A DNA stretch of 64,000 bases from Nanoarchaeota archaeon SCGC AAA011-D5 (GTDB lineage: Archaea > Nanobdellota > Nanobdellia > Pacearchaeales > GW2011-AR1). The stretch spans positions 70,073 through 134,072 of the forward strand of contig ASMP01000002.1 in NCBI GenBank assembly GCA_000405225.1, in the 5' to 3' direction. Position 1 is the first letter of the stretch; each line of letters opens with the position of its first letter. The position numbers were made by a program, and so were the translations under genes. This document shows positions 1 through 64,000 of the stretch, piece by piece. The notes beneath the pieces are model-generated. The model was not told the origin of the DNA. It made no database searches and was given only the letters and a program-made list of their open reading frames with translations.

Positions 1-4
1 GACA

Positions 5-34
5 AACTCGTCTAAGCGTAGCCGAGTTAGAGCA
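5..34. repeat. REP-like palindromic extragenic unit (copy 1)
   Basis: AACTCG-T-CTA-AGCG-TAG-C-CGAGTT-AGAG hairpin; related copies at 46776-46835 (two tandem) and ~48455-48484. Confidence 0.6.
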
Positions 35-57
35 AACTTCCGAGTCTACATAATTTT

Positions 58-270
58 TTAGATAATATTTTCTTCGATAATTTGGGAAATAGGTTTTCCC
101 GTCTTTTCCTTTATTTTCCTGAGTTTATTTATGGCTTCAACTGAGAGAGTTATATCTATTCTCTTCCTTTGAAAAGGGAGTTCCCTTGTCTTATCATATT
201 CCTCAAGCATTTCAAAGGCCTTCCTATTTTTTTTCAATATCTTATCAATTGTTCTCTTATTTAATCGCAT
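58..270 (-). CDS. Putative antitoxin / ribbon-helix-helix DNA-binding protein
   Basis: 70 aa, C-terminal RIDITLSVEAINKLRKIKEKTGKPISQII RHH-like pattern; overlaps the 3' end of the Fic/Doc gene. Confidence 0.55.
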   Translation of the reverse strand: MRLNKRTIDKILKKNRKAFEMLEEYDKTRELPFQRKRIDITLSVEAINKLRKIKEKTGKPISQIIEENII

Positions 271-598
271 TTTTAATTCTCCATTCTATCTGCCTTATAT
301 TTGCCAAATTTTTTTGTGCTATCGAGACTGCCTGATAAACCAGTAAATCTCTGTCCACGTATTTTTTGTGTTCATCTGCAAAAGCATATGCGAGGAATAC
401 GGCAGTTCTCTTGTTTCCGTCTGAAAAGGGGTGATCAACGAGTATTGCTCTCCACAAATAAGCCAGCTTCTTATAAAACCCCAGTTTAGGATTACTTGCT
501 TTTTCAATGGCAAAGTCAAGACTCGAATCGCTTCTTAAATTCCCTCCGAATCCCTTGTTTATACGTAACAAATCTACCATACTAATTTCCATACACAT
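257..598 (-). CDS. Fic/Doc family toxin
   Basis: HPFSDGNKRTA Fic/Doc catalytic motif in a 113-aa protein. Confidence 0.85.
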   Translation of the reverse strand: MCMEISMVDLLRINKGFGGNLRSDSSLDFAIEKASNPKLGFYKKLAYLWRAILVDHPFSDGNKRTAVFLAYAFADEHKKYVDRDLLVYQAVSIAQKNLANIRQIEWRIKNAIK

Positions 599-681
599 AA
601 ATAATAGTAAGATATTTATAAATGTTTGTGTAGAAAAGAATAATCAATAAATTAATAAACTATTTTCCCCTCTAAAAAAAC

Positions 682-1248
682 ATGGAAAAAAGAGGGAGAT
701 TTCTTGCCAGAAATCATAGATTGGCAATTTTTCCAGAGAAAAATCGCAGGGGGCAAATCTATCTCGTTTCTGCCATAATCCTCGCTGTAATAATGATGAG
801 TGTTATCGTGGTTTCAAATTATTCAAAGAAGGACGAATATCTGGATTTAAACAGCCTCAGGGATGAATTGAGGATAGAGAGCGGAAAAATTCTGGATTAT
901 GGAATTAACAACCAGCTTAGCCAGCTGGCAATGAATCAGCTTCTTCAGGACTTCTCTCAGAAATACATAGACACCGAATCACGGGACAAGAATCTTTATT
1001 TTGTTTTTGGGACGCAAAGCAACATCACGCTCAAAGGATACCAGAATACAGCGCATACTGTTTCTCTGGACAGCACAGAAGTCAATTCTTCTTCAGGGGC
1101 ATTCTTAGGAACCATCAGCCCATCTGGAAACAGCGCCACTCTGAATATAGATGAAAACTCTTATATTTTTACTTTAAAAAACGGCGAAAATTTCTTTTTC
1201 GTGATTTCCCGCGAAACCGGAGGAAAGGAATATGTTGTTACAGGATGA
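682..1248 (+). CDS. Archaeal pilin-like protein (class III signal peptide)
   Basis: RRG/QIYLVSAIILAVIMM prepilin-like cleavage site followed by a hydrophobic helix; pilus locus context. Confidence 0.65.
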   Translation: MEKRGRFLARNHRLAIFPEKNRRGQIYLVSAIILAVIMMSVIVVSNYSKKDEYLDLNSLRDELRIESGKILDYGINNQLSQLAMNQLLQDFSQKYIDTESRDKNLYFVFGTQSNITLKGYQNTAHTVSLDSTEVNSSSGAFLGTISPSGNSATLNIDENSYIFTLKNGENFFFVISRETGGKEYVVTG

Positions 1249-1249
1249 A

Positions 1250-3109
1250 ATGATAAAAAATAAGAAAGGAGTGAGCATAATGATCGGTTATGTTCTTCTG
1301 CTAGTCTTCGCGGTGATAATGGGTGTTATAACCTTTGCCTGGCTCAAGTCCTATGTTCCCGCAGAAGCTCTGAATTGCCCCGAGGGCGTCTCAATTTTCA
1401 TTAACGAGGCAACATTCAACGATTCAACATCTGAGCTAAATTTAAGCTTGGTAAACAACGGAAGATTTGATATTGCAGGATATTTCATACATGCATCTGT
1501 CTCTGAACAGGAATTACCGACGATAGATTTGTCCTCTTATCTCAACGAGGGTTTTAGCGGAAAGAAATTAGGAACTTCTGTAATCATTGGGAATGCAGAT
1601 ATACTTTTTGGTCAAGAAGGGAACCTTTTCGAAGCAGGAGACCGGGAAAAGAATATTTTTAACATTCCTCCCGGTATTACTAAAATTCATTCTATCAGGA
1701 TAACTCCTACAAGATTCCAGGAAGAAAATGGCAGGCAAAGGTTCGTGAGTTGTGGCGATGCAAAAGTGCAGCTGCAGCTGGCCACAGCGCCTATAGTATG
1801 CATACCTTCCTGCACCGGAAAGGCCTGTGGAGGCGATGGCTGCGGGGGAAGCTGCGGAAGTTGTAATTCAAGTTTCTTTTGTGATGCTAGTAGCCAGTGT
1901 ATTTCAACAAATTGTGTGCCTGCTGCAAATTCAACACTTTCAGAAATTTGCGGTTCTTTCGTTTGCGGAACAGCTCAGAATGGAACCTGTGGCAATGTAA
2001 GTTGCGGGACATGTACAGGAGGCAATTCATGCAACCAGACATCGGGGCAGTGTGTTTTCATAAGTTGCGTGCCTGCTTCAGATCCAACACTTTCAGGAGT
2101 TTGTGGTTCTTCTGTTTGTGGAACAGCTCAGAATGGAACCTGTGACACTGTAAGTTGCGGGACATGTACAGGAGGCAATTCATGCGACCAGACAACAGGT
2201 CAGTGTATTTCAGCAAATTGTGTGCCTGCTTCAAATCCAACACATTCAGGAGTTTGCGGTTCTTCTGTTTGCGGAACAGCTCAGAATGGAACATGTAGCA
2301 CCGTAAGTTGCGGAACATGTACAGGAGGTGCTTCATGCAACCAGGCAACAGGTCAGTGTGTTGCAGCAAGTTGTGTGCCTGCTTCAAATCCAACACTTTC
2401 AGGAGTTTGTGGTTCTTCTGTTTGCGGAACAGCTCAGAATGGAACATGTAGCACTGTAATTTGCGGGACATGTACAGGATTTCCAATAGTTGCTGCATCT
2501 AAGACATCGTCAAGGTCTAGTAACGCCGCTGACGACGTAATTACAATGCCCACCGGGATTGTGGCGGGTGACTTGCTTCTTGTCATCCACGCCACAGATG
2601 CAGGTGGAAGTGCAACACGAACATGGAGTGGTGGATTTACCGAAATTCTGGACAAGAGCGCAAGCTCGAATATAGGGGTGGCTTGGAAAATTGCGGCAGG
2701 GGGAGACTCCCTTACTGTCACTAAGTCAGCCTCAGAGAGATTCTCAGCCATTGCCCTTAGGATTACTGGAGCTCATGCATCGTCTGCTCCTAAGATTTCT
2801 ACCACTGCGACAGGGGAAAACACTGACCCTAATCCCGATTCTGTTACTGCATCCTGGGGCGCGGAGAACAATCTCTTTATCGCCTTTTATGGGCAAGATA
2901 CAAATATTACTGATACGATAGTTGATGCATGGCCAACGAACTATGACGACAATCAGATTCAAGGTGTTTTTGTTGCCTCTGCTGGTGAACCCAACATGGC
3001 AACCCGGGATTTGGCAGCGGCTACAGATGACCCTGGAACATTTACCATCAATACGTTGATAGGGTGGAGGGGGTGGCGGGCTGGAACAATAGTTGTTAGA
3101 CCAGCATAA
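1250..3109 (+). CDS. Pilin-anchored Cys-rich repeat surface protein/adhesin
   Basis: KKG/VSIMIGYVLLLV archaeal pilin N-terminus, 51-aa Cys-rich repeats, distinct C-terminal domain; start at ATG 1250 preferred (ORF track 1232). Confidence 0.75.
   Translation: MIKNKKGVSIMIGYVLLLVFAVIMGVITFAWLKSYVPAEALNCPEGVSIFINEATFNDSTSELNLSLVNNGRFDIAGYFIHASVSEQELPTIDLSSYLNEGFSGKKLGTSVIIGNADILFGQEGNLFEAGDREKNIFNIPPGITKIHSIRITPTRFQEENGRQRFVSCGDAKVQLQLATAPIVCIPSCTGKACGGDGCGGSCGSCNSSFFCDASSQCISTNCVPAANSTLSEICGSFVCGTAQNGTCGNVSCGTCTGGNSCNQTSGQCVFISCVPASDPTLSGVCGSSVCGTAQNGTCDTVSCGTCTGGNSCDQTTGQCISANCVPASNPTHSGVCGSSVCGTAQNGTCSTVSCGTCTGGASCNQATGQCVAASCVPASNPTLSGVCGSSVCGTAQNGTCSTVICGTCTGFPIVAASKTSSRSSNAADDVITMPTGIVAGDLLLVIHATDAGGSATRTWSGGFTEILDKSASSNIGVAWKIAAGGDSLTVTKSASERFSAIALRITGAHASSAPKISTTATGENTDPNPDSVTASWGAENNLFIAFYGQDTNITDTIVDAWPTNYDDNQIQGVFVASAGEPNMATRDLAAATDDPGTFTINTLIGWRGWRAGTIVVRPA
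1913..2479 (+). repeat. 153-bp (51-aa, 8-Cys) tandem coding repeat, ~3.7 copies
   Basis: Units start at 1913, 2066, 2219, 2372 (CVPAS..CGSSVCGTAQNGTC..VSCGTCTG). Confidence 0.95.
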
Positions 3110-3336
3110 GCAGCAGGCGCCATAAACCCTGTCGCCTCATTCTGAACAAATCCTGCAGACAATGTAAACAGGAGCAACTCGTCTGTTACAGTAAAATTTG
3201 AGAGTAAAGCAGATGCCGACAACGACGATTTCTATTTTGACGGGTTAAAAATTACAAAAATAGGATAATTACATTGTGGGACAGAAACATCCCACAAATT
3301 TATAATATGTTGCTCTAAAAATAGCACTATATTAGA

Positions 3337-4080
3337 TTATTCTTTAGCTGATTTCCATAATATTTCAAATACATTACGATAAGAATCTGCGACGTGTTTG
3401 TTGTCAATTATGGTAACTATTGGTTTATCCGTCCAAATAACAAAAGAAACCTTATCACCATAGATAGTTGTTTCAGTTAAAGGTTCAAATTCGGTGTCGA
3501 AGAATCTGACTTTAATTTCCTTATGATGTATTATTTTTTTCCAATGTTTAAGAGATTTATGGAAAATCATTCGCGCCTTAACGCCAGATTCATGCTGTTT
3601 GGTATGAAGATTTTCCCAGTAAAAGTCAGGAATAATTTTCTCAGATTGGAGAGGGCTTCCAAAAACACAATAGTCTAATTTATTATCTATTATCTCGGAA
3701 TATATTCTCTTAATTCCCGCAACTCCACTAAAAACTGCAGCTGTTTCTTTTAGAATCCTATGTTTTTTTAATAAGACTACCTCTTTAGAGATTTTATAGG
3801 CTAATTCTTTTTGCTTATCGAGCTCTTCTTTTTTCTTTTCAATAAATTCGACTAATGCTGAAGGGTCTTGAATCTGGTATACTCTATGATTTTTTTCTAT
3901 TATTTTGGATATCATTCCTTTGTCACATAATCTTTCAAGAGCTTGGTAAGTGTTAGCTTTGTAGAATCCTGTTTCTTGTAGCAATCCTTGAACATCAGAA
4001 GCTCCAAGTTTTAACAGGGTTAGATATAAAGTCGCCTCTGCTTGAGACAATCCTAATTTCATTAAATCTTCTTTGTCCAT
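3337..4080 (-). CDS. TrmB-family transcriptional regulator
   Basis: LGLSQAEATLYLTLL wHTH plus C-terminal effector domain. Confidence 0.85.
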   Translation of the reverse strand: MDKEDLMKLGLSQAEATLYLTLLKLGASDVQGLLQETGFYKANTYQALERLCDKGMISKIIEKNHRVYQIQDPSALVEFIEKKKEELDKQKELAYKISKEVVLLKKHRILKETAAVFSGVAGIKRIYSEIIDNKLDYCVFGSPLQSEKIIPDFYWENLHTKQHESGVKARMIFHKSLKHWKKIIHHKEIKVRFFDTEFEPLTETTIYGDKVSFVIWTDKPIVTIIDNKHVADSYRNVFEILWKSAKE

Positions 4081-4139
4081 AATAGTAGTATTAATCTAGT
4101 ACTACTCATATATAAATCTGTCTATTTTGAAAGATTGCT

Positions 4140-4655
4140 ATGAAAAAGATAATACAAAAAATTGCAAATGTATATAGGCAAGATGGTAAAACTTTTCTTT
4201 ATCATCTAGCTAGCGTTGGAATTTCAACAATAGCTGGTGCTATAAATGCTGGTTGTTTAGAGAAGTATGGATTTGAACCTGCTTTGAATAGTTCAATAAC
4301 TACCGGGGTTGGAACTGCTAGTTATTGGATACCTTTTATTGGTTTGCTGGCTAGAAATGAGAGGAGCGAAATGAAAGACGAGAATGGGAAGTATATAGCT
4401 AGTAAAATTCGCTCTAAAGCTATTCAGTATGCCTCTTTTGTTGGAATTGGAGAAGTTTTATTTGCAGCAGTTAGAGGATTCACGCAGTACCAAATACAAA
4501 AAAGACTTGAATTGGATGCGACCTCAGCTTCTGCTCTGACAGATTTGACTTGTGCAACTGCCTATGGTGTTTTGGTTCCACCTATTAGACAAATTCTTAG
4601 AAAAAGTGCTAGAGAAAGTAACCTGGAAAAAATAGCTAAGGAGGTTACAACATAA
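4140..4655 (+). CDS. Hypothetical membrane protein
   Basis: Several hydrophobic segments; adjacent to the methyltransferase. Confidence 0.5.
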   Translation: MKKIIQKIANVYRQDGKTFLYHLASVGISTIAGAINAGCLEKYGFEPALNSSITTGVGTASYWIPFIGLLARNERSEMKDENGKYIASKIRSKAIQYASFVGIGEVLFAAVRGFTQYQIQKRLELDATSASALTDLTCATAYGVLVPPIRQILRKSARESNLEKIAKEVTT

Positions 4656-4656
4656 A

Positions 4657-5322
4657 ATGGGAAATTATAACGATTTTGCAGCAGAATATGCAGAAAAGAC
4701 TAAACTACTAGAACAAAAATCAAGAAACCATTATTATTCTCATTTACCACTAATCCTGAATAATAAAAAAATTTTAGATGTTGGTTGTGGGTCTGGGCAG
4801 GATGCAGTTTATTACTCGAAGAGGGGAGCTAAAGTTTATGGAATTGATATTTCTGAAAAGGAAATTGAGATGGCGCAAAATCTCGGAGTAGGACATTTTG
4901 TAGTTGGCACTATGAATAAACTGCCTTATGATTCAGATTCATTTGATTACGTAACCAGCTTTTATGCATTACAAGCTTCAAATAATATTGAACAGACTAT
5001 AAGTGAAATGATAAGAGTAACTAAATCTAGAGGGACTATCTTAATCCAAACAAAACACCCATTTAGGAACCTTATCGAAGGATGGAAGAATAACAATAAA
5101 ATGGATTATTATTCTCCTGGCAATGTAACTTCCCATATACTGAATAAAACAATTACACTAAATGAACCAAGCCATACAGTTATGGAGTATTTATCTTCTA
5201 CAATATTAAGCAAAGTGAGGTTAATGAGTTTTGAGGAGCACTCAGACTTTCCAGCTAGTGAAGAAATAGTAAGTGGTTTAGTATATCCAACTTATTTGAT
5301 TTTGAAATTTCATAAGCTGTAG
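4657..5322 (+). CDS. Class I SAM-dependent methyltransferase
   Basis: ILDVGCGSG motif I, GIDIS motif II, FDYV. Confidence 0.9.
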   Translation: MGNYNDFAAEYAEKTKLLEQKSRNHYYSHLPLILNNKKILDVGCGSGQDAVYYSKRGAKVYGIDISEKEIEMAQNLGVGHFVVGTMNKLPYDSDSFDYVTSFYALQASNNIEQTISEMIRVTKSRGTILIQTKHPFRNLIEGWKNNNKMDYYSPGNVTSHILNKTITLNEPSHTVMEYLSSTILSKVRLMSFEEHSDFPASEEIVSGLVYPTYLILKFHKL

Positions 5323-5469
5323 TTAATATACTGCCATTTTCGTAGCAGTATGTTTATAACATAATGGGCTATATTTTTTATGATAAAGATTGTGACAGAT
5401 TTTATTATGTAGTAATTACAAAGTAGTTATAAAAGAAGGATTTAAAAAGTTTGAATCCTCTTAAGAAAT

Positions 5470-6780
5470 ATGAAGAAAGGAGAAGATTTTGAAGTATACG
5501 AATATCCTAATGGCTTTCGTTTAGTATGGCAAAAAACTCCAACGAATACTATTTTTGGGAATCTGAGAATAAATCATGGAGCATTACATGAGAATGAAGG
5601 AGAAGAGGGAATTGCCCATTTTTTAGAACATATGCTTGTAGAAGGAGGAACTGAAAAATATACTCCTGAAGAACAAGCAAGAATAAAGGGGGATTTTGGC
5701 TATACTAATGCCTTTACCTCTAGAGATAGAACAATGATTCCTTGGGGAATGATTCCGTCTGGTTTAGAGAGTTATTTAGATATGGCTGCTCAAATGGCAT
5801 TTCATCCCCGTTTAGACTCAAAAACCTTAGAGCAACAAAAAAAAGTGGTTCTGAGGGAAATAGCAAGAACAAAAGGAGCTCCTTATTTTGAAGATGTAAT
5901 TAAGTTTTATTGGCCAAGCGTAGCAAGAGATAGAGACCACACTTATTTTGTTTTAGGTAATGAAGAAGTCATACAAAATGTTAACAAAACAAAATTAAGG
6001 GAATTTCATAGGCGAGGATATGGCCCGAATAATATGATTTTAATGCTAGCTGGAGATTTACCTCTAGGCATTGTTGATAAAGTAGCAGAGTATTTCGCTC
6101 ATCAACAAAAAGGAGAAGGTAAACCATTTGAATTTTCGCAGGTTTTGCCTCTCAATGAAAAAGCGGTAAGATATTCTAAGGCAGAGGATTTAGTTGATAA
6201 AGATAATCCTCAAGAAAGCAATTCTGAATTAATGCTGGGCATTGTTGTTCCAGATGAACTTCATCCAGACAGCCCTAACTTAATTGTGGCATCAGAGATT
6301 TTAGGAAAGAGTTGGACTGCTGGTTTAAAGAAGAGGATTAGAAGCGAAGAGGGAATGGCTTATGATATAGGAAGTTCCTATAACGGAGACAAAAGATTTG
6401 GTTACTTCGGAATTAATGGAAACATTCATGCAAAAAGACAGGAAAGAACAATAGAAATAATTTTTGAAGAGATGAGCAAGCTAGGGCAATCTACCTCAGA
6501 TGAAGATGAAGTATCTAGTGCAAAAAAGAGAGTTTCTTATAAGGTCGCAAGTGGTTTGGAGAATAAATTCAGGATGTTAGTGAATATAGACCCTGTAAAT
6601 GTTGGAGCAATAGCAAGAATGGATTATGCTTTGGAAGGAAGAATTCCAATTGAGGAAAAACTATCTAGAATAGAACAGGTTAATCCATTAACATTACAAA
6701 CCGTTGCTGAAAAATATTTGCCTTCTGATAGAGAGAAAGATAATTATGTTCTTCTTGTAAGAAACCCATTGGAACCTTAA
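5470..6780 (+). CDS. M16 family (insulinase-like) zinc peptidase
   Basis: GIAHFLEHM inverted HxxEH, NAFTS, EEGMAY. Confidence 0.9.
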   Translation: MKKGEDFEVYEYPNGFRLVWQKTPTNTIFGNLRINHGALHENEGEEGIAHFLEHMLVEGGTEKYTPEEQARIKGDFGYTNAFTSRDRTMIPWGMIPSGLESYLDMAAQMAFHPRLDSKTLEQQKKVVLREIARTKGAPYFEDVIKFYWPSVARDRDHTYFVLGNEEVIQNVNKTKLREFHRRGYGPNNMILMLAGDLPLGIVDKVAEYFAHQQKGEGKPFEFSQVLPLNEKAVRYSKAEDLVDKDNPQESNSELMLGIVVPDELHPDSPNLIVASEILGKSWTAGLKKRIRSEEGMAYDIGSSYNGDKRFGYFGINGNIHAKRQERTIEIIFEEMSKLGQSTSDEDEVSSAKKRVSYKVASGLENKFRMLVNIDPVNVGAIARMDYALEGRIPIEEKLSRIEQVNPLTLQTVAEKYLPSDREKDNYVLLVRNPLEP

Positions 6781-6885
6781 TCCATTAATTTCTCACTATC
6801 TGCCCACTTTTTCAAACCACAAAAATAAATTATGCCCCAGAAAACCGGGCTTAAATTTATAAATTAAAACATTCTGAATGATAAT

Positions 6886-7374
6886 ATGAAAAGGGAGATT
6901 GCTGTGAAGAGGGATATGAAGCAAGGAGTTTCTCCCGTAATTGCGACCACGCTCCTGATTGCGATGGTCATTGTAATAGGTCTTATAATTTTTTTATGGT
7001 TTCGCGGATTTACGCAGGAAGCTATCACAAAATTTGGAGGTGTGAATGTAGAACTTGTATGCGGAGATGTGCAGTTTGATTCCAGTTATTCTTCAGGGAA
7101 TCTTCTTCTTTCAAATACTGGAAATGTTCCTATCTACAGTTTCAAGCTGAAAGTGGAAAAACCAGGGAGCTTTGAAACTCTGGATATAGAGAACATTTCA
7201 GGCAACTGGCCAAAAACAGGGCTTAACCAGGGAGGGGTTTTCTCAGGAGACATAAGTTCTTCTGCCCTCGGTGCAGAAAAAATAACGGTGATTCCTGTTC
7301 TGAGGGGAACTACAGAGTCTGGGGCAAAAACCCATGCCTGCGATGAGCAGTATGGGGAAGAAATAATCTTATAA
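6886..7374 (+). CDS. Archaeal type IV pilin
   Basis: QG/VSPVIATTLLIAMVIV classic archaeal pilin N-terminus. Confidence 0.85.
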   Translation: MKREIAVKRDMKQGVSPVIATTLLIAMVIVIGLIIFLWFRGFTQEAITKFGGVNVELVCGDVQFDSSYSSGNLLLSNTGNVPIYSFKLKVEKPGSFETLDIENISGNWPKTGLNQGGVFSGDISSSALGAEKITVIPVLRGTTESGAKTHACDEQYGEEIIL

Positions 7375-7420
7375 AAATTGCTTAGCTAAAATTAATAAAC
7401 TATTTTTCACTAATGAGGTT

Positions 7421-7945
7421 ATGATAAAAAACAAAGGCGGAGTTTCAACTGTTGTGGAAACTATCCTGCTGATAGCATTAACGATAGGAATCGTGGCTAT
7501 TGTATGGACAGTGGTCAGCAATCTGGTAGAGAAAAATATCAGCAGCTCTGAATCCTGCTTCGGGGTTTTTGAAAAAGTCACCTTAAATCCGAGATACACA
7601 TGCTACAACAATGTTACTGGAACTGGTAATGACGAGGTCTGGTTTTCCATAAGCCTTGGCGACATAGAAAAAGTTGATGACATTCTCGTCGCAATATCTG
7701 GAGAGGGGAATTCTGCAAGTTTCAAGATAATGGAAGACAAACCTGCCGGACTTTCATATTATCCTGACAGAACAAGGCCGGTCGTAATCCCCAGAAAAAG
7801 TCAGGGTCTCACCTATATTTATGAACTTCCTTCTTCTTTTACCCAGACACCTGAAAGGATAGAAATAGCTGCAATAGTCGACGGAGAAGTTTGCGGAAAT
7901 ATCAATCCTCTAGAACAGTTCGAGAGCTGCTCCTCACTGGGCTGA
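7421..7945 (+). CDS. Archaeal type IV pilin
   Basis: KGG/VSTVVETILLIALTI. Confidence 0.8.
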   Translation: MIKNKGGVSTVVETILLIALTIGIVAIVWTVVSNLVEKNISSSESCFGVFEKVTLNPRYTCYNNVTGTGNDEVWFSISLGDIEKVDDILVAISGEGNSASFKIMEDKPAGLSYYPDRTRPVVIPRKSQGLTYIYELPSSFTQTPERIEIAAIVDGEVCGNINPLEQFESCSSLG

Positions 7946-7991
7946 CTGACGCAAAGAAAAATATTATAAACTATTTTTAGCTTAAGTGTAA

Positions 7992-8555
7992 ATGGATAAA
8001 GAGAGGTTTCTGCCTGGGAAATTTCCAGAGAAAAATCACAGGGGACAAATCTGGGTGGAAACTGTCGTTTACACTTTAATCGGTTTCTCCCTGATGGGAC
8101 TTGTTCTCGCATTTGTCATTCCCAAAATAGAAGAAACCAGAGACAGGGGAATAATAGAGCAGTCTATTGGCGTGCTTCGGGACATAGATTCTTTGATAAG
8201 GAATCTTGGAGGTCCTGGAAACCAGAGAATTCTCGAGCTTGGAATAAACAAAGGTTCAATGACCATAGATGCCGACGATAACAAGATTTTCTTCGAGCTG
8301 GAAAGCAGGTACTCTTACAGCCAGCCAGGAAAAAATGTGGACATAGGAAAAATAATAGCTAATACAAAAGAAAAAGGCAAAATTAATATAGTGACACTCA
8401 CCTTGGACTATAACGGAGAGTATAACATAACTTACAAGGGGCAGGAAGAAAATAAAACATTAAGTAAGGCTCCTATTCCATACAGTCTTTCCATATCTGA
8501 TAAGGGAGGAGACTCTTCTGGAAAAACAGTAATCAACATGGAGGTGATTGAATAA
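7992..8555 (+). CDS. Pilin-like protein
   Basis: RG/QIWVETVVYTLIG class III signal. Confidence 0.7.
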   Translation: MDKERFLPGKFPEKNHRGQIWVETVVYTLIGFSLMGLVLAFVIPKIEETRDRGIIEQSIGVLRDIDSLIRNLGGPGNQRILELGINKGSMTIDADDNKIFFELESRYSYSQPGKNVDIGKIIANTKEKGKINIVTLTLDYNGEYNITYKGQEENKTLSKAPIPYSLSISDKGGDSSGKTVINMEVIE

Positions 8556-10099
8556 TGCCCAAAATAAAAGATTATCCCAGGGTGAAGATAGATTTTAGTC
8601 CGTATATTCCGCCGCTAAAAAAAACCAAAGATAAGACTAAGATAGATGTCAGATATGCGGTCATCTCGCCTTTTGCTTTTATCCATATATATTGGGACCC
8701 TAAAGAATATGAGGTCATCTATGAAGTAGAGGAACCAATACTGACGGAGGCGGAAAAAAATCAGCTGGACCAGATTCTTTCTGCGATGAGGGATTTGATA
8801 GATTTTGATGTTATTGTGGAAAAAGAGACCGAGAAACTTTTGGAATACATAGACAAAAGACTCAAGATAATTGCATTCGAGCTTGGGCTCAGCCTTTCTT
8901 ATGAAAGTTACAAAAAGATATATTATTACCTCGTCAGGGATTTTGTGGGTTTCAACGAGATAGAGCCTTTGCTCAGGGATTTTTTTGTTGAGGATATAGA
9001 ATGCAACGGAGTTGACAGTCGAATATACATAGTTCACAGGATTTTCAGGAATCTCAAGACAGGCCTCATTTTTAAAAACGGGGATAAGCTTGAAAGTTTT
9101 ATTGAAAAACTGGCACAGAGGAGCGGGAAATACATTTCCTATGCCTCTCCAATTCTGGATGCGAGCCTTCCAGACGGGAGCAGAATAAATGCTACATACA
9201 CCAAAGACATAACGAGCAGGGGGCCAACATTCACAATAAGGAAATTCACGAAGACTCCGTGGACTCCTCCGCAGCTTTTATATTTCAGGACCCTGAGCCC
9301 TGAGATGCTTGCTTATCTCTGGATTCTCGTTCAGTATAAGATGAACATTCTAATCACTGGAGGGACATCTTCAGGAAAGACCACGTTGCTGAATGCGATT
9401 GCCTTTTTCATACCGCCAGAGGCGAGAGTTGTTTCCATAGAAGATACCAGGGAGCTGAATCTCCCAAGAGAAAACTGGCTTCCGAGCGTTGTGAGAAGCG
9501 CTGTAGGAGGAGGAAACGTTGGGGAGATAGACCTCTTCACGCTTTTAAAGAGCTCTTTCAGGCAAAACCCAGACTATGTGATTGTTGGAGAAGTTCGTGG
9601 AAAAGAGGCATACGTATTGTTCCAGGGAATGGCTTCAGGGCACTCTTCCATAAGCACCATGCACGCAGATTCTGTTGACACAGTTATAAAAAGGCTTGAA
9701 ACTCCGCCGATAGATCTTTCCCCTGCTCTTCTGAATGTTCTGGATTGTGTATGCATCATGACCCATGCAATCGTAAAAAAACAGGAAACCAGAAAACTGA
9801 AAGAGATAGTCGAAATAATCAACGTAACCCCTGATGGGGTGGCCCTGACAAATACACCGTTCATATGGAATCCGTCAGATGACAATTTTTACTTCAAAAA
9901 GAACAGCAAGATCTTTGAAAAAATTGCAAAGAACTACGGAATAACTCTGCAGGAAATTGATGCTGAATTTAAAAGAAGGGTGAAAATCATTTATGGCCTT
10001 TACCAAAAAAATGTATTTAATTTTCAGCAGTTCCAGGACGTAGTTACCCAATATTACAAGAAGCCACAGGAAATTTTATCAAAGCTGGGTATTGCTTGA
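8555..10099 (+). CDS. Type II/IV secretion (pilus assembly) ATPase
   Basis: GGTSSGKTT Walker A, SIEDTREL, RQNPDYVIVGEVRG, GHSSISTMHA. Confidence 0.95.
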   Translation: MPKIKDYPRVKIDFSPYIPPLKKTKDKTKIDVRYAVISPFAFIHIYWDPKEYEVIYEVEEPILTEAEKNQLDQILSAMRDLIDFDVIVEKETEKLLEYIDKRLKIIAFELGLSLSYESYKKIYYYLVRDFVGFNEIEPLLRDFFVEDIECNGVDSRIYIVHRIFRNLKTGLIFKNGDKLESFIEKLAQRSGKYISYASPILDASLPDGSRINATYTKDITSRGPTFTIRKFTKTPWTPPQLLYFRTLSPEMLAYLWILVQYKMNILITGGTSSGKTTLLNAIAFFIPPEARVVSIEDTRELNLPRENWLPSVVRSAVGGGNVGEIDLFTLLKSSFRQNPDYVIVGEVRGKEAYVLFQGMASGHSSISTMHADSVDTVIKRLETPPIDLSPALLNVLDCVCIMTHAIVKKQETRKLKEIVEIINVTPDGVALTNTPFIWNPSDDNFYFKKNSKIFEKIAKNYGITLQEIDAEFKRRVKIIYGLYQKNVFNFQQFQDVVTQYYKKPQEILSKLGIA

Positions 10100-10144
10100 G
10101 ATAAAAGAGTTAAATATTAAAGGAAATCTAGATGAGGAAGTCCA

Positions 10145-10717
10145 CTATAATTTTCTTTTTTTTATCTTTTTATTTATTTTCACTAATATATAAATTATCA
10201 ATATTATAATTATTATTGGAATAATGCCTCTAATAAATTCTATAAAACTTGTAAAGATATTAATAATTAATTGTAATATAGAATTTTTTGTTGTTGGTTT
10301 ATTTACCCAGATATCTATAACTTGAACAAAGGCAGATAATGCCAAAACAATTGTTGCCCATTTTATAACATTGGATTGATTTTCCTCTGTTTGTAATTTT
10401 TTATATTTCATTAAAAAAACAATCCCCTCATTTGTCATACTATAAAGTTCTCCACCTTTCTTTTTAGAAACTAAGGAGTAAGTAAGATAGTTGTTTGAAA
10501 TACCTAAATCTTTAAAGAAGTTGAATTTTTCTTCTGTCAGCCTTCTTTTTTTGATTAATGTATTTTTATCTATCTCTTTTTTTATAAAAATTAATTTAAG
10601 AAAATAAAAGAAATCGGAGTCAAGGTAATCTAAATCTCTATCTAATTCTTTTTGTCTTCTCCTTTGTCCACTAATAAACTTATTTTTTGCTCTTTTTATT
10701 AAATTTTTGAATTTCAT
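10145..10717 (-). CDS. Hypothetical membrane protein
   Basis: AT-rich ORF with two C-terminal hydrophobic helices. Confidence 0.5.
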   Translation of the reverse strand: MKFKNLIKRAKNKFISGQRRRQKELDRDLDYLDSDFFYFLKLIFIKKEIDKNTLIKKRRLTEEKFNFFKDLGISNNYLTYSLVSKKKGGELYSMTNEGIVFLMKYKKLQTEENQSNVIKWATIVLALSAFVQVIDIWVNKPTTKNSILQLIINIFTSFIEFIRGIIPIIIIILIIYILVKINKKIKKRKL

Positions 10718-10720
10718 TTT

Positions 10721-11593
10721 TTAATCCTGATTATTTCTCCAAAGATTTCTAAAATTAAGAACTACTAATGGAACTGTAACAAATGCTACTGCTAGAAATG
10801 CTAGAAAAAACTGGATAAACCTCTCTTTATTCTTTTGAAATTCATCTTTATCAATGAAAGAATATGGGTAACCTACCTCGAATTTCACTTCTGTACCATT
10901 TAAATAAGTTTCAAAAACCCTTATTCCAAGATAAGTAGTATTTTCTAAAGCAATATTACTCATTATAGGGTTAGCCTTTTCATTATTTATAGTTAAAACA
11001 GGAATAATTTTTTCTTTTTCTGGTACAAATTGATCCTTCTCGTTTAAATCCGTTTTACAAATAATCTCGTCTCCAATAATAGCTGGACCTTGTGTTCCAC
11101 CACATTTTATTGTACCAACAGCATTCATTGTGCTGGTATCAAAAAGGTTAAGTGATAATGGGGGATTTCCTATAGAAGAATCAAGAGCATAAAAACCAAA
11201 TATCAGAACAAAACAAATAAGGAAAATGTTTAAAATTAACCATTTATTCTTTGTTATTCTTTTATTTAATCCTGAAATCAATAAGACAATTATAGGAGAA
11301 AATATTCCTGCTAAAAGGATAGAGGCAAAAAGTTCTGTTAGAAGTGTAGATACTAAAAACTTACCGAAATTCCTTATAGCTATATCAAGAATACCTTTGA
11401 CCAGAAAATTAGTCAAATAAACAACCACAAAAAGTAAAGAACCTATAAAAATTAAATAAAATAATAAAACGAAAAACAATCTTGTTTTACTTCCTTTAAA
11501 GAGATTTTCTAGAGTTTTCTTACTAGATAAAAAACCCCGTCTATCACTAAGAGAGAATTTGGATTTTCTAATCATCACATTCATATGGGGCAC
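10721..11593 (-). CDS. Hypothetical multi-pass membrane protein
   Basis: Four or more hydrophobic segments. Confidence 0.55.
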   Translation of the reverse strand: MPHMNVMIRKSKFSLSDRRGFLSSKKTLENLFKGSKTRLFFVLLFYLIFIGSLLFVVVYLTNFLVKGILDIAIRNFGKFLVSTLLTELFASILLAGIFSPIIVLLISGLNKRITKNKWLILNIFLICFVLIFGFYALDSSIGNPPLSLNLFDTSTMNAVGTIKCGGTQGPAIIGDEIICKTDLNEKDQFVPEKEKIIPVLTINNEKANPIMSNIALENTTYLGIRVFETYLNGTEVKFEVGYPYSFIDKDEFQKNKERFIQFFLAFLAVAFVTVPLVVLNFRNLWRNNQD

Positions 11594-11651
11594 TTATTTT
11601 TAAGCATTATGGAATAATAAGATATAAAAATAAGGGGGTCTCGAATTATTT

Positions 11652-12221
11652 ATGTTAATAAAAATTGATACGACTCCAAATATCATAAAAGTCCCAGATA
11701 TCAGAAAGCAAATTGAAGCTCAATTTAAAGAAAAAATAGAAAAAGAACTCCCTTCAATATTAGATAGAATGGGTGAGGTTAAAGCTCTTCTTACAGCCGA
11801 AGTGGGATTTTATTCTAACTTACTAGATGAGGCTAAAAGATGTTATGAATATGGTCAATATCATGCGACTCTTTCTATGGTAGGAATTACAGCAGAAAGA
11901 TTTTGTCTTGAATTATCAGAGCAAATGGTTTTTAAGATTAATGATTATCCAATTACTGAAGGAGAATTATTTGATGGGAGACCAATACAAAAACAAGAAT
12001 GGAGATTAAACCTATTAGAAAAAGCCAAAATAATAAAACCAGAAATATGTACGCAATTAAAAGAAATTAATACCATCAGAAATAAGTATATACATCCAAG
12101 AGAAGAGGGGGATGCAAAAGCAGATTCATTGAAAATATTAAATTCATTTATTGAAGTTCTTAACTCAAGATTTTCAGAGAAATATGACATAAAAGAGGGT
12201 AGAATTGTTATTAGAACATGA
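11652..12221 (+). CDS. HEPN/DUF4145-like protein
   Basis: YHATLSMVGITAERF helix and RNKYIH (Rx4H) motif. Confidence 0.5.
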   Translation: MLIKIDTTPNIIKVPDIRKQIEAQFKEKIEKELPSILDRMGEVKALLTAEVGFYSNLLDEAKRCYEYGQYHATLSMVGITAERFCLELSEQMVFKINDYPITEGELFDGRPIQKQEWRLNLLEKAKIIKPEICTQLKEINTIRNKYIHPREEGDAKADSLKILNSFIEVLNSRFSEKYDIKEGRIVIRT

Positions 12222-12293
12222 GATTAAAAGAAAATCCCTTAATATTTAACCATCTTGGGAAATATTTAATAACGCTTTTTCCCTCTTTTCCTT

Positions 12294-12491
12294 ATGAAAA
12301 AAGAGGGTGGGAATTCTTCAGGTTTTCTAGTAGATGATGAAATTTCCACAATAAACCATCTCATAAGAGTTTTAGGAAAGCATATAGAAAAATTTGAGAA
12401 AGCATACATTAGGCGGGATTCTGGGGAATTCAATTCACTAAAAAAGGAGGTACTTCAGATACAGAGAAAGATAAATAGTCTCGTCAAATAA
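12294..12491 (+). CDS. Small hypothetical protein
   Basis: 65-aa ORF ending 9 nt before the platform-protein gene. Confidence 0.5.
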   Translation: MKKEGGNSSGFLVDDEISTINHLIRVLGKHIEKFEKAYIRRDSGEFNSLKKEVLQIQRKINSLVK

Positions 12492-12499
12492 TAATTAAG

Positions 12500-13834
12500 A
12501 TGGCCTCAGAAAAATTAAGGGGAAGTTTTGAAAGGCAGAAAAAGATAGCAGAAGAGATAATGGAGCTTTCAGGGGAACTGAAAAATTCAACAGAAAGGGG
12601 TGAAAGGGAGATGATTTCTTCCCAGATAAAATCGCTGAAAAAATCTTTAAGGAAATCCGGAGAGAGGGTTGTTGAAGCGGCAGAGGGCATTTCTGTACTC
12701 AAACCATTAAATAAGTTCCAAGACATGTCTCTGACTTTTTCAGGCTCTCAAATGCAGCCCGGAGGAGTTATTTCTTCAGGAGAGGCGGAAGGGAAGGCAA
12801 AGGAATTTGCGGAAACTCGTCCAGGCTTGGCTAAGTTAGGGGAAAAAGTTTCAAGTCTTGAAGAGCTAACCTTAAAGAGGATGAAAAAGAAAGAGGTAAA
12901 AGTCATTAAGAAGAAGGAGAAAAAGCCGAGCCTGTATGTCAAGATTGCGAGCAGCCTTTTTTATGACAATTCAATGTCCATGATAAAGAAAGGAAAATTT
13001 TACATGCTGAGAAGGGATTTGATCAGGGCAAATATGGAATTTGTCCCCGCAAATTATATTTCCTTGATTTTTTTCACAACCATAGTTTCCTTTTTTGCGG
13101 CGATACTGGTAACCGTCTTTTTTCTTTTCTTTAGTCTCGCTGCTTCTCCTCCTTTTATTGTTTCTGTGGAAGATGGCCTTGGAGCGCGATTTCTGAAAGT
13201 ATTTTGGATTCTTTTTGCTGTTCCGGCAGGAGTTATTTTGTTAGGATATTTTTATCCTTCGATGGAGAAAAAGTCCATTGAAAGCAAGATCAATCAGGAG
13301 CTTCCGTTTGCAACAATCCATATGTCCTCTATTTCAAATTCGATGATAGAGCCCAGCAAGATTTTTTCAATAATAATCTCCACCGGAGAATACCCTCATC
13401 TCGAGAAGGAATTCACGAAGGTTTTCAACGAGGTTAATATTTACGGTTATGATCTTGTTACTGCATTGAGAGAAATGGCATTTAACTGTCCGAGCAGAAA
13501 ACTGGCAGAATTGTATAATGGACTGGCAACAACAATAACCTCTGGGGGAAACCTGCCTGAATTTTTCGATAAAAGGGCGCAGGCCCTTCTTTTTGATCAC
13601 AGGATTCAAATGGAAAAAAATTCAAAGGCTGCAGAAACTTTTATGGACATATACATAAGTGTGGTCATAGCTGCACCCATGATTCTCATGCTTCTACTGG
13701 TGATGATGAAGCTGAGCGGCTTAGGAATCTCCTTGAGTACAGGAATGATAACTCTCGTCATGATTCTGGGAGTTTCCGCCCTGAACGTGTTATTCCTTTT
13801 CTTCCTTCAGTTAAAACAGCCGGGAAATGCATAA
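12500..13834 (+). CDS. Type II secretion system F / TadC-like pilus platform protein
   Basis: INQELPFATIHM...YGYDLVTALRE T2SSF pattern and TM helices. Confidence 0.9.
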   Translation: MASEKLRGSFERQKKIAEEIMELSGELKNSTERGEREMISSQIKSLKKSLRKSGERVVEAAEGISVLKPLNKFQDMSLTFSGSQMQPGGVISSGEAEGKAKEFAETRPGLAKLGEKVSSLEELTLKRMKKKEVKVIKKKEKKPSLYVKIASSLFYDNSMSMIKKGKFYMLRRDLIRANMEFVPANYISLIFFTTIVSFFAAILVTVFFLFFSLAASPPFIVSVEDGLGARFLKVFWILFAVPAGVILLGYFYPSMEKKSIESKINQELPFATIHMSSISNSMIEPSKIFSIIISTGEYPHLEKEFTKVFNEVNIYGYDLVTALREMAFNCPSRKLAELYNGLATTITSGGNLPEFFDKRAQALLFDHRIQMEKNSKAAETFMDIYISVVIAAPMILMLLLVMMKLSGLGISLSTGMITLVMILGVSALNVLFLFFLQLKQPGNA

Positions 13835-13852
13835 ATAAAGAATACCAATAGA

Positions 13853-14695
13853 ATGGAATTAAAAAAATCACACTGGGCAGGGATGATTGCCGGAATCTTG
13901 GTAATAATTGCTTCCCTATTTTTTATGGATACCAGGTTTTTCTTTTTTATCGCAGGAATAGGGGTTTTGTTCATTGTCACTCCTTTTGTTCTTGCAATAG
14001 TCAGCGAAACGAATATTGCTACTGAAAAAGAAGATATGTTTCTGGAATTTGCCAGAAACCTGGTGGAAAGCGTAAAAACAGGCACCCCTATAAGCAAGAG
14101 CATAATCAATGTAAGAAACAAGCCTTATGGCGTCCTGAGTGAGCACATAAAAAAACTGGCAAATCAGATTTCAATTGGAATTCCCCTGAGTTCTGCGCTT
14201 CAGACTTTATCGAAAGATGTAAAAAATAAAACAATCTCAAGGGCATTGACTCTTATAGGTCAGGCAGAGCGAAGCGGGGGCGAGATAGGGGAGATTCTCG
14301 AATCTGTGACAGAAGCTGTAAGCACGTCTGACAAGCTGAAAAAAGAAAGAAAGGCTGCAATTTCAAGCCTCGTGGTTCAGGGATACATAATATTTGTAGT
14401 GTTTATAGTAATTATCTTTGTTCTGCAGTTCCAGATTCTCCCGATGTTGGTAGGTATAGTACCTGCCGCGGGCTCTTTGGGAATTGGCGGGCTGAGCGGG
14501 GGATCTTCCATAGAACAGGGAGAGCTGGCAAATGCTTTCCTATATCTTCTCCTGGTTCAGGGGTTTTTTTCAGGATTGATTATAGGAAAACTTTCTGAAG
14601 GGAACGTTAAATCAGGAATAAGGCATTCTTTCGTTCTGATGCTCCTTGCCTTTTTAACTTCAGCAGGAGCTAATGTGCTTTTTGGAGGAAGCTAA
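13853..14695 (+). CDS. Type II secretion system F / TadB-like pilus platform protein
   Basis: FLEFARNLVESVKTGTPI, GQAERSGG, GKLSEG. Confidence 0.9.
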   Translation: MELKKSHWAGMIAGILVIIASLFFMDTRFFFFIAGIGVLFIVTPFVLAIVSETNIATEKEDMFLEFARNLVESVKTGTPISKSIINVRNKPYGVLSEHIKKLANQISIGIPLSSALQTLSKDVKNKTISRALTLIGQAERSGGEIGEILESVTEAVSTSDKLKKERKAAISSLVVQGYIIFVVFIVIIFVLQFQILPMLVGIVPAAGSLGIGGLSGGSSIEQGELANAFLYLLLVQGFFSGLIIGKLSEGNVKSGIRHSFVLMLLAFLTSAGANVLFGGS

Positions 14696-14747
14696 AAAAT
14701 AAATCAGGCGCAAATAAAATGATGAATAGAGTTTTCATTTATGCCAA

Positions 14748-15467
14748 ATGAAGTCAAAAAATAAAAAAGCCACCCATGTTGGTTTTGTTGTATCTTTCGT
14801 CCTGTTCATAACCTTCCTGGTCTTCATGTACGCCATCCTTTCCTCAAGAGTGGATTTGGGGAATGAAAAGGATAATTCCTTAAATTATGCAAAAGCAGAA
14901 ATTATGGAGAGGGTCTCCGGAAACATGACAAGTGTTTCGGTGAGTATCAGCGAGCAGGGTGTGCAGCGTTGCGTGCGTTTGATAGATTTTTTTTTGAAAA
15001 CAGAGATGGGGGACAGGTTTGTTGTCGGAAGCGATTCAGGGGATGTTCTTCAGTCTGGCAAAGACGGGAATGATTTATTCGTGGAAAGGGACAGAAATAT
15101 TTTCTTCAGGGTTTACGGCTCAGAAGAATTTAATATTTCAGGGGAGGCATTGAGGAACTGCCAGGCATTGAGCGAAGAGAGCGAAGGATACTCTCTAGGG
15201 CTTAGCAGAGACAGCAGAGATGTTTTTGAATCAAAAGTGCTGAGGCTTTTTAAAAATTACACAGAAGATTACGAGGCTCTGAAGAGGGGCATGAGAATAG
15301 GCCCTGGAAATGAATTTGGTTTCGGGTTTACTTATAACAACGGAACAGAGATAAAAACTCCTGAAAAAAATGCGACTATAAATATTTATGCAGAAAGAAT
15401 GTCTATTCAGTACATAAAAAAAGATGGAACCAGGGAATCCGGTTTCATGGAATTCGTGGCCTGGTAA
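14748..15467 (+). CDS. Pilin-like / pilus accessory protein
   Basis: KKA/THVGFVVSFVLFI class III-like signal. Confidence 0.55.
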   Translation: MKSKNKKATHVGFVVSFVLFITFLVFMYAILSSRVDLGNEKDNSLNYAKAEIMERVSGNMTSVSVSISEQGVQRCVRLIDFFLKTEMGDRFVVGSDSGDVLQSGKDGNDLFVERDRNIFFRVYGSEEFNISGEALRNCQALSEESEGYSLGLSRDSRDVFESKVLRLFKNYTEDYEALKRGMRIGPGNEFGFGFTYNNGTEIKTPEKNATINIYAERMSIQYIKKDGTRESGFMEFVAW

Positions 15468-15495
15468 AAACAAGGTATCCTTTCCAGCTATGTAA

Positions 15496-15960
15496 ATGAC
15501 AAAATATAAAATTAAAAACAGACGGGGGTGGATAAGGATAGTTGAAGCTTTCGTGGCGATGCTCCTGATTGCAGGAGTTGTTTTTGTAATCATAGGGAAT
15601 GAACAGATCAAGGGAGAAGATGTTTCTTCAGAGGCATACACCTCCATGGTTTCCATCCTCAGGGAGATTGAGTTAGATGGCAATCTGAGAAGTGAGATAA
15701 TAAATACTGAGGATTCGAGCCTCCCTGTGGAATGGGCAGATTTCAGTGTGTCTGCACAGCAGACAAGGGCAAGAATAATGGAAAAAACTCCAGGCTATCT
15801 GAAATGTGTCGGAAAAATCTGTGTGACAAACGATGCCTGCCTGCTTGCACAAGATGCACAAAACCAGGAGAAAACGATATATGCAGAGTCTGTTGTAATC
15901 AGCTCAAACCTTCAAACCTATAATCCAAGACTTCTGAAACTATTCTGCTGGACAAAATAA
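15496..15960 (+). CDS. Pilin-like protein
   Basis: RRG/WIRIVEAFVAMLLI class III signal. Confidence 0.65.
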   Translation: MTKYKIKNRRGWIRIVEAFVAMLLIAGVVFVIIGNEQIKGEDVSSEAYTSMVSILREIELDGNLRSEIINTEDSSLPVEWADFSVSAQQTRARIMEKTPGYLKCVGKICVTNDACLLAQDAQNQEKTIYAESVVISSNLQTYNPRLLKLFCWTK

Positions 15961-15961
15961 A

Positions 15962-17137
15962 TTATCTTCTTCTATATCTTCCTTCGCCCTGCCAGTTTAT
16001 GAAGGGCTTTAAATGGCTGATAACTTTTATTGACTCTTTCTGCATTTCCAAGACACTATAAATATTTTTGTAGGCTTCCGGTGCCTCGTCCAAAGAGTCA
16101 TAGGTAAAGTTTCCGATGACTCCGGCGGCCTCCATTTGTTTTCTGAATGAATCAACATTTAGAATTTCTTTAGCCTTCTTCCTGCTCAATGCCCTGCCTG
16201 CTCCATGAGATGAGCTGGAAATAAAATCTTTGTTTCCTTTTCCCAATACCAAAAAAGACCCGTCTCTCATGTTTGCCGGAATTATTCCTCTTTCGCCTTT
16301 TTTTGCAGGGGTGGCTCCTTTCCTATGAACAAACAAACCATTTTCTTTCAGGGCATGGTTGTGATTTTTATTTGTCCATATTGTGTATTTTATTTTTTTA
16401 TCAAGGACTTTTTCTATTGATAAAACAGCATGGCGCACCATTTCCAGACGGTTTAATTTTGCAAACTCCAGGCAGAAATCAAGAAGATTCTGATATTCTT
16501 TGCCTTCCTGTGAATCTGAAGAAAGGGGGTTGGTTGCCTCAAAACCCTCTTCTTTTCCAGAAGATTTTTTCATGTACAAGGTGGCAATCCAATGTCCAAC
16601 TCCCCTCGAGCCAGAATGAATAACAATCCAGGGATTTCCGGAAGAGTCCGAGTTCAAGGAAATAAAATGATTTCCGTGTCCGAGAGTTCCCAAGCTTCGC
16701 AGGGGTTTTTCGGATTCAAGAAATTGTAATACATTCATGTTATAAGGGCCTTTTTTAAAATTTGACAGGATTGCTTTGTAATCTTTCTTTGTTTTGTCTG
16801 TTATCGTGGAATCAGATTTATGAACTGCGCCGAGGCCCATTGGAATCTGCCTCTTTATTTGCTCGTAGACCAAGCTTGCTTTTTCCCTGAGATCTTTTAA
16901 AATATTTTTCGGAAGTTTGGCTGCAGTCATGCCGCATCCTATATCATATCCTACCCACGCAGGAACAAGATGTCCTTTAGTGACCAAAACCGCACCTATT
17001 GGAGCAACATATCCTAGGTGCGCATCCGGCATTAAAGATGCCTTAACCACATAGGATTCAGAATAACAATTCCTGAACTGCTCCATTGTTTTTTCATCGG
17101 GATCCAATGCGAAGTTTGTTATCTGTTTTTTTATCAT
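15962..17137 (-). CDS. rtcB: RtcB family RNA ligase
   Basis: MPDAH, VGYDIGCG, GNHF, HSGSRG, HRKGAT, SHGAGR; start at ATG 17137 preferred (ORF track 17185). Confidence 0.95.
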   Translation of the reverse strand: MIKKQITNFALDPDEKTMEQFRNCYSESYVVKASLMPDAHLGYVAPIGAVLVTKGHLVPAWVGYDIGCGMTAAKLPKNILKDLREKASLVYEQIKRQIPMGLGAVHKSDSTITDKTKKDYKAILSNFKKGPYNMNVLQFLESEKPLRSLGTLGHGNHFISLNSDSSGNPWIVIHSGSRGVGHWIATLYMKKSSGKEEGFEATNPLSSDSQEGKEYQNLLDFCLEFAKLNRLEMVRHAVLSIEKVLDKKIKYTIWTNKNHNHALKENGLFVHRKGATPAKKGERGIIPANMRDGSFLVLGKGNKDFISSSSHGAGRALSRKKAKEILNVDSFRKQMEAAGVIGNFTYDSLDEAPEAYKNIYSVLEMQKESIKVISHLKPFINWQGEGRYRRR

Positions 17138-17281
17138 GATTATAAAAGCAGAGTGAAGTTTAAGAAAGTTGTGAATATTATGCACTGTTATCCGGGCATC
17201 TTCAAGATTTTCCGAGAAAACAAGAATATTTATAAAAGATATTCGATTAATAAAGGAGATACAATAACAATATACGGAAAA

Positions 17282-19474
17282 ATGAGGTTGAAAATAAGGT
17301 TGGAAGAGGGAGGATTTTTGCCTCTTATGGTTTTATTGGCGGTTATTTTTTTATCATTGGCTTTCATATTCGGGCTTTTCGGACTCTTCTCAGACAGAGT
17401 AACTGCTATTATAATTGACGGTGATGGCGAAGTATGCGGGCCTGGATTATTTAGATGCGGGCCTGTTAATAATGGAGTGTGCTGCCAAAGTGGCAGTGAA
17501 CGCTGTGTCTCTGGAGAATGCGTTGCCATTGATGCTACACCTAACGGAACTTTCTTTGATGTACAGAATGCTGCATATTGTTCTATTAGTACACCAGGCG
17601 TTGGTTATTGCGGCGGCTCATGCAAGAAAACCATTCAGATAGTGCCGGATGCATGCACAAAAAAAATTACTTTAACAAGTGTCACTTTTAATGACGAGGG
17701 CGAAACAGCTGCCAATGGAACTGTTCTTGTAAAAGACTATAGTTGCACTTGCAGAGCTGGTTCTGCTCCCTCCCCATTAGGTTCATGCGCTATTTATCCA
17801 AATGGTCCTGACGGCAACTGCGGTGGAGGAACAAACTGTGGCTCTGAATCCGGTGACGGCTTTGGCGGCGGCCAGTGTACAGGCACCCGTACATATAATA
17901 TAAATGTCCCATTCACAAGAGGTATACCGGTATCTGCATATATTTATGCAATAGATGATTGCAGGTCAAAGGGGGCAGGTCTGTGGGGTGAAGGCAGAGC
18001 AATTTATACAGAAAATCGTTTGAGGTGTGATACTGGGTATAAATGTGATGCATCTACAGGCAGCCCGCGATGCGTGCTTCTCTGCGGTGATGGTTTTTGC
18101 GATGCGAGTGAAGATATAACAAGCTGTCCCCAGGATTGCACGCCGCCGCAAATTTGCGGCAATGGATTAGTAGAAACAGGCGAGCAATGTGATGATGGAA
18201 ATACCGATTCAGGTGATGGTTGTTCAAGCACATGCCAGATAGAATCCCCAAACAACCCTAAAGGAAGCTTTGATAGCTTATACTACGTACCTGGTGAGTT
18301 ATGTGATACTAGTAGTCGTGCACCACTTGATGGATGGGCATGTGATGCTGATAATTATAGCCAGACATTGAATGTAGAACTTTATGCAGACGGACAAAGA
18401 GGAAGCGGTGTTTTAATAGGAACTGTGCGTGCAAACAGAACAAGAGAACAAGCTGTTGGCAATGAATGTGGCGGCATTAGAAACCATGGTTTTGTGTTTA
18501 AACTTGAAAGTATTCCTGAAGATTTTAAGGATGGAGCAAATCACCAAATCTATGCTTATGGAATTAATATAGGCTCAGGCAATGATACCTTGCTTAAAAA
18601 TTCACCGATAACAATTAATTGTGAACCGCCTCCGCCTCCGCCTCTATCATGTGTTTTAAACTCTGCCTCATGGAGTGTAAACCAAACTGTCGAAGGTCAG
18701 ATTGTTGATTTGAGAGTCACAACTATAGACTGCCAAGGTCAAGAACTATTTTTCAAAGTTAAAGAGAACGATGTCCCCCCTCTTCCTGATACTCCTGCAA
18801 ATATAAATCCTGCAAATGTTTTTGTTGCGGTTGGCGGAACAGCTATATCAGTATCAAACTGGACTGCAGAATGGATTGATGATGGTCTTTTCCAAGGAAA
18901 TCCTGAATATTATTTCACAGCAACTCTTGTAAGCACAGGACAAAACATACAGAGTTCAAATGAACTGCAGGTTTATCAGCAAGCTCCTTTACTTTGTGAG
19001 GGTGTTGTTACCTGCTCAAATTACTTAAACCAGCAGGACTGTGAAAATGATATTTGTATAGTGGCAAACAACAGTGTTCCAGTTTCGGTTGACTGCAGTG
19101 ATCCTGACACAGATTGCTCATGTTTGTGGAATACAACCAAAAATAGCTGTGAGGGAAGCTGGAAAAGAACCAGTAAAGGCTCAGATATCGGAACCTGCCA
19201 ATATACAGAAAATACTGCAGACACCTGCGAAGATGACGGATATCTGACAGTAGATTTAACTGCAAGATGGATTTGGGATTCGGGATGTGATAATACTTGC
19301 CGTGCAGACAATCAGGAAGCCGCATCAAAATGCCAGTCAACTACAGAAATTTTCCAGTGCCCTGCGCAGATACCTCTGCCTTTCTTCGGATTCTACAATG
19401 CGCTGGCCTCAATTGTTTTAATCGCAGTAATTTACTGGACAATAAGTTTAAGAAAAAGAGGGAAGAGAAAATAA
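17282..19474 (+). CDS. Large Cys-rich surface protein with Myxococcus-type Cys-rich repeat and C-terminal anchor
   Basis: N-terminal hydrophobic helix; CGNGLVETGEQCDDGN..GDGCSSTCQ repeat; LPFF + TM + basic tail; start 17282 preferred (ORF track 17153). Confidence 0.75.
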   Translation: MRLKIRLEEGGFLPLMVLLAVIFLSLAFIFGLFGLFSDRVTAIIIDGDGEVCGPGLFRCGPVNNGVCCQSGSERCVSGECVAIDATPNGTFFDVQNAAYCSISTPGVGYCGGSCKKTIQIVPDACTKKITLTSVTFNDEGETAANGTVLVKDYSCTCRAGSAPSPLGSCAIYPNGPDGNCGGGTNCGSESGDGFGGGQCTGTRTYNINVPFTRGIPVSAYIYAIDDCRSKGAGLWGEGRAIYTENRLRCDTGYKCDASTGSPRCVLLCGDGFCDASEDITSCPQDCTPPQICGNGLVETGEQCDDGNTDSGDGCSSTCQIESPNNPKGSFDSLYYVPGELCDTSSRAPLDGWACDADNYSQTLNVELYADGQRGSGVLIGTVRANRTREQAVGNECGGIRNHGFVFKLESIPEDFKDGANHQIYAYGINIGSGNDTLLKNSPITINCEPPPPPPLSCVLNSASWSVNQTVEGQIVDLRVTTIDCQGQELFFKVKENDVPPLPDTPANINPANVFVAVGGTAISVSNWTAEWIDDGLFQGNPEYYFTATLVSTGQNIQSSNELQVYQQAPLLCEGVVTCSNYLNQQDCENDICIVANNSVPVSVDCSDPDTDCSCLWNTTKNSCEGSWKRTSKGSDIGTCQYTENTADTCEDDGYLTVDLTARWIWDSGCDNTCRADNQEAASKCQSTTEIFQCPAQIPLPFFGFYNALASIVLIAVIYWTISLRKRGKRK

Positions 19475-19632
19475 TAAAGTTGTCATTCTTCACAATAAAT
19501 CTTAAATAATACTAGAAGAGTGCTTATTAATGGAATTTAGAGAGATAATGGAAATGCCTCAAATATTTCTTATGATAATTGGATTAATCATAGTACTTCC
19601 TCCAATTTTCTTGATAAAAACAATTAAATTTC

Positions 19633-20244
19633 TTAGAGAGTAAGAATATAATCGAAACCTTGATTAAATAATCTTTCTTCTTTACTTAATATCCTCTTTT
19701 TTTGAGTGAGTCTTACATTAAACATTTTTTTACCAACTTTATTAAGAACTAATAATCCAGTAGGAATAATTTTTGGGCCAAATAGATTAATCTGCTTTTT
19801 AGATGCATGTATGTCTCCTAAAATAACAAATATTTTTTCATTATTAATTAGTTTAAGTATATTCTTCGCGAGTCCCATCTCTTTTTCCTCTTGATTATAT
19901 GCAAAGGGTTCTATAAAAAATATCTTTATATTTTTCTGATTTTTCAAATTTATTTTATAAATCTCTTTTATAAAATTAATATATTCTTGGTTATTTCTGC
20001 TATCTAAGTTTTCTTTTGAAAAGAAGGGAATTTTTTTGAGTATATTATAATTTCCATTTTTCATGAAAGAATCTATCTGACTTTGGAATTCTATAGGAAT
20101 CTCGAGGCATAAATTAAAATCTTGTTCTTTAGCTATTTCAGAAAAAAACCTTAAAAGCATTCTATAATTTTCTTTGGTTCCATGAATTTCACCAAATAAG
20201 ATAAGTTTTTTATCCTTTATTTTATCTTTTAATTCTTCAAACAT
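19633..20244 (-). CDS. EreA/ChaN/Tiki-superfamily protein (possible metallo-hydrolase/peptidase)
   Basis: LILFGEIHGT (GExH), CLEIP, ILGDIHA; 1 nt downstream of the ATP-grasp gene. Confidence 0.55.
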   Translation of the reverse strand: MFEELKDKIKDKKLILFGEIHGTKENYRMLLRFFSEIAKEQDFNLCLEIPIEFQSQIDSFMKNGNYNILKKIPFFSKENLDSRNNQEYINFIKEIYKINLKNQKNIKIFFIEPFAYNQEEKEMGLAKNILKLINNEKIFVILGDIHASKKQINLFGPKIIPTGLLVLNKVGKKMFNVRLTQKKRILSKEERLFNQGFDYILTL

Positions 20245-20245
20245 T

Positions 20246-21205
20246 TTATTCTATAAAGTTTTCGGCAACTAATTTGGTTAAATTATAACCTGATTTAAGT
20301 TCAAGCCATAACCATTGCCCATTTGGATTTAGTTCTAAAAATACGTATTCTCCACTATCAGAGTATATAAAATCAAAAACACCGAAATGTAACCCATAAT
20401 GTTTTAGCATATTTGAACAAAATCTTTGAACATTTTCAGGTAATTCTAAATGTTTATAAGGAACATTTTTGAAATCATATCTTCTGTAATCAACCTGTGA
20501 AATTTCCGATTCCTGAGAATAAATTGCTATTCCTGATGAATTTCTGTCAGTTGAAATTATCCTAATTTCAAACTCTTTATTGATATATTCTTGAAATATG
20601 CATGGATGAGAAGAAACAAGTTCAACATTTTCCATATTCTTTCTAGTTACCTTATTTGTGTATATCATTTTATTTCCTTCTTCAGTATCAATAACTGCCC
20701 CTTTATGTAGTTTAAAACAAATATTCCCATTATGTTTTTCATAAAAATCCCTTACTCTATCAGGATCGTTTGTTACAATTGTATCTGGAATCAAGATATC
20801 TCCCCCTATGTTTTGGGCTAACCTAAGCTGATCTATTTTATTATTAGCATGTAATTGGTTTTGGGGTCTGTTTATTACTTTACCTTGATGTGACATAAGT
20901 AAACCATCCCAAGCTCTTTCTGTCTCATCAAATATTATGTCGGTTAAACTTCTTGGGGTTATTTTCCTTACATCCGGATTCATTACTCTTCTATTCCAAA
21001 TATTCCATGATGGATTAATAACTACTTTCCTATTTCCCTTATTTATTTTATAAAGAGAAGATTCTGAATCAAATGTTAATTTATATCTGTCTGGCAAGCA
21101 TTCTGTATCAACTACAAAAAAATCAATTCCTTTTCCAGAAAGATAATTGCAGACCGACTCTGCATGTGGGTCTTCACCATAAGTCAAGACTAATATATTC
21201 TGCAT
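20246..21205 (-). CDS. MvdC/MvdD-like ATP-grasp peptide macrocyclase
   Basis: IWNRR, NKIDQL, IPDTIVTND, FQEYINKEFEIR, DYRR, FGVFDFI, FLELNPNGQWLWLE. Confidence 0.9.
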   Translation of the reverse strand: MQNILVLTYGEDPHAESVCNYLSGKGIDFFVVDTECLPDRYKLTFDSESSLYKINKGNRKVVINPSWNIWNRRVMNPDVRKITPRSLTDIIFDETERAWDGLLMSHQGKVINRPQNQLHANNKIDQLRLAQNIGGDILIPDTIVTNDPDRVRDFYEKHNGNICFKLHKGAVIDTEEGNKMIYTNKVTRKNMENVELVSSHPCIFQEYINKEFEIRIISTDRNSSGIAIYSQESEISQVDYRRYDFKNVPYKHLELPENVQRFCSNMLKHYGLHFGVFDFIYSDSGEYVFLELNPNGQWLWLELKSGYNLTKLVAENFIE

Positions 21206-21220
21206 GTTTAGAGTGTTTAT

Positions 21221-21424
21221 TTAGAAATCATCCCAAATTGGCACACCTCTATAGGTACATGCTGTAGCACTAAACTTTGCTAAACAACTCCCTTCTGCAC
21301 CTGCAAATACAGGGGTTTCAAAATACTGTTCAGCAAAAGATATATACCTTTTCTCTTGTAAGGAGGTATTTTTTACTCCTTCTTTAGAAGATTCCTCAAG
21401 CCTGTCCTCTACTGTTTTTGCCAT
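21221..21424 (-). CDS. Putative graspetide (RiPP) precursor peptide, 67 aa
   Basis: MAKTV...ISFAEQYFE...SCLAKFSATACTYRGVPIWDDF; ends 15 nt upstream of the ATP-grasp gene; ATG at 21424. Confidence 0.7.
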   Translation of the reverse strand: MAKTVEDRLEESSKEGVKNTSLQEKRYISFAEQYFETPVFAGAEGSCLAKFSATACTYRGVPIWDDF

Positions 21425-21519
21425 AAAAAATAAGGACCAAGTTATATTTAAATATTTCTGTAATTCACAATTCACAAACAAATTTATAAAGTATTCTCGC
21501 TATTTTACGGGATAAAAAG

Positions 21520-24150
21520 ATGGCTGAAAAAAAGGGGCTTTTTGTTGGGTTTTTTTTAGGGGTGTTTCTCATTTCTATTATCAGTTTTGCCTCTGCAAGT
21601 TCTAGTATTGGAAATCCCAAGCATTCTTTGGAGACAGTTTACGGGCCTTCTGATAATATCACCGGGTGGGTAAATATCAGTTTTTCCTCAGAGCCCGTGA
21701 ACTCTGTTCTTAGCGATTCCAGGGGAAATTCCGCAAATCTGTCATCTGTATTAAAAAAAAATGTGGCATATCCTTATTCCTGCAGTCCAATAGACTGCAA
21801 TGACGACTACACGGCAAGCAGCGGAAGCGAGACAAAGACCATTACCCTGGATTATGGAAATTCAAAAATTTACGGAGTTAAGCTGACAGGAAATATCTTC
21901 AGCATAGATTCTTTCAAGTTTGCTCTTGACAGCACCGCCGGCGCTTATTGCACGAACCAAATTGAAATTGATTTCCTTGATGATTCTGTTCTGGATGCCA
22001 GAAACAAGAATTCTTCGGATTCGGAAAGCTGCTCTAATCCAAAGAATTACGGGTGCTTTGATTCTGAAAGAACTTTGGAGGAATTCGCGATAGGAACAAC
22101 TCCTTACTGTGAAAAGGTTTTTTTCACCGACTCTCCCGGTTTTTTCATAGGAGGATGGATAAAAAAAATTAGCGGTTCAAAAACAATAAAGGCCTCTGTT
22201 TACGAAACATTAGGAGGAGGGGAAATTGCAAACTGCATACTGCCAGATACCTCCACTACTGGACAAGAAGTTTCCTGCAACGTGAGTTATTCTATTACCG
22301 AACCTAAAGAGCATTACGTCTGCATTTCTTCTGTCAATGGTTCAGGGGAATACAGGACAAGAGGATATTCGATTAGTAATGGCTGCGGATTCTATGGGAC
22401 GCCTGTTCCCTCTGCAACGCCTGCAGCTTACCAGATATTTAGCCAAGGAAAGCAATTCGGTCCTGTTGGAACCGCTGAAATAAATAAATCCATCGGTGAC
22501 GGAAGAAGCCTTGCAGAACTTGCAGGAGAATACATCACAAAAAAATATGGGGCTCAAAATTGTTCTTCGGGATGCATCATCCCTATAAAGATAAAATCCA
22601 ACTTAAACCAGGATATAACCCTGAAAAATTTGCAGGTAAACTATCAGAAAGACATCGGGATAGCTACGGAGAGCAACTTCTATGAAGTTTCAAAAACACC
22701 CGCAAAGGTTTCTTCTGGTTCCAATAAACTTTACCTGGACGGCTTGGGATTTTCTGTTCCTTCAAATCTCGGGAACTACACTTTTTCCCTCAGGCTTAAC
22801 AACCAGAGCATGATTTCTGAAAAAATAGAAGTGAAAGACATCCCCATAATAAAATCGGTAAATCCTGCAAAGACAGCATCGGCATATCCGACAGAATTTA
22901 GTGTCAGCGTCACTTCCAAATATAATCTCACCAGATTTGCCTGGGACTTTGGTGACGGCACGCCGGAAATAACAACGACGGGAAATAAAGCCAGCCATGC
23001 CTACAGTTCAACAGGAGTTTACAATCTAAAAGTGAGAGTTACAGATCAGAGGCAACTCAGTGCTTCCAAGTCTTTTGTGATGAATGTCAGCTCTCCAAGG
23101 GAACTGATAAATTCCAGTCTTTATGATGCAGAAAGAGACATTTCAAATCTAGAAAAAGAGATTTCGGCTTTTTCCGGGTTTTATCAGGATGTTTTAAATC
23201 TGTCCTTAAATCTGGACAATACCAAACAAAAAGTCACTTCTTTAAGAAAGTCCTACCAGAACGCAACCTCAGAGGAGCAGTACAATGCAATAGTCACAGA
23301 AATAGTTGAATTAAATATCCCTGAAGGAATATCCAAGAGCAAAAGCGCAGAGGGTCTTACTTTGTTTTCCGGGCCAGATTACGTGAATCTTCCTGTTCTT
23401 AAGGAAATAGGCGGAGGCACTTACGACGCAAATAGGGAAGGGGACTACGTAAACGCTGTTTTATCATGGAAGCAGGAAAACCTTGACACTGGCCTTGGTT
23501 TCAGCGAACTTTCTGGAAGATATCCTGGATACATAGAACCCCTGGCAAGAATTTTTGAGATAGATGTCAGCGAAAAAAGAGACATACCTTATGATTATTA
23601 TCTGATTATTCCGGAGCTGGAAGGGTTCAAGACAGATACAGAATCCAGCGTGGAAGCGTTAGAAGGATATGTCTATATCAATCTCAAAGGAAAGAAGTCT
23701 GTCTCTTTTTCAACCACAGAAGACATTGATTTCACAAATCTTCCTGTATTCATATCCCCTGCAATAAGCAGGCTGACTGTTATAGAAGAAGCCCCTCCTG
23801 AAGAAAAGCCCAGATGGAAGGTCTTCATTCTCATAGTCTTCTCGCTCCTTGTCATTGGCTTCGTGGTATACATAATAATGCAGGAATGGTACAGGAGGAA
23901 ATACGAAAATTATCTCTTCAAAAATAAGAATGACCTTTACAATATGGTGAATTATGTAAACAACGCCAGGAAAAAAGGGATTGATAACAGAAAGATAGAG
24001 GAAAATCTGAAGAAAGCAGGATGGAGTTCTGAGAGGATAAGGTATGTGATGAGAAAATATTCCGGAAGAAGGACAGGAATGCTGGAAATCCTCCCGATAA
24101 GAAAACTGACAGAAAAATCCGGAGGGGGCGGCGGAAAACCGAATAATTAA
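21520..24150 (+). CDS. PKD-domain membrane-anchored surface protein
   Basis: Signal peptide, WDFGDG PKD motif, C-terminal TM and LKKAGWS cytoplasmic domain. Confidence 0.8.
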   Translation: MAEKKGLFVGFFLGVFLISIISFASASSSIGNPKHSLETVYGPSDNITGWVNISFSSEPVNSVLSDSRGNSANLSSVLKKNVAYPYSCSPIDCNDDYTASSGSETKTITLDYGNSKIYGVKLTGNIFSIDSFKFALDSTAGAYCTNQIEIDFLDDSVLDARNKNSSDSESCSNPKNYGCFDSERTLEEFAIGTTPYCEKVFFTDSPGFFIGGWIKKISGSKTIKASVYETLGGGEIANCILPDTSTTGQEVSCNVSYSITEPKEHYVCISSVNGSGEYRTRGYSISNGCGFYGTPVPSATPAAYQIFSQGKQFGPVGTAEINKSIGDGRSLAELAGEYITKKYGAQNCSSGCIIPIKIKSNLNQDITLKNLQVNYQKDIGIATESNFYEVSKTPAKVSSGSNKLYLDGLGFSVPSNLGNYTFSLRLNNQSMISEKIEVKDIPIIKSVNPAKTASAYPTEFSVSVTSKYNLTRFAWDFGDGTPEITTTGNKASHAYSSTGVYNLKVRVTDQRQLSASKSFVMNVSSPRELINSSLYDAERDISNLEKEISAFSGFYQDVLNLSLNLDNTKQKVTSLRKSYQNATSEEQYNAIVTEIVELNIPEGISKSKSAEGLTLFSGPDYVNLPVLKEIGGGTYDANREGDYVNAVLSWKQENLDTGLGFSELSGRYPGYIEPLARIFEIDVSEKRDIPYDYYLIIPELEGFKTDTESSVEALEGYVYINLKGKKSVSFSTTEDIDFTNLPVFISPAISRLTVIEEAPPEEKPRWKVFILIVFSLLVIGFVVYIIMQEWYRRKYENYLFKNKNDLYNMVNYVNNARKKGIDNRKIEENLKKAGWSSERIRYVMRKYSGRRTGMLEILPIRKLTEKSGGGGGKPNN

Positions 24151-24205
24151 AAATGATTAGTTCAATCACGGAAAATTTAATAAACCTTTTTGACAAACCT
24201 TTAAT

Positions 24206-24847
24206 ATGGTGGTAAACACTTTCAAGAATTTTTTCATAAAAATATTTTCCGGTATTTTTAGGACAAAAAGAGAGCTTAAGCTGGGATTCTACGGACCTCC
24301 GAATGCAGGAAAAACAAGCCTGGCTAACAGAATCTGCAAGGATTTCACAGGAGAGGAGATAGGGAAAGTAAGCAAAATCCCCCATGAAACCAGGACTATT
24401 CAGTTCAAGGAGAAAGTGCAGATAGACTTCAAGGGCAAGAAAATGGTGTTTAAAATAATAGACACTCCGGGAATAACCACAAAAATAGATTACGAAGATT
24501 TCCTTAAATACAAGATGAGTAAGAAAGAAGCCAAGATAAGGGCGAAGGAAGCCACACAGGGAGTTGTCGATAGCATAAAATGGCTTGATGACATGGATGT
24601 CGTCGTGATTGTCCTTGATGCGACGGAGAATCCTTACAACCAGGTTAATCTTACGATAATAGGGAACCTTGCAGCAAGAAAAATTCCTGTCCTGATAGTT
24701 GCAAATAAAATTGACCTGAGAAAAGCCAGCATCAAAAAGATAGAATCTGCATTTCCGGAATATGAAGTTGTAGGCATAAGTGCAAGATACGGAAAAAACC
24801 TGGAGGAGTTTTACGAATCGATATTTAAGCTGGCCAGAAAGGCCTAA
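24206..24847 (+). CDS. oapA: OapA-like (Era-like) GTPase
   Basis: GPPNAGKT, DTPG, NKID, SA; precedes DUF2073-like and Zn-ribbon genes. Confidence 0.8.
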   Translation: MVVNTFKNFFIKIFSGIFRTKRELKLGFYGPPNAGKTSLANRICKDFTGEEIGKVSKIPHETRTIQFKEKVQIDFKGKKMVFKIIDTPGITTKIDYEDFLKYKMSKKEAKIRAKEATQGVVDSIKWLDDMDVVVIVLDATENPYNQVNLTIIGNLAARKIPVLIVANKIDLRKASIKKIESAFPEYEVVGISARYGKNLEEFYESIFKLARKA

Positions 24848-24889
24848 AAAATTAAAAAGTATATTTTGCAATATATATAATAAAAGACA

Positions 24890-25291
24890 ATGATAAAAAG
24901 AAAATTGGGGAAAATCAAGGGATTCAGCATCCAGTTTCTTCCGTACTCGGAGATAAGGGGTCTGGACAGCAACCATAGAATCAGGAAAATTCTTAATATA
25001 ATTCTCGGAAATAATATTTTGATTCTACAGGGAAGGCTCGAGCCTGAGGAAGAGACAAGACTTATAGGGGACACTATGGCAATCATAGGGCATGTGAAAA
25101 GTTTCAAGGGAGTGGAACTGGCTGTAATTTCCGGAAACAATAATGAAGGACTTTTAGGAAAATTCAGGAAAAATCTCGTGAGCGCAATTGCCGGAGGAGA
25201 TATCGGTGCTGTGACTATCATAGGACCTGCAACAATAATCAAGGAAATAAAAAGAAATCCAAAGAAAATCGAACTATTACTGAAAAGGTAG
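24890..25291 (+). CDS. oapB: OapB / DUF2073 family protein
   Basis: ILILQGRLEPEEETRLI, GVEL, TIIGPA pattern; oap operon position. Confidence 0.75.
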   Translation: MIKRKLGKIKGFSIQFLPYSEIRGLDSNHRIRKILNIILGNNILILQGRLEPEEETRLIGDTMAIIGHVKSFKGVELAVISGNNNEGLLGKFRKNLVSAIAGGDIGAVTIIGPATIIKEIKRNPKKIELLLKR

Positions 25292-25342
25292 AAAGACAGC
25301 ATACAAAAATTTATAATTCTTGATTTCTTCTTCAAATAAAAC

Positions 25343-25960
25343 ATGGGAATATGCGAATTTTGTGGTAATAAAATAGAAGCAGAATCAAGATGGAAGAGAT
25401 TTTGTAATAATATTTGTCAAAGAAGGCATTATAATAGGAGGCCTGAAATAAAAGAAAAGAATAGAATAAGAACGAGAGAATATAGAAAGAATCACCCTGA
25501 ATGGAAAGAAAGACACAGATTTTTGGAATTAACAAGACATAGGGAAAGAAGAGCAAGATATTGGAAAGAATACGGAAAAAGGCCAGAAGTCAGGGCGAAA
25601 ATAAATGAAAAAGATAGATTAAGAAGACAAATAGATGTAGAATATGCTATTGCTGATAGACTTAGACGCTCTTTAAACCATGCTTTGACAAAATACTCAA
25701 AAAATGGGAAGATAATGAGTTCAAAGAAATATGGAATTGATTGGGAAAGGATAATTGAAAATTTAAGGCCATTCCCAGAACATCTAGAACATTTTGAAAT
25801 AGATCATATAACTCCATTACACACATTTAATCTTACAAATCCTGAAGAGGTTAAAAAGGCATTCGATCCTTCAAATTTACGATGGCTAACTATAGGAGAA
25901 AATCGAAAGAAGAGTGGAAAGATTGTTGAAGAAAAAAAATTAAATTTAGGAGGAAACTAA
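25343..25960 (+). CDS. HNH homing-type endonuclease with N-terminal Zn finger
   Basis: CEFC..FCNNIC; EIDHITPL...NLRWLTIGENRKKS. Confidence 0.8.
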   Translation: MGICEFCGNKIEAESRWKRFCNNICQRRHYNRRPEIKEKNRIRTREYRKNHPEWKERHRFLELTRHRERRARYWKEYGKRPEVRAKINEKDRLRRQIDVEYAIADRLRRSLNHALTKYSKNGKIMSSKKYGIDWERIIENLRPFPEHLEHFEIDHITPLHTFNLTNPEEVKKAFDPSNLRWLTIGENRKKSGKIVEEKKLNLGGN

Positions 25961-25961
25961 A

Positions 25962-26372
25962 ATACCGCATCAGTGTGTTAGGTGCTCCAGAATAATTACT
26001 GCCGGAAGCAGGGAAATCCTCGAAGGATGCAAAGAGTGCGGAAGCCATTTTTTCTTCTATATAAGGGATGACCAGCTGGAAAAAATCCAGAGCCAGATTG
26101 TGGATATTCCTGAAAAAGAAAAAACCCGTGTTGAGGAAGACATAAGGGAAATGGTTGGCATTGCCGATGAACAGACCCCTGTCATTCTTGATGTTGAATC
26201 AATAAGGGTTACAGGAGAGGGAAAATTCGAGCTGGACATAGCTAAAATATTCAGAAAAGACAGGCCTTTGATATACAAGCTGGAAGAGGGAAAATACATA
26301 ATAGACCTGGCATCCACATTGAAAGGGAGCGTAAAAGACCTGATAAAAAACCCTAAAAAAAGGAAGAATTAG
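25962..26372 (+). CDS. oapC: OapC / Zn-ribbon protein (apparent ATA start)
   Basis: Frame open from ATA CCG CAT CAG TGT GTT AGG TGC (IPHQCVRC...GCKECGSHFF), SD AGGAGG at 25948-25953; the ORF track start (26100) loses both CxxC pairs. Confidence 0.8.
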   Translation: MPHQCVRCSRIITAGSREILEGCKECGSHFFFYIRDDQLEKIQSQIVDIPEKEKTRVEEDIREMVGIADEQTPVILDVESIRVTGEGKFELDIAKIFRKDRPLIYKLEEGKYIIDLASTLKGSVKDLIKNPKKRKN

Positions 26373-26460
26373 CGAGCAGAATTTACTATATTTCTATTAG
26401 CAAAAACCCTGTTGTTAAACTAATGTTAAATTAATAAACTATTTTCGCTTATTTTAAAAC

Positions 26461-27744
26461 ATGGTCAAAATAAGCTCTATCTTAAAAGAAGTTCTCACGG
26501 AAATAAAGCCGTCTGAAAAAGAACTTGAGTACATAGAAAAAACCCTCTCAATTTACAGGAAAAAAATCAAAAGAAACATACAAACCAGAAGGATAAATGC
26601 AGAGGTTTTTGTCGGAGGGAGCACGGCAAAGGGAACACTAATAAGAAAAGACTATTATGACATAGACGTCTTCTTAAGGTTTGACAAAAAATACAAGAAT
26701 GAGGCGCTTTCAGACATTGCAGAAAAGGCCATTGCCGGAATAAAAAATACGAGAATCCACGGCTCCAGAGATTATTTCAGGATAAAGGCAGGAGGGAATC
26801 TTTTTTTTGAGATTGTTCCTGTAAGAAGGATTACAAACCCAAGAGAAGCGGAGAACGTCACAGACCTTTCTTATTCCCACGTGAATTATATAAAAAAGAA
26901 AATAAAAAGCCAAAAAATCCTTGACGAAATAAGGCTGGCGAAGGCTTTCTGCTATGCAAACAATGCCTATGGTGCAGAGTCTTATGTCAGCGGATTTTCA
27001 GGGTATGGCCTGGAATTATTGATATACTATTATAAGAGTTTTTTAAAATTGGTAAAGGAAATTGCCAAAATGAACACTGATTTTAACAATAAAATTGTCA
27101 TAGATATTGAAAAGCATCATAAAAATAGGGGCAGGGTCTTAATGGACCTTAATGAAGCAAAACTAAAATCACCGATAGTTCTCATAGATCCTACCCACAG
27201 GCAGAGAAATGTCCTGGCTGCGCTTTCCCGTGAAACACTCGAAAATTTCCAGAACGAGTGCAGGGATTTTTTGAAGAAACCAGAAAAAGAATTTTTTATC
27301 AAGAAGAGTTTCAATGTGAAAGAAAAGAAAAAATTGGCTGATGGTAAAGGTTATGATTTTGCCTCACTAAAAACAACAACCAACAAACAGGAAGGAGATA
27401 TTGCTGGAAGCAAGTTGCTGAAGTTTTACAGGCATTTGAGGAGTGAGCTGGAAAAATTTTATGATATTAAGGGAAGCGGCTTCGAATACAAAGACGGGAA
27501 AAACGCCCTGTGTTTCTTTTCTGTTAAAAGAAAGCCTTGGATTCTTGTTCAGGGACCAAAAATAGATGACAAAAATAATGTTGCCAGATTTAAATCAGCA
27601 CATAGAAAGGTCTTTACCAAAAATAGGAGATTTTATTCAAAAGAAAAAAATAACTTATCACTGAAATCTTTTGTTCAATTATGGAAAAAGAAAAATATAA
27701 AAAAACTAAAAGAAATGAGCATCAGCAAGCTAGAGATTGCTTAG
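26461..27744 (+). CDS. cca: Archaeal class I CCA-adding enzyme
   Basis: GGSTAKGT...DIDVF, GAESYVSGFSGY, LIDPT. Confidence 0.9.
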   Translation: MVKISSILKEVLTEIKPSEKELEYIEKTLSIYRKKIKRNIQTRRINAEVFVGGSTAKGTLIRKDYYDIDVFLRFDKKYKNEALSDIAEKAIAGIKNTRIHGSRDYFRIKAGGNLFFEIVPVRRITNPREAENVTDLSYSHVNYIKKKIKSQKILDEIRLAKAFCYANNAYGAESYVSGFSGYGLELLIYYYKSFLKLVKEIAKMNTDFNNKIVIDIEKHHKNRGRVLMDLNEAKLKSPIVLIDPTHRQRNVLAALSRETLENFQNECRDFLKKPEKEFFIKKSFNVKEKKKLADGKGYDFASLKTTTNKQEGDIAGSKLLKFYRHLRSELEKFYDIKGSGFEYKDGKNALCFFSVKRKPWILVQGPKIDDKNNVARFKSAHRKVFTKNRRFYSKEKNNLSLKSFVQLWKKKNIKKLKEMSISKLEIA

Positions 27745-28127
27745 AAATCCTGCACAAAGGTAACAGGACCGTAATTCCATTTTCCGAAAAATAATTTAAC
27801 CCCTCTTTCGAGGATTCTTCTTTCACCTTTATTTAAAAGTTCATCATTTATTTTCGTGTTTCCGTGGGTCGAGCAATCTTTGATGTAATAACTATTTTCT
27901 TTAGAGTCATAACCTATTACAGCCTGCCTCCTTGAGATTCCACGGATGATAAATACAGCTGCATTTGGTTCTCCTTTTTCATTTTCGCCCAGAAGAATGT
28001 CTGCGTTTTTGGCACCTGGTGTAGAATCTCTTCTTCCAATTATTAGTTCTGATTTATCATACAATAAGCTCGTTAAATCATGAACCCTGATTTTTAAACT
28101 AATTTCTATGAGCTTTGCAGGTATCAT
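27741..28127 (-). CDS. FHA domain protein
   Basis: IIGRR, ISRRQAVI, IKDCSTHGNT. Confidence 0.8.
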   Translation of the reverse strand: MIPAKLIEISLKIRVHDLTSLLYDKSELIIGRRDSTPGAKNADILLGENEKGEPNAAVFIIRGISRRQAVIGYDSKENSYYIKDCSTHGNTKINDELLNKGERRILERGVKLFFGKWNYGPVTFVQDF

Positions 28128-28160
28128 TTTTGTTCCAAAAGTTTTTCTATTTAAGCTATT

Positions 28161-28967
28161 TTATTTTTCTTCGACACCAATAGCCCTCTCAAAGAGCGTT
28201 GCAAATGCCTGGGCAAAGAACTCAGAGTTAAGCCAGATTGCAGTATCATTAGGGTCGCTGTTTTTTGACAGGTAAAAAAGTATTTCTTTTTTATCAACTA
28301 TGAAGAATTTGGCATCAACATCTACCTTCTTTATTTTTGTTCCAATGACTTTTTCAATCTTCTTTATCAGCTTTTCATCGCCGGAGAGGGCGAGCTTAAT
28401 CTTGATGTTATTTTTGTTAAGGTCTTCAAAAGTTTGCTGGAAAAGTTTGAGTTTAAAGTTTATTTCCCCGGCATTTGTGCAGATTATCACTTCCTTAGAA
28501 GCTTTCTGCAGGATTTCTTTCAGATAATTGGATATGTTTGACCTTCCTTTTATGGCTGCAGATAGGTCTTCGTGTTTTACAGGGTTCAGCCCTTCTCTGT
28601 AAAGTTTTTCAAGTTTAACGAATTCCTCAGAGGTTTTTATATTGGAAAGGCTGATTATCCTTTCTTCAGCGTCTGATCTGACATTATTTTTAAGTTTTTC
28701 AAGAATCATGTGCGGCTTTATCCCAATGTATTTTACTGGCTTCCCGAGTTTTATGATTGTAAAGCCTTTCTTTTCCAGGCTCTCAAGAACATCATAGGTT
28801 CTTGAGCGGGGAACGCGGGAAATTTCTGCAATCTCTCCGGCAGAAGCCACGCCCTTTCCAAGCAGGGCTAGCCAGACCTTTGTCTCATAAATGTTAAGAT
28901 CAAAGTAATCCTTAATCCTGCTTATCAATTCCTGTCTTACGAGCATTTTATTTATTACCTCCTTCAT
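28161..28967 (-). CDS. TrmB-family transcriptional regulator
   Basis: DLNIYETKVWLALL...VPRSRTYDVLESLEKKG. Confidence 0.9.
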   Translation of the reverse strand: MKEVINKMLVRQELISRIKDYFDLNIYETKVWLALLGKGVASAGEIAEISRVPRSRTYDVLESLEKKGFTIIKLGKPVKYIGIKPHMILEKLKNNVRSDAEERIISLSNIKTSEEFVKLEKLYREGLNPVKHEDLSAAIKGRSNISNYLKEILQKASKEVIICTNAGEINFKLKLFQQTFEDLNKNNIKIKLALSGDEKLIKKIEKVIGTKIKKVDVDAKFFIVDKKEILFYLSKNSDPNDTAIWLNSEFFAQAFATLFERAIGVEEK

Positions 28968-29706
28968 TCACAACAACTACCCGACCATAAGCAAGAGAGT
29001 TGTTCAAGTCCCAGTTGTAGGATTCTAGGACCAAGACGGTGTTCAGGTCCAACCTGGAAAGGCCAGAATCTCTTGTGTAAAGGGTTCTGTTTCCTTCACC
29101 TAATTTTGTTGGAAGTCCTGTTTTTTCATCAATGTCTTCTGAATTAAATCTCCCTCTTTCGTTTAATACAGGTGCTTCATAAACTTTAGCATTCTCCCTT
29201 AATCTGAATGTTAAACCATAATCATTATCTCCATTCGCAAGTTCAAGTCCTGTTAAAGGAACCATTACTGGATTCTTAGGACTGAATTTTATTCCCCTTG
29301 CCCTAAGTTGAGAACCAATGTCTTTCGCTAAAGGAGTATTTCTAGAAAAATCTCTGTCTTCTTCGCTTCTTAATACAAGCCCAGTATCTTCATATGTTCC
29401 TATTAAATCACAACCAATTCTAAGTGCTTTTTCAAGGTCAGCTTGTGTAGCTGTTCTTAATCCCTCTTGCCTTAAAATCTGGTTTGCAAGAACAACTGCA
29501 AAAGAGTTGCTTCCTTTTACAACGCCAGAATCATGTCTAAGAACATTTAATGCCGAAACATCTTTGTAATCAGATTTAACTCTTCCTTGATATTCTTCTA
29601 AGAAAGCTATTCCAAAATCTCCTTCAAGAAATCCTATTTGAAGTGTTTCTGTTGGATTTTCAGTTAAAGGTGTTCCTCTGAATGTTGGGAGCCTTGTTTC
29701 TGTCAT
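28948..29706 (-). CDS. DGR-target-like (CLec-fold-like) protein
   Basis: C-terminus SGLSRLDLNTVLVLESYNWDLNNSLAYGRVVVV resembles DPANN DGR variable proteins; variable-looking codons end in C. Confidence 0.55.
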   Translation of the reverse strand: MTETRLPTFRGTPLTENPTETLQIGFLEGDFGIAFLEEYQGRVKSDYKDVSALNVLRHDSGVVKGSNSFAVVLANQILRQEGLRTATQADLEKALRIGCDLIGTYEDTGLVLRSEEDRDFSRNTPLAKDIGSQLRARGIKFSPKNPVMVPLTGLELANGDNDYGLTFRLRENAKVYEAPVLNERGRFNSEDIDEKTGLPTKLGEGNRTLYTRDSGLSRLDLNTVLVLESYNWDLNNSLAYGRVVVVNEGGNK

Positions 29707-29707
29707 T

Positions 29708-29956
29708 TTAGTTTTGTAGTAGTAATTCAGTTAAATTTTCTCGATTAACAGACACTAATGCACTAAGGCCCTCGCCTGTTTCTCTTCCAAATTGCAGATG
29801 CAAGTAGATTGGACTAAGATTAAAAAGATGGTTTTGTATTTCACAAAGTGATTCTCTGTTCGGTCCTATTCTTGAAGGATTTTTTCTGCAATATTCTATG
29901 ATTGTTTGATATCTTCCAATCTCTGTTTCGAGTTTTGTTAAGTCTTTGTCTTCCAT
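29708..29956 (-). CDS. Hypothetical protein
   Basis: 82-aa ORF with own promoter, stop 1 nt before the next gene. Confidence 0.55.
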   Translation of the reverse strand: MEDKDLTKLETEIGRYQTIIEYCRKNPSRIGPNRESLCEIQNHLFNLSPIYLHLQFGRETGEGLSALVSVNRENLTELLLQN

Positions 29957-29980
29957 AGTAAAAATCCAAGAATTCTGGTA

Positions 29981-30004
29981 TTTATAAATCTTGCTATTTT
30001 GTTA
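29981..30004 (-). promoter_or_regulatory. Shared 24-bp promoter (1 mismatch)
   Basis: TAACAAAATAGCAAGATTTATAAA vs consensus TAACAAAATAGAAAGATTTATAAA. Confidence 0.75.
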
Positions 30005-30063
30005 CTTTTTGAGAGTGAGAACACCTTAAAAAGGTTTATAAATAATCTCTTTATCTGCCGAAT

Positions 30064-30843
30064 ATGGTAAGAAAAATATCTGATAAAAAAACACAATTAA
30101 TGCAAGAATTGTATGATAAAGGTTTAGATGTTGTAGAAATAGCCAGAAGAGTGAATGTTTCTTATAGCACAGCATACGGTTATACAAAATTGAAACAAAG
30201 AATTAATCCGGAAACAGGAAGGAAGTTTGAATCAATAAGTCAATTAAGGGATTACCAAGCGAGACATAGGATTAATCCGGAAACAGGACAGGCGTTTGAA
30301 TCAAGAAGTCAATATGAGGAATATAGAGCGAGACATATGTTTAATCTGGAAACAGGACAGGCGTTTGAATCAAGAAGCCAATATGAGGAATATAGAGCGA
30401 GACATAGGATTAATCCGGAAACAAGAAAGGCGTTTGAATCAAGAAGCCAATTAATGGATTACCAAGCGAGACATAGGATTAATCCGGAAACAGCCCAGGC
30501 GTTTGAATCAAGAAGTCAATATGAGGAATATAGAGCAAGACATAGAATTAATCCAGAAACAGGACAGGCGTTTGAATCAAGAAGTCAATATGAGGAATAT
30601 TTAGCTGAGCAGAGACAAAGAAGGCTAAAAAATAAAAAGCTTAGCAATTTAATAAAAAAGAGATTAAAAAAGCTTAGGAAAAACCAGTCCTGGTTATCCA
30701 GAGAAGTAGATGTTTCAAAAGAAACTGCTTCTATGTATACACATGGAAAAAGTATACCAACTGAAGAAAGATTAGAAAGATTGTTTTCTGCACTTGGTGT
30801 CAAATGCAGAACCTTGGAGGATTTATTAGAGGAAAAACACTAA
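30064..30843 (+). CDS. HTH - 23-aa repeat array - XRE HTH DNA-binding protein
   Basis: N-terminal HTH, six RINPETGxxFESxSQ repeats, C-terminal NQSWLSREVDVSKETASMYTHG XRE motif. Confidence 0.8.
   Translation: MVRKISDKKTQLMQELYDKGLDVVEIARRVNVSYSTAYGYTKLKQRINPETGRKFESISQLRDYQARHRINPETGQAFESRSQYEEYRARHMFNLETGQAFESRSQYEEYRARHRINPETRKAFESRSQLMDYQARHRINPETAQAFESRSQYEEYRARHRINPETGQAFESRSQYEEYLAEQRQRRLKNKKLSNLIKKRLKKLRKNQSWLSREVDVSKETASMYTHGKSIPTEERLERLFSALGVKCRTLEDLLEEKH
30193..30606 (+). repeat. 69-bp coding tandem repeat x6
   Basis: Six units of AGGATTAATCCGGAAACAGGACAGGCGTTTGAATCAAGAAG-type sequence. Confidence 0.95.
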
Positions 30844-31733
30844 AAAATCAGATAGCTGGCCAAAATCCCAAGGAAAATTCCTGCTGTTATGAAAGGCATT
30901 GCAGGATAAAACTTCTTTTTTTCAGCTGCAAAGAAAAGGTATGCCAGGCCAATAGTTGCTCCTGCAATCACGAATAAGGCTGGAAAAATACCAAGAGTCT
31001 TAAGCATTACTCCTGCAGTAATTATCGGGAAAACAATGTCTCCTCCGCCAAGAATCGCGACATTTACCTTAATTTTCTTCTTTTTTAACTGAGACTCGGA
31101 AAGTGTCTTTTTCCACCTGCTTATCTGCTGCCTTACTTTTTCTGAAAAGTAAGGTACAAAAAATCCAGAAAATACCTTAAGAGTGTTTATTTGGTATTTT
31201 GCCATTTTTTGCATGATTCCGGAATGCCATACAGCCCACATGTCATATATGGATATCAAAACCAGAAGCGCCATCATTGTCCATATGTTGAGCAAAGGGA
31301 CAAAAACAGAGGCAATTCCAGGATATATCAAAAGCTCTGTGAAATTATGCATGAGGAAACTTCTTCCAGATATTTTTACGATTGCAAGAGGGATTGCTAT
31401 AACAAAAGCGACAATGGCTGTCTTTACAGGAAGGATTGCAATAAAAGATATGGAAAGTGCCAGGACAATCACGACGAAGAACCAGGCCTTTAATATGAAT
31501 TTCCATTTGAACTTGGTGAGAAAAAAGAGAAGAAATACCGCAATTATGAATGCGAAGATTATTCCTGAAAATAGGCTGGCAAATTCAGAAGTTGTTTCTG
31601 GCTGCGGCGGGTCAAGCCCAAAGGGAAGAACAACATTCTCAGGCATGTAATAGCTAACAACGTAAATGCCTATGGCTTGGGTAAGAAGAAACATAGCCAG
31701 GAGAAGGGCTGTGATTTTTAAGTTGTGTTTCAT
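30840..31733 (-). CDS. Presenilin/SPP-like (A22) intramembrane aspartyl protease
   Basis: SIYDMWAV, ILGGGDIVFP, YPAMPF, multiple TM helices. Confidence 0.9.
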   Translation of the reverse strand: MKHNLKITALLLAMFLLTQAIGIYVVSYYMPENVVLPFGLDPPQPETTSEFASLFSGIIFAFIIAVFLLFFLTKFKWKFILKAWFFVVIVLALSISFIAILPVKTAIVAFVIAIPLAIVKISGRSFLMHNFTELLIYPGIASVFVPLLNIWTMMALLVLISIYDMWAVWHSGIMQKMAKYQINTLKVFSGFFVPYFSEKVRQQISRWKKTLSESQLKKKKIKVNVAILGGGDIVFPIITAGVMLKTLGIFPALFVIAGATIGLAYLFFAAEKKKFYPAMPFITAGIFLGILASYLIF

Positions 31734-31869
31734 ATTTTATAATTGGGAAAAATAGCTTTTAAAGTTTTAGTGTAGATAACTTATTTAATATTCTAATGTC
31801 ACAATTTAATCTGGAATTTTTTATTTGTTAAAATCTTATCTGCTATGCACCTATCAAAATTTATCCAAT

Positions 31870-33756
31870 TCACCTCAACCTTAAAGTTTCCAGAACCCTT
31901 GGAACATTGGTTTCAACATGGTTCAATTTGTAAAGAGCAGAGGCAAGGTCAAGGCATTTGGAAACTTCTCCGTGATTTATCATTATTCTTTTTGGTTTTG
32001 GCCGCATGTTATTGAAGAAGCTGATTATCTCGTTTCTTCCTGCATGTGCAGACAGACCAGCTATAGTGTGGACTTCCAAGTTGATTTTAACGTCTTCCTC
32101 ATGGCCCTCAAACATCATCTTTGTTTCTTTAAGGCCTTCCTGCACCTGTCTTCCAAGGGAACCAACTCCCTGGTAACAGACAAAGACTACGGAATTTTTT
32201 TCATTTCCTGCAAATTCCCTGAAATATTCAACTGAAGCACCTCCAACTAACATCCCGGAAGTCGCAAGGACAACACAGGGACCGCCTTCAATGACTTTTC
32301 TTCTTTCCTGGGGGCTTCCTACACGGGAAAATATTTCTGAAACAAACGGGTTTTGGTCCTGGAATATCGAAGCCCTGACCTTGTTGCTCAAAAAATCCGG
32401 ATATGCTGTATGAATTGCGTTTATATCCCATATCATTCCGTCTATGTAAACAGGGATATTTTTCAGCTTGCCTTCTTTTATAGCATCCTCTAATATAAGC
32501 ATTGTTTCCTGCGCTCTTCCGAGACCAAGTTCGGGAATCAGGACCTTGCCTCCGCGGTTAATCGTTTTGTTGATTATTTCCAGCATTTTTTCTTCAGACT
32601 CTATCCTTGGAGGAAGGATGTCTGTCTTAGCTCCATAAGTTGCTTCTGTCAGGACAGATTCTATTCTCGGGAAAGATGTTACGGCAGGATCGAGAAGCCT
32701 TGTCCTCGCATACTTGTAATCTGCACTGTATAAGAAATTATGGAGTCCATTTCCGATGTTAAAGTGAACCATCGCACTTCCTAGTGCATGACCGGAATTG
32801 TAAAAAGTGATTCTTATATCAGGGGCTATGTCTGTAACCTCGTTAAAATTCAAAACAACAGTGTGTTTTACCATTTCCTTGATGTCCTTGGAGGTGTATA
32901 ACGGGGTTGCCGCCTGTTTGTAAGCAACGCCGATGAAATCCAGGCAGAGAAGCGCAGCCAGGTCCACCGTTGGAGATGTCATATACACAGGGCCTTTATA
33001 TCCCATCTTGTAAATGTAAGGAAGCAGGCCCACGTGGTCGAGATGAGCGTGGCTCAAGATAATTGCATCAAGATGTCTTATGTCGAATTCAGGTATATCG
33101 AAATAAGGGAATCTGTCTTTTCCGTGCGCAGCTACGTTTACCCCACAATCTAACAGGATTTTTGAATTGGGGGTCTGTAAGAGTAAACAACTGCGGCCAA
33201 CTTCTCTGGCGCTTCCCAGCAAGGTCAATCTTACCCACTCCTCAACCTTTTCGGGATTCCACCCCTCGTAGATTTTTTCTCCTATACTGTTCAGGAATTT
33301 TCTTCTGTAGTTGGTGTTTGCATACAGGACTTCACGGATGTTTTCGGTAATCTGGCTTTTAATGGCTGGAGACCTTTGAATCTGGGGTGTCCAAAGCGTG
33401 GTTTTCTTAATTTCATCAAGTGTACTTCCCTGCTTGCCTATCACCATTCCCGGCTTCTTTGCCTCGATTATTACTATGCTCCTGTGGAAATCAAAAATTA
33501 TATTTGTTATATCGGCTTCTGCCGGGACAATTTTTGTTATTTGTTCTTTAACTTTTTCCTGGTCTTGAAGTATTTTCTGGTCTGCACGAAGTTCTATTCT
33601 CTTTTTTATTTCATTAACGAGCTCCTTTATTTTGCCCTCCCCTTCCCTGAAAAAATTCTCGTTGTCTGTGTAGAGAACTATGTTTGCGCCTTCAAAATTA
33701 GCTTCTGTTATGCTGCTGTGCAACTTATCTTTTATATGTTTCAGAATGTCTGTCAT
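31870..33756 (-). CDS. Beta-CASP ribonuclease aCPSF1 (KH + MBL)
   Basis: KH IGKQG, SHAHLDH, GHALGS, SAHAG. Confidence 0.95.
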   Translation of the reverse strand: MTDILKHIKDKLHSSITEANFEGANIVLYTDNENFFREGEGKIKELVNEIKKRIELRADQKILQDQEKVKEQITKIVPAEADITNIIFDFHRSIVIIEAKKPGMVIGKQGSTLDEIKKTTLWTPQIQRSPAIKSQITENIREVLYANTNYRRKFLNSIGEKIYEGWNPEKVEEWVRLTLLGSAREVGRSCLLLQTPNSKILLDCGVNVAAHGKDRFPYFDIPEFDIRHLDAIILSHAHLDHVGLLPYIYKMGYKGPVYMTSPTVDLAALLCLDFIGVAYKQAATPLYTSKDIKEMVKHTVVLNFNEVTDIAPDIRITFYNSGHALGSAMVHFNIGNGLHNFLYSADYKYARTRLLDPAVTSFPRIESVLTEATYGAKTDILPPRIESEEKMLEIINKTINRGGKVLIPELGLGRAQETMLILEDAIKEGKLKNIPVYIDGMIWDINAIHTAYPDFLSNKVRASIFQDQNPFVSEIFSRVGSPQERRKVIEGGPCVVLATSGMLVGGASVEYFREFAGNEKNSVVFVCYQGVGSLGRQVQEGLKETKMMFEGHEEDVKINLEVHTIAGLSAHAGRNEIISFFNNMRPKPKRIMINHGEVSKCLDLASALYKLNHVETNVPRVLETLRLR

Positions 33757-33863
33757 TTTTCGTGTTTCATTTTAATGAGTTTATTAATTGCTTAGCAAAC
33801 TGCATCATCTTGTTATAACAAGAATATGTTGAATATTAAAATAAACAATGATTTTTTTATTAA

Positions 33864-34565
33864 TTACTTGTCTTTAAAGCTTCCTATTCTAGGACTTGCT
33901 TTTTTGTTTTCGTAACTTGGTGAGATTTCTTGTTCTATAACATGAGTTATTGTATCTTTTGTTATTGTGAAAACATCAATCCCATTTCCGCTTCCAACAT
34001 CCCTCTGTGTTGAGCTCTTGACTGCTTCAATGGCAAGTTCAACGCCTTCTTTTACAGACATTCCTTTTTTGTATTGCCTCTCAAGCAACCCAAGAACAAA
34101 GGGCATACCGGAACCAAAATTAGCATCATAGTCTTCAACCTGCATTGCAGTTCCTGCCGGTTCTATAGTATAAAGTTCTGCAGAACCATCTTCATTAAAT
34201 CCTGCCACCAAAGTTCCTACAATGCTCGGTATCATTGAAGGCTGCCTTATGCTTGAATATGTTACTGCGCCTACAAGGTTTGCAGCTTGTTTTACTGTTG
34301 GTCTTGATTTTGAATGAAGCTCTTTTAGTTTTAGATGAGCCGCAATAACCTTTTTTTGCATTTCAATATCGGAAGCATTTCCTGTTCCAGACATAACCAG
34401 GTAATCGTTTATCTGGACGGCTTTCAGAACATTTTTGCTCATGACAAGATTTCCAGCTGTTGATCTTCTGTCTGCAGCCATGACTATTCCGTCTTTGCAT
34501 ACAATTCCCAATATCGTTGTTCCCGTCTTAAGAATTGAATTTTTTAGTTCGTTATCCATTTCCAT
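33864..34565 (-). CDS. psmB: Proteasome subunit beta
   Basis: Propeptide then KTG/TTILGIVCKDGIVMAADRR, RDVGSG. Confidence 0.95.
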   Translation of the reverse strand: MEMDNELKNSILKTGTTILGIVCKDGIVMAADRRSTAGNLVMSKNVLKAVQINDYLVMSGTGNASDIEMQKKVIAAHLKLKELHSKSRPTVKQAANLVGAVTYSSIRQPSMIPSIVGTLVAGFNEDGSAELYTIEPAGTAMQVEDYDANFGSGMPFVLGLLERQYKKGMSVKEGVELAIEAVKSSTQRDVGSGNGIDVFTITKDTITHVIEQEISPSYENKKASPRIGSFKDK

Positions 34566-34751
34566 TTTTATTTTCCCACATCGTTCCCATCTTTCTTCAT
34601 ATTAATCTTTTTATCCTTCTTCACCCATCCCTTCAGTAAATCCTATTTCTTGCTCCATAGTGTAATTACCTCAGAATCAACCTATAAAATCTTGGTATTT
34701 CAGTTTTATAAAGTTTTCGTTCGAAAACTTTATTGGCTAATATAGATAAAA

Positions 34752-36812
34752 CTAAATCAGTCTCTCCTCAACTATTCTAGAGATGCCGTGCTCTTTGCGG
34801 AATCGTATCACGTTTTCTACAAAGCTCTCTATTTTCGGCTCATGACTGACAATTATAAGCTGCTTAACTTCCAGCTGCCGCAAAACATCGCGCATCTTAT
34901 CGAGTTGCTGCTCTGAAAATCCGTCGGTAGGCTCGTCGAGAATGACCAAATCCTTGGTCTTTATCCTGCTCATGAGTGAATTGACCACCCGGTTCAGCGA
35001 AAGCCTGTAGGCAAGGGCTATTGCTGTTCTTTCGCCCCCGGAAAGATAAGAGTAGTCTATCTCATAATCCTGATGATATATTATAGGAGTGAATTCCTCG
35101 TCCAGGCTCACATCAAAAACATCTGAGACAAGCATAGAGAACCATTCTGCAAACAACCTTGAGAACTCTGATTTCAGTCTCACCATTACATTTTTCTCTG
35201 TGAAAGAAATCAGAGAGACGAAGTTTCCTGAAAACCATTCTTCCAGTTTCGTTATGATTTCCATCTTTTCTCTTATTTCCTCTGTCTTTTTGATTCTGGC
35301 TTTTAAGTCTTCTATCTGGCGAGAGAATACTTCTATCTCTTTTTTCAGCTCTGCGACTTTTATCTCTGCTATTCTTTCCTGCTTTATTGCTTCTTTGAGT
35401 TCTTTGTCTTTCAATTCAAGAACAGTTTCAAATTTTTTCATTTCAAAAACACTCTTAGTGAGGTTTTCCGCGTGCTGCTCCAAAAGAACTATGTCTTTCC
35501 TGAGAATCTCGCTGGATTTTTCCATCTCCGCAAGCCCTGCTCTTTTGCCGTCTATTTCCTGAAATCTCATTTTTTGCATCCTTAACTCTGAAAGCCTTTT
35601 TTCTTCTGCAGAGATGTCTGCTTCTATTTTTTTCATATCTTCCAGGATCTTTTTCTTTTCAGAGGCCAGAGACTCTATTTTTTTCAGATTTTCCGTTGTT
35701 TCTGAATCAATGTTATTTAAGACATTTGTTTTGTAAACAGGGCCAACATTCTGCAGGCATATTGGGCATATCTCTATGTGTTTTAACTGCTCTTTTATCT
35801 TCCTGATGTCCTGGTTTTTTAGATTAAGGGAGTTTATCTGTGAGGTGATTTTTATGTTTTCCTCGTTCAGCTTTTCTTTTTCTGCTTTCTTGAACTGCAT
35901 CTTTAATTCTGCTTCCTTTATTTTGGTTTCATCAAATTTTAGGCTTTCCAGATCTTTTATCTGAATTTTCAGCTGCTCAAGGGTTTTTTCGTTATTCAAG
36001 AGGGTTTCTTTTTTGTTTGCAGAGACAATTTTTGTCTTTTCTATTTCCTGCTGCAGTTTTCTCCTTTCCTCTGTCTTTTTTAAGACCTCGTCTCTTTCTT
36101 CCTGTGCATGCCCCATTTCCTCTGTCCTTAGAAAGAGCTCTTTTTCTACAGAAGAAAGATTCAGATGTTTTCCTTCAAGTTCTTCTTCTTTGGAGAGAAG
36201 GGATTCTTTGTCTTCTTCAAGATTTGCAATCTGGCCTTCTTTCAGTCTTTTTTCCTCACGAAACTTTGAGGCAACTATAGACACATTCTCAATTATCACT
36301 TTGTATTTGTCTATCCCAAAAACATGCCTTAGAGAGTTTATCCTTGTTTCAGGATCTTCAAGAATAATCTGCTTCATCTCTTCCTGCGGAGTGTAAACTG
36401 TGAATTTGTAGAGGATATTCTGTTTTTTTGAAAACTCTTTAGGATAGCTTAGGATTTCGAGGACCTTGTCTTTCAGTTCTGTGACGGACAGCTCTTTTTT
36501 TCTCCCTTCTAGTGTTATAGAGCAGTAATCCTGAGAAACCGCTTTTCCCTTTTTCAGTTTCCTTTCAATTATAATCTCTTTTCCATCAACATCCAGACGG
36601 AGGACAACCCCTCCTTCACTGGTTCCGTTTCTCAGAAGAGCAGTTCCCCTCTGTCCTGGTTGCAGTCCAAAAAGCGCAAACTCTATCCCAAGGAGTATGG
36701 ATGTTTTTCCTGAGCCTATGTCTCCTGAAAGAAGCGTGGACCCCTCTGGAAAAGATACTTCCTGATTTTCATAACTTCTGATATTGTTGAGGATTATTTT
36801 TTTAATTATCAT
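34752..36812 (-). CDS. rad50: Rad50 / SMC-like ATPase
   Basis: GDIGSGKT, CPIC zinc hook, LSGGE, LDEPT; real start MIIKKI at 36812 (ORF track 36911). Confidence 0.95.
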   Translation of the reverse strand: MIIKKIILNNIRSYENQEVSFPEGSTLLSGDIGSGKTSILLGIEFALFGLQPGQRGTALLRNGTSEGGVVLRLDVDGKEIIIERKLKKGKAVSQDYCSITLEGRKKELSVTELKDKVLEILSYPKEFSKKQNILYKFTVYTPQEEMKQIILEDPETRINSLRHVFGIDKYKVIIENVSIVASKFREEKRLKEGQIANLEEDKESLLSKEEELEGKHLNLSSVEKELFLRTEEMGHAQEERDEVLKKTEERRKLQQEIEKTKIVSANKKETLLNNEKTLEQLKIQIKDLESLKFDETKIKEAELKMQFKKAEKEKLNEENIKITSQINSLNLKNQDIRKIKEQLKHIEICPICLQNVGPVYKTNVLNNIDSETTENLKKIESLASEKKKILEDMKKIEADISAEEKRLSELRMQKMRFQEIDGKRAGLAEMEKSSEILRKDIVLLEQHAENLTKSVFEMKKFETVLELKDKELKEAIKQERIAEIKVAELKKEIEVFSRQIEDLKARIKKTEEIREKMEIITKLEEWFSGNFVSLISFTEKNVMVRLKSEFSRLFAEWFSMLVSDVFDVSLDEEFTPIIYHQDYEIDYSYLSGGERTAIALAYRLSLNRVVNSLMSRIKTKDLVILDEPTDGFSEQQLDKMRDVLRQLEVKQLIIVSHEPKIESFVENVIRFRKEHGISRIVEERLI

Positions 36813-36819
36813 TGCCCAA

Positions 36820-37980
36820 TCATATAGCAAAGATTTTTTTAGTTTCATCCAAAAGCCTGTTGGTAAAACTTTCCGTGGTTTCACCTTCCTGTTTTTCAGT
36901 GGACAGTGCACTCATTATTTGGGGGATAAACTTGTTGAATGCCGCAGGATTTTGTTCGGAATATTTTTTTATTGACTCCTCCTCTATATTTTCTGTTTCG
37001 GGGATTTCAGTCGCAATCTCTGCCTCTTTTGTCTTCAAATCGTGGGTATTTCGCAGCAAAAAAAAAGCTCCTTTTTTCTTTGCGGTTTCCTCTATCTTGG
37101 CAAATTTTATATCAGAGTGTTTTCCGCTTTCCAGAATCCCGCGTATCCTCAGAAGAACTATCTTGTCTTCCAGATCTTGCTTTTCAAGTTCGGAGAGAAT
37201 CTGCTCTGTTGCCCTTATGGCGTTTTTTACCTCTATATCAAAAGAAACCACGTTCTTGATTTTCAGGTCGATTCTTTTTAAGGGTTTTTCAAGACTGGAA
37301 TCCACGATGTAAAATCTTCCGTGCTGCAAATCTTCCAGTTCCTGGAAATTATTCGGAAATATTGGACCGGGATAAACAAAATTTTCATATTGAAAATCAA
37401 TGTGCAGGTGTCCAAGGGCATAATAGTCTGCCTTGGGGACTTTTGAAATTTCAAGAGCGTCTATGGGAAGGTTCCCTTTCGCCTTGTCTATAGTCGTATG
37501 CAGCAGAAAGATTTTGAATAAGCCAGGGGCTTCGTCAAACTGAGCTCTTCTCAAATCCCCCACTTCAAGTCCAGAGGTTTTTCCAGGATATCCGTAGAGT
37601 GCAACCCCTTTATGAATCGTCGGACTCAATATTATCCTATCATTTTTTTCTTCAAACACGGCGACGTTTTTGCAAAAACCTGCCTTCTCCAAAACATCGA
37701 GGAAAGTTTTTCCAGAAACAGAATAGTCGTGGCTTCCTGCAATTAAAAAACACGGGATTCCTGCTTCTTTTAGTTTTCTGAATTCCGCAAAACTTTCTTT
37801 AAGGACGTCTATTGGCGGGAAAGCTGCATCAAAAAGATCTCCTGCAATAACCACGAATTCTACTTTCTCCCCGATGCATATTTCAAGAGCCTTTTTGAAG
37901 GACTCGAGATTAAGATCCTGCAGAGGCTGTTGTTTCCATCCTCCGAGATGTACGTCAGCTATATGGGCAAATTTTACCAT
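36820..37980 (-). CDS. mre11: Mre11 nuclease
   Basis: ADVHLG, AGDLFD, GSHD, LLHT, LGHLH. Confidence 0.95.
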   Translation of the reverse strand: MVKFAHIADVHLGGWKQQPLQDLNLESFKKALEICIGEKVEFVVIAGDLFDAAFPPIDVLKESFAEFRKLKEAGIPCFLIAGSHDYSVSGKTFLDVLEKAGFCKNVAVFEEKNDRIILSPTIHKGVALYGYPGKTSGLEVGDLRRAQFDEAPGLFKIFLLHTTIDKAKGNLPIDALEISKVPKADYYALGHLHIDFQYENFVYPGPIFPNNFQELEDLQHGRFYIVDSSLEKPLKRIDLKIKNVVSFDIEVKNAIRATEQILSELEKQDLEDKIVLLRIRGILESGKHSDIKFAKIEETAKKKGAFFLLRNTHDLKTKEAEIATEIPETENIEEESIKKYSEQNPAAFNKFIPQIMSALSTEKQEGETTESFTNRLLDETKKIFAI

Positions 37981-38073
37981 TTTGCTTCACCATTTTTTAC
38001 TAAATTTAAAGCATACAAGAACTATATAAAATTGATTGTGATTTAGTCCAAATTTTATATAAAAGGTCTTAGC

Positions 38074-38384
38074 AGCTAAGGCCATTCCAAAAGCACAGCT
38101 GTTCTCGTTGTTGCCATGGTTGTTCGAGTTAACATTCAACCTGTTGTTGCCCAAGTTCCTGTTGGAATTCAGACTCGCAACCCAGCTATGTAGCCAGTTT
38201 ATCTCATGAAATTTTTATTTTTCATGTCAGGAATCTTGCCTGCACAGAGCAAAATTTAATTTGCACACCATCGCTTCAAGTTTCGCAAATATTAGATATA
38301 AAAACTACTATTTGTCGCGATTGAATTTTATGACTTAAAATAAACCTGAATAATGCCTTAATAAACTGGCGTGTGGCCTTAGCT
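38074..38384 (-). ncRNA. Putative DGR template RNA (structured 5' domain + TR), bounded by long-range pairing
   Basis: 11-bp IR 38374-38384/38074-38084 encloses TR; nested 10-bp IR 38361-38370/38193-38202; hairpin 38205-38226; no avd ORF. Confidence 0.6.
38087..38183 (-). repeat. DGR template repeat (TR)
   Basis: 97 nt, 30 adenines on minus strand (12 AAY codons in target frame); differs from VR only at adenines. Confidence 0.97.
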
Positions 38385-38447
38385 CAAGCTTTTTTTAAGC
38401 TCTGCTAAGACAAATAAATAAGTAAAAACAGGTTTAAATTTTTTGCG

Positions 38448-38464
38448 AACCAGCTTCGCTGGTT
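38448..38464 (-). other. DGR target-recognition hairpin (7-bp stem, GAA loop)
   Basis: AACCAGC-GAA-GCTGGTT immediately after the target stop codon. Confidence 0.85.
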
Positions 38465-39165
38465 TACTTCAACACCCCAAAAGCACAGCAGTACTCGTCG
38501 CTGCCACGGTCGTACGAGACAACATCCAACCCGTCGTCGCCCAAGTCCCCGTCGGAACCCAGACCCGCAACCCCTGCTTCTGGTGTTTTCAAACTTGATA
38601 AATCTGGAACCCAAATGTGAGCTTTTTTATCTGGGTGTTTTGATGCAAGTTCTGCAAGTTTTTCAGCTCCTTCTTCACCACCAGCCCATGCAACAAAGTA
38701 AGGATGCTTTCCTACTTCTTTCCAGCTAACAGGACCTTGCCTAAGATGTTCAAAAGAAACTTGCGCACGGCTTTCGGCTAATCTTTTTAGCAAACCACCT
38801 CTATCAACAACAGAATTCTCATCAAATTCAGGATTATCTATAAAATGAGCAATTCTTTCTTTTGGAAGGTAAAGAATTCCTGTAAATCCTCTGAAATATC
38901 TATCTTTCATAATCTGATTAACTTCTCTTGCTTGAGGTTCATTGCCACTAAAATATTCATGAACAAAAGAAACTAATTCCGAAGTTGTTGGTTCTCTATA
39001 ACCAGTTGGATTTTCAGAAGAACCTCTTATTCGCCTTAAAAGATTCAGGGAATTTGCAGGGCCATAAAACGGATGCACCGCTGTTAAAATTTTTCCCTTG
39101 TGTGGAAAATCCATTTCTGTTCTTCCAACTCTTATTCTTTGTCTTGTGTCAGATTGAGTTTCCAT
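38464..39165 (-). CDS. DGR variable (target) protein, CLec-like
   Basis: C-terminal VR encodes VAGLGSDGDLGDDGLDVVSYDRGSDEYCCAFG. Confidence 0.92.
   Translation of the reverse strand: METQSDTRQRIRVGRTEMDFPHKGKILTAVHPFYGPANSLNLLRRIRGSSENPTGYREPTTSELVSFVHEYFSGNEPQAREVNQIMKDRYFRGFTGILYLPKERIAHFIDNPEFDENSVVDRGGLLKRLAESRAQVSFEHLRQGPVSWKEVGKHPYFVAWAGGEEGAEKLAELASKHPDKKAHIWVPDLSSLKTPEAGVAGLGSDGDLGDDGLDVVSYDRGSDEYCCAFGVLK
38477..38573 (-). repeat. DGR variable repeat (VR)
   Basis: Aligns to TR at offset 390: 19 mismatches (15 A>G, 4 A>T), none at the 67 non-A positions. Confidence 0.97.
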
Positions 39166-39186
39166 AGTTTTCTCATAAAAATGAAG

Positions 39187-39210
39187 TTTATAAATCTTTC
39201 TATTTTGTTA
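39187..39210 (-). promoter_or_regulatory. Shared 24-bp promoter of DGR target
   Basis: TAACAAAATAGAAAGATTTATAAA, identical to 41556-41579 and 46902-46925. Confidence 0.8.
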
Positions 39211-39243
39211 TTCTTTTTAAGAGGTAACAAAAGAGGAGTGATT

Positions 39244-39639
39244 TTAAAACAATGCCCTAAAGAAAAGATTGCTGAAAAAGAGAGATATTTCTTCTTTGAA
39301 GAAAATAACGGCAGCCAGAACTCCAAATGAGAGAAGAAGAAGGGCAAAAAGTATGAATGTTATTGCTGTTCCTGTTCTGCTTGGTTTTTTTCCGTAGTTT
39401 CCGTATTCCGAAACTCTCTGGACAACTGTCTGAGCCGTCATAGGGGAGGGAATTTTCTGCTGCGGTTGCTGGAATTGCGGCTGGGGCTGATAAGTTGTCG
39501 GCATCTGCAAAACACTTGCGGCTTCTTCGATGTCTTCTTTCGAATAACCTGCATTAAAAAAACTGGTCAGAGCCTTTTCCAGAGGCTCTCCTTTGGAAAC
39601 AGCCTGCCTCAAGCCCTCAACAATCTCCTCTTTAGTCAT
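39244..39639 (-). CDS. Hypothetical C-terminally anchored membrane protein
   Basis: NAGYSKEDIEEA N-domain, Gln/Pro linker, TM helix. Confidence 0.6.
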   Translation of the reverse strand: MTKEEIVEGLRQAVSKGEPLEKALTSFFNAGYSKEDIEEAASVLQMPTTYQPQPQFQQPQQKIPSPMTAQTVVQRVSEYGNYGKKPSRTGTAITFILFALLLLSFGVLAAVIFFKEEISLFFSNLFFRALF

Positions 39640-39760
39640 GTTTGATAAAAGAAGTTTTAGTTTAAAAACATTAGTCTGGAGATTGGTAATAAAAACTGTT
39701 AATTTAAAAAAGATTTATAGTTATATAGTTAGATGGTATGTGTAAGTTAGAAATTTCTTT

Positions 39761-41110
39761 TTAATCAAACCTCAGAATTTTTCCGTTGGGGGATAAATGA
39801 GAAGTTTCGCCAAACTTATAGCCGAGTTCTCCCACAAGTTCAATTAAAGGGGTTTCCTGCTGTAAAGAACCATGTGCAGGGATTACGTGCTCTGGTTTTA
39901 ACATATTCACGAGATCCCTCATGTCTTCCCTGGCGCCATGCCCTGAAACATGCACATCTGTCTGAATCCTCACTCCCTTTTTTCTAAGCCTTTTGTCCAT
40001 TCTTTCTCTGGCGTTTATATTAACAGGGTCTGGAATGACGCTGGAGCAGAAAACTATGTTGTCTCCTTCCCTGAGTTTTAGAGGAGTTTCGTCCTTTACT
40101 ATCCTGTCAAGTATAGAGCCGGGTTCTGCCTGATGTCCTGTGCACACAATCAGGTATTTCCCCCTGTTTTTTTCCACTTTTCCCAAGAAAGAATCTACCT
40201 GCTTCCTGTATTTCATCATCGCTATGTCTTTTTTGAAGGGGCATTGTCCTACTTTTATTGCTGCATTTGTATATTTGTAAAGGCTTCTTCCAACAAAGAT
40301 TATCTGCCTTCCTGTTTTTTTTCCGAAATCAACTATGCTCTTAAGCCTTGATATATGGGAAGAAAAAGTCGTGACAATGAAGGCAGCATTTCTGTCTCTT
40401 ACAGAAGAAATGGCATCTTCAACCATATTTCTTGCTATTCTCTCACTCGGTGTTTTCCTTTCTAATTTTGAATAAAGGGCATCAAGCACGAGTACTTTGA
40501 TTCCTTTTCTTCCAAGCTCCCTTAGTTTGTTGTATCTCGGGGGGTCTCCTATTATAGGATAGTTATCGAATTTAAAATCCAGCGCATAAAAAAAAGTTCC
40601 TTCAGAAGTATGCATTGCTATGAAAACGCACTGCAAAGTTGAATGCGTCGCGTGAATGAACTCCATCTTTATCTGACCAGAGCTTCCATTTAAGACATAA
40701 GTTGAATCTTCCTTGACAATTCGCCTTCTGTTTTTAACGACAATTTTTTCACTTTCCAGAATTTCATCAAGAACAGCCATCGTGAAAGGTGTTGCAATTA
40801 TTTCTGCCTGAGGATACCTGTGAACAAGATAAGGCAATGCCCCTAAATGGTCCAGATGTGCGTGTCCTATGACTATAGCCTTAACTTTATTTGTCCAGCC
40901 GTATTTGTCAAGGACAAGATCATCCGGAAGCGCTCCAATTCTCCTTAAATCTTTCTCGTTATAGATGCGCTCATGGCTTTCTTCTTCCTGGATTTCTATT
41001 ATTGCAGGAAGATAAATCCCTGCATCAAAGATTATCACGTCGTCCTTGACTTTTACAGCAGTCATGTTCTTTCCAACCTGCTCAAATCCACCAATTGTGC
41101 AAACTTCCAT
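39761..41110 (-). CDS. rnj: Ribonuclease J
   Basis: GGFEQVGKNMT, GHAHLDHLG, HVSGH, PAHG. Confidence 0.95.
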   Translation of the reverse strand: MEVCTIGGFEQVGKNMTAVKVKDDVIIFDAGIYLPAIIEIQEEESHERIYNEKDLRRIGALPDDLVLDKYGWTNKVKAIVIGHAHLDHLGALPYLVHRYPQAEIIATPFTMAVLDEILESEKIVVKNRRRIVKEDSTYVLNGSSGQIKMEFIHATHSTLQCVFIAMHTSEGTFFYALDFKFDNYPIIGDPPRYNKLRELGRKGIKVLVLDALYSKLERKTPSERIARNMVEDAISSVRDRNAAFIVTTFSSHISRLKSIVDFGKKTGRQIIFVGRSLYKYTNAAIKVGQCPFKKDIAMMKYRKQVDSFLGKVEKNRGKYLIVCTGHQAEPGSILDRIVKDETPLKLREGDNIVFCSSVIPDPVNINARERMDKRLRKKGVRIQTDVHVSGHGAREDMRDLVNMLKPEHVIPAHGSLQQETPLIELVGELGYKFGETSHLSPNGKILRFD

Positions 41111-41268
41111 TTCATAAAGGAAGTTTGTTTGGTTTAAAAAGTTTTAATGTTAAAACTTTTAATTTTAAGCTGATAGGGTGACTAATTTGATTAGTTGATT
41201 ATAATATGCCTGCTAGTAATACCATGATTCATGGCTAATTTTATAAATAAACTTGTTCTATTTAATTC

Positions 41269-41541
41269 ATGAAACCATTAAAGCCAAGCATGAGGGAAAA
41301 CAAAAGGTATCTCCTTGTAAAAGGGAATGGTCTCGGAAAAAATGTCAAGAAAGCAATTCTGGAAGGCATAGGTGTTTTGGGGCTTTCTAAGGCCGGTTTT
41401 TCCTGGATAAAGAAAGGAGAAGAATCCGCAATTATCGCCGTAAACAGGGAAGCCCTGAGTGAAGTGAGGGCGAGCTTTGCGATTTCTCCGGAGAAAATTC
41501 AGGTTGAACGAGTTTCCGGAAGCCTGAAAAAGCTAAGATAG
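41269..41541 (+). CDS. RNase P protein Pop5/Rpp14
   Basis: LKPSMRENKRYLL...VSGSLKKL. Confidence 0.85.
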   Translation: MKPLKPSMRENKRYLLVKGNGLGKNVKKAILEGIGVLGLSKAGFSWIKKGEESAIIAVNREALSEVRASFAISPEKIQVERVSGSLKKLR

Positions 41542-41555
41542 TAATTCTTTAGTAA

Positions 41556-41579
41556 TAACAAAATAGAAAGATTTATAAA
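41556..41579 (+). promoter_or_regulatory. Shared 24-bp promoter
   Basis: TAACAAAATAGAAAGATTTATAAA, 21 nt upstream of ATG 41601. Confidence 0.8.
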
Positions 41580-41600
41580 TATTATATTGTTTGGTGAAAA

Positions 41601-41981
41601 ATGGAAAGTTTAGAAGATATTGCTGGTATTGATTGGTCTAAAGCATTGCCCAAAGGCAGAAATCCAAATGAGACAAGAAGGATGGTATTATACGAAATAA
41701 GAAGAGGAATCAAAGGGAGATGGGGATTTTTAAGGAACCTCACCAAAACAGAAGATGAAGTTATTCAAATTATTATGTCAACAAGAATAACAAATGATAC
41801 TGAAGCTGCTAAAAAAGTTATAAGATATTTAGAGAACACTAATTATGTTCATTATAGTGATGGTTCTGGTGATATCTCTCTTTGTAATGATGGATATTAT
41901 AATTTAAAAAGAGTTCAGGATAGAAAGGAAAATATAAGATTTAAAATCCTGGATCTTCATTTGCCTACCCATTGGGACTGA
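41601..41981 (+). CDS. Hypothetical protein
   Basis: 126-aa ORF with own promoter, inserted between pop5 and psmA. Confidence 0.6.
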   Translation: MESLEDIAGIDWSKALPKGRNPNETRRMVLYEIRRGIKGRWGFLRNLTKTEDEVIQIIMSTRITNDTEAAKKVIRYLENTNYVHYSDGSGDISLCNDGYYNLKRVQDRKENIRFKILDLHLPTHWD

Positions 41982-42193
41982 TTAATTCTGGTGTAATATC
42001 ATAAATCTTTATAAAAGTGTTTATTTGCTGATAAAGAATATTAAAATGTCATTAGTGAATAAGCTAGAAGGGATGATATAGAATAAAGCTTAAACTCCCC
42101 ACAAAAAGGTTTTTAAACCTCAAGATTTTTTAATTCTTGGTTGAGAAGAAATAGAGAATCAGTTTAAATTATACACTTCTCCAAAATTAGAAA

Positions 42194-42919
42194 ATGGACA
42201 TGCCAATAGACATGCAGCACCAGGCAATGGGCTATGACCGAACTGCCACTATGTTTTCCCCTGAAGGAACCATCCTCCAGGTTGAATATGCGCAGAAGAC
42301 GGTCAGGCTCGGAAGCTCGAGCATAGGAATGATTTGTGTAGACGGGGTTTTTCTTATAGCTGACAAAAGAATGAAAGATAAGCTTGTAATTCAGAAATCC
42401 GCAAACAAGATTTATGAGATAGATTCCCATATAATTGTATGTGCGGCAGGAATAGTCTCTGATGCAAGGGTTCTCATAGAAAGAGGCCAATTGAGTGCGC
42501 AGCAGCACAGGATTACTTACGATTCTCCCATAGAGCCAGAACTCATAATAAAAGAGATTTCAAACATTAAACAGCAGTTCACCCAGTATGGAGGAGCAAG
42601 GCCTTTCGGTGTTTCTCTGATGGTTGCGGGAATAAGGGCAAAAAAGCCAGAGCTTTACACCAGCGACATCACCGGAAATTATTTCTCTTATCATGCAAAT
42701 GCGATAGGTGAAAATGAAGAAAAAATAAGGGAAAAACTGAGAGAACAGTACAAGCCTGAGCTAAACATCAAGAAAGGAGTTAAGCTTGCTTTAGATATCT
42801 TCAAGGAAATCCAGGGTAAAAACTTTGACTTGGAAAGGTTCGATCTCGTGTACATAAAAAATGAAGAAGGACGACTCCAGAGAGTGAAAGAAGAAGAATT
42901 GAAGGAGTTTGTCAAGTAA
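42194..42919 (+). CDS. psmA: Proteasome subunit alpha
   Basis: GYDRTATMFSPEG..QVEYA, RPFGVSL. Confidence 0.97.
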   Translation: MDMPIDMQHQAMGYDRTATMFSPEGTILQVEYAQKTVRLGSSSIGMICVDGVFLIADKRMKDKLVIQKSANKIYEIDSHIIVCAAGIVSDARVLIERGQLSAQQHRITYDSPIEPELIIKEISNIKQQFTQYGGARPFGVSLMVAGIRAKKPELYTSDITGNYFSYHANAIGENEEKIREKLREQYKPELNIKKGVKLALDIFKEIQGKNFDLERFDLVYIKNEEGRLQRVKEEELKEFVK

Positions 42920-42930
42920 TTATTATTAAT

Positions 42931-43614
42931 ATGGTTCAGACTACAGCAAGAATAAAGCAGAGCGGAAAACATTTTGAGATTATGGTTGATCTGGACAAGG
43001 CCCTTAAGTTCAGGAAAGGGCAGTCTTCAAGCACGGATTTTCTGGAATCAGAAAGTATTTTTACAGATTCAAAAAAAGGATTTCATGCTTCTGAAAAAGA
43101 TCTCATGGAATCTTTCGGAACCAAAGATGCTGTAGAAATCGCGAAAAAAATAGTGAAGTCCGGGGAAATTCTTCTCACTCAGGAACACAGAGACGGGGAA
43201 AAGGACAAAAAAATAAAACAAGTGATTGATTTTCTCGCCGTCAATGCATCTGACCCAAAAACAGGAATGCCCCACACTCCTGAAAGAATAAAAAATGCTC
43301 TGGAACAAGCTCAGGTAAACATAAAAAATACCCCTATAGAATCCCAAATAAGAGAAATTATTGAAAAAATAAGCCATATCCTTCCCATAATGTTAAAGAC
43401 AAAGAGGATAAGAATTTTAGTTCCTGCAATCCATACGGGAAGAGCTTACGGAATTTTCAGCCAGTATAAAGAAAGCGAAAACTGGCTTTCAAATGGCGAC
43501 CTTGAAGCGATAGTCAATATTCCTTCAGGATTGCTGATGGAGTTTTATGAAAAATTAAATGCTATAACTCATGGTGCAGCAGTCACAGAAGAAATTAAGG
43601 AGAAGGAAAAATGA
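42931..43614 (+). CDS. Ribosome maturation factor SBDS/Sdo1
   Basis: KHFEIMVD, IFTDSKKG, PHTPERI. Confidence 0.92.
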   Translation: MVQTTARIKQSGKHFEIMVDLDKALKFRKGQSSSTDFLESESIFTDSKKGFHASEKDLMESFGTKDAVEIAKKIVKSGEILLTQEHRDGEKDKKIKQVIDFLAVNASDPKTGMPHTPERIKNALEQAQVNIKNTPIESQIREIIEKISHILPIMLKTKRIRILVPAIHTGRAYGIFSQYKESENWLSNGDLEAIVNIPSGLLMEFYEKLNAITHGAAVTEEIKEKEK

Positions 43615-43838
43615 GTAGTCCTGAGATGTTTTATTTAGAAATGCTTGCGAACATTGAAACTCCGGCTCTTTCCGGAGGATTTGGTGTTAAAGAGAATCAT
43701 CAGATTTACCATGATTACTGTCAATTAAGAAACTCTGCTAAAGATTTATTAAGCAACCCCCAAGATACAGAAGCAAGAAGAAAGTTATCAGAATTAATAA
43801 TTAAATTAGAATTATTAGAATTAACAAAAATAAATTGA
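43611..43838 (+). CDS. Hypothetical protein
   Basis: 75-aa ORF overlapping the SBDS stop (ATGA). Confidence 0.5.
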   Translation: MSSPEMFYLEMLANIETPALSGGFGVKENHQIYHDYCQLRNSAKDLLSNPQDTEARRKLSELIIKLELLELTKIN

Positions 43839-43840
43839 AA

Positions 43841-44512
43841 ATGGAACGCAAAGTTGTAATCCCGGGGGAAGTTATTGCATCTGGAGAAGACTATCTGCCG
43901 GGTGAGGGAACAGAAAAACGCGGCCAGGAAATAGTTGCAATCCGCTATGGCCTTGCAGAAGAATCAAACAGGCTTGTCAGAGTGATTGCCCTTTCCGGAA
44001 TCTATCAAGCAAGAAGAGGCAATGTAATCATAGGAAAAGTGGAAAACATCACATTCAATGGATGGGTTGTGGACATAGATTCTCCAATAGGGGCATTTTT
44101 GCCTTTATCAGAAGTGCCAAGGTTTGTCAGCAAAGAAGCAATGGCTGAGGTTTTTGACATAGGAGATATGATTGTAGCGAAGATTCTCGGAGTCAACGGA
44201 AGAGGAATAGATTTGACGATAAAATCCAGAGGATTGGGGAGGATAGAAGAGGGAATGATAATAAAGGTAAATTCCAACAAGGTTCCGAGAGTGATTGGAA
44301 AGGAGGGAAGCATGATAGGGATAATAAAGAAAGAAACAGGCTGTGAAATAACTGTGGGCCAGAACGGATTGATATGGGTCAAAGGAAACAAAATAGAGGA
44401 CGAGCTTTTTGTGAAAAGGGCTATAATGTTTGTCGCAGAAAAATCCTCAACTTCTGGATTGACAGAAGAAGTGCAGAAATGGTTTGACAAACAGAAAGGA
44501 GGAAAAGAATAA
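43841..44512 (+). CDS. rrp4: Exosome RNA-binding subunit Rrp4
   Basis: VVIPGE, S1 domain, KH VPRVIGKEGSMI, VGQNG; ATG 43841 preferred. Confidence 0.95.
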   Translation: MERKVVIPGEVIASGEDYLPGEGTEKRGQEIVAIRYGLAEESNRLVRVIALSGIYQARRGNVIIGKVENITFNGWVVDIDSPIGAFLPLSEVPRFVSKEAMAEVFDIGDMIVAKILGVNGRGIDLTIKSRGLGRIEEGMIIKVNSNKVPRVIGKEGSMIGIIKKETGCEITVGQNGLIWVKGNKIEDELFVKRAIMFVAEKSSTSGLTEEVQKWFDKQKGGKE

Positions 44513-44514
44513 GA

Positions 44515-44883
44515 ATGAAGAAAAAAATTAATTTATATGCAATAGGAAATGAAGGGAATTTTAGTTATTATTTATTTGATAAAAAGAATGAGGTTTATCT
44601 TTCCTTGGAAAGATTACTAAATGAAATTTTTGACTTTTATCTTGAAGAATTTGTTCATGAGAATAACAAAAAAACCAATGTTGAAAAGTATAATGACCTT
44701 CATAAAAGAAGTCCTATAAATACCTCTAACAATTCTCGAGTTGACATTTTTTATGGTAACAAAAAAATGTTTGTTACAATTCATTCTTCCCTGAAGTTAA
44801 GACTAAAATTTAATGAAAAGTTATTCAAAATTGTAAATATGCCAAAATTAGTACAAATTAAATCAAAGAAAAATAAGAAATGA
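44515..44883 (+). CDS. Hypothetical protein
   Basis: AT-rich 122-aa ORF between rrp4 and rrp41, overlapping the rrp41 start. Confidence 0.5.
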   Translation: MKKKINLYAIGNEGNFSYYLFDKKNEVYLSLERLLNEIFDFYLEEFVHENNKKTNVEKYNDLHKRSPINTSNNSRVDIFYGNKKMFVTIHSSLKLRLKFNEKLFKIVNMPKLVQIKSKKNKK

Positions 44884-45584
44884 CAACAAAAACTTTCAAA
44901 AGACCTGACGGAAGGAAGCCAGAAGAAATAAGGCCGATGAGTGCAAAAGTGGGAGTTGTCCCAAATGCAGACGGAAGCGCTATGTTCTCTTTTGGAGACA
45001 CTGTAGCAATAGCAGCTGTTTATGGTCCGAGAAAAATGCATCCGCAGCATTCGCAAAATCCTGAAAAAGGGACTTTGAGATGCAACTACAACATGTTCAG
45101 CTTTTCCGTCGCAGAGAGGGCACGCCCAGGTCCCAATAGAAGAAGCACAGAGATAAGCAAGATAACAGAATGGGCACTTGAGCCGATAGTCATGATCAAG
45201 AAATATCCGAACATGGTAGTTGATGTTCACATAGGCATTCTGCAGGCAAACGCTTCCACGAGATGCGCAGGAATAAATGCCGCTGCCCTTGCACTTGCAC
45301 ATGCAGGGATTCCCATGAAAGAGATGGTTTCAAGCGTTTCTATAGGAAAACTCGACAAAAACCTGGTAGTTGATGTTGTAAAAGAAGAGGAAGATTGGGA
45401 AGAGGGAGAAGGAGCCACAGACATTCCAATAACACTTACAAACAGCGGAAAGATAACGCACATTCAGTTAGACGGAAAAATAACTTCCGAGGAGCTGAAA
45501 CAAGTCTTAAAACTCGCAAAAAAAGTAAACAAAGAAATCTATGAAGTACAGAAAAAAGCATTAAAGGAGTCTGTCAAATTTTGA
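44880..45584 (+). CDS. rrp41: Exosome subunit Rrp41
   Basis: RPDGR, ADGSA, YGPR, RRSTEIS, ASTRCAG. Confidence 0.95.
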   Translation: MTTKTFKRPDGRKPEEIRPMSAKVGVVPNADGSAMFSFGDTVAIAAVYGPRKMHPQHSQNPEKGTLRCNYNMFSFSVAERARPGPNRRSTEISKITEWALEPIVMIKKYPNMVVDVHIGILQANASTRCAGINAAALALAHAGIPMKEMVSSVSIGKLDKNLVVDVVKEEEDWEEGEGATDIPITLTNSGKITHIQLDGKITSEELKQVLKLAKKVNKEIYEVQKKALKESVKF

Positions 45585-45596
45585 AGACAATAAAAA

Positions 45597-46397
45597 ATGG
45601 AAACATCAAAAATAACAGGAGAGAGAATTGCAGAATACTTAAAACAAGGAAAGAGATTTGACGGAAGGAAGCCTGAGGAGTTCAGGAAGATAGAGATAGA
45701 GACAGGAGTCTCAAAAAAGGCAGAAGGCTCTGCAAGAGTCAAGATAGGAAAGACAGAAGTCATAGTCGGCGTTAAAATGGATGTCATGGAACCTTATCCT
45801 GATTCTGCAGATAGGGGAAATCTGATAGTTTCTGCCGAGCTTCTTCCTTTAAGCTCTGAAAGATTCGAGAGCGGGCCTCCAAGATTCCCTGCCATAGAAA
45901 TAGGAAGGCTTACAGACAGGGCGATAAGAGAAAGCAAATTCATACAGATGGAAAAACTATGCATAAAAGAAGGGGAAAAAGTATGGGCTATTTATATAGA
46001 CATATACTCTTTGAATGACGACGGAAATCTGATGGATGCGGCAGAAATCGGGGCAGTTGCTGCCCTTAAAACAGCAAGGATGCCAAAATATGACGAAGAA
46101 ACAGAAAGGGTTGTCTATGGAGAGTTCACAGACAAGAAAATACCCCTGCAAAAAGAGCCTCCTATAATGATAACTGCCTACAAGATAGGGGATTCGTGGA
46201 TAGTTGATCCGACTCTTGAAGAAGAGGATATCTCACAGGTAAAAGTAAGCATTGGAGCAACACCCGAGGGAATAATCTCCTCTATACAGAAAGGGGAAGC
46301 CAGTGAGATAAGCATAGAGGAATTTGAAGACGTGATAGAGCTTACAGAAGAAATCAGAAAGAAAGTTTTTTCAAACATAAAAAATTCGCTGGAGTAA
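45597..46397 (+). CDS. rrp42: Exosome subunit Rrp42
   Basis: RFDGRKPEEFR, AEGSA, DDGNLMDA, VDPTLEEE. Confidence 0.95.
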   Translation: METSKITGERIAEYLKQGKRFDGRKPEEFRKIEIETGVSKKAEGSARVKIGKTEVIVGVKMDVMEPYPDSADRGNLIVSAELLPLSSERFESGPPRFPAIEIGRLTDRAIRESKFIQMEKLCIKEGEKVWAIYIDIYSLNDDGNLMDAAEIGAVAALKTARMPKYDEETERVVYGEFTDKKIPLQKEPPIMITAYKIGDSWIVDPTLEEEDISQVKVSIGATPEGIISSIQKGEASEISIEEFEDVIELTEEIRKKVFSNIKNSLE

Positions 46398-46398
46398 A

Positions 46399-46776
46399 AT
46401 GCAACAGGAAAAGGAAAAATTCAGCAAATATGAAATCGCGAGGATTCTTGGAGCAAGGGCCCTTCAGATAGCGATGAATGCCCCTTTGCTGATAAAATTA
46501 AGCAAAGAAGACCTGGAAAAAGTAAAATATGATGCCCTAAAAATAGCTGAAATTGAATTTGAATCGGGAGTTCTTCCAATCTCTGTCAAAAAACCTTTCC
46601 CGGAAAGAAAAGAAGACGTTCTAAGGAGACCAAAGGAGCAGAAGATAAGCGACGAGAAAATCGAGGAAAAAGAAGCTGCAGAAGAAGGGGAGATTGCAAA
46701 ACAGGGAGAAATTATGGGCCTTGTAAACCCGGAGGAAGAAACAGAAGAGGAAGTTGTGGGGGGAGAAAGTGAGTGA
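46399..46776 (+). CDS. rpoK: RNA polymerase subunit K (Rpo6) with acidic tail
   Basis: FSKYEIARILGARALQIAMNAP. Confidence 0.95.
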   Translation: MQQEKEKFSKYEIARILGARALQIAMNAPLLIKLSKEDLEKVKYDALKIAEIEFESGVLPISVKKPFPERKEDVLRRPKEQKISDEKIEEKEAAEEGEIAKQGEIMGLVNPEEETEEEVVGGESE

Positions 46777-46835
46777 ACTCGTCCAAGCGTGGCCGAGTTA
46801 GAGGAAACTCGTCCTAGCTATGCCGAATTAGAGGA
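46776..46835. repeat. REP-like unit, two tandem 30-bp copies
   Basis: AACTCGTCCAAGCGTGGCCGAGTTAGAGGA / AACTCGTCCTAGCTATGCCGAATTAGAGGA. Confidence 0.7.
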
Positions 46836-46901
46836 AGTTGCGGATGAAGGAATCGGGGAAGGGTAGTTTTTTCTTACAGATTAGTTGTTATTATAGAAAG
46901 G

Positions 46902-46925
46902 TAACAAAATAGAAAGATTTATAAA
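46902..46925 (+). promoter_or_regulatory. Shared 24-bp promoter
   Basis: TAACAAAATAGAAAGATTTATAAA, 21 nt upstream of ATG 46947. Confidence 0.8.
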
Positions 46926-46946
46926 GTTGGAATTTCTGGGAAAAAT

Positions 46947-47189
46947 ATGGGAAAAACAGATGTAAGACCAAAATTAACGGATTTAATTCCTTTTTACGGA
47001 TGGACCGATTATGTTGGGAGAACTACATTTGGTACTTGGGAAGAAGTTCCAATAAGAAATCAAATAAAAAGAGGGGTTATCATATTAGCTCAGGTAGCCT
47101 ATAATAGCTATATTGGAGCAGAGATTTTAAATATGTTAGAAGGAAAACCTTCTTTCACATACAAACTTCTTGAAAAGATTCTTAATTAA
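46947..47189 (+). CDS. Hypothetical protein
   Basis: 80-aa ORF with own promoter between rpoK and eno. Confidence 0.6.
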   Translation: MGKTDVRPKLTDLIPFYGWTDYVGRTTFGTWEEVPIRNQIKRGVIILAQVAYNSYIGAEILNMLEGKPSFTYKLLEKILN

Positions 47190-47278
47190 TTCTAGAATCC
47201 TCAAAGACTAGATGTAAGAAATTCTTTAATAATCAAAATCATCAGTAAATTTATATACTGAAATATTTTTTCTAATTA

Positions 47279-48448
47279 ATGGTCGTTATAAAAAGCGTTT
47301 CTGCCAAATCTATTTTTGATTCAAGAAAAGAGAGAACGATCCTTGTTTCCATAATGACAAACGTTGGAGAATTCAGAGCAAGCGCACCAAACGGAAAATC
47401 CAGGGGAAAACACGAACAGAGTCCATATAAGAAAGATTTAAAGGGGGACATAAAAACCCTGAAACAATTCAGCAGATACTTTTCTGAGGACGAGATAGAA
47501 AAATTTTGGGATTTGAGAAGAATAGAGGACATAGTTGAAGGGCATGTCGGGGCAAATACCCTTTTTGCTTTGGAATCAGCTATCTTAAAGGCCCTTGCAA
47601 GGGAAAAGAAAAAAGAAGTCTGGCAGCTGATTAATCCAAACGCAAAAAAATTCCCGAGATTAATCGGAAATTGCATCGGCGGGGGAAAACACTCCAGAGC
47701 TTCTTCAATTACAGGAAAGAAGCCCGATTTTCAGGAATTTTTACTTATACCAAAAGCAAATTCTGTTAAGGATTCTTTTAAGATAAACAAAGAAACAAAA
47801 AAAGAAATTTGGTATGCACTTAAAAAAGGGGATGGAAAATTTCAGGGCAAAAAAAATGATGAGGACGCGTGGCAGACTTCCCTTAATGAAAAAGAAGTTC
47901 TGGATATTTTAAGAAATTTTGGGATTGCTTTAGGGATGGATGTGGCGGCTTCAGGTTTTTACAAAAGAAAGAAATACCATTACCAGAATCCGGTTCTTCA
48001 GAGGACAAAAGAAGAGCAATTTTCCTATATTTCAAACCTGATAAAAAATTTTTCGCTTTTTTATATTGAAGATCCTTTTGAAGAAGAGGATTTTGAGGGC
48101 TTTTCCAGGCTTTTAAAAAAATATCCGAATTTCTTGATAGTGGGAGATGATCTCACCGTCACTAATGGAAAAAGACTTGGGAGAGCTATAGGAGAAAAAA
48201 GCATAAATGCAATAATTGTCAAGCCAAACCAAAACGGTTCTTTGATCCAGGTCATGGACATATGCGGGTCTGCAAAAAAACATGGCATAAAGATTGTTTT
48301 TTCCCACAGGAGCGGAGAAACGATGGAAAACATTCTCGCCGACCTGGCTTTCGGATTTCAGGCTGATTTCTTCAAGTGTGGTATAACGGGAAAGGAACGC
48401 GAGGCGAAAATAAAACGTCTTATAGAGATAGAAAAGAAAATTCGATAA
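47279..48448 (+). CDS. eno: Enolase (short, divergent)
   Basis: DSRKE, GMDVAAS, IEDPF, VGDDLTVTN, VKPNQ, SHRSGET. Confidence 0.92.
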   Translation: MVVIKSVSAKSIFDSRKERTILVSIMTNVGEFRASAPNGKSRGKHEQSPYKKDLKGDIKTLKQFSRYFSEDEIEKFWDLRRIEDIVEGHVGANTLFALESAILKALAREKKKEVWQLINPNAKKFPRLIGNCIGGGKHSRASSITGKKPDFQEFLLIPKANSVKDSFKINKETKKEIWYALKKGDGKFQGKKNDEDAWQTSLNEKEVLDILRNFGIALGMDVAASGFYKRKKYHYQNPVLQRTKEEQFSYISNLIKNFSLFYIEDPFEEEDFEGFSRLLKKYPNFLIVGDDLTVTNGKRLGRAIGEKSINAIIVKPNQNGSLIQVMDICGSAKKHGIKIVFSHRSGETMENILADLAFGFQADFFKCGITGKEREAKIKRLIEIEKKIR

Positions 48449-48523
48449 GTTACTGCTTCGTCCAAGCTTGGTCAAATCAGAGATTGATTGAGATTGAGAA
48501 GAAGATTAGATAATCTTAAAGAA

Positions 48524-49276
48524 TTATTTTTTAGCTATTTTCCAAATAAGTTTAAAATATTCTATGAAACTTTTAGCAATTTCTTTGCTCTTAATGACGA
48601 AAAACATTGGTTCTTCTGAAAAAACTGATATAATTGATGAATTTCCGTAGATGTTAATTGAAACAAAGGATGAAAATGGTATATATTTAACCTCACAAAA
48701 TTTTGATTTTTCTATAAATGGCATAGTGCCCTTTGCATCTTCTCCAAAAATAAATTTTCTTTTTAGCTTTAAATTGTCCTTCTTACCTTCTAATCTTTCA
48801 AAGAAGTTGTATACATATTTTTCGTATTCTTTTGTTGCTCCAATAACATAATTTATTTCTTTAGGATTCTCAATAAGAAACTCTGTTTCTTCATTAAAAA
48901 CAGATATCATACCTTTCATTCCCATATAGATTTCAGCTTGTTGCTTCTCTTTAACAGAATCAAGCCTTTTTGTTAATTTTGGAAGAATTTTCTCTATCTC
49001 ATTTTTTCTTTTTATGATTTCTTTTTCTTGCTCTTCCAATAATTCCATTATTCTTTTTGGATTTGCAGCATTCCAATGTGCAATATTTCTTATTATTATA
49101 TGACTAACCAAACCTTTTTTCTCTAATCTCTTTAAAATTTTATATGTTTTAGATGTAGATACACTCGATTTTTCCACTATAGGTCCTGTAGTAGATTGAC
49201 CTAAATCAAGTAAGGCTAAATATACTTTTGCTTCTCCTCTTGTTAGACCAATTTTCTCTAATATCTCTGGCTCCAT
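48524..49276 (-). CDS. TrmB-family transcriptional regulator
   Basis: IGLTRGEAKVYLALLDLG...KTYKILKRLEKKGLV. Confidence 0.85.
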   Translation of the reverse strand: MEPEILEKIGLTRGEAKVYLALLDLGQSTTGPIVEKSSVSTSKTYKILKRLEKKGLVSHIIIRNIAHWNAANPKRIMELLEEQEKEIIKRKNEIEKILPKLTKRLDSVKEKQQAEIYMGMKGMISVFNEETEFLIENPKEINYVIGATKEYEKYVYNFFERLEGKKDNLKLKRKFIFGEDAKGTMPFIEKSKFCEVKYIPFSSFVSINIYGNSSIISVFSEEPMFFVIKSKEIAKSFIEYFKLIWKIAKK

Positions 49277-49375
49277 GTTATCTTTATCTTTTATTTCTTT
49301 TTAAATCTTTTCTATCTTTGTTCACCCTGGGGGAACATAATATTTATATAGCTGTCATTTTCACATAAAATTATC

Positions 49376-49921
49376 ATGAAATCACTAAAAGGATTAATTA
49401 AGAGAAAGTTTGGAGCAATAGCACTTGCCTCACTCATAGGTTTAAGTGGATGTCAAAGACTACCTCAAAAAAGTGATATTGTTTATGATAAAGAAATAAA
49501 CTGGCAAAGAGTGGTTTATATTAAAGGTAATCATAAGTTTATACCTCCTACTCCAGACCAAATAAGAATATATCAAGATGGCAGGCTGGAAAAAGTTATG
49601 GAAGATTTTGATGGGGATGGTACAATAGTAAATAATAATAGGGATAGTTATACAGAGAGAGTAAATGATAATGCATGGGTTAGATATACACAACTTTATG
49701 TAACAGAACCATATAAACCATATGAATCTTATGATGAAATAGCAACAGGAAAAGAGCCAAAAGTACAATGGGTTTTAGGTCCACAGAGATATTATAGAGG
49801 AAACCAATATAATGAAAAATTACAAAAAGCAGGAGAACTTTATAAAAAGTTAAAGAGTGAAATTCAAAGCAAACTTGAATCAAAAAAAATTCAAAAGTTG
49901 ATTTCTAAAATAAGCTATTAA
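49376..49921 (+). CDS. Putative lipoprotein / secreted protein
   Basis: Basic N-terminus, hydrophobic stretch, LSGC lipobox-like motif. Confidence 0.55.
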   Translation: MKSLKGLIKRKFGAIALASLIGLSGCQRLPQKSDIVYDKEINWQRVVYIKGNHKFIPPTPDQIRIYQDGRLEKVMEDFDGDGTIVNNNRDSYTERVNDNAWVRYTQLYVTEPYKPYESYDEIATGKEPKVQWVLGPQRYYRGNQYNEKLQKAGELYKKLKSEIQSKLESKKIQKLISKISY

Positions 49922-49955
49922 AAACCTTTAAAAACTAAATTCTCTGTGAATTTCT

Positions 49956-50816
49956 ATGCCAAGGAAAAAGAAAGAATCAAAAGAAGATATTGCTGAAGAG
50001 TCGGAAGAACAGCCGGAAGAGGCTGAATCAGAATCTTCGGATGAGAAAATCAAAGAACTTGAGGAAAAAAAGAAAGTTCTTGCAGAAAAGGTGAAGAAAC
50101 TCAAGGAAAAAATTTCTGCTAAAGAGGTAAGCACAGAGGAACTTAAGGAAAAAATCAAAGCTAAAAAAAGAACAGATATGCTTGTTCCTCTAGAGGAGTA
50201 TGTCAAGGCAGGAATTTATCTCGGAACAAGGGTTGTGACACCCAACATGAAGCCTTTTGTTTACAGGAGAAGGGCAGATGGCCTTGCAATCTTTAATACA
50301 GACACTATAGACGAGAAATTAAAAGAAGGGGTGGAATTCTTGTCAAGGTTTGCTCCAGAAGACGTAATTCTTGTCTGCAAAAGGCAGGCAGGATGGCGAG
50401 CTGCAGAAAAGTTTTCCGAATTGACAGGGGTAAAAGCTTTCACAAAAAAGTATCCTGCAGGAATTCTTACCAATAGCCAGCTCCATGATTTTTTTGAAAA
50501 TGAGCTTACTATAATCACAGACCAATGGGTTGACAAAAACGCACTTAACGATACTTTAAATGTCCGTAAGAAAGTTCTCATGATCTGCGACACAAACAAT
50601 TTCTCCCAAGGAGCAGACCAAATAATAATAGGAAACAACAAAAGCCCTAAAAGTCTCGGGCTTATTTTTTATATTTTGGCCAGGGGATATTGCAAGGCCC
50701 GCGGCCTTAACACGGAGAAAATTCCTGATTTGGAGTGGTGGACGGGCGAGGAAGGGGAAACGGTTGAAAAAAGAACTCTGATAAAACCAGAGCCTGTCGC
50801 AGAATTTGGCGTATAA
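49956..50816 (+). CDS. rps2: 30S ribosomal protein uS2 with charged N-terminal extension
   Basis: YVKAGIYLGT, RRRADGL, YPAG, DTNN, GNNKSPKSL. Confidence 0.92.
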   Translation: MPRKKKESKEDIAEESEEQPEEAESESSDEKIKELEEKKKVLAEKVKKLKEKISAKEVSTEELKEKIKAKKRTDMLVPLEEYVKAGIYLGTRVVTPNMKPFVYRRRADGLAIFNTDTIDEKLKEGVEFLSRFAPEDVILVCKRQAGWRAAEKFSELTGVKAFTKKYPAGILTNSQLHDFFENELTIITDQWVDKNALNDTLNVRKKVLMICDTNNFSQGADQIIIGNNKSPKSLGLIFYILARGYCKARGLNTEKIPDLEWWTGEEGETVEKRTLIKPEPVAEFGV

Positions 50817-51174
50817 GATTATGGAGAAAAGAACCAAAAATTATTCAAGAAAAACAAAGCCTAAATTTAAAAAATCCCTGAATATTTTTCTTGGTGTTGT
50901 TATTTTTGTTGCCCTTATAGGCTCTGCATTTGCAATAAGCATTCTTTTTGGTGTTGCCTTCATCATAGCTTTCTCCCTGGCGGTTTATACAGGAGAACTG
51001 AAGAAAAAACCGTGGAAACCAATGGCAATATTCATCGGTGCAGTACTGATAAGGCTTGCCCTTAAGCAATATCTTGACCCTGTCCTTGCATCAAAAACAC
51101 TTCTGGACCTGGCTGTTTCAGCGCTGATATTTTTATCAATACTGATTTTCGGATGGAAAATCAAGAAGAGTTAA
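50806..51174 (+). CDS. Hypothetical membrane protein
   Basis: Four hydrophobic helices; overlaps the rps2 end. Confidence 0.6.
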   Translation: MAYKIMEKRTKNYSRKTKPKFKKSLNIFLGVVIFVALIGSAFAISILFGVAFIIAFSLAVYTGELKKKPWKPMAIFIGAVLIRLALKQYLDPVLASKTLLDLAVSALIFLSILIFGWKIKKS

Positions 51175-51540
51175 GGGAAGAATTTTTTATATGAAATTAT
51201 AAAGTAGTAACAAAAGAGAAAGATTTAAATAGTAGAAGATTAGTAAAAATTTATGGAAAAAAATTTGGTAGATCTTGTTATAATTGGTAATGCTTTTGTT
51301 TTAGGTGGTGCTTTAAGTCAGTTAATGCTTTATGGTCTACACAAAGCAAGACTTTCAGAAAGAGAATTTACAACTGGTAAAGAAGAAACAAGAAAGTATG
51401 TAGAAAGAGTTCAAGAACTAAATAAATCTTCTCTAAGAAGAATAGTTTTTTATGGTGCGAATCTAGCAAATAGAAAATATTTAGAAAGTATTAAATAACA
51501 ATTCATATTCAACGTAAGTTGATTTCATAATTAATTCTTC
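51175..51540 (+). mobile_element. Inverted-repeat-bounded gene cassette, copy 1 (intergenic)
   Basis: Left end 51175-51197 identical to 58628-58650; right end 51503-51540 is 37/38 identical to 59102-59139. Confidence 0.8.
51253..51498 (+). CDS. Cassette cargo: hypothetical protein with N-terminal hydrophobic helix
   Basis: 81 aa; preceded by shared-promoter variant 51208-51231. Confidence 0.6.
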   Translation: MEKNLVDLVIIGNAFVLGGALSQLMLYGLHKARLSEREFTTGKEETRKYVERVQELNKSSLRRIVFYGANLANRKYLESIK

Positions 51541-51576
51541 TTGATTATTTTTATCAAACCTTGAACCACAACCAGC

Positions 51577-51959
51577 TCACTTAACAAACTCAACGTTTTC
51601 AATGTCTTTAAATTGTTTATCTCCAGTAAGGAATTTTGCATTGTTCTTTTTTGCTATAATATATCCTATACAATCAATATAAGATAGTTTTCTTTTTTAT
51701 TTAATAATTTGAATTCATTTGATTTTTTTATTATCTCATCTGAAATTTCCATTATTAGGGGCAGAAGAAAATCATAATGAAAATCGGCTTCTTTTTTACC
51801 TGCAGTACGCAATAAAAAGTAATGCAATTCCATTAAATTCAATTTTGTGGTAATAAAGTGGCCTTTTTTGTATAATTCATAATTCTTATTACGGTTAATT
51901 ATTTCAATTAAAGCATAAGTATCTAAGAAGTATGCCGTTTCTTCAAATGCTGTTTCCAT
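51577..51959 (-). pseudogene. vapC: VapC (PIN) toxin, frameshifted
   Basis: YFLDTYALI N-terminus; LSYIDCIGY..FLTGDKQF C-terminus lies in the -1 frame after an A6 run near 51690; stop at 51577. Confidence 0.85.
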
Positions 51960-52186
51960 TCTTTTTCCTCAAGATCCCATTCTTCTTTTCTCATCTCGTC
52001 TTTAAACTTCTGGGCATCTAATTTTAGATTCTTCAGGGAGCCAAAAATGGAAGAGAGATCTGTCTCTTTAATTATGCTTATAGACACTTTTTCGTTTTCT
52101 TTAAGTCTCTGTCTATCAACGATTTCCTTAGGTAAGATTATTCCCATAGAATTTCCCCATCTCCTTAATCTAACTTGTATTGTCAT
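51923..52186 (-). CDS. vapB: AbrB/MazE-type antitoxin (VapB)
   Basis: LRRWGNSMGIILPKEI. Confidence 0.9.
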   Translation of the reverse strand: MTIQVRLRRWGNSMGIILPKEIVDRQRLKENEKVSISIIKETDLSSIFGSLKNLKLDAQKFKDEMRKEEWDLEEKEWKQHLKKRHTS

Positions 52187-52245
52187 TTTACCTTTAGTGA
52201 TACTTTAATTATACATATGTATAACTTGTTTATAAACCTTCCTAT

Positions 52246-52701
52246 TTAAACCTTCATCCACAGCCACCCGTTTTTCACATAACCTGTTTTTACAAGAACG
52301 TAATTTCCTTTTAGCTTCTTGCCATTAAGTTCAAACTCTATTTTCTTTTCATCTTTGCTCTTTAGCATATAAGTTCCGTTATCCCAGATTTCAACCTTGC
52401 CAGCGCCGTAATTCCCTTCAGGAATTGTGCCTTTGAATTTTGCATATTCTAAAGGATGGTCTTCAACATGGATAGCAAGTCTTTTTTCTGACTTTATGGT
52501 TGGCGGAGGTTTTGGAACAGCCCAGCTCCGAAGAACTCCGGACATTTCCAGGCGAAGGTCGTAATGCAAATGAGAAGCTTGATGTTTGTGAATAACAAAA
52601 ATAGGTTTTCGTGCCGGCGGCGTTCGAGGTAATTTTATTTTTCCTTTTGGTTCAGGGGTTTCAGAGAATTTTCTTTTATTTTTGTAGATTTCTAAGGGCA
52701 T
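52246..52701 (-). CDS. Stand-alone LigD 3'-phosphoesterase (PE) domain
   Basis: FVIHKHQASHLHYDLRLEMSGVLRSWAVPK, VEDHPLEY, WDNG. Confidence 0.92.
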   Translation of the reverse strand: MPLEIYKNKRKFSETPEPKGKIKLPRTPPARKPIFVIHKHQASHLHYDLRLEMSGVLRSWAVPKPPPTIKSEKRLAIHVEDHPLEYAKFKGTIPEGNYGAGKVEIWDNGTYMLKSKDEKKIEFELNGKKLKGNYVLVKTGYVKNGWLWMKV

Positions 52702-52762
52702 ATATTTCTTAAGGAAGAAGTATATAAATAATTAATGTGCAGGTCCTCAAGGTGGACTATTT

Positions 52763-53731
52763 TCAGTTTTCAACGGCTAAGACTTCGCCTGTTTCAGAGT
52801 CTATGATGACGTCTGTCTCGACTCCATTTCTTGAATCGACTATTTCAACAACATACGCTGTTTTTCCAAGTTTCGTTTCAATTGCAACATCTGTGATTTT
52901 TCCTGGAACTTCTTTTAATGCTATTTCCCTGGCTTCAGCCTCTGTTATCTTTGTTTCCAGTTGTCCAAGAAGTTTTTCAGCAGGAGTTGGCTGTGCATTA
53001 TATTCAACACTTATTAGTTCAAGCCTTTCTCCACTTTCAATACTTACTTCCAGAACGGCAAATCCAACTTCGGGGCAATAATACTTGTGCTCCTTGGCGC
53101 TTGAATCTAAATAGCTATAATCATAAGTTTTCAAACAATTGTTTAAGACTTTGTATTTTGTCGTTACTGTTTCTCCTAAAGCGAGAACATCTGCTGCATC
53201 TTCTGCCACGCCTTTATAATATTCCTGCCTATAAGAATCACCAGGAACAGGATTTGCTTTCATGATTATTCCGGGTTTCGCGCCATCGACTCCTACCTCC
53301 CAAGCACCTGCTTTATTTACAATTCTTTTATTCAGTACTTCCATAGTGTCTTCGCCGAAGTACCAGACATTTCCTTCTTTGTCCTGGGCATACCAGTCTT
53401 TTGTGTCCTCGATGAGGTTTCCATCAAGCCAGACACGGTCCCAAACAACAGTTGCTTCCACGCCCATGACTTTTTTGGTTTCTTTCATTACATAGATTTC
53501 TATTCTTTCTTTTCCATCCTGAGTCACTGATTCATAAACCATTTTTTTCCCGGGTGTCAGGGAAAAATATTTGTTATCCACATTTGAGGTAAAATCAGAG
53601 GGGTTGATTGTTGGGTTATAGGTTTCTTCTGTACCTGGTTTTTTTGAATAAAAATAAAAAAGAGAAGCGTTGATTAATAGCAAAGCTAAGACTAATACTG
53701 CGATGAGGTAAATCTTATTCATTTTCTCCAT
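52763..53731 (-). CDS. Secreted/anchored protein with C-terminal PepSY domain
   Basis: N-terminal TM; DWYAQD.EGNVWYFGE domain; ITEAEAREIALKEVPG...YVVEI PepSY. Confidence 0.8.
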   Translation of the reverse strand: MEKMNKIYLIAVLVLALLLINASLFYFYSKKPGTEETYNPTINPSDFTSNVDNKYFSLTPGKKMVYESVTQDGKERIEIYVMKETKKVMGVEATVVWDRVWLDGNLIEDTKDWYAQDKEGNVWYFGEDTMEVLNKRIVNKAGAWEVGVDGAKPGIIMKANPVPGDSYRQEYYKGVAEDAADVLALGETVTTKYKVLNNCLKTYDYSYLDSSAKEHKYYCPEVGFAVLEVSIESGERLELISVEYNAQPTPAEKLLGQLETKITEAEAREIALKEVPGKITDVAIETKLGKTAYVVEIVDSRNGVETDVIIDSETGEVLAVEN

Positions 53732-53944
53732 TTTTTATTGTCCAAGTGAAAGAAAACAGTCAAATTGCCCTATTTATAATTATCTATTGTCTTTATTTTT
53801 TCTTCTGTTTTTAGTGATTCCATAAATTCTAAAGATATTGCCGATAACATCAGAATTTAACGAAGTTGCCGAAACGAAGCGTAGGCAATTTGGGTGATTG
53901 GTGAGCCCCAAAAAATTAGAAGGATTTTATAAATTCTATGAAAT

Positions 53945-54892
53945 CTAGTGTCTTTTATGACCATGCACTTTCTTTATTACAACTAGAGTCAAGTCATCTT
54001 CTAGCGGACAAAAGGAGTATAATTCCCTTTTTATTGCTTCACATATCTCTTTTGCAGGTTCGTCTTTGGTCTCTCTTAATATATTTTCAAGTTTTGTGTC
54101 TCTGAATCGTGATGTCCCATCATTGTGTTCTGTCAGACCGTCTGTATAGAGGAGCATTATGTCGCCATGCCCCAAGAGGTGTATTTCATTAACATCGAAT
54201 CCTCCGTTTGTATTGTTTAGTGGGTCGAAATGTTCTGTGTTTATGCTGAATTTTCCAGGAAGGACCCCTAGCGGCGTTGACGCTTTTGTACGATCGCTGC
54301 AGAGCATCTGGATTTTATTGAATTCATTTGAAAAAATAATTGGCTGAGGATGACCTGCTGAAAGAAACCTGAAGCGTCCGTCGCCATGGATCTCTCCGTA
54401 AAGCAGGGTTGTGTACGGCTTAACCTGCAGATAATCGGGCTGCATATGTGTATAAAGATCTGAGTTAACTATTTCAAAAAGTTCTTGAGTAATCTCTCCG
54501 TTGTGATTAAGTTCATATATAATCCCTGTTTTGAACGCTCCATGCAGGTAGTTGACTATAACATTGCTCCCAATCATATGCCCTGCGACATCTGCAATCA
54601 GTATGCCGAAGCCGTCGAGATTTTTTTTTAGCCTTTCTGTCAGCACAGTATTGCCGGATTTTGTTGCCTCTGCTATTTTTTGTTTCAGTTTGTATTCCCT
54701 GAAGTTTACCAAGATAACATGATCACCGCCGATGCATCCCCTTAAAGGCTCTATGGACACGTGATAGTCTATTCCAGGAAGCCTCGGATAATTTCTTGGT
54801 AACACGAGAGATCCGACTTCCTGAAAGTGTAGCAACTCATCAACCAGTTCATCCTTTGGCCATTCCCTGATAGGTTTTATTGTATGTTTCAT
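53945..54892 (-). CDS. PP2C/SpoIIE-family Ser/Thr phosphatase
   Basis: IGGD, IADVAGH, SAGH, LYTDGL, EDDLT; ATG 54892 preferred (ORF track 54949). Confidence 0.88.
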   Translation of the reverse strand: MKHTIKPIREWPKDELVDELLHFQEVGSLVLPRNYPRLPGIDYHVSIEPLRGCIGGDHVILVNFREYKLKQKIAEATKSGNTVLTERLKKNLDGFGILIADVAGHMIGSNVIVNYLHGAFKTGIIYELNHNGEITQELFEIVNSDLYTHMQPDYLQVKPYTTLLYGEIHGDGRFRFLSAGHPQPIIFSNEFNKIQMLCSDRTKASTPLGVLPGKFSINTEHFDPLNNTNGGFDVNEIHLLGHGDIMLLYTDGLTEHNDGTSRFRDTKLENILRETKDEPAKEICEAIKRELYSFCPLEDDLTLVVIKKVHGHKRH

Positions 54893-55006
54893 AATGATAT
54901 ATCCAGAAACTTGCCACAAATTTATACAAGCGATAAGTCGCGAATACAAAAATTGTAGACGCTGCCATGACTAGAAAGCATCAAAAGAGCTTTTTGATTT
55001 ATAAGA

Positions 55007-55108
55007 TTATTTGCTTTTTCTTGGTCTTCCTCTTCCCTTTTTCTGCGGCTCTTTCTTATCTTCGTCTTTTTCGTCTAATTCTTCTTTCATTTCCTGTTCT
55101 GATTCCAT
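55007..55108 (-). CDS. 33-aa AT-hook microprotein (not in ORF track)
   Basis: MESEQEMKEELDEKDEDKKEPQKKGRGRPRKSK; TTTAAA promoter-like box ~25 nt upstream. Confidence 0.55.
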   Translation of the reverse strand: MESEQEMKEELDEKDEDKKEPQKKGRGRPRKSK

Positions 55109-55476
55109 AAATTTTTCATGAATGTTTGATTTAAAAAACTTGCGCAAATCGACGAAACATTTATAAACAAAAAGATTTCTTATTCCTTGTTAACTAAGAT
55201 GAGTGCCTTAAAAATGTGCATATTTCACGTCAAAATCAAAGACGTTAATAGCATTAAGGTATGAAGTATGTAGAAGCAGTCACTTAGTTGTATTCTTATA
55301 AATCTCAATAAACGAGTTAAATTTAGGCTAAAGCCAATAGGAGGATTGAGTGAAGTGTTCGTTTCTTACCAAAAATAACGAATGCGCGGAGATTTTCTTG
55401 CTTATTTTGCCGTCGGAAACGGCGAGTTAAATGAGTGAGCAATATTTATCTAATTAAATAAAAATCTATGAAGTTA

Positions 55477-56921
55477 AATCCAGTTGATCCTGCTGGCGGC
55501 TGCGGCTCTCTGGTTTGCACTTAGACATGCAAGTTGTTTCTCTTAGAAATAGGAGGAAAGCGAACTGCTCAGTAACACGTAGCTAACCTACACTTAGGTC
55601 AAGGATAACCTCGGGAAACTGAGGCTAAACCCTGATAAATGTGAGACCCTGGAAAGAACTCACATTCAAACTCGCGCCTAAGGATGGGGCTGCGGCGGAT
55701 TAGGTAGTTGGCGGGGTAATAGCCCACCAAGCCTGTGATCCGTAAGGGCTCTTAGCGGAGAGGCCCTGAGAGGGAATCTGAGACACTATTCCCAGCCCTA
55801 CGGGGTGCAGCAGTTAGGAATCATCTGCAATGCGCGAAAGCGTGACAGTTTGAACCAGAGTGCTTCTCAATTGAGAAGCTTTTGCCAAATGTAAAAAGTT
55901 TGGCGAATAAGGACTGGGTAAGACGAGTGCCAGCCGCCGCGGTAATACTCGCGGTCCAAGTCGCAGCCACAATTATTGGGTCTAAAACATCCGTAGCTTG
56001 TCTGGTAAGTTCCTTGTGAAATCTTATCTCTTGAAGATGAGGCGTGCGAGGAATACTGCCAGACTAGAGACCGGTAGACGCAGGAAGTATGTTCGAAGTA
56101 GCGGTAAAATGCTTTAATCTCGGACAGACTCACAACAGCGAAGGCATCCTGCGAGAACGGTTCTGACTGTCAGGGATGAAGGCTAGGGGCGCAAAGTGGA
56201 TTAGATACCCATGTAGTCCTAGCAGTAAACACTGCACACTAAACATCAGTACCTCCTCGAGAGGCATTGGTGCTGCAGCGAAGGCGAAGAGTGTGCTACC
56301 TGGGAAGTATAGTCGCAAGGCCGAAACTTAAAGGAATAGGCGGGGAGACACTACAACGGGTGACGCGTGCGGTTCAATTAGATTCTACACCGTGAACCTC
56401 ACCAGGACCGACAGCAGAATGAAGGTCAGTCTGAAGGGCTTACCTGACACGCTGAGAGGAGTTGCATGGCCGACGTAAGCCTGTGTCGTGAGATGACCTG
56501 TTAAATCAGGTAACAGGCGAGACCCACATGTATATTTACTACGTGTACAATATACAGATTGCCTCGGTAACGTGGATGAAAGCGTGGGCAACGTTAGGTG
56601 AGTACAGCCTGAATGCCCTGGGCGACACGCGCGCGTCAATGGTGGATACAGTGGGATGCGACTCCGAAAGGAGAAGCTAATCTCTTAAAGTCCATCTCAG
56701 TCCAGATTGAAGCTTGCAATTCAGCTTCATGACGCTGGAATCCGTAGTAATCGTTTGTTAGCAGCGAACGGTGAATACGTCACTGTCTCTTGCACTCACT
56801 GCCCGTCAAACCAACCAAGTTGTGTTATGGTGAAACCAGTTTTGGGAGAACCTTAGCATGGTGAGGTAGGTTAAGTCGTCACAAGGTATCTGTAGGGGAA
56901 CCTGCAGATGGATCACCTCCT
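55477..56921 (+). rRNA. rrs: 16S rRNA (archaeal, no intron)
   Basis: AATCCAGTTGATCCTG 5' end, GTGCCAGCCGCCGCGGTAA, 3' GGATCACCTCCT. Confidence 0.98.
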
Positions 56922-57074
56922 AAAATTTAAAGATACGAGACAAGAGAAATCACAACAAAATAATTGTTTCTACATACTCATCTAGTTTCAGAAAAGTCCA
57001 AGTGGAAAACGGGCAAGCGTTTAGTTTTTAATAATAAAAAATTTAAAAACAACTGCTGGCTCATTTTTTGTTAT

Positions 57075-57145
57075 GGGCCTGTAGTCTAATGGTAAAACAC
57101 TTCGCTTGCACCGATGAGCTCCGAGTTCGATTCTCGGCAGGTCCA
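57075..57145 (+). tRNA. tRNA-Ala(UGC), CCA not encoded
   Basis: Cloverleaf with TGC anticodon, G3:U70 pair, A73; single mismatches in D and anticodon stems. Confidence 0.92.
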
Positions 57146-57171
57146 TAAGTTTTTCTGAAATAAATTAGTTA

Positions 57172-57273
57172 ACTGAAAACCACCTGCGGGTTTTTCACAA
57201 TTCCTGCAGCTAGGTTAGATCACAAATCATATTCACTGAAAACCACCTGCGGGTTTTTCACAATTCCTGCAGC
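57172..57273. repeat. 39-bp direct repeat x2 in ITS
   Basis: 57172-57210 = 57235-57273, separated by 24 nt. Confidence 0.9.
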
Positions 57274-58627
57274 CGTGGACGTGAAAACATGGTGAGGGAA
57301 GAAGTTCCTTTATCAGTTTGAGAAAATAACTCACAATTATTTTCAATGAGATAAGCAACGAATGGTTTTCCTGATTTAGAAGGACATACTATTACCGACG
57401 CTGTTAGATGGATGGCTTGGTTTTGGTTTCGATGAAAGACGTGGCAAGCTGCGATAAGCTTGGGGGAGCCGCATGCAAGCTTTGATCCCAAGATTTCTGA
57501 ATCGTGCACCCATGTTTACATGGTCTGCAAGAATACGCCGGGAATTGAAACATCTTAGTACCGGCAGGAAGAGAAAATAAATTAATGATTCCCCTATTAG
57601 CAGAGAGCGAAAAGGGAAGAGGGCAAACCGAATCTCCTCTTGAAAGGGAGGCAGAGATGTGGTGAGCGTAAATTCCTAAGTCGTCGAGTCAAACTTCTCT
57701 GGAATGAGAGGCCTTGGAGAGTGATAGCCTCGTAGACGAAGATGATATGGAGTTGCTTTAAAGAGTAGGGCTCCCTGGATTGGGGGTCTGAATACGGCAG
57801 GATTAACTGCCAACCCTAAATAAAACCAAAGTCCGATAGCGCACTAGTACCGCGAGGGAATGCTGAAAAGAACCCGTAACAGGGAGTGAAAAGATCTGAA
57901 ATCTAACAGTTACAGTTTGTTACTGCCCTTTCCTCTTCGGAGGATTGGGGTTGTAACGTACGTTTCGAAGAACGAGCCAGGGAGTTTATTTGTGTGGCGA
58001 GGCTAATCATCTATAATGAGTAACCGAAGCGAAAGCAAGTTGGAAACAGCGAGAGTCACACGAATCAGACCTGAAGCCAGGTGATCTAATCATGGGCAAG
58101 GTGAAGTCTTCCGAAAGGAGGATGGAGGCCTGAACCAGTGTTGTGTACATGCACTTGGATGATCTGTGATTAGGGGTGAAAAGCCTATCTAACCTGGTGA
58201 TGGCTGGTTCCTGCTGAAATATGCCTCCGTATAGTCTTGTCTAGCTTGTCGACGGTGTAAAGTACGGATAAAATTTGCAGAGGCTAATGCCTACGGAATT
58301 TTTTCCAACTCAGAATCTGTCGACTGCATAGGACAAGAAACAGGGTGTGTATGTAAGATACACCTCCGAGACCCAAAAAAGGGAGACCAGAGTTAAGGTC
58401 CCTAAATTCATGCTAAGTGCGACAAAAGGTGTCCTGGACCTGAGACACTAGGGATGTAAGCTTAGAAGCAGCTATCATTTAAAGAAAGCGTAACAGCTCA
58501 CCTATCGAGGCCCAAGGCCCTGAAAATGGACGGGGCTAAGCATGGTACCGATACTCTGGAGGCACTCGGTTTAAAATAGTATAACAAAAATCAAAGATTT
58601 TTGTGCGTCTGCCAAGATGGTAGGCGC

Positions 58628-59140
58628 GGGAAGAATTTTTTATATGAAATAGGAAAAGAAAAGGTTTTTAAACTTTAAAGTAACAACAAAATTATGAATT
58701 TGAAGACGCTCCTTACAACAAAAAAAGATGAAAGAATAATGATGGATTTTGCTAGAGGAAAGATTAATTATTTAGAGGATGGTTTTCTTCAAAAAAATTT
58801 CCCAGACTTGTTTAGAAATCTTAAAAGTTATCGCGGTAGATGGGATGAGTTTGGAGAAGAACTTGAAAGAAGGTGTATAGAAAGAACAAGAGATATTTCA
58901 CAAAGAAAGGTAGATTATGGTGCAATACTTCATAATGTTGGAGTTGCTATTCCATTTTATTTTTTTACTGCACTCGTTAATATTGTTGGTGGTCTTGGTG
59001 GGGGGATTCATAAAACCCAAGAGATGCTTGATGAGGATTTAAGACCATATATGAAACCAACTTATAAATTGGCAAATTCTAATTAAAATATAATTCACAA
59101 ATCATATTCAACGAAAGTTGATTTCATAATTAATTCTTCC
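58628..59140 (+). mobile_element. Inverted-repeat-bounded gene cassette, copy 2 (inside 23S)
   Basis: Ends match 51175-51197 and 51503-51540; left and right ends pair 9 bp + 8 bp. Confidence 0.8.
58694..59086 (+). CDS. Cassette cargo: hypothetical 130-aa protein with hydrophobic segment
   Basis: Intact ORF with upstream TTTTAAA box; no LAGLIDADG/HNH/GIY-YIG motif seen. Confidence 0.7.
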   Translation: MNLKTLLTTKKDERIMMDFARGKINYLEDGFLQKNFPDLFRNLKSYRGRWDEFGEELERRCIERTRDISQRKVDYGAILHNVGVAIPFYFFTALVNIVGGLGGGIHKTQEMLDEDLRPYMKPTYKLANSN

Positions 59141-59838
59141 TGTACTATACAGAGTGTTCTGGTAAGCAGGCGTCTTTTCTGCGTCGAAGCTTCTTCGAGA
59201 GAAGGGGTGGAGCGGAAAGGAATGAGAATCCTGGTGGTAGTAGGATGTGATTTCTCTGAGAAAGAGAAACGTCGAAAGGGTAAGGTTTCCTTGGCAATAT
59301 ATTTTAGCCAAGGGTTAGTCAGCGCCTAAGTTGTGCCCTAACAGAGTACGACGATGGACAACAGGTTAATATTCCTGTACTGATCAAATTTTACATTTTA
59401 GGAAAGCTTTCGGATAAGCAAGCACCCGGAAGGGTGTTCTGGGAAAGAGACGGGGGGAGCGTAATGCAAAGATCTCTGTGAATTTTTCAGACAAAATTTC
59501 TGACTCCGAGAGCCAGTGAAAAGTTCTAGAGTTAAACGAGTTTGGTTAGCTGTACCCACAACCGACACTGGTGCCCTAGCTGAGAAGGCTAAGACGTGAA
59601 AGGAAAAACCAACTAAGGGAATTCGGCATATTGGTCCTGTAGCTTCGGCTGAAGGGATGTCTATCTTTGTGCTTCGGTTCGCAAGAATTTTAGGTGCATC
59701 GGTAGATTACAATAACAAAGATGGCCCGACTGTTTACCAAAAACGTAGCCAAGTGCTAATCTGTAAAGACTTGTATACTTGGTGAGCCCTGCCCAGTGGC
59801 GGTGTCTGAAACCCCTTTTCAAGGGGGCTAATGCCCGT

Positions 59839-59875
<37 letters not shown>

Positions 59876-60519
59876 GTAATGCCTTGTCGTCTGAATGGCG
59901 ACGTGCATGAATGGGTTAACGTGGTTGTCACTGTCCCTAGTTGGGACCTTCTGAACACACTTCGTGGTGAAAAGGCCACGGACGCCTAGTGGGAAGCGGA
60001 GACCTTGTGGAACTTTACTGCAACTTGTTGTTGTAATTTTAAGTGGAATGCATAGAATAGGTAGGAGCGTCGAGTCCCTCTTTTCGGAGGGGGAGGAGCG
60101 AAAGTGTAATACTACCCATTTTTATTAGAATTGCTTACCGTTTACGGAACAGCAGCAGGCGGGCAGTTTGGCTGGGGCGGCGCCCTGTCGAAAAGATATC
60201 GATAGGACCCAAAGTCAAGCTCATCCGGCTTGGAAACCCGGAGTTGAGTGCGAGGGCAAAAGCTTGACTGACTGTATTCTGAAAAGCAAGGAATGCAGGG
60301 ACGAAAGTCTGGCCTAGTGAACCCACGTGCTTTTTTAATAGAAGCCGTGTCTGATAGAAAAGTTACCCCAAGGATAACAGGCTTGTCGCACCCGATAGTC
60401 CATATTGACGGTGCGGTTTGGTACATCGCTGTCGGCTCTACCTATCCTGCGCGTGCAGAAGCGTGCAAGGGTGTCGGAGTTCACGCATTAAAAGGTATCG
60501 TTAGCTGGGTTAAGAACGT

Positions 60520-60842
60520 CAAAAATAGACCCAATTAACAGATAAGTACTGAACAAAGAACTTGACAAGCAAAAAATAAATAATTAACGCGGCGTTGCGC
60601 ACGAGTAATTGTGCGAAAAATAAAATCAGCTCATATCGGTGGAGGCTTGATGTTTAAATTGATTAAACTGTCAGCATCATGTTAATACCGAGGGAAGTCG
60701 TAATTGACCCCGTAGAGACTTAGAGTTTAAAACTCTGGAGTTCTGCTGTTAAAAGCAGAGCTAAGACGCTGATCTCCGTTGTGCAAACAACGGATGAAGG
60801 TATAGTCCATACAACACAAAATCATAAGTGTTGAGTAATATA
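60520..60842 (+). mobile_element. Group I intron (IA-like) at 23S position 2593, no homing endonuclease
   Basis: Exons GAACGT|CGCGAGACAG; IGS 60588-60596; P3 60625-60630/60768-60773; R GAGACT 60715-60720; S AAGGTATAGTCC 60797-60808; P8 with GCAA loop. Confidence 0.92.
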
Positions 60843-61099
60843 CGCGAGACAGTTTGTATGATATCTACTAGGTGTGTTGTTGTCTGAGTGGAACGAACTT
60901 GTAGTACGAGAGGAACCAGGTTCGGGAGCCTCTGGTGAGCAGTTGTCATCTGGCAGGCTGCATAGCTACGCTCCATACGGATAAGAGCTGAATGCATCTA
61001 AGCTCGAAGCCGCCCGCAAAACGAGACAACTAAGGCCGTCATAGAAGATGACGTTGATAGAGTTGGGGTGTAAGATTCAAGCTTTTGGTGAGGCGAGAA

Positions 61100-61217
61100 T
61101 TTCAGCCCACAACTACTAAAAGCCTCAATTTGAATTTTCTTTATAAGAAGATTCTATAATATGTTATGTCCACACAATTCTTTTTCAGAAAACCATTCGT
61201 TGTTTGTTGAGTTTTTT
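61100..61217 (+). repeat. 23S 3'-end repeat copy 1 (118 bp identical to 61891-62008)
   Basis: Exact direct repeat; first 39 bp also at 62571-62609. Confidence 0.95.
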
Positions 61218-61221
61218 GATT

Positions 61222-61542
61222 TTAATATCCAAATCTTCTTTCATAAGTCTTATGATCCATCCATTCAAGAATAATGGAGAAAACCAAGAGATTTTTTCCT
61301 TCTACACTATAAATCAATCTCCAAGCATCAGGCAAGTTATATTTCCATAAATTTTTAACATTATATTTTTTTAGGTATTCTTTTGGAATTAGCTTTTTAG
61401 GAATTTGTATTCCGCAAAAAGCATTATTTTCTATATCTTCAAAAGCTCTAGAAATGAGTCCATACATACTAGTGTCTTCATCTTCTAGTTTATGAAATGC
61501 ATTTTTTATTTTTTCACTGACAAACTGGATCTTACTTCTCAT
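61222..61542 (-). CDS. RelE/ParE-family toxin
   Basis: NLWKYNLPDAWRLIY...WMDHKTYERRFGY. Confidence 0.8.
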   Translation of the reverse strand: MRSKIQFVSEKIKNAFHKLEDEDTSMYGLISRAFEDIENNAFCGIQIPKKLIPKEYLKKYNVKNLWKYNLPDAWRLIYSVEGKNLLVFSIILEWMDHKTYERRFGY

Positions 61543-61831
61543 TTTTTCGCCACATAAGATGTGTTTTTTTCAACAACTTTTCAACATCTTTGGGATAATA
61601 AATCCATCCTATCTTCCCTTCAGAATCTACAGAAACCTTTCCAGATACTATCAGATAATCCAATATCAAGGAGAAAGTCTGATACATTACTCCCTTAGGA
61701 AGAGCACTCCAAAGCTGTTTTTTCCTGAACTCTCCGTCATGTTCTTTTATGAATTCCTCTACAAAAAGCACAGTATCCAGTCTAGGAAACCTTGCCGAAG
61801 GATTTTCTTTCCTTAACATGCTAAATGTCAT
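61532..61831 (-). CDS. Putative antitoxin (winged helix)
   Basis: PRLDTVLFVEEFI...YQTF..ILDYL; overlaps the toxin start. Confidence 0.65.
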   Translation of the reverse strand: MTFSMLRKENPSARFPRLDTVLFVEEFIKEHDGEFRKKQLWSALPKGVMYQTFSLILDYLIVSGKVSVDSEGKIGWIYYPKDVEKLLKKTHLMWRKNEK

Positions 61832-61890
61832 GGTTATATCAATTGATATACCTTTATAAATTTTTGGATTTTCTTATTTAGTTTAGGCTG

Positions 61891-62008
61891 TTTCAGCCCA
61901 CAACTACTAAAAGCCTCAATTTGAATTTTCTTTATAAGAAGATTCTATAATATGTTATGTCCACACAATTCTTTTTCAGAAAACCATTCGTTGTTTGTTG
62001 AGTTTTTT
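61891..62008 (+). repeat. 23S 3'-end repeat copy 2
   Basis: Identical to 61100-61217. Confidence 0.95.
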
Positions 62009-62047
62009 TATGATAAATCTTTTATACTTATATTTCCTTGTCTGTTC

Positions 62048-62359
62048 ATGAAGGAGTATTCTCTTTTATTTGATAAAGAATTTGTTAAAGCATACAGAAA
62101 ACTGGACAAATCGCTTCAGATAGAGGGAGACAAAAAACTTAAAAGATTAAAAATAAATCCAAGAGAGATTGGGAAACCTTTAAGATTTTTTCCAAATTTA
62201 TATGAATTGCATTTGAGGATGTACAGAATTTATTATGTGGTTGAGGAAGCAGAGATAAAGGTTCTCCTTCTGTCTATTTTGCACAAAGATGAGCAGGATA
62301 GATTTCTAAGAAGTCTAACAAAGGAAAGGATAAAGAGAATTATCGAAGAGAATTTCTAA
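62048..62359 (+). CDS. RelE/ParE-family toxin
   Basis: FDKEFVKAYRKL...NPREIGKPL...YELHLRMYRIYY; ATG 62048 preferred (ORF track 61952). Confidence 0.8.
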   Translation: MKEYSLLFDKEFVKAYRKLDKSLQIEGDKKLKRLKINPREIGKPLRFFPNLYELHLRMYRIYYVVEEAEIKVLLLSILHKDEQDRFLRSLTKERIKRIIEENF

Positions 62360-62507
62360 AGAATTCTTGTTCTGAAATGTAATTTCCAGAATTGATTCTA
62401 TTTAATGCTTCAGACAAATTTCTAATTAGTTTCCTGTTCATCAAAACAGCCAAGGCTCTCTTTAGCTCTTGGTTCTCTTCTCTTAGATTCTTCATTGCAG
62501 TATCCAT
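62340..62507 (-). CDS. Putative 55-aa antitoxin, convergent with toxin (not in ORF track)
   Basis: MDTAMKNLREENQELKRALAVLMNRKLIRNLSEALNRINSGNYISEQEFFRNSLR; upstream AAAAGTTTAAAAA promoter. Confidence 0.6.
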   Translation of the reverse strand: MDTAMKNLREENQELKRALAVLMNRKLIRNLSEALNRINSGNYISEQEFFRNSLR

Positions 62508-62570
62508 ATTTATCCTAAATGCCCAAAGTTTTTAAACTTTTACCCTGTTTTTAGGTTTCTTCGGCGACTG

Positions 62571-62644
62571 TTTCAGCCCACAACTACTAAAAGCCTCAAT
62601 TTGAATTTTATGTCTGGAAGAATCAGGAAAACCATTCGTTGCTT
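62571..62644 (+). repeat. 23S 3'-end repeat copy 3 (probable original) with perfect processing-stem strand
   Basis: 39-bp core, plus 62621-62644 is the exact reverse complement of pre-23S 57353-57376. Confidence 0.9.
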
Positions 62645-62654
62645 GTTGAGTTTT

Positions 62655-63038
62655 TTATCTCATTCTAACTAAACTCTTCAATACCCACCCATAATATGTT
62701 CCCTGATATCTGCTATCTGAAACAATTATCTTAACCCAATCGCCCTGTTCTTCTTCAATTAAAACTCGTACGCCCCCATTACAAAAATTGTCTGATTCAG
62801 GCAGCACATAATTAGATGCAAAATTTCCATTATCTGTTGGTTCTGTAAATAAAGGAACGGGTCCATTATCAATGCAAGTTCCATCGTCTTCTACTAAACT
62901 TAGATATCCTACTATTAAATTTTCAGAATTATTTGAAGAGGTTGCTTCTTTAGATAAAAATGGACTAGCAACAATACCAAGAATTATCAAACCAATGATG
63001 GCAGTTAAAATTGGATGTTTCTTTATCCAAGCATTCAT
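62655..63038 (-). CDS. Membrane-anchored protein with SH3-like C-terminus
   Basis: N-terminal TM; EEQGDWVKI...YYGWV pattern. Confidence 0.55.
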   Translation of the reverse strand: MNAWIKKHPILTAIIGLIILGIVASPFLSKEATSSNNSENLIVGYLSLVEDDGTCIDNGPVPLFTEPTDNGNFASNYVLPESDNFCNGGVRVLIEEEQGDWVKIIVSDSRYQGTYYGWVLKSLVRMR

Positions 63039-63088
63039 ACATTTTATAATTTCTCAAGCTATTTATATGTTGCTTTCATTCGTGCTTA

Positions 63089-63523
63089 TCAGTTGTTTTG
63101 TTTTTCCAAATCTAATCTTTTAAAAAATTCCTCTTCATTTCTTTCAATCATTTCCATCTCTTTCTCTATGTCTTCCTTAGCTTTGCTTTTACAATCAGCA
63201 CAGGAATCAAAAAAAAGAGGATTGTAATATTTCTTTTTACAATATTCACACAAGCGTAAACCTCTCTCTTCAATAAAATGACATTTTTTACATATAGTAG
63301 TTACTTTTGCTTCCTCATTGAAATATTCCTTTTTTGCTTTTTCCATTGCTTTCTCCAATCTCTCATAGTATCCTACTTCCTTTTTTGCTTTTTCCAAAGA
63401 GTCCCTGAAAGGAACTTCGTGATGAATTCCTAATTTTTCCTCACTGCCACATCTTTCGCATCTATCTTTAATTTTTCTCTCTTTAAATTGCTTGAATTCT
63501 TTAGTTCTCCAAATGTTTTTCAT
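63089..63523 (-). CDS. HNH-like Zn-binding protein
   Basis: CERCG..LGIHHEVP...TTICKKCH, further CxxC pairs. Confidence 0.65.
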   Translation of the reverse strand: MKNIWRTKEFKQFKERKIKDRCERCGSEEKLGIHHEVPFRDSLEKAKKEVGYYERLEKAMEKAKKEYFNEEAKVTTICKKCHFIEERGLRLCEYCKKKYYNPLFFDSCADCKSKAKEDIEKEMEMIERNEEEFFKRLDLEKQNN

Positions 63524-63569
63524 TTTTTCCTTTTATTCTAAACTATCTGTGCTTGTCTTAATTGTTTTT

Positions 63570-63992
63570 CTATTTAAAATATTCTGTAATTAAATCGAAT
63601 ATCATCTGTGGATTTTTATTATCTAATTCAGTTTTATTACTAATATGATAAAGTGAATGGGTTTTGTCATTGGCATCGTCTTTAAATTGCTCAGATAACT
63701 GAAGAATTCTTAACACTAGTTTTTTTTCTTGGGGGTCAAAAGCAGAGGCCTTATTTCTCAAATTTTTAATTAGGATAGATAAATCATGGGTTCGCCCCTC
63801 TGCTAAATCCAAGTATAATTCTTTTTCCTGTTTGGTATTATTTGGGAATTTCTTTTTTATCATTTCTGTAATTAAATTTTCTATAACTTTTCTTATCAAA
63901 ATAAATGAGGCAGTATAACAATTATGTGTATAACACCTGTTTATTTCATCTAAATGTGCCCTTAAAAATTTGTTCTGGGTTGTATATGTCAC
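63570..63992 (-). CDS. HEPN/DUF4145-like hypothetical protein (may extend beyond window)
   Basis: ASFILIRKVIENL helix, NDKTH; start at window edge uncertain. Confidence 0.5.
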   Translation of the reverse strand: MTYTTQNKFLRAHLDEINRCYTHNCYTASFILIRKVIENLITEMIKKKFPNNTKQEKELYLDLAEGRTHDLSILIKNLRNKASAFDPQEKKLVLRILQLSEQFKDDANDKTHSLYHISNKTELDNKNPQMIFDLITEYFK

Positions 63993-64000
63993 AAACTCTA

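Follow-up and report, generated by a model that had tools for sequence, protein, structure and literature searches.

We focused on the region behind the 23S rRNA gene in a 64-kb window, the whole stretch of DNA analysed, from a DPANN archaeon. Two small gene cassettes and three copies of a repeat follow the gene (Table 1). The 23S gene is 3756 nt long, compared with 2987 positions in the model, because of a low-GC insertion around positions 58600–59200 in the GC profile. The Rfam archaeal LSU match ends at 61139. Its last 39 nt form a core, TTTCAGCCCACAACTACTAAAAGCCTCAATTTGAATTTT, that occurs exactly three times in the window (61100, 61891 and 62571; periods of 791 and 680 bp), as first noted. 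By chance none would be expected, with 0 matches in 100 shuffles. A second block, GAAAACCATTCGTTG[T/C]TTGTTGAGTTTTTT, is a 30-nt stem strand with a terminal oligo-T run and also has three occurrences, at 61188, 61979 and 62627.

Table 1. Features of the 23S rRNA gene and of the cassettes and repeats behind it
Feature	Position	Strand	Evidence or remark
23S (LSU) rRNA gene, archaeal type	57384–61139	+	Rfam RF02540, 2069 bits, full-length match
Pre-23S processing stem, 5' (leader) strand	57353–57376	+	inverted repeats with all three trailers; cofold
Repeat copy 1	61100–61217	+	adjoins the real 23S; core 61100–61138, A-type spacer, then stem strand and T-run 61188–61217
Cassette 1 toxin, 106 aa, YoeB/RelE-like	61222–61542	-	Pfam YoeB_toxin, E 2e-4, below cut-off
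Cassette 1 candidate antitoxin, 99 aa	61532–61831	-	weak winged-helix-like matches; 11-nt overlap with toxin gene
Cassette 1 promoter region	61835–61861	-	perfect palindrome TATATCAATTGATATA (61835–61850) and TATA-like TTTATAAA
Cassette 1 right end TTTTCTTATTTAGTTTAGGCTG	61866–61890	+	shares TATTTAGTTT with L044 copy 2, same position
Repeat copy 2	61891–62008	+	core, A-type spacer, stem strand and T-run
Cassette 2 toxin, RelE/ParE superfamily, 104 aa	62045–62359	+	Pfam ParE_toxin, E 1.3e-6, 29.3 bits against a cut-off of 23
Cassette 2 partner gene, 55 aa, coiled-coil-like	62340–62507	-	convergent with ParE gene, 20-nt overlap at its 3' end
Cassette-borne 23S-like arm TTCTTCGGCGACTG, 3' half of helix H101	62557–62570	+	type differs from host 23S GGTGAGGCGAGAAT
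Repeat copy 3	62571–62656	+	core, short B-type spacer, stem strand and T-run

Copies 1 and 2 of the repeat are, as originally noted, identical over 118 nt (61100–61217 and 61891–62008). Alignment extends the similarity to 126 nt, at 98% identity. The A-type spacer of copy 1 contains a 10-bp hairpin (61132–61154) and a leader-pairing element, TTCTATAATATGTTATGTCC. We considered spacer element TTCTATAATAT as a promoter; cofolding explains it better as a strand pairing with leader segment GGACATACTATTA. The short B-type spacer of copy 3 resembles those at the single-copy sites of four relatives (L010, L013, L014 and L017). The CTG shared by copies 2 and 3 had been taken for a left-junction signature. 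It belongs instead to a longer 23S-like stretch, which is real 23S in some relatives (compare the left flank of copy 3, TTCTTCGGCGACTG, with the 23S of L044, CTTCGGCGACTGTTTCAGC).

The repeats carry the 3' strand of a long leader-trailer helix, of the kind known from archaeal pre-rRNA processing stems. The leader is perfectly complementary to copy 3 alone (57353–57376 with 62621–62644; 24 nt), and copies 1 and 2 hold the variant strand described previously, pairing with 57353–57370 over 18 nt with one G.U. Overall, 18–21 bp form in these copies when G.U pairs are counted. The helix is extended by GGACAT (57382–57387) together with the first 23S bases. Cofolding of the leader with the three trailers gave energies of -53.4 (copy 1), -54.5 and -56.2 (copy 3) kcal/mol. 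Hence, all three tails are predicted to be competent for pairing, with about equal duplex stability. In the predicted duplexes, internal loops separate the long helix from the GGACAT/ATGTCC helix, and we saw no clear canonical BHB (3-4-3). Copy 3, the farthest from the gene, is probably the native, displaced original trailer, as first proposed. It has the best leader complement, and in relative L029 the far-copy stem, ACCATTCATTGC, matches the single stem of relative L009.

Cassette 1 has the layout typical of a type II toxin–antitoxin (TA) system, with an overlapping upstream 99-aa gene and a palindromic putative operator. We found 1414 homologues of its toxin, mostly in DPANN archaea where the source was named. 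Some homologue clusters bear PF06769 or Txe/YoeB names. The 99-aa and 106-aa genes stay paired in every homologous locus. The TATA-like element sits ~25 nt upstream of the antitoxin ATG, and the promoter region is conserved in L041, L044 and L049. The palindrome is a probable autoregulated operator. At the right end of the cassette, the counterpart in L044 copy 2 reads AAAGCCTTATTTAGTTTGTATACC. The match is short, and at most suggestive of a remnant of a foreign-type trailer start.

Cassette 2 differs. Its toxin, above cut-off, has 81 homologues, from DPANN archaea where the source was named. No Pfam family was found for the 55-aa partner. The same convergent, overlapping pair recurs in L003, L029/L030, L031–L040 and L052–L057, making the partner a candidate antitoxin. 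Even so, an only conserved partner that is convergent and overlapping is atypical for type II TA. Both cassettes thus show a RelE/ParE/YoeB toxin signature, which for cassette 1 consists of the sub-threshold match and the PF06769-bearing homologue clusters. The original prediction of a different RelE-type TA module in each interval therefore stands in that a YoeB-like pair is followed by a ParE/RelE toxin; it fails in that cassette 2 is not a classical co-directional operon. An exact-protein look-up of the window's own TA proteins returned no match on record.

We compared the locus with Woese-, Pace- and Nanoarchaeota contigs that share its 23S core; the 70-nt tail of the 23S is also identical in several of them. 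These are related lineages, not isogenic strains. A second repeat copy is missing from L007, L009, L010, L012, L013, L014 and L017. One cassette is present in L004/L008, L041, L044 and L049, and several modules in L015, L029 and L003. Single-tail sites are not truly empty, because other small genes lie behind the tail. Arrays are found between the 23S gene and the next genes, and in seven loci a conserved RRM gene comes next. The cargo is repeatedly TA-like yet specific to the array. It includes YoeB-like and ParE modules; a 102-aa ORF of no assigned family with DUF2283; a PBECR3-like ORF (sub-threshold) with a weak DUF2283 match; DUF5678 with an unassigned ORF; and Fic with an RHH protein. 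Hence, relatives have zero, one or several repeat-bounded cassettes rather than one fixed arrangement. Sequence comparison indicates that the post-23S region of this archaeon is a genuine hotspot of variable insertions.

Three further lineages (L041/L042, L044/L047 and L049) have close homologues of cassette 1 (84–90% amino acid identity) immediately after the 23S tail. In each, they are flanked by that lineage's own tail repeat. Between lineages, nucleotide identity is 81–86% over 637 nt of the cassette, compared with 76–85% for the last ~110 nt of the 23S gene. Cassette 1 is missing from L009, L013, L017 and L029, which share the 23S tail of the window. Cassette 2 is present in L029 and missing from L009. 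The window TA families also occur at ordinary, non-rDNA loci. More distant homologues of both toxins (<=82% identity) were considered as complete arrays and discounted; they are on long contigs, at unrelated loci without the repeat. In L019, the cassette-1 TA family and a portion of an adjacent helicase gene form a plain tandem amplification whose period is 987 bp.

The extent of the repeat is not fixed across arrays. Copies start at the H101 loop, at the core or 2–8 nt inside the 23S gene, and the longest take in its last ~60 nt. L003 and L015 have copies made of the stem alone, L029 has a truncated core, and in L041 and L049 the repeats comprise just the tail. The right boundary is identical for every repeat unit, an oligo-T terminator. 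Among the copies compared, the common feature is the processing-stem strand with its terminator T-run, rather than the 23S 3' end.

Cassettes also carry rRNA fragments of foreign type. The 23S-like arm at the end of cassette 2 accompanies the ParE cassette in L029 (CTTCTTCGGCTATTG) and in L003 (TTCTTCAGTGAGAAT) as well. Its match is to the genuine 23S of L044, L015 and L002 and not to that of its host. The spacers on both sides of the cassette differ among the window, L029 and L003. Similarly, in L015 the 23S-attached copy reads CAGCTTAC and the cassette-borne copy CAGCCCAC. The cassette 2 arm and the L015 copy point to horizontal arrival with a portable rRNA fragment. Foreign-type rRNA-end fragments at the right ends of both window cassettes, the one on cassette 1 being an apparent remnant, argue in the same direction.

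We searched for a recombinase. As predicted, there was no integrase in the window: 0 of 40 ORFs (131–876 aa) had an integrase, resolvase or transposase domain, Phage_integrase included. The same was true of seven array and downstream ORFs in a Pfam search, and none was evident among ORFs inspected beside the arrays of other loci. The integrase search spanned the 64-kb window, out of a contig of about 135 kb, so a trans-acting integrase may lie elsewhere. Scans of viral contigs with a 22-mer and a 19-mer found none with the core, nor relatives of either toxin, and no virus or plasmid carrier was identified. An HNH-like zinc-ribbon ORF downstream (63089–63523) was considered as a homing nuclease driving spread. 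It is missing from every other array locus, and its Pfam HNH match has an E value of only 0.22. We also set aside L001, a bacterial (Thiotrichaceae) contig with a 22–25-nt core match inside an ORF. Its surroundings are bacterial, the neighbouring genes being DprA- and pseudopilin-like by eye, and chance alone would give ~0.07 such matches in the collection searched. An RT-16 RNA motif match lies elsewhere in the window (38185–38410).

We give about an even chance to a cassette array anchored on the rRNA-operon end, built by Campbell-type integration via portable homology using host recombination. The array, small and with rapid turnover, would sit at the 3' end of the only rRNA operon in a Woese-/Pacearchaeota-type DPANN archaeon. 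Each cassette would be a 0.6–0.8 kb two-gene TA-like module with a copy of the operon tail at one end. Briefly, the carried tail would join a piece of the 23S 3' end to a spacer, the 3' processing-stem strand of pre-23S and the T-run of the terminator. We infer that a circularised, or otherwise free, cassette would meet the chromosomal tail in a single crossover, placed inside either of two conserved homology blocks, the 23S core (39 nt) and the stem strand (30 nt). This would yield 23S–tail–cassette–tail, with the 23S 3' end intact and a stem strand still able to pair with the leader. The displaced original tail would come to lie farthest downstream, and repeated rounds would stack cassettes. 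Portable homology and the host's own recombination machinery, not a dedicated integrase, would drive the process. Rad50 and Mre11 are both encoded in the window. Gene conversion or unequal exchange between adjacent tails could later homogenise copies 1 and 2 and shuffle the spacers. The TA modules would probably counteract pop-out deletion between the direct repeats and so keep the array stable.

The exact repeats, regenerated ends and variable relatives support serial insertion that restores both the rRNA end and the stem. Tandem integration of this sort had been suggested at the outset, and every cassette-proximal copy brings a stem predicted to pair with the leader. Variable repeat extent, and variable spacers around the same cassette, are what two-block homology exchange predicts, rather than crossover at one fixed att site. 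The uniform T-run boundary is tidier than pure homologous recombination requires; it may reflect inheritance of the boundary and selection against disruption of the operon. A doubtful alternative makes the stem strand and terminator the recombination site itself. The locus would then be a dedicated DPANN capture platform, served by a novel recombinase or by machinery linked to RNA processing, with cassettes selected for a working stem. Leader pairing with stem 1, 2 or 3 would set whether cassette RNA falls inside or outside circular pre-23S, coupling TA expression or stability to rRNA processing. If so, the platform would be equivalent in function to an integron, but archaeal and made of rRNA maturation signals.

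It is possible, if unlikely, that the recombination is site-specific and relies on an integrase gene located elsewhere, in the genome, a virus or a plasmid. Integrase-less, att-flanked cassettes of CIME or satellite type would accrete in tandem at an attB in the 23S end or trailer, like islands at tRNA and tmRNA genes. Direct repeats that include the 3' end of the target RNA gene flank both cassettes and the gene is regenerated, as with integrative elements. The topology is exactly attL–cargo–attR, with the displaced end downstream, and 39 nt of exact identity, as in the core, is usual for att sites. In bacteria, integrase-less elements are documented to accrete in tandem at gene 3' ends (PMC5704250), and the one tmRNA gene of Dehalococcoides has tandem islands (PMC3146451). 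Our search covered part of the genome. However, the recombinase and viral searches above were negative, and the cassette-borne copies lack a fixed extent. Those of L041 and L049, and the stem-only copies of L003 and L015, have no core at all. Moreover, a single crossover site would not shuffle the spacers of cassette 2. We consider it unlikely that nothing moved at all. On that view, an old TA insertion would have been inherited vertically, local segmental duplication with unequal crossing-over would have created the repeats, gene conversion (concerted evolution) would maintain their likeness, and loss and local replacement would set the relatives apart. This would account for lineage-specific flanking repeats around a common cassette-1 cargo (L041, L044 and L049 compared with the window), and for cassette 1 diverging about as much as the 23S tail. 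The 100% identity of copies 1 and 2 over 118 nt looks like recent conversion, and L019 provides a case of tandem amplification. Nonetheless, duplication by itself cannot make an array from two cassettes that, as in the window, are unrelated. The cassette 2 arm and the L015 copy 2 core are foreign in type rather than duplicates of host 23S, and the patchy presence of both cassettes among L009, L013, L017 and L029 also speaks against vertical inheritance.

Assembly error, chaining strain variants with different cassettes through the shared repeat, is very unlikely. The source contig was probably assembled from a metagenome, and assemblers do break at these repeats, since many homologous cassettes sit on contigs of 0.6–1.4 kb. 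Yet the architecture recurs in independent assemblies, three of which (L008, L006 and the genome bin L004) carry one and the same cassette sequence. In L015, L029/L030, L041/L042 and L049, the repeat is on both sides of a cassette within one contig. In the window, the 118-nt repeat flanks cassette 1 on both sides, whatever comes next. An origin through RNA, in which reverse transcriptase joins cDNA of the pre-rRNA 3' end to cassette transcripts before integration, would account for the U-run ends, all repeat units finishing at an oligo-T terminator, and could draw on the RT-16 motif match. It is extremely improbable: cassette 1 is antisense to the rRNA and cassette 2 sense, the cassettes bring their own promoters, and the ORFs tested have no reverse transcriptase domain.

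If integration by portable homology is correct, the end of the rRNA operon, among the most conserved sequences of the cell, would be a common landing pad in small-genome DPANN archaea. A short, portable piece of rRNA would let sub-kilobase selfish cassettes cross lineages without a recombinase of their own. This would help to explain how TA and defence-like genes spread where recognisable mobile elements are few. Insertions beside an essential RNA gene would be tolerated only with a working processing stem. In practice, 23S-tail repeats would be a simple marker for recently acquired genes in such genomes; they also disrupt short-read assemblies exactly at the rRNA operon.

A literature search found nothing relevant, and no published description, on TA cassettes or integration at archaeal 23S ends. 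The array had been likened to an integron, and as an analogy this holds: small cassettes, varying among relatives, occupy one platform. It does not extend to the recombination site or enzyme, since there was no attC-type hairpin and no IntI was found in the window. Single-stranded folds of A- and B-type repeat units, on both strands, were no more stable than shuffles (z-scores of -0.53, -0.61, +1.85 and +1.96). We therefore reject an attC-like fold; each repeat directly copies the rRNA tail. Integrons, including those reported in archaea (PMC9668308), likewise hold arrays of small cassettes, mostly single operons or promoter-containing and many encoding TA, with a recurring recombination-site-like repeat at a fixed chromosomal platform. 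However, integrons have cassette-specific imperfect palindromes, whereas here the repeats copy the host rRNA tail and cassettes lie in both orientations.

Islands at tRNA and tmRNA 3' ends, including the tandem ssrA islands of Dehalococcoides (PMC3146451), likewise target the 3' end of a stable RNA gene. In Dehalococcoides-type islands, as here, the element brings a replacement 3' end and the displaced copy becomes a downstream direct repeat (PMC3146451). Tandem stacking of such islands is a major source of strain-level variation (PMC3146451). By contrast, the target here is the 23S end plus a processing-stem strand, the units are 0.6–0.8 kb without an integration module, repeat extent varies and no integrase was found in the window. 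CIMEs are likewise integrase-less, bounded by att-like repeats and accumulated in tandem beside the end of a target gene. However, CIMEs are decayed ICEs or IMEs that rely on the integrase of a related element, whereas the present units look like dedicated minimal TA cassettes, in archaeal hosts and with no sign of a parent element. HVR2 is also a flexible island directly behind a 23S gene, and its authors argued that conserved rRNA genes serve as homologous-recombination sites spreading island variants. HVR2 holds cell-surface genes over ~48 kb and lies between two different rRNA genes, where it is exchanged as a unit. Here, in contrast, the units are TA cassettes of less than a kilobase, and a duplicated rRNA tail comes after each.

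The right end of the window holds a typical archaeal rRNA operon, identified using Rfam. The remaining genes are housekeeping genes of a small AT-rich archaeon, including those for RtcB, the CCA-adding enzyme, exosome and proteasome subunits, enolase, ribosomal protein S2, FttA, Rad50 and Mre11. As originally predicted, the final 39 nt of the 23S match (TTTCAGCCCACAACTACTAAAAGCCTCAATTTGAATTTT, the core) occur exactly three times; 100 shuffles gave no match. Each core belongs to a repeat, here called copies 1 to 3, composed of the 23S 3' end, a spacer, the 3' strand of the pre-23S processing stem and a T-run. After each core comes a second conserved block, GAAAACCATTCGTTG(T/C)TTGTTGAGTTTTTT. 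The oligo-T run terminating every unit is the usual archaeal terminator signal.

Coordinates of features in the window and in compared contigs (L handles)
Feature	Contig	Position	Strand	Details
RT-16 RNA	window	38185-38410	-	Rfam; 105 bits, E 5e-16
Mre11-like ORF	window	36820-37980		adjoins RT-16
233-aa ORF	window	38464-39165		adjoins RT-16; no Pfam match
16S	window	55477-56921		Rfam
tRNA	window	57075-57145		Rfam
42-nt direct repeat	window	57169-57210, 57232-57273		98% identical, period 63
Leader	window	57353-57376		5' of 23S
23S	window	57384-61139		Rfam
Low-GC block	window	58600-59200		GC 0.30-0.35
130-aa ORF	window	58694-59086	+	no Pfam match
Cores, copies 1-3	window	from 61100, 61891, 62571
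Second blocks, copies 1-3	window	from 61188, 61979, 62627
Leader complement, copy 3	window	62621-62644		perfect
ParE + convergent small gene	window	62045-62507
ParE + convergent small gene	L029	215-674
ParE + convergent small gene	L031	6001-6463
ParE + convergent small gene	L052	10001-10460
ParE + convergent small gene	L054	2130-2586
Zinc-ribbon protein	window	63089-63523	-	144 aa
Amplified YoeB-like pair	L019	1-2300		period 987 bp
87-nt segment	L019	77-163, 1064-1150, 2051-2137
EEGFY...WYFQF family	L029	1856-2469
Core match	L001	5341-5362		22-25 nt, exact

A 118-nt stretch is identical in copies 1 and 2, and the spacer of copy 3 is shorter by 32 nt. Only copy 3 is perfectly complementary to the leader over 24 nt; copies 1 and 2 pair with it over 18 nt, with one G.U. 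Apart from the spacer length, these details stood as predicted. Leader-tail duplex energies calculated using RNAcofold were -53.4, -54.5 and -56.2 kcal/mol for copies 1, 2 and 3, respectively. The long spacer of copies 1 and 2 contains a conserved element, TTCTATAATATGTTATGTCC, that pairs with leader segment GGACATACTATTA. The latter lies just before the 23S 5' end and runs into it. Hence, any of the three copies could close the pre-23S helix. Modelled in this way, the long spacer is probably not junk. No canonical bulge-helix-bulge motif was recognised in the predicted duplexes.

The two intervals carry different RelE-type toxin-antitoxin (TA) modules, in agreement with the original prediction. 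Cassette 1, between copies 1 and 2, encodes on the minus strand an overlapping pair, a 99-aa protein and a 106-aa YoeB-like protein, with a perfect palindrome and TATA-like box upstream. Cassette 2, between copies 2 and 3, encodes a predicted ParE/RelE toxin scoring above the Pfam threshold; a 55-aa gene converges on it and overlaps it. Members of both TA families that are more distantly related occupy ordinary loci, without the repeat. The ParE/RelE gene is always paired with a convergent gene of 54-57 aa, overlapping by ~20-30 nt at the 3' end, and this holds both at rDNA and elsewhere. Such an unusual, conserved TA-like layout hints at antisense control. At one of the loci without the repeat, L019 (GCA_964477635.1), the YoeB-like pair is simply amplified in tandem. 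There, an 87-nt segment of each unit reappears within the 3' end of the adjacent DEAD-box helicase gene, so part of this gene is amplified with the pair. For both toxins, many of the nearest homologues are on contigs of only 0.5-1.4 kb, consistent with assembly breaks at flanking rRNA-tail repeats. Such arrays may therefore be under-represented in genome bins.

Relatives were found with a single 22-mer of the core, searched for in genome and metagenome collections. Contigs carrying close homologues of either toxin were then located, and every locus was scanned with a profile of the unit. The recovered relatives bear the labels Woesearchaeota, Pacearchaeota or Nanoarchaeota, which makes the source a DPANN archaeon. 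They represent related lineages, not strains, and most are short contigs breaking at these repeats. As anticipated, their post-23S regions vary. Seven contigs (L007, L009, L010, L012, L013, L014 and L017) have a single tail, then unrelated small genes; all have the window's 23S core, and in several the 70-nt 23S tail is identical as well. In three independent assemblies (L004, L008 and L006), two tails flank an unassigned 102-aa ORF and DUF2283, followed by a conserved RRM gene. L015 has two tails around a sub-threshold PBECR3-like gene and weak DUF2283, then another interval, a stem-only copy, and DUF5678 with an unassigned ORF; a homologue of this ORF stands at the start of L003. In L029, the 23S tail precedes a ParE/55-aa module (91% identity to the window's), a truncated core plus stem, Fic/RHH, four small ORFs and the RRM gene. 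In L009, with the same stem variant, Fic/RHH is directly behind the single tail. L003 has a stem-only copy, a 5'-truncated ParE pseudogene with the 55-aa gene, and a full copy. The cassette 1 pair is directly behind the 23S tail in L041/L042, L044/L047 and L049 (84-90% aa identity), each with a second copy of its own tail after the pair. Where found, the RRM gene lies roughly 1.1-5.6 kb beyond the 23S end or the final repeat copy. Hence, judged from sequence, the post-23S region is a genuine hotspot, repeatedly filled by different two-gene TA-like modules, typically with a copy of the operon tail next.

Several relatives' post-23S islands also encode a ~91-104-aa protein family with motif EEGFY...WYFQF and no Pfam family, often as tandem paralogues (L029; L007 and L009, downstream of 23S). 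Every L029 copy is preceded by GAAAACCATTTT, resembling the stem-strand start. The core match in L001, a Thiotrichaceae MAG contig, lies within a bacterial ORF without rRNA context and is probably due to chance.

Some cassettes carry rRNA fragments of a foreign type. The left flank of copy 3, TTCTTCGGCGACTG, prolongs 23S homology by ~14 nt (3' half of helix H101). It differs from the host version, GGTGAGGCGAGAAT, and matches the true 23S of L044, L015 and L002. The CTG shared by copies 2 and 3, originally read as a left junction, is better explained as part of this longer stretch. In L029 and L003, the ParE cassette has the same arm. In L015, the core attached to 23S is CAGCTTAC and the cassette-borne core is CAGCCCAC. 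The right end of cassette 1 holds TATTTAGTTT, and in the corresponding place the second tail of L044 starts ...GCCTTATTTAGTTT, a match too short to be more than suggestive. Together, these differences indicate that cassettes probably arrive from other lineages with a piece of rRNA tail. They also place the likely crossover on the right side of the polymorphic positions, in approximately AACTACTAAAAGCCTCAATT(T)GAATTTT or beyond it on that side.

Several observations speak against the proposed likeness to an integron and against a single att site. No attC-like hairpin fold of the unit was found on either strand, and repeat start points vary. Cassette-borne copies may start at the H101 loop, 5 nt upstream of the core, with the core itself or just 2-8 nt within 23S (L041, L044, L049), or they comprise the stem alone (L003, L015). 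All copies have only the stem strand plus T-run in common. Cassette 2 spacers differ, on both sides, among the window, L029 and L003; neither core-only nor stem-only crossover would explain all three. As predicted, the window has no integrase: recombinase, resolvase or transposase domains were found in 0 of 40 ORFs. No viral contig had the core or toxins. The ordinary, repeat-free loci of the more distant TA relatives point the same way.

We favour Campbell-type integration, to which we give about an even chance. A cassette bearing a portable segment homologous to the operon tail, which is highly conserved, would integrate by crossover in either block, core or stem, using host recombination functions. 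This would regenerate the 23S end and stem, and displace the best-matching original tail to the far end. With subsequent gene conversion between neighbouring tails, foreign arms, shuffled spacers, 100% identity of copies 1 and 2 and the lack of an integrase would follow. The TA cargo would counter-select pop-out between direct repeats. A trans-acting integrase, with CIME-like accretion, would give the same topology; we think this unlikely.

Cassette 1 is reasonably well accommodated by vertical inheritance with concerted evolution, since it has diverged between lineages (81-86% nt) about as much as the 23S tail has (76-85%). However, this account leaves unexplained the foreign arms and why contigs sharing one 23S tail differ in content; we consider it rather improbable. 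Independent recurrences of the arrangement make mis-assembly unlikely. An RNA/RT route conflicts with the orientation of the cassettes and with their having promoters of their own.

The known kinds that come closest are islands inserted at tRNA/tmRNA 3' ends, among them the tandem ssrA islands of Dehalococcoides (PMC3146451); accretion of CIMEs (PMC5704250); integrons, reported also in Archaea (PMC9668308); and the SAR11 HVR2 island. The last lies behind the 23S gene, and the rRNA genes flanking it have been suggested to act as sites of homologous recombination (PMC2217521). None of these joins sub-kilobase, integrase-less TA cassettes to an rRNA 3' end anchor and a restored pre-rRNA processing stem. 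Full-text literature searches found no description of such 23S-tail TA arrays.

Directly downstream of the array, a zinc-ribbon protein has an HNH-like pattern (CERCG...HH...CKKCH) and a weak Pfam HNH match (E 0.22); no homologue was found near other arrays. Elsewhere, no reverse transcriptase domain was found in the two ORFs adjoining the RT-16 match. The 23S match spans 3756 nt, compared to a 2987-position model, and includes a low-GC block (GC is ~0.45-0.50 across most of the gene elsewhere). This block, containing the 130-aa ORF, may be an intron, insertion element or expansion segment. Between the tRNA and the 23S leader, both copies of the 42-nt repeat have a GAAAACC...GGTTTTC hairpin, then CTGCAG.
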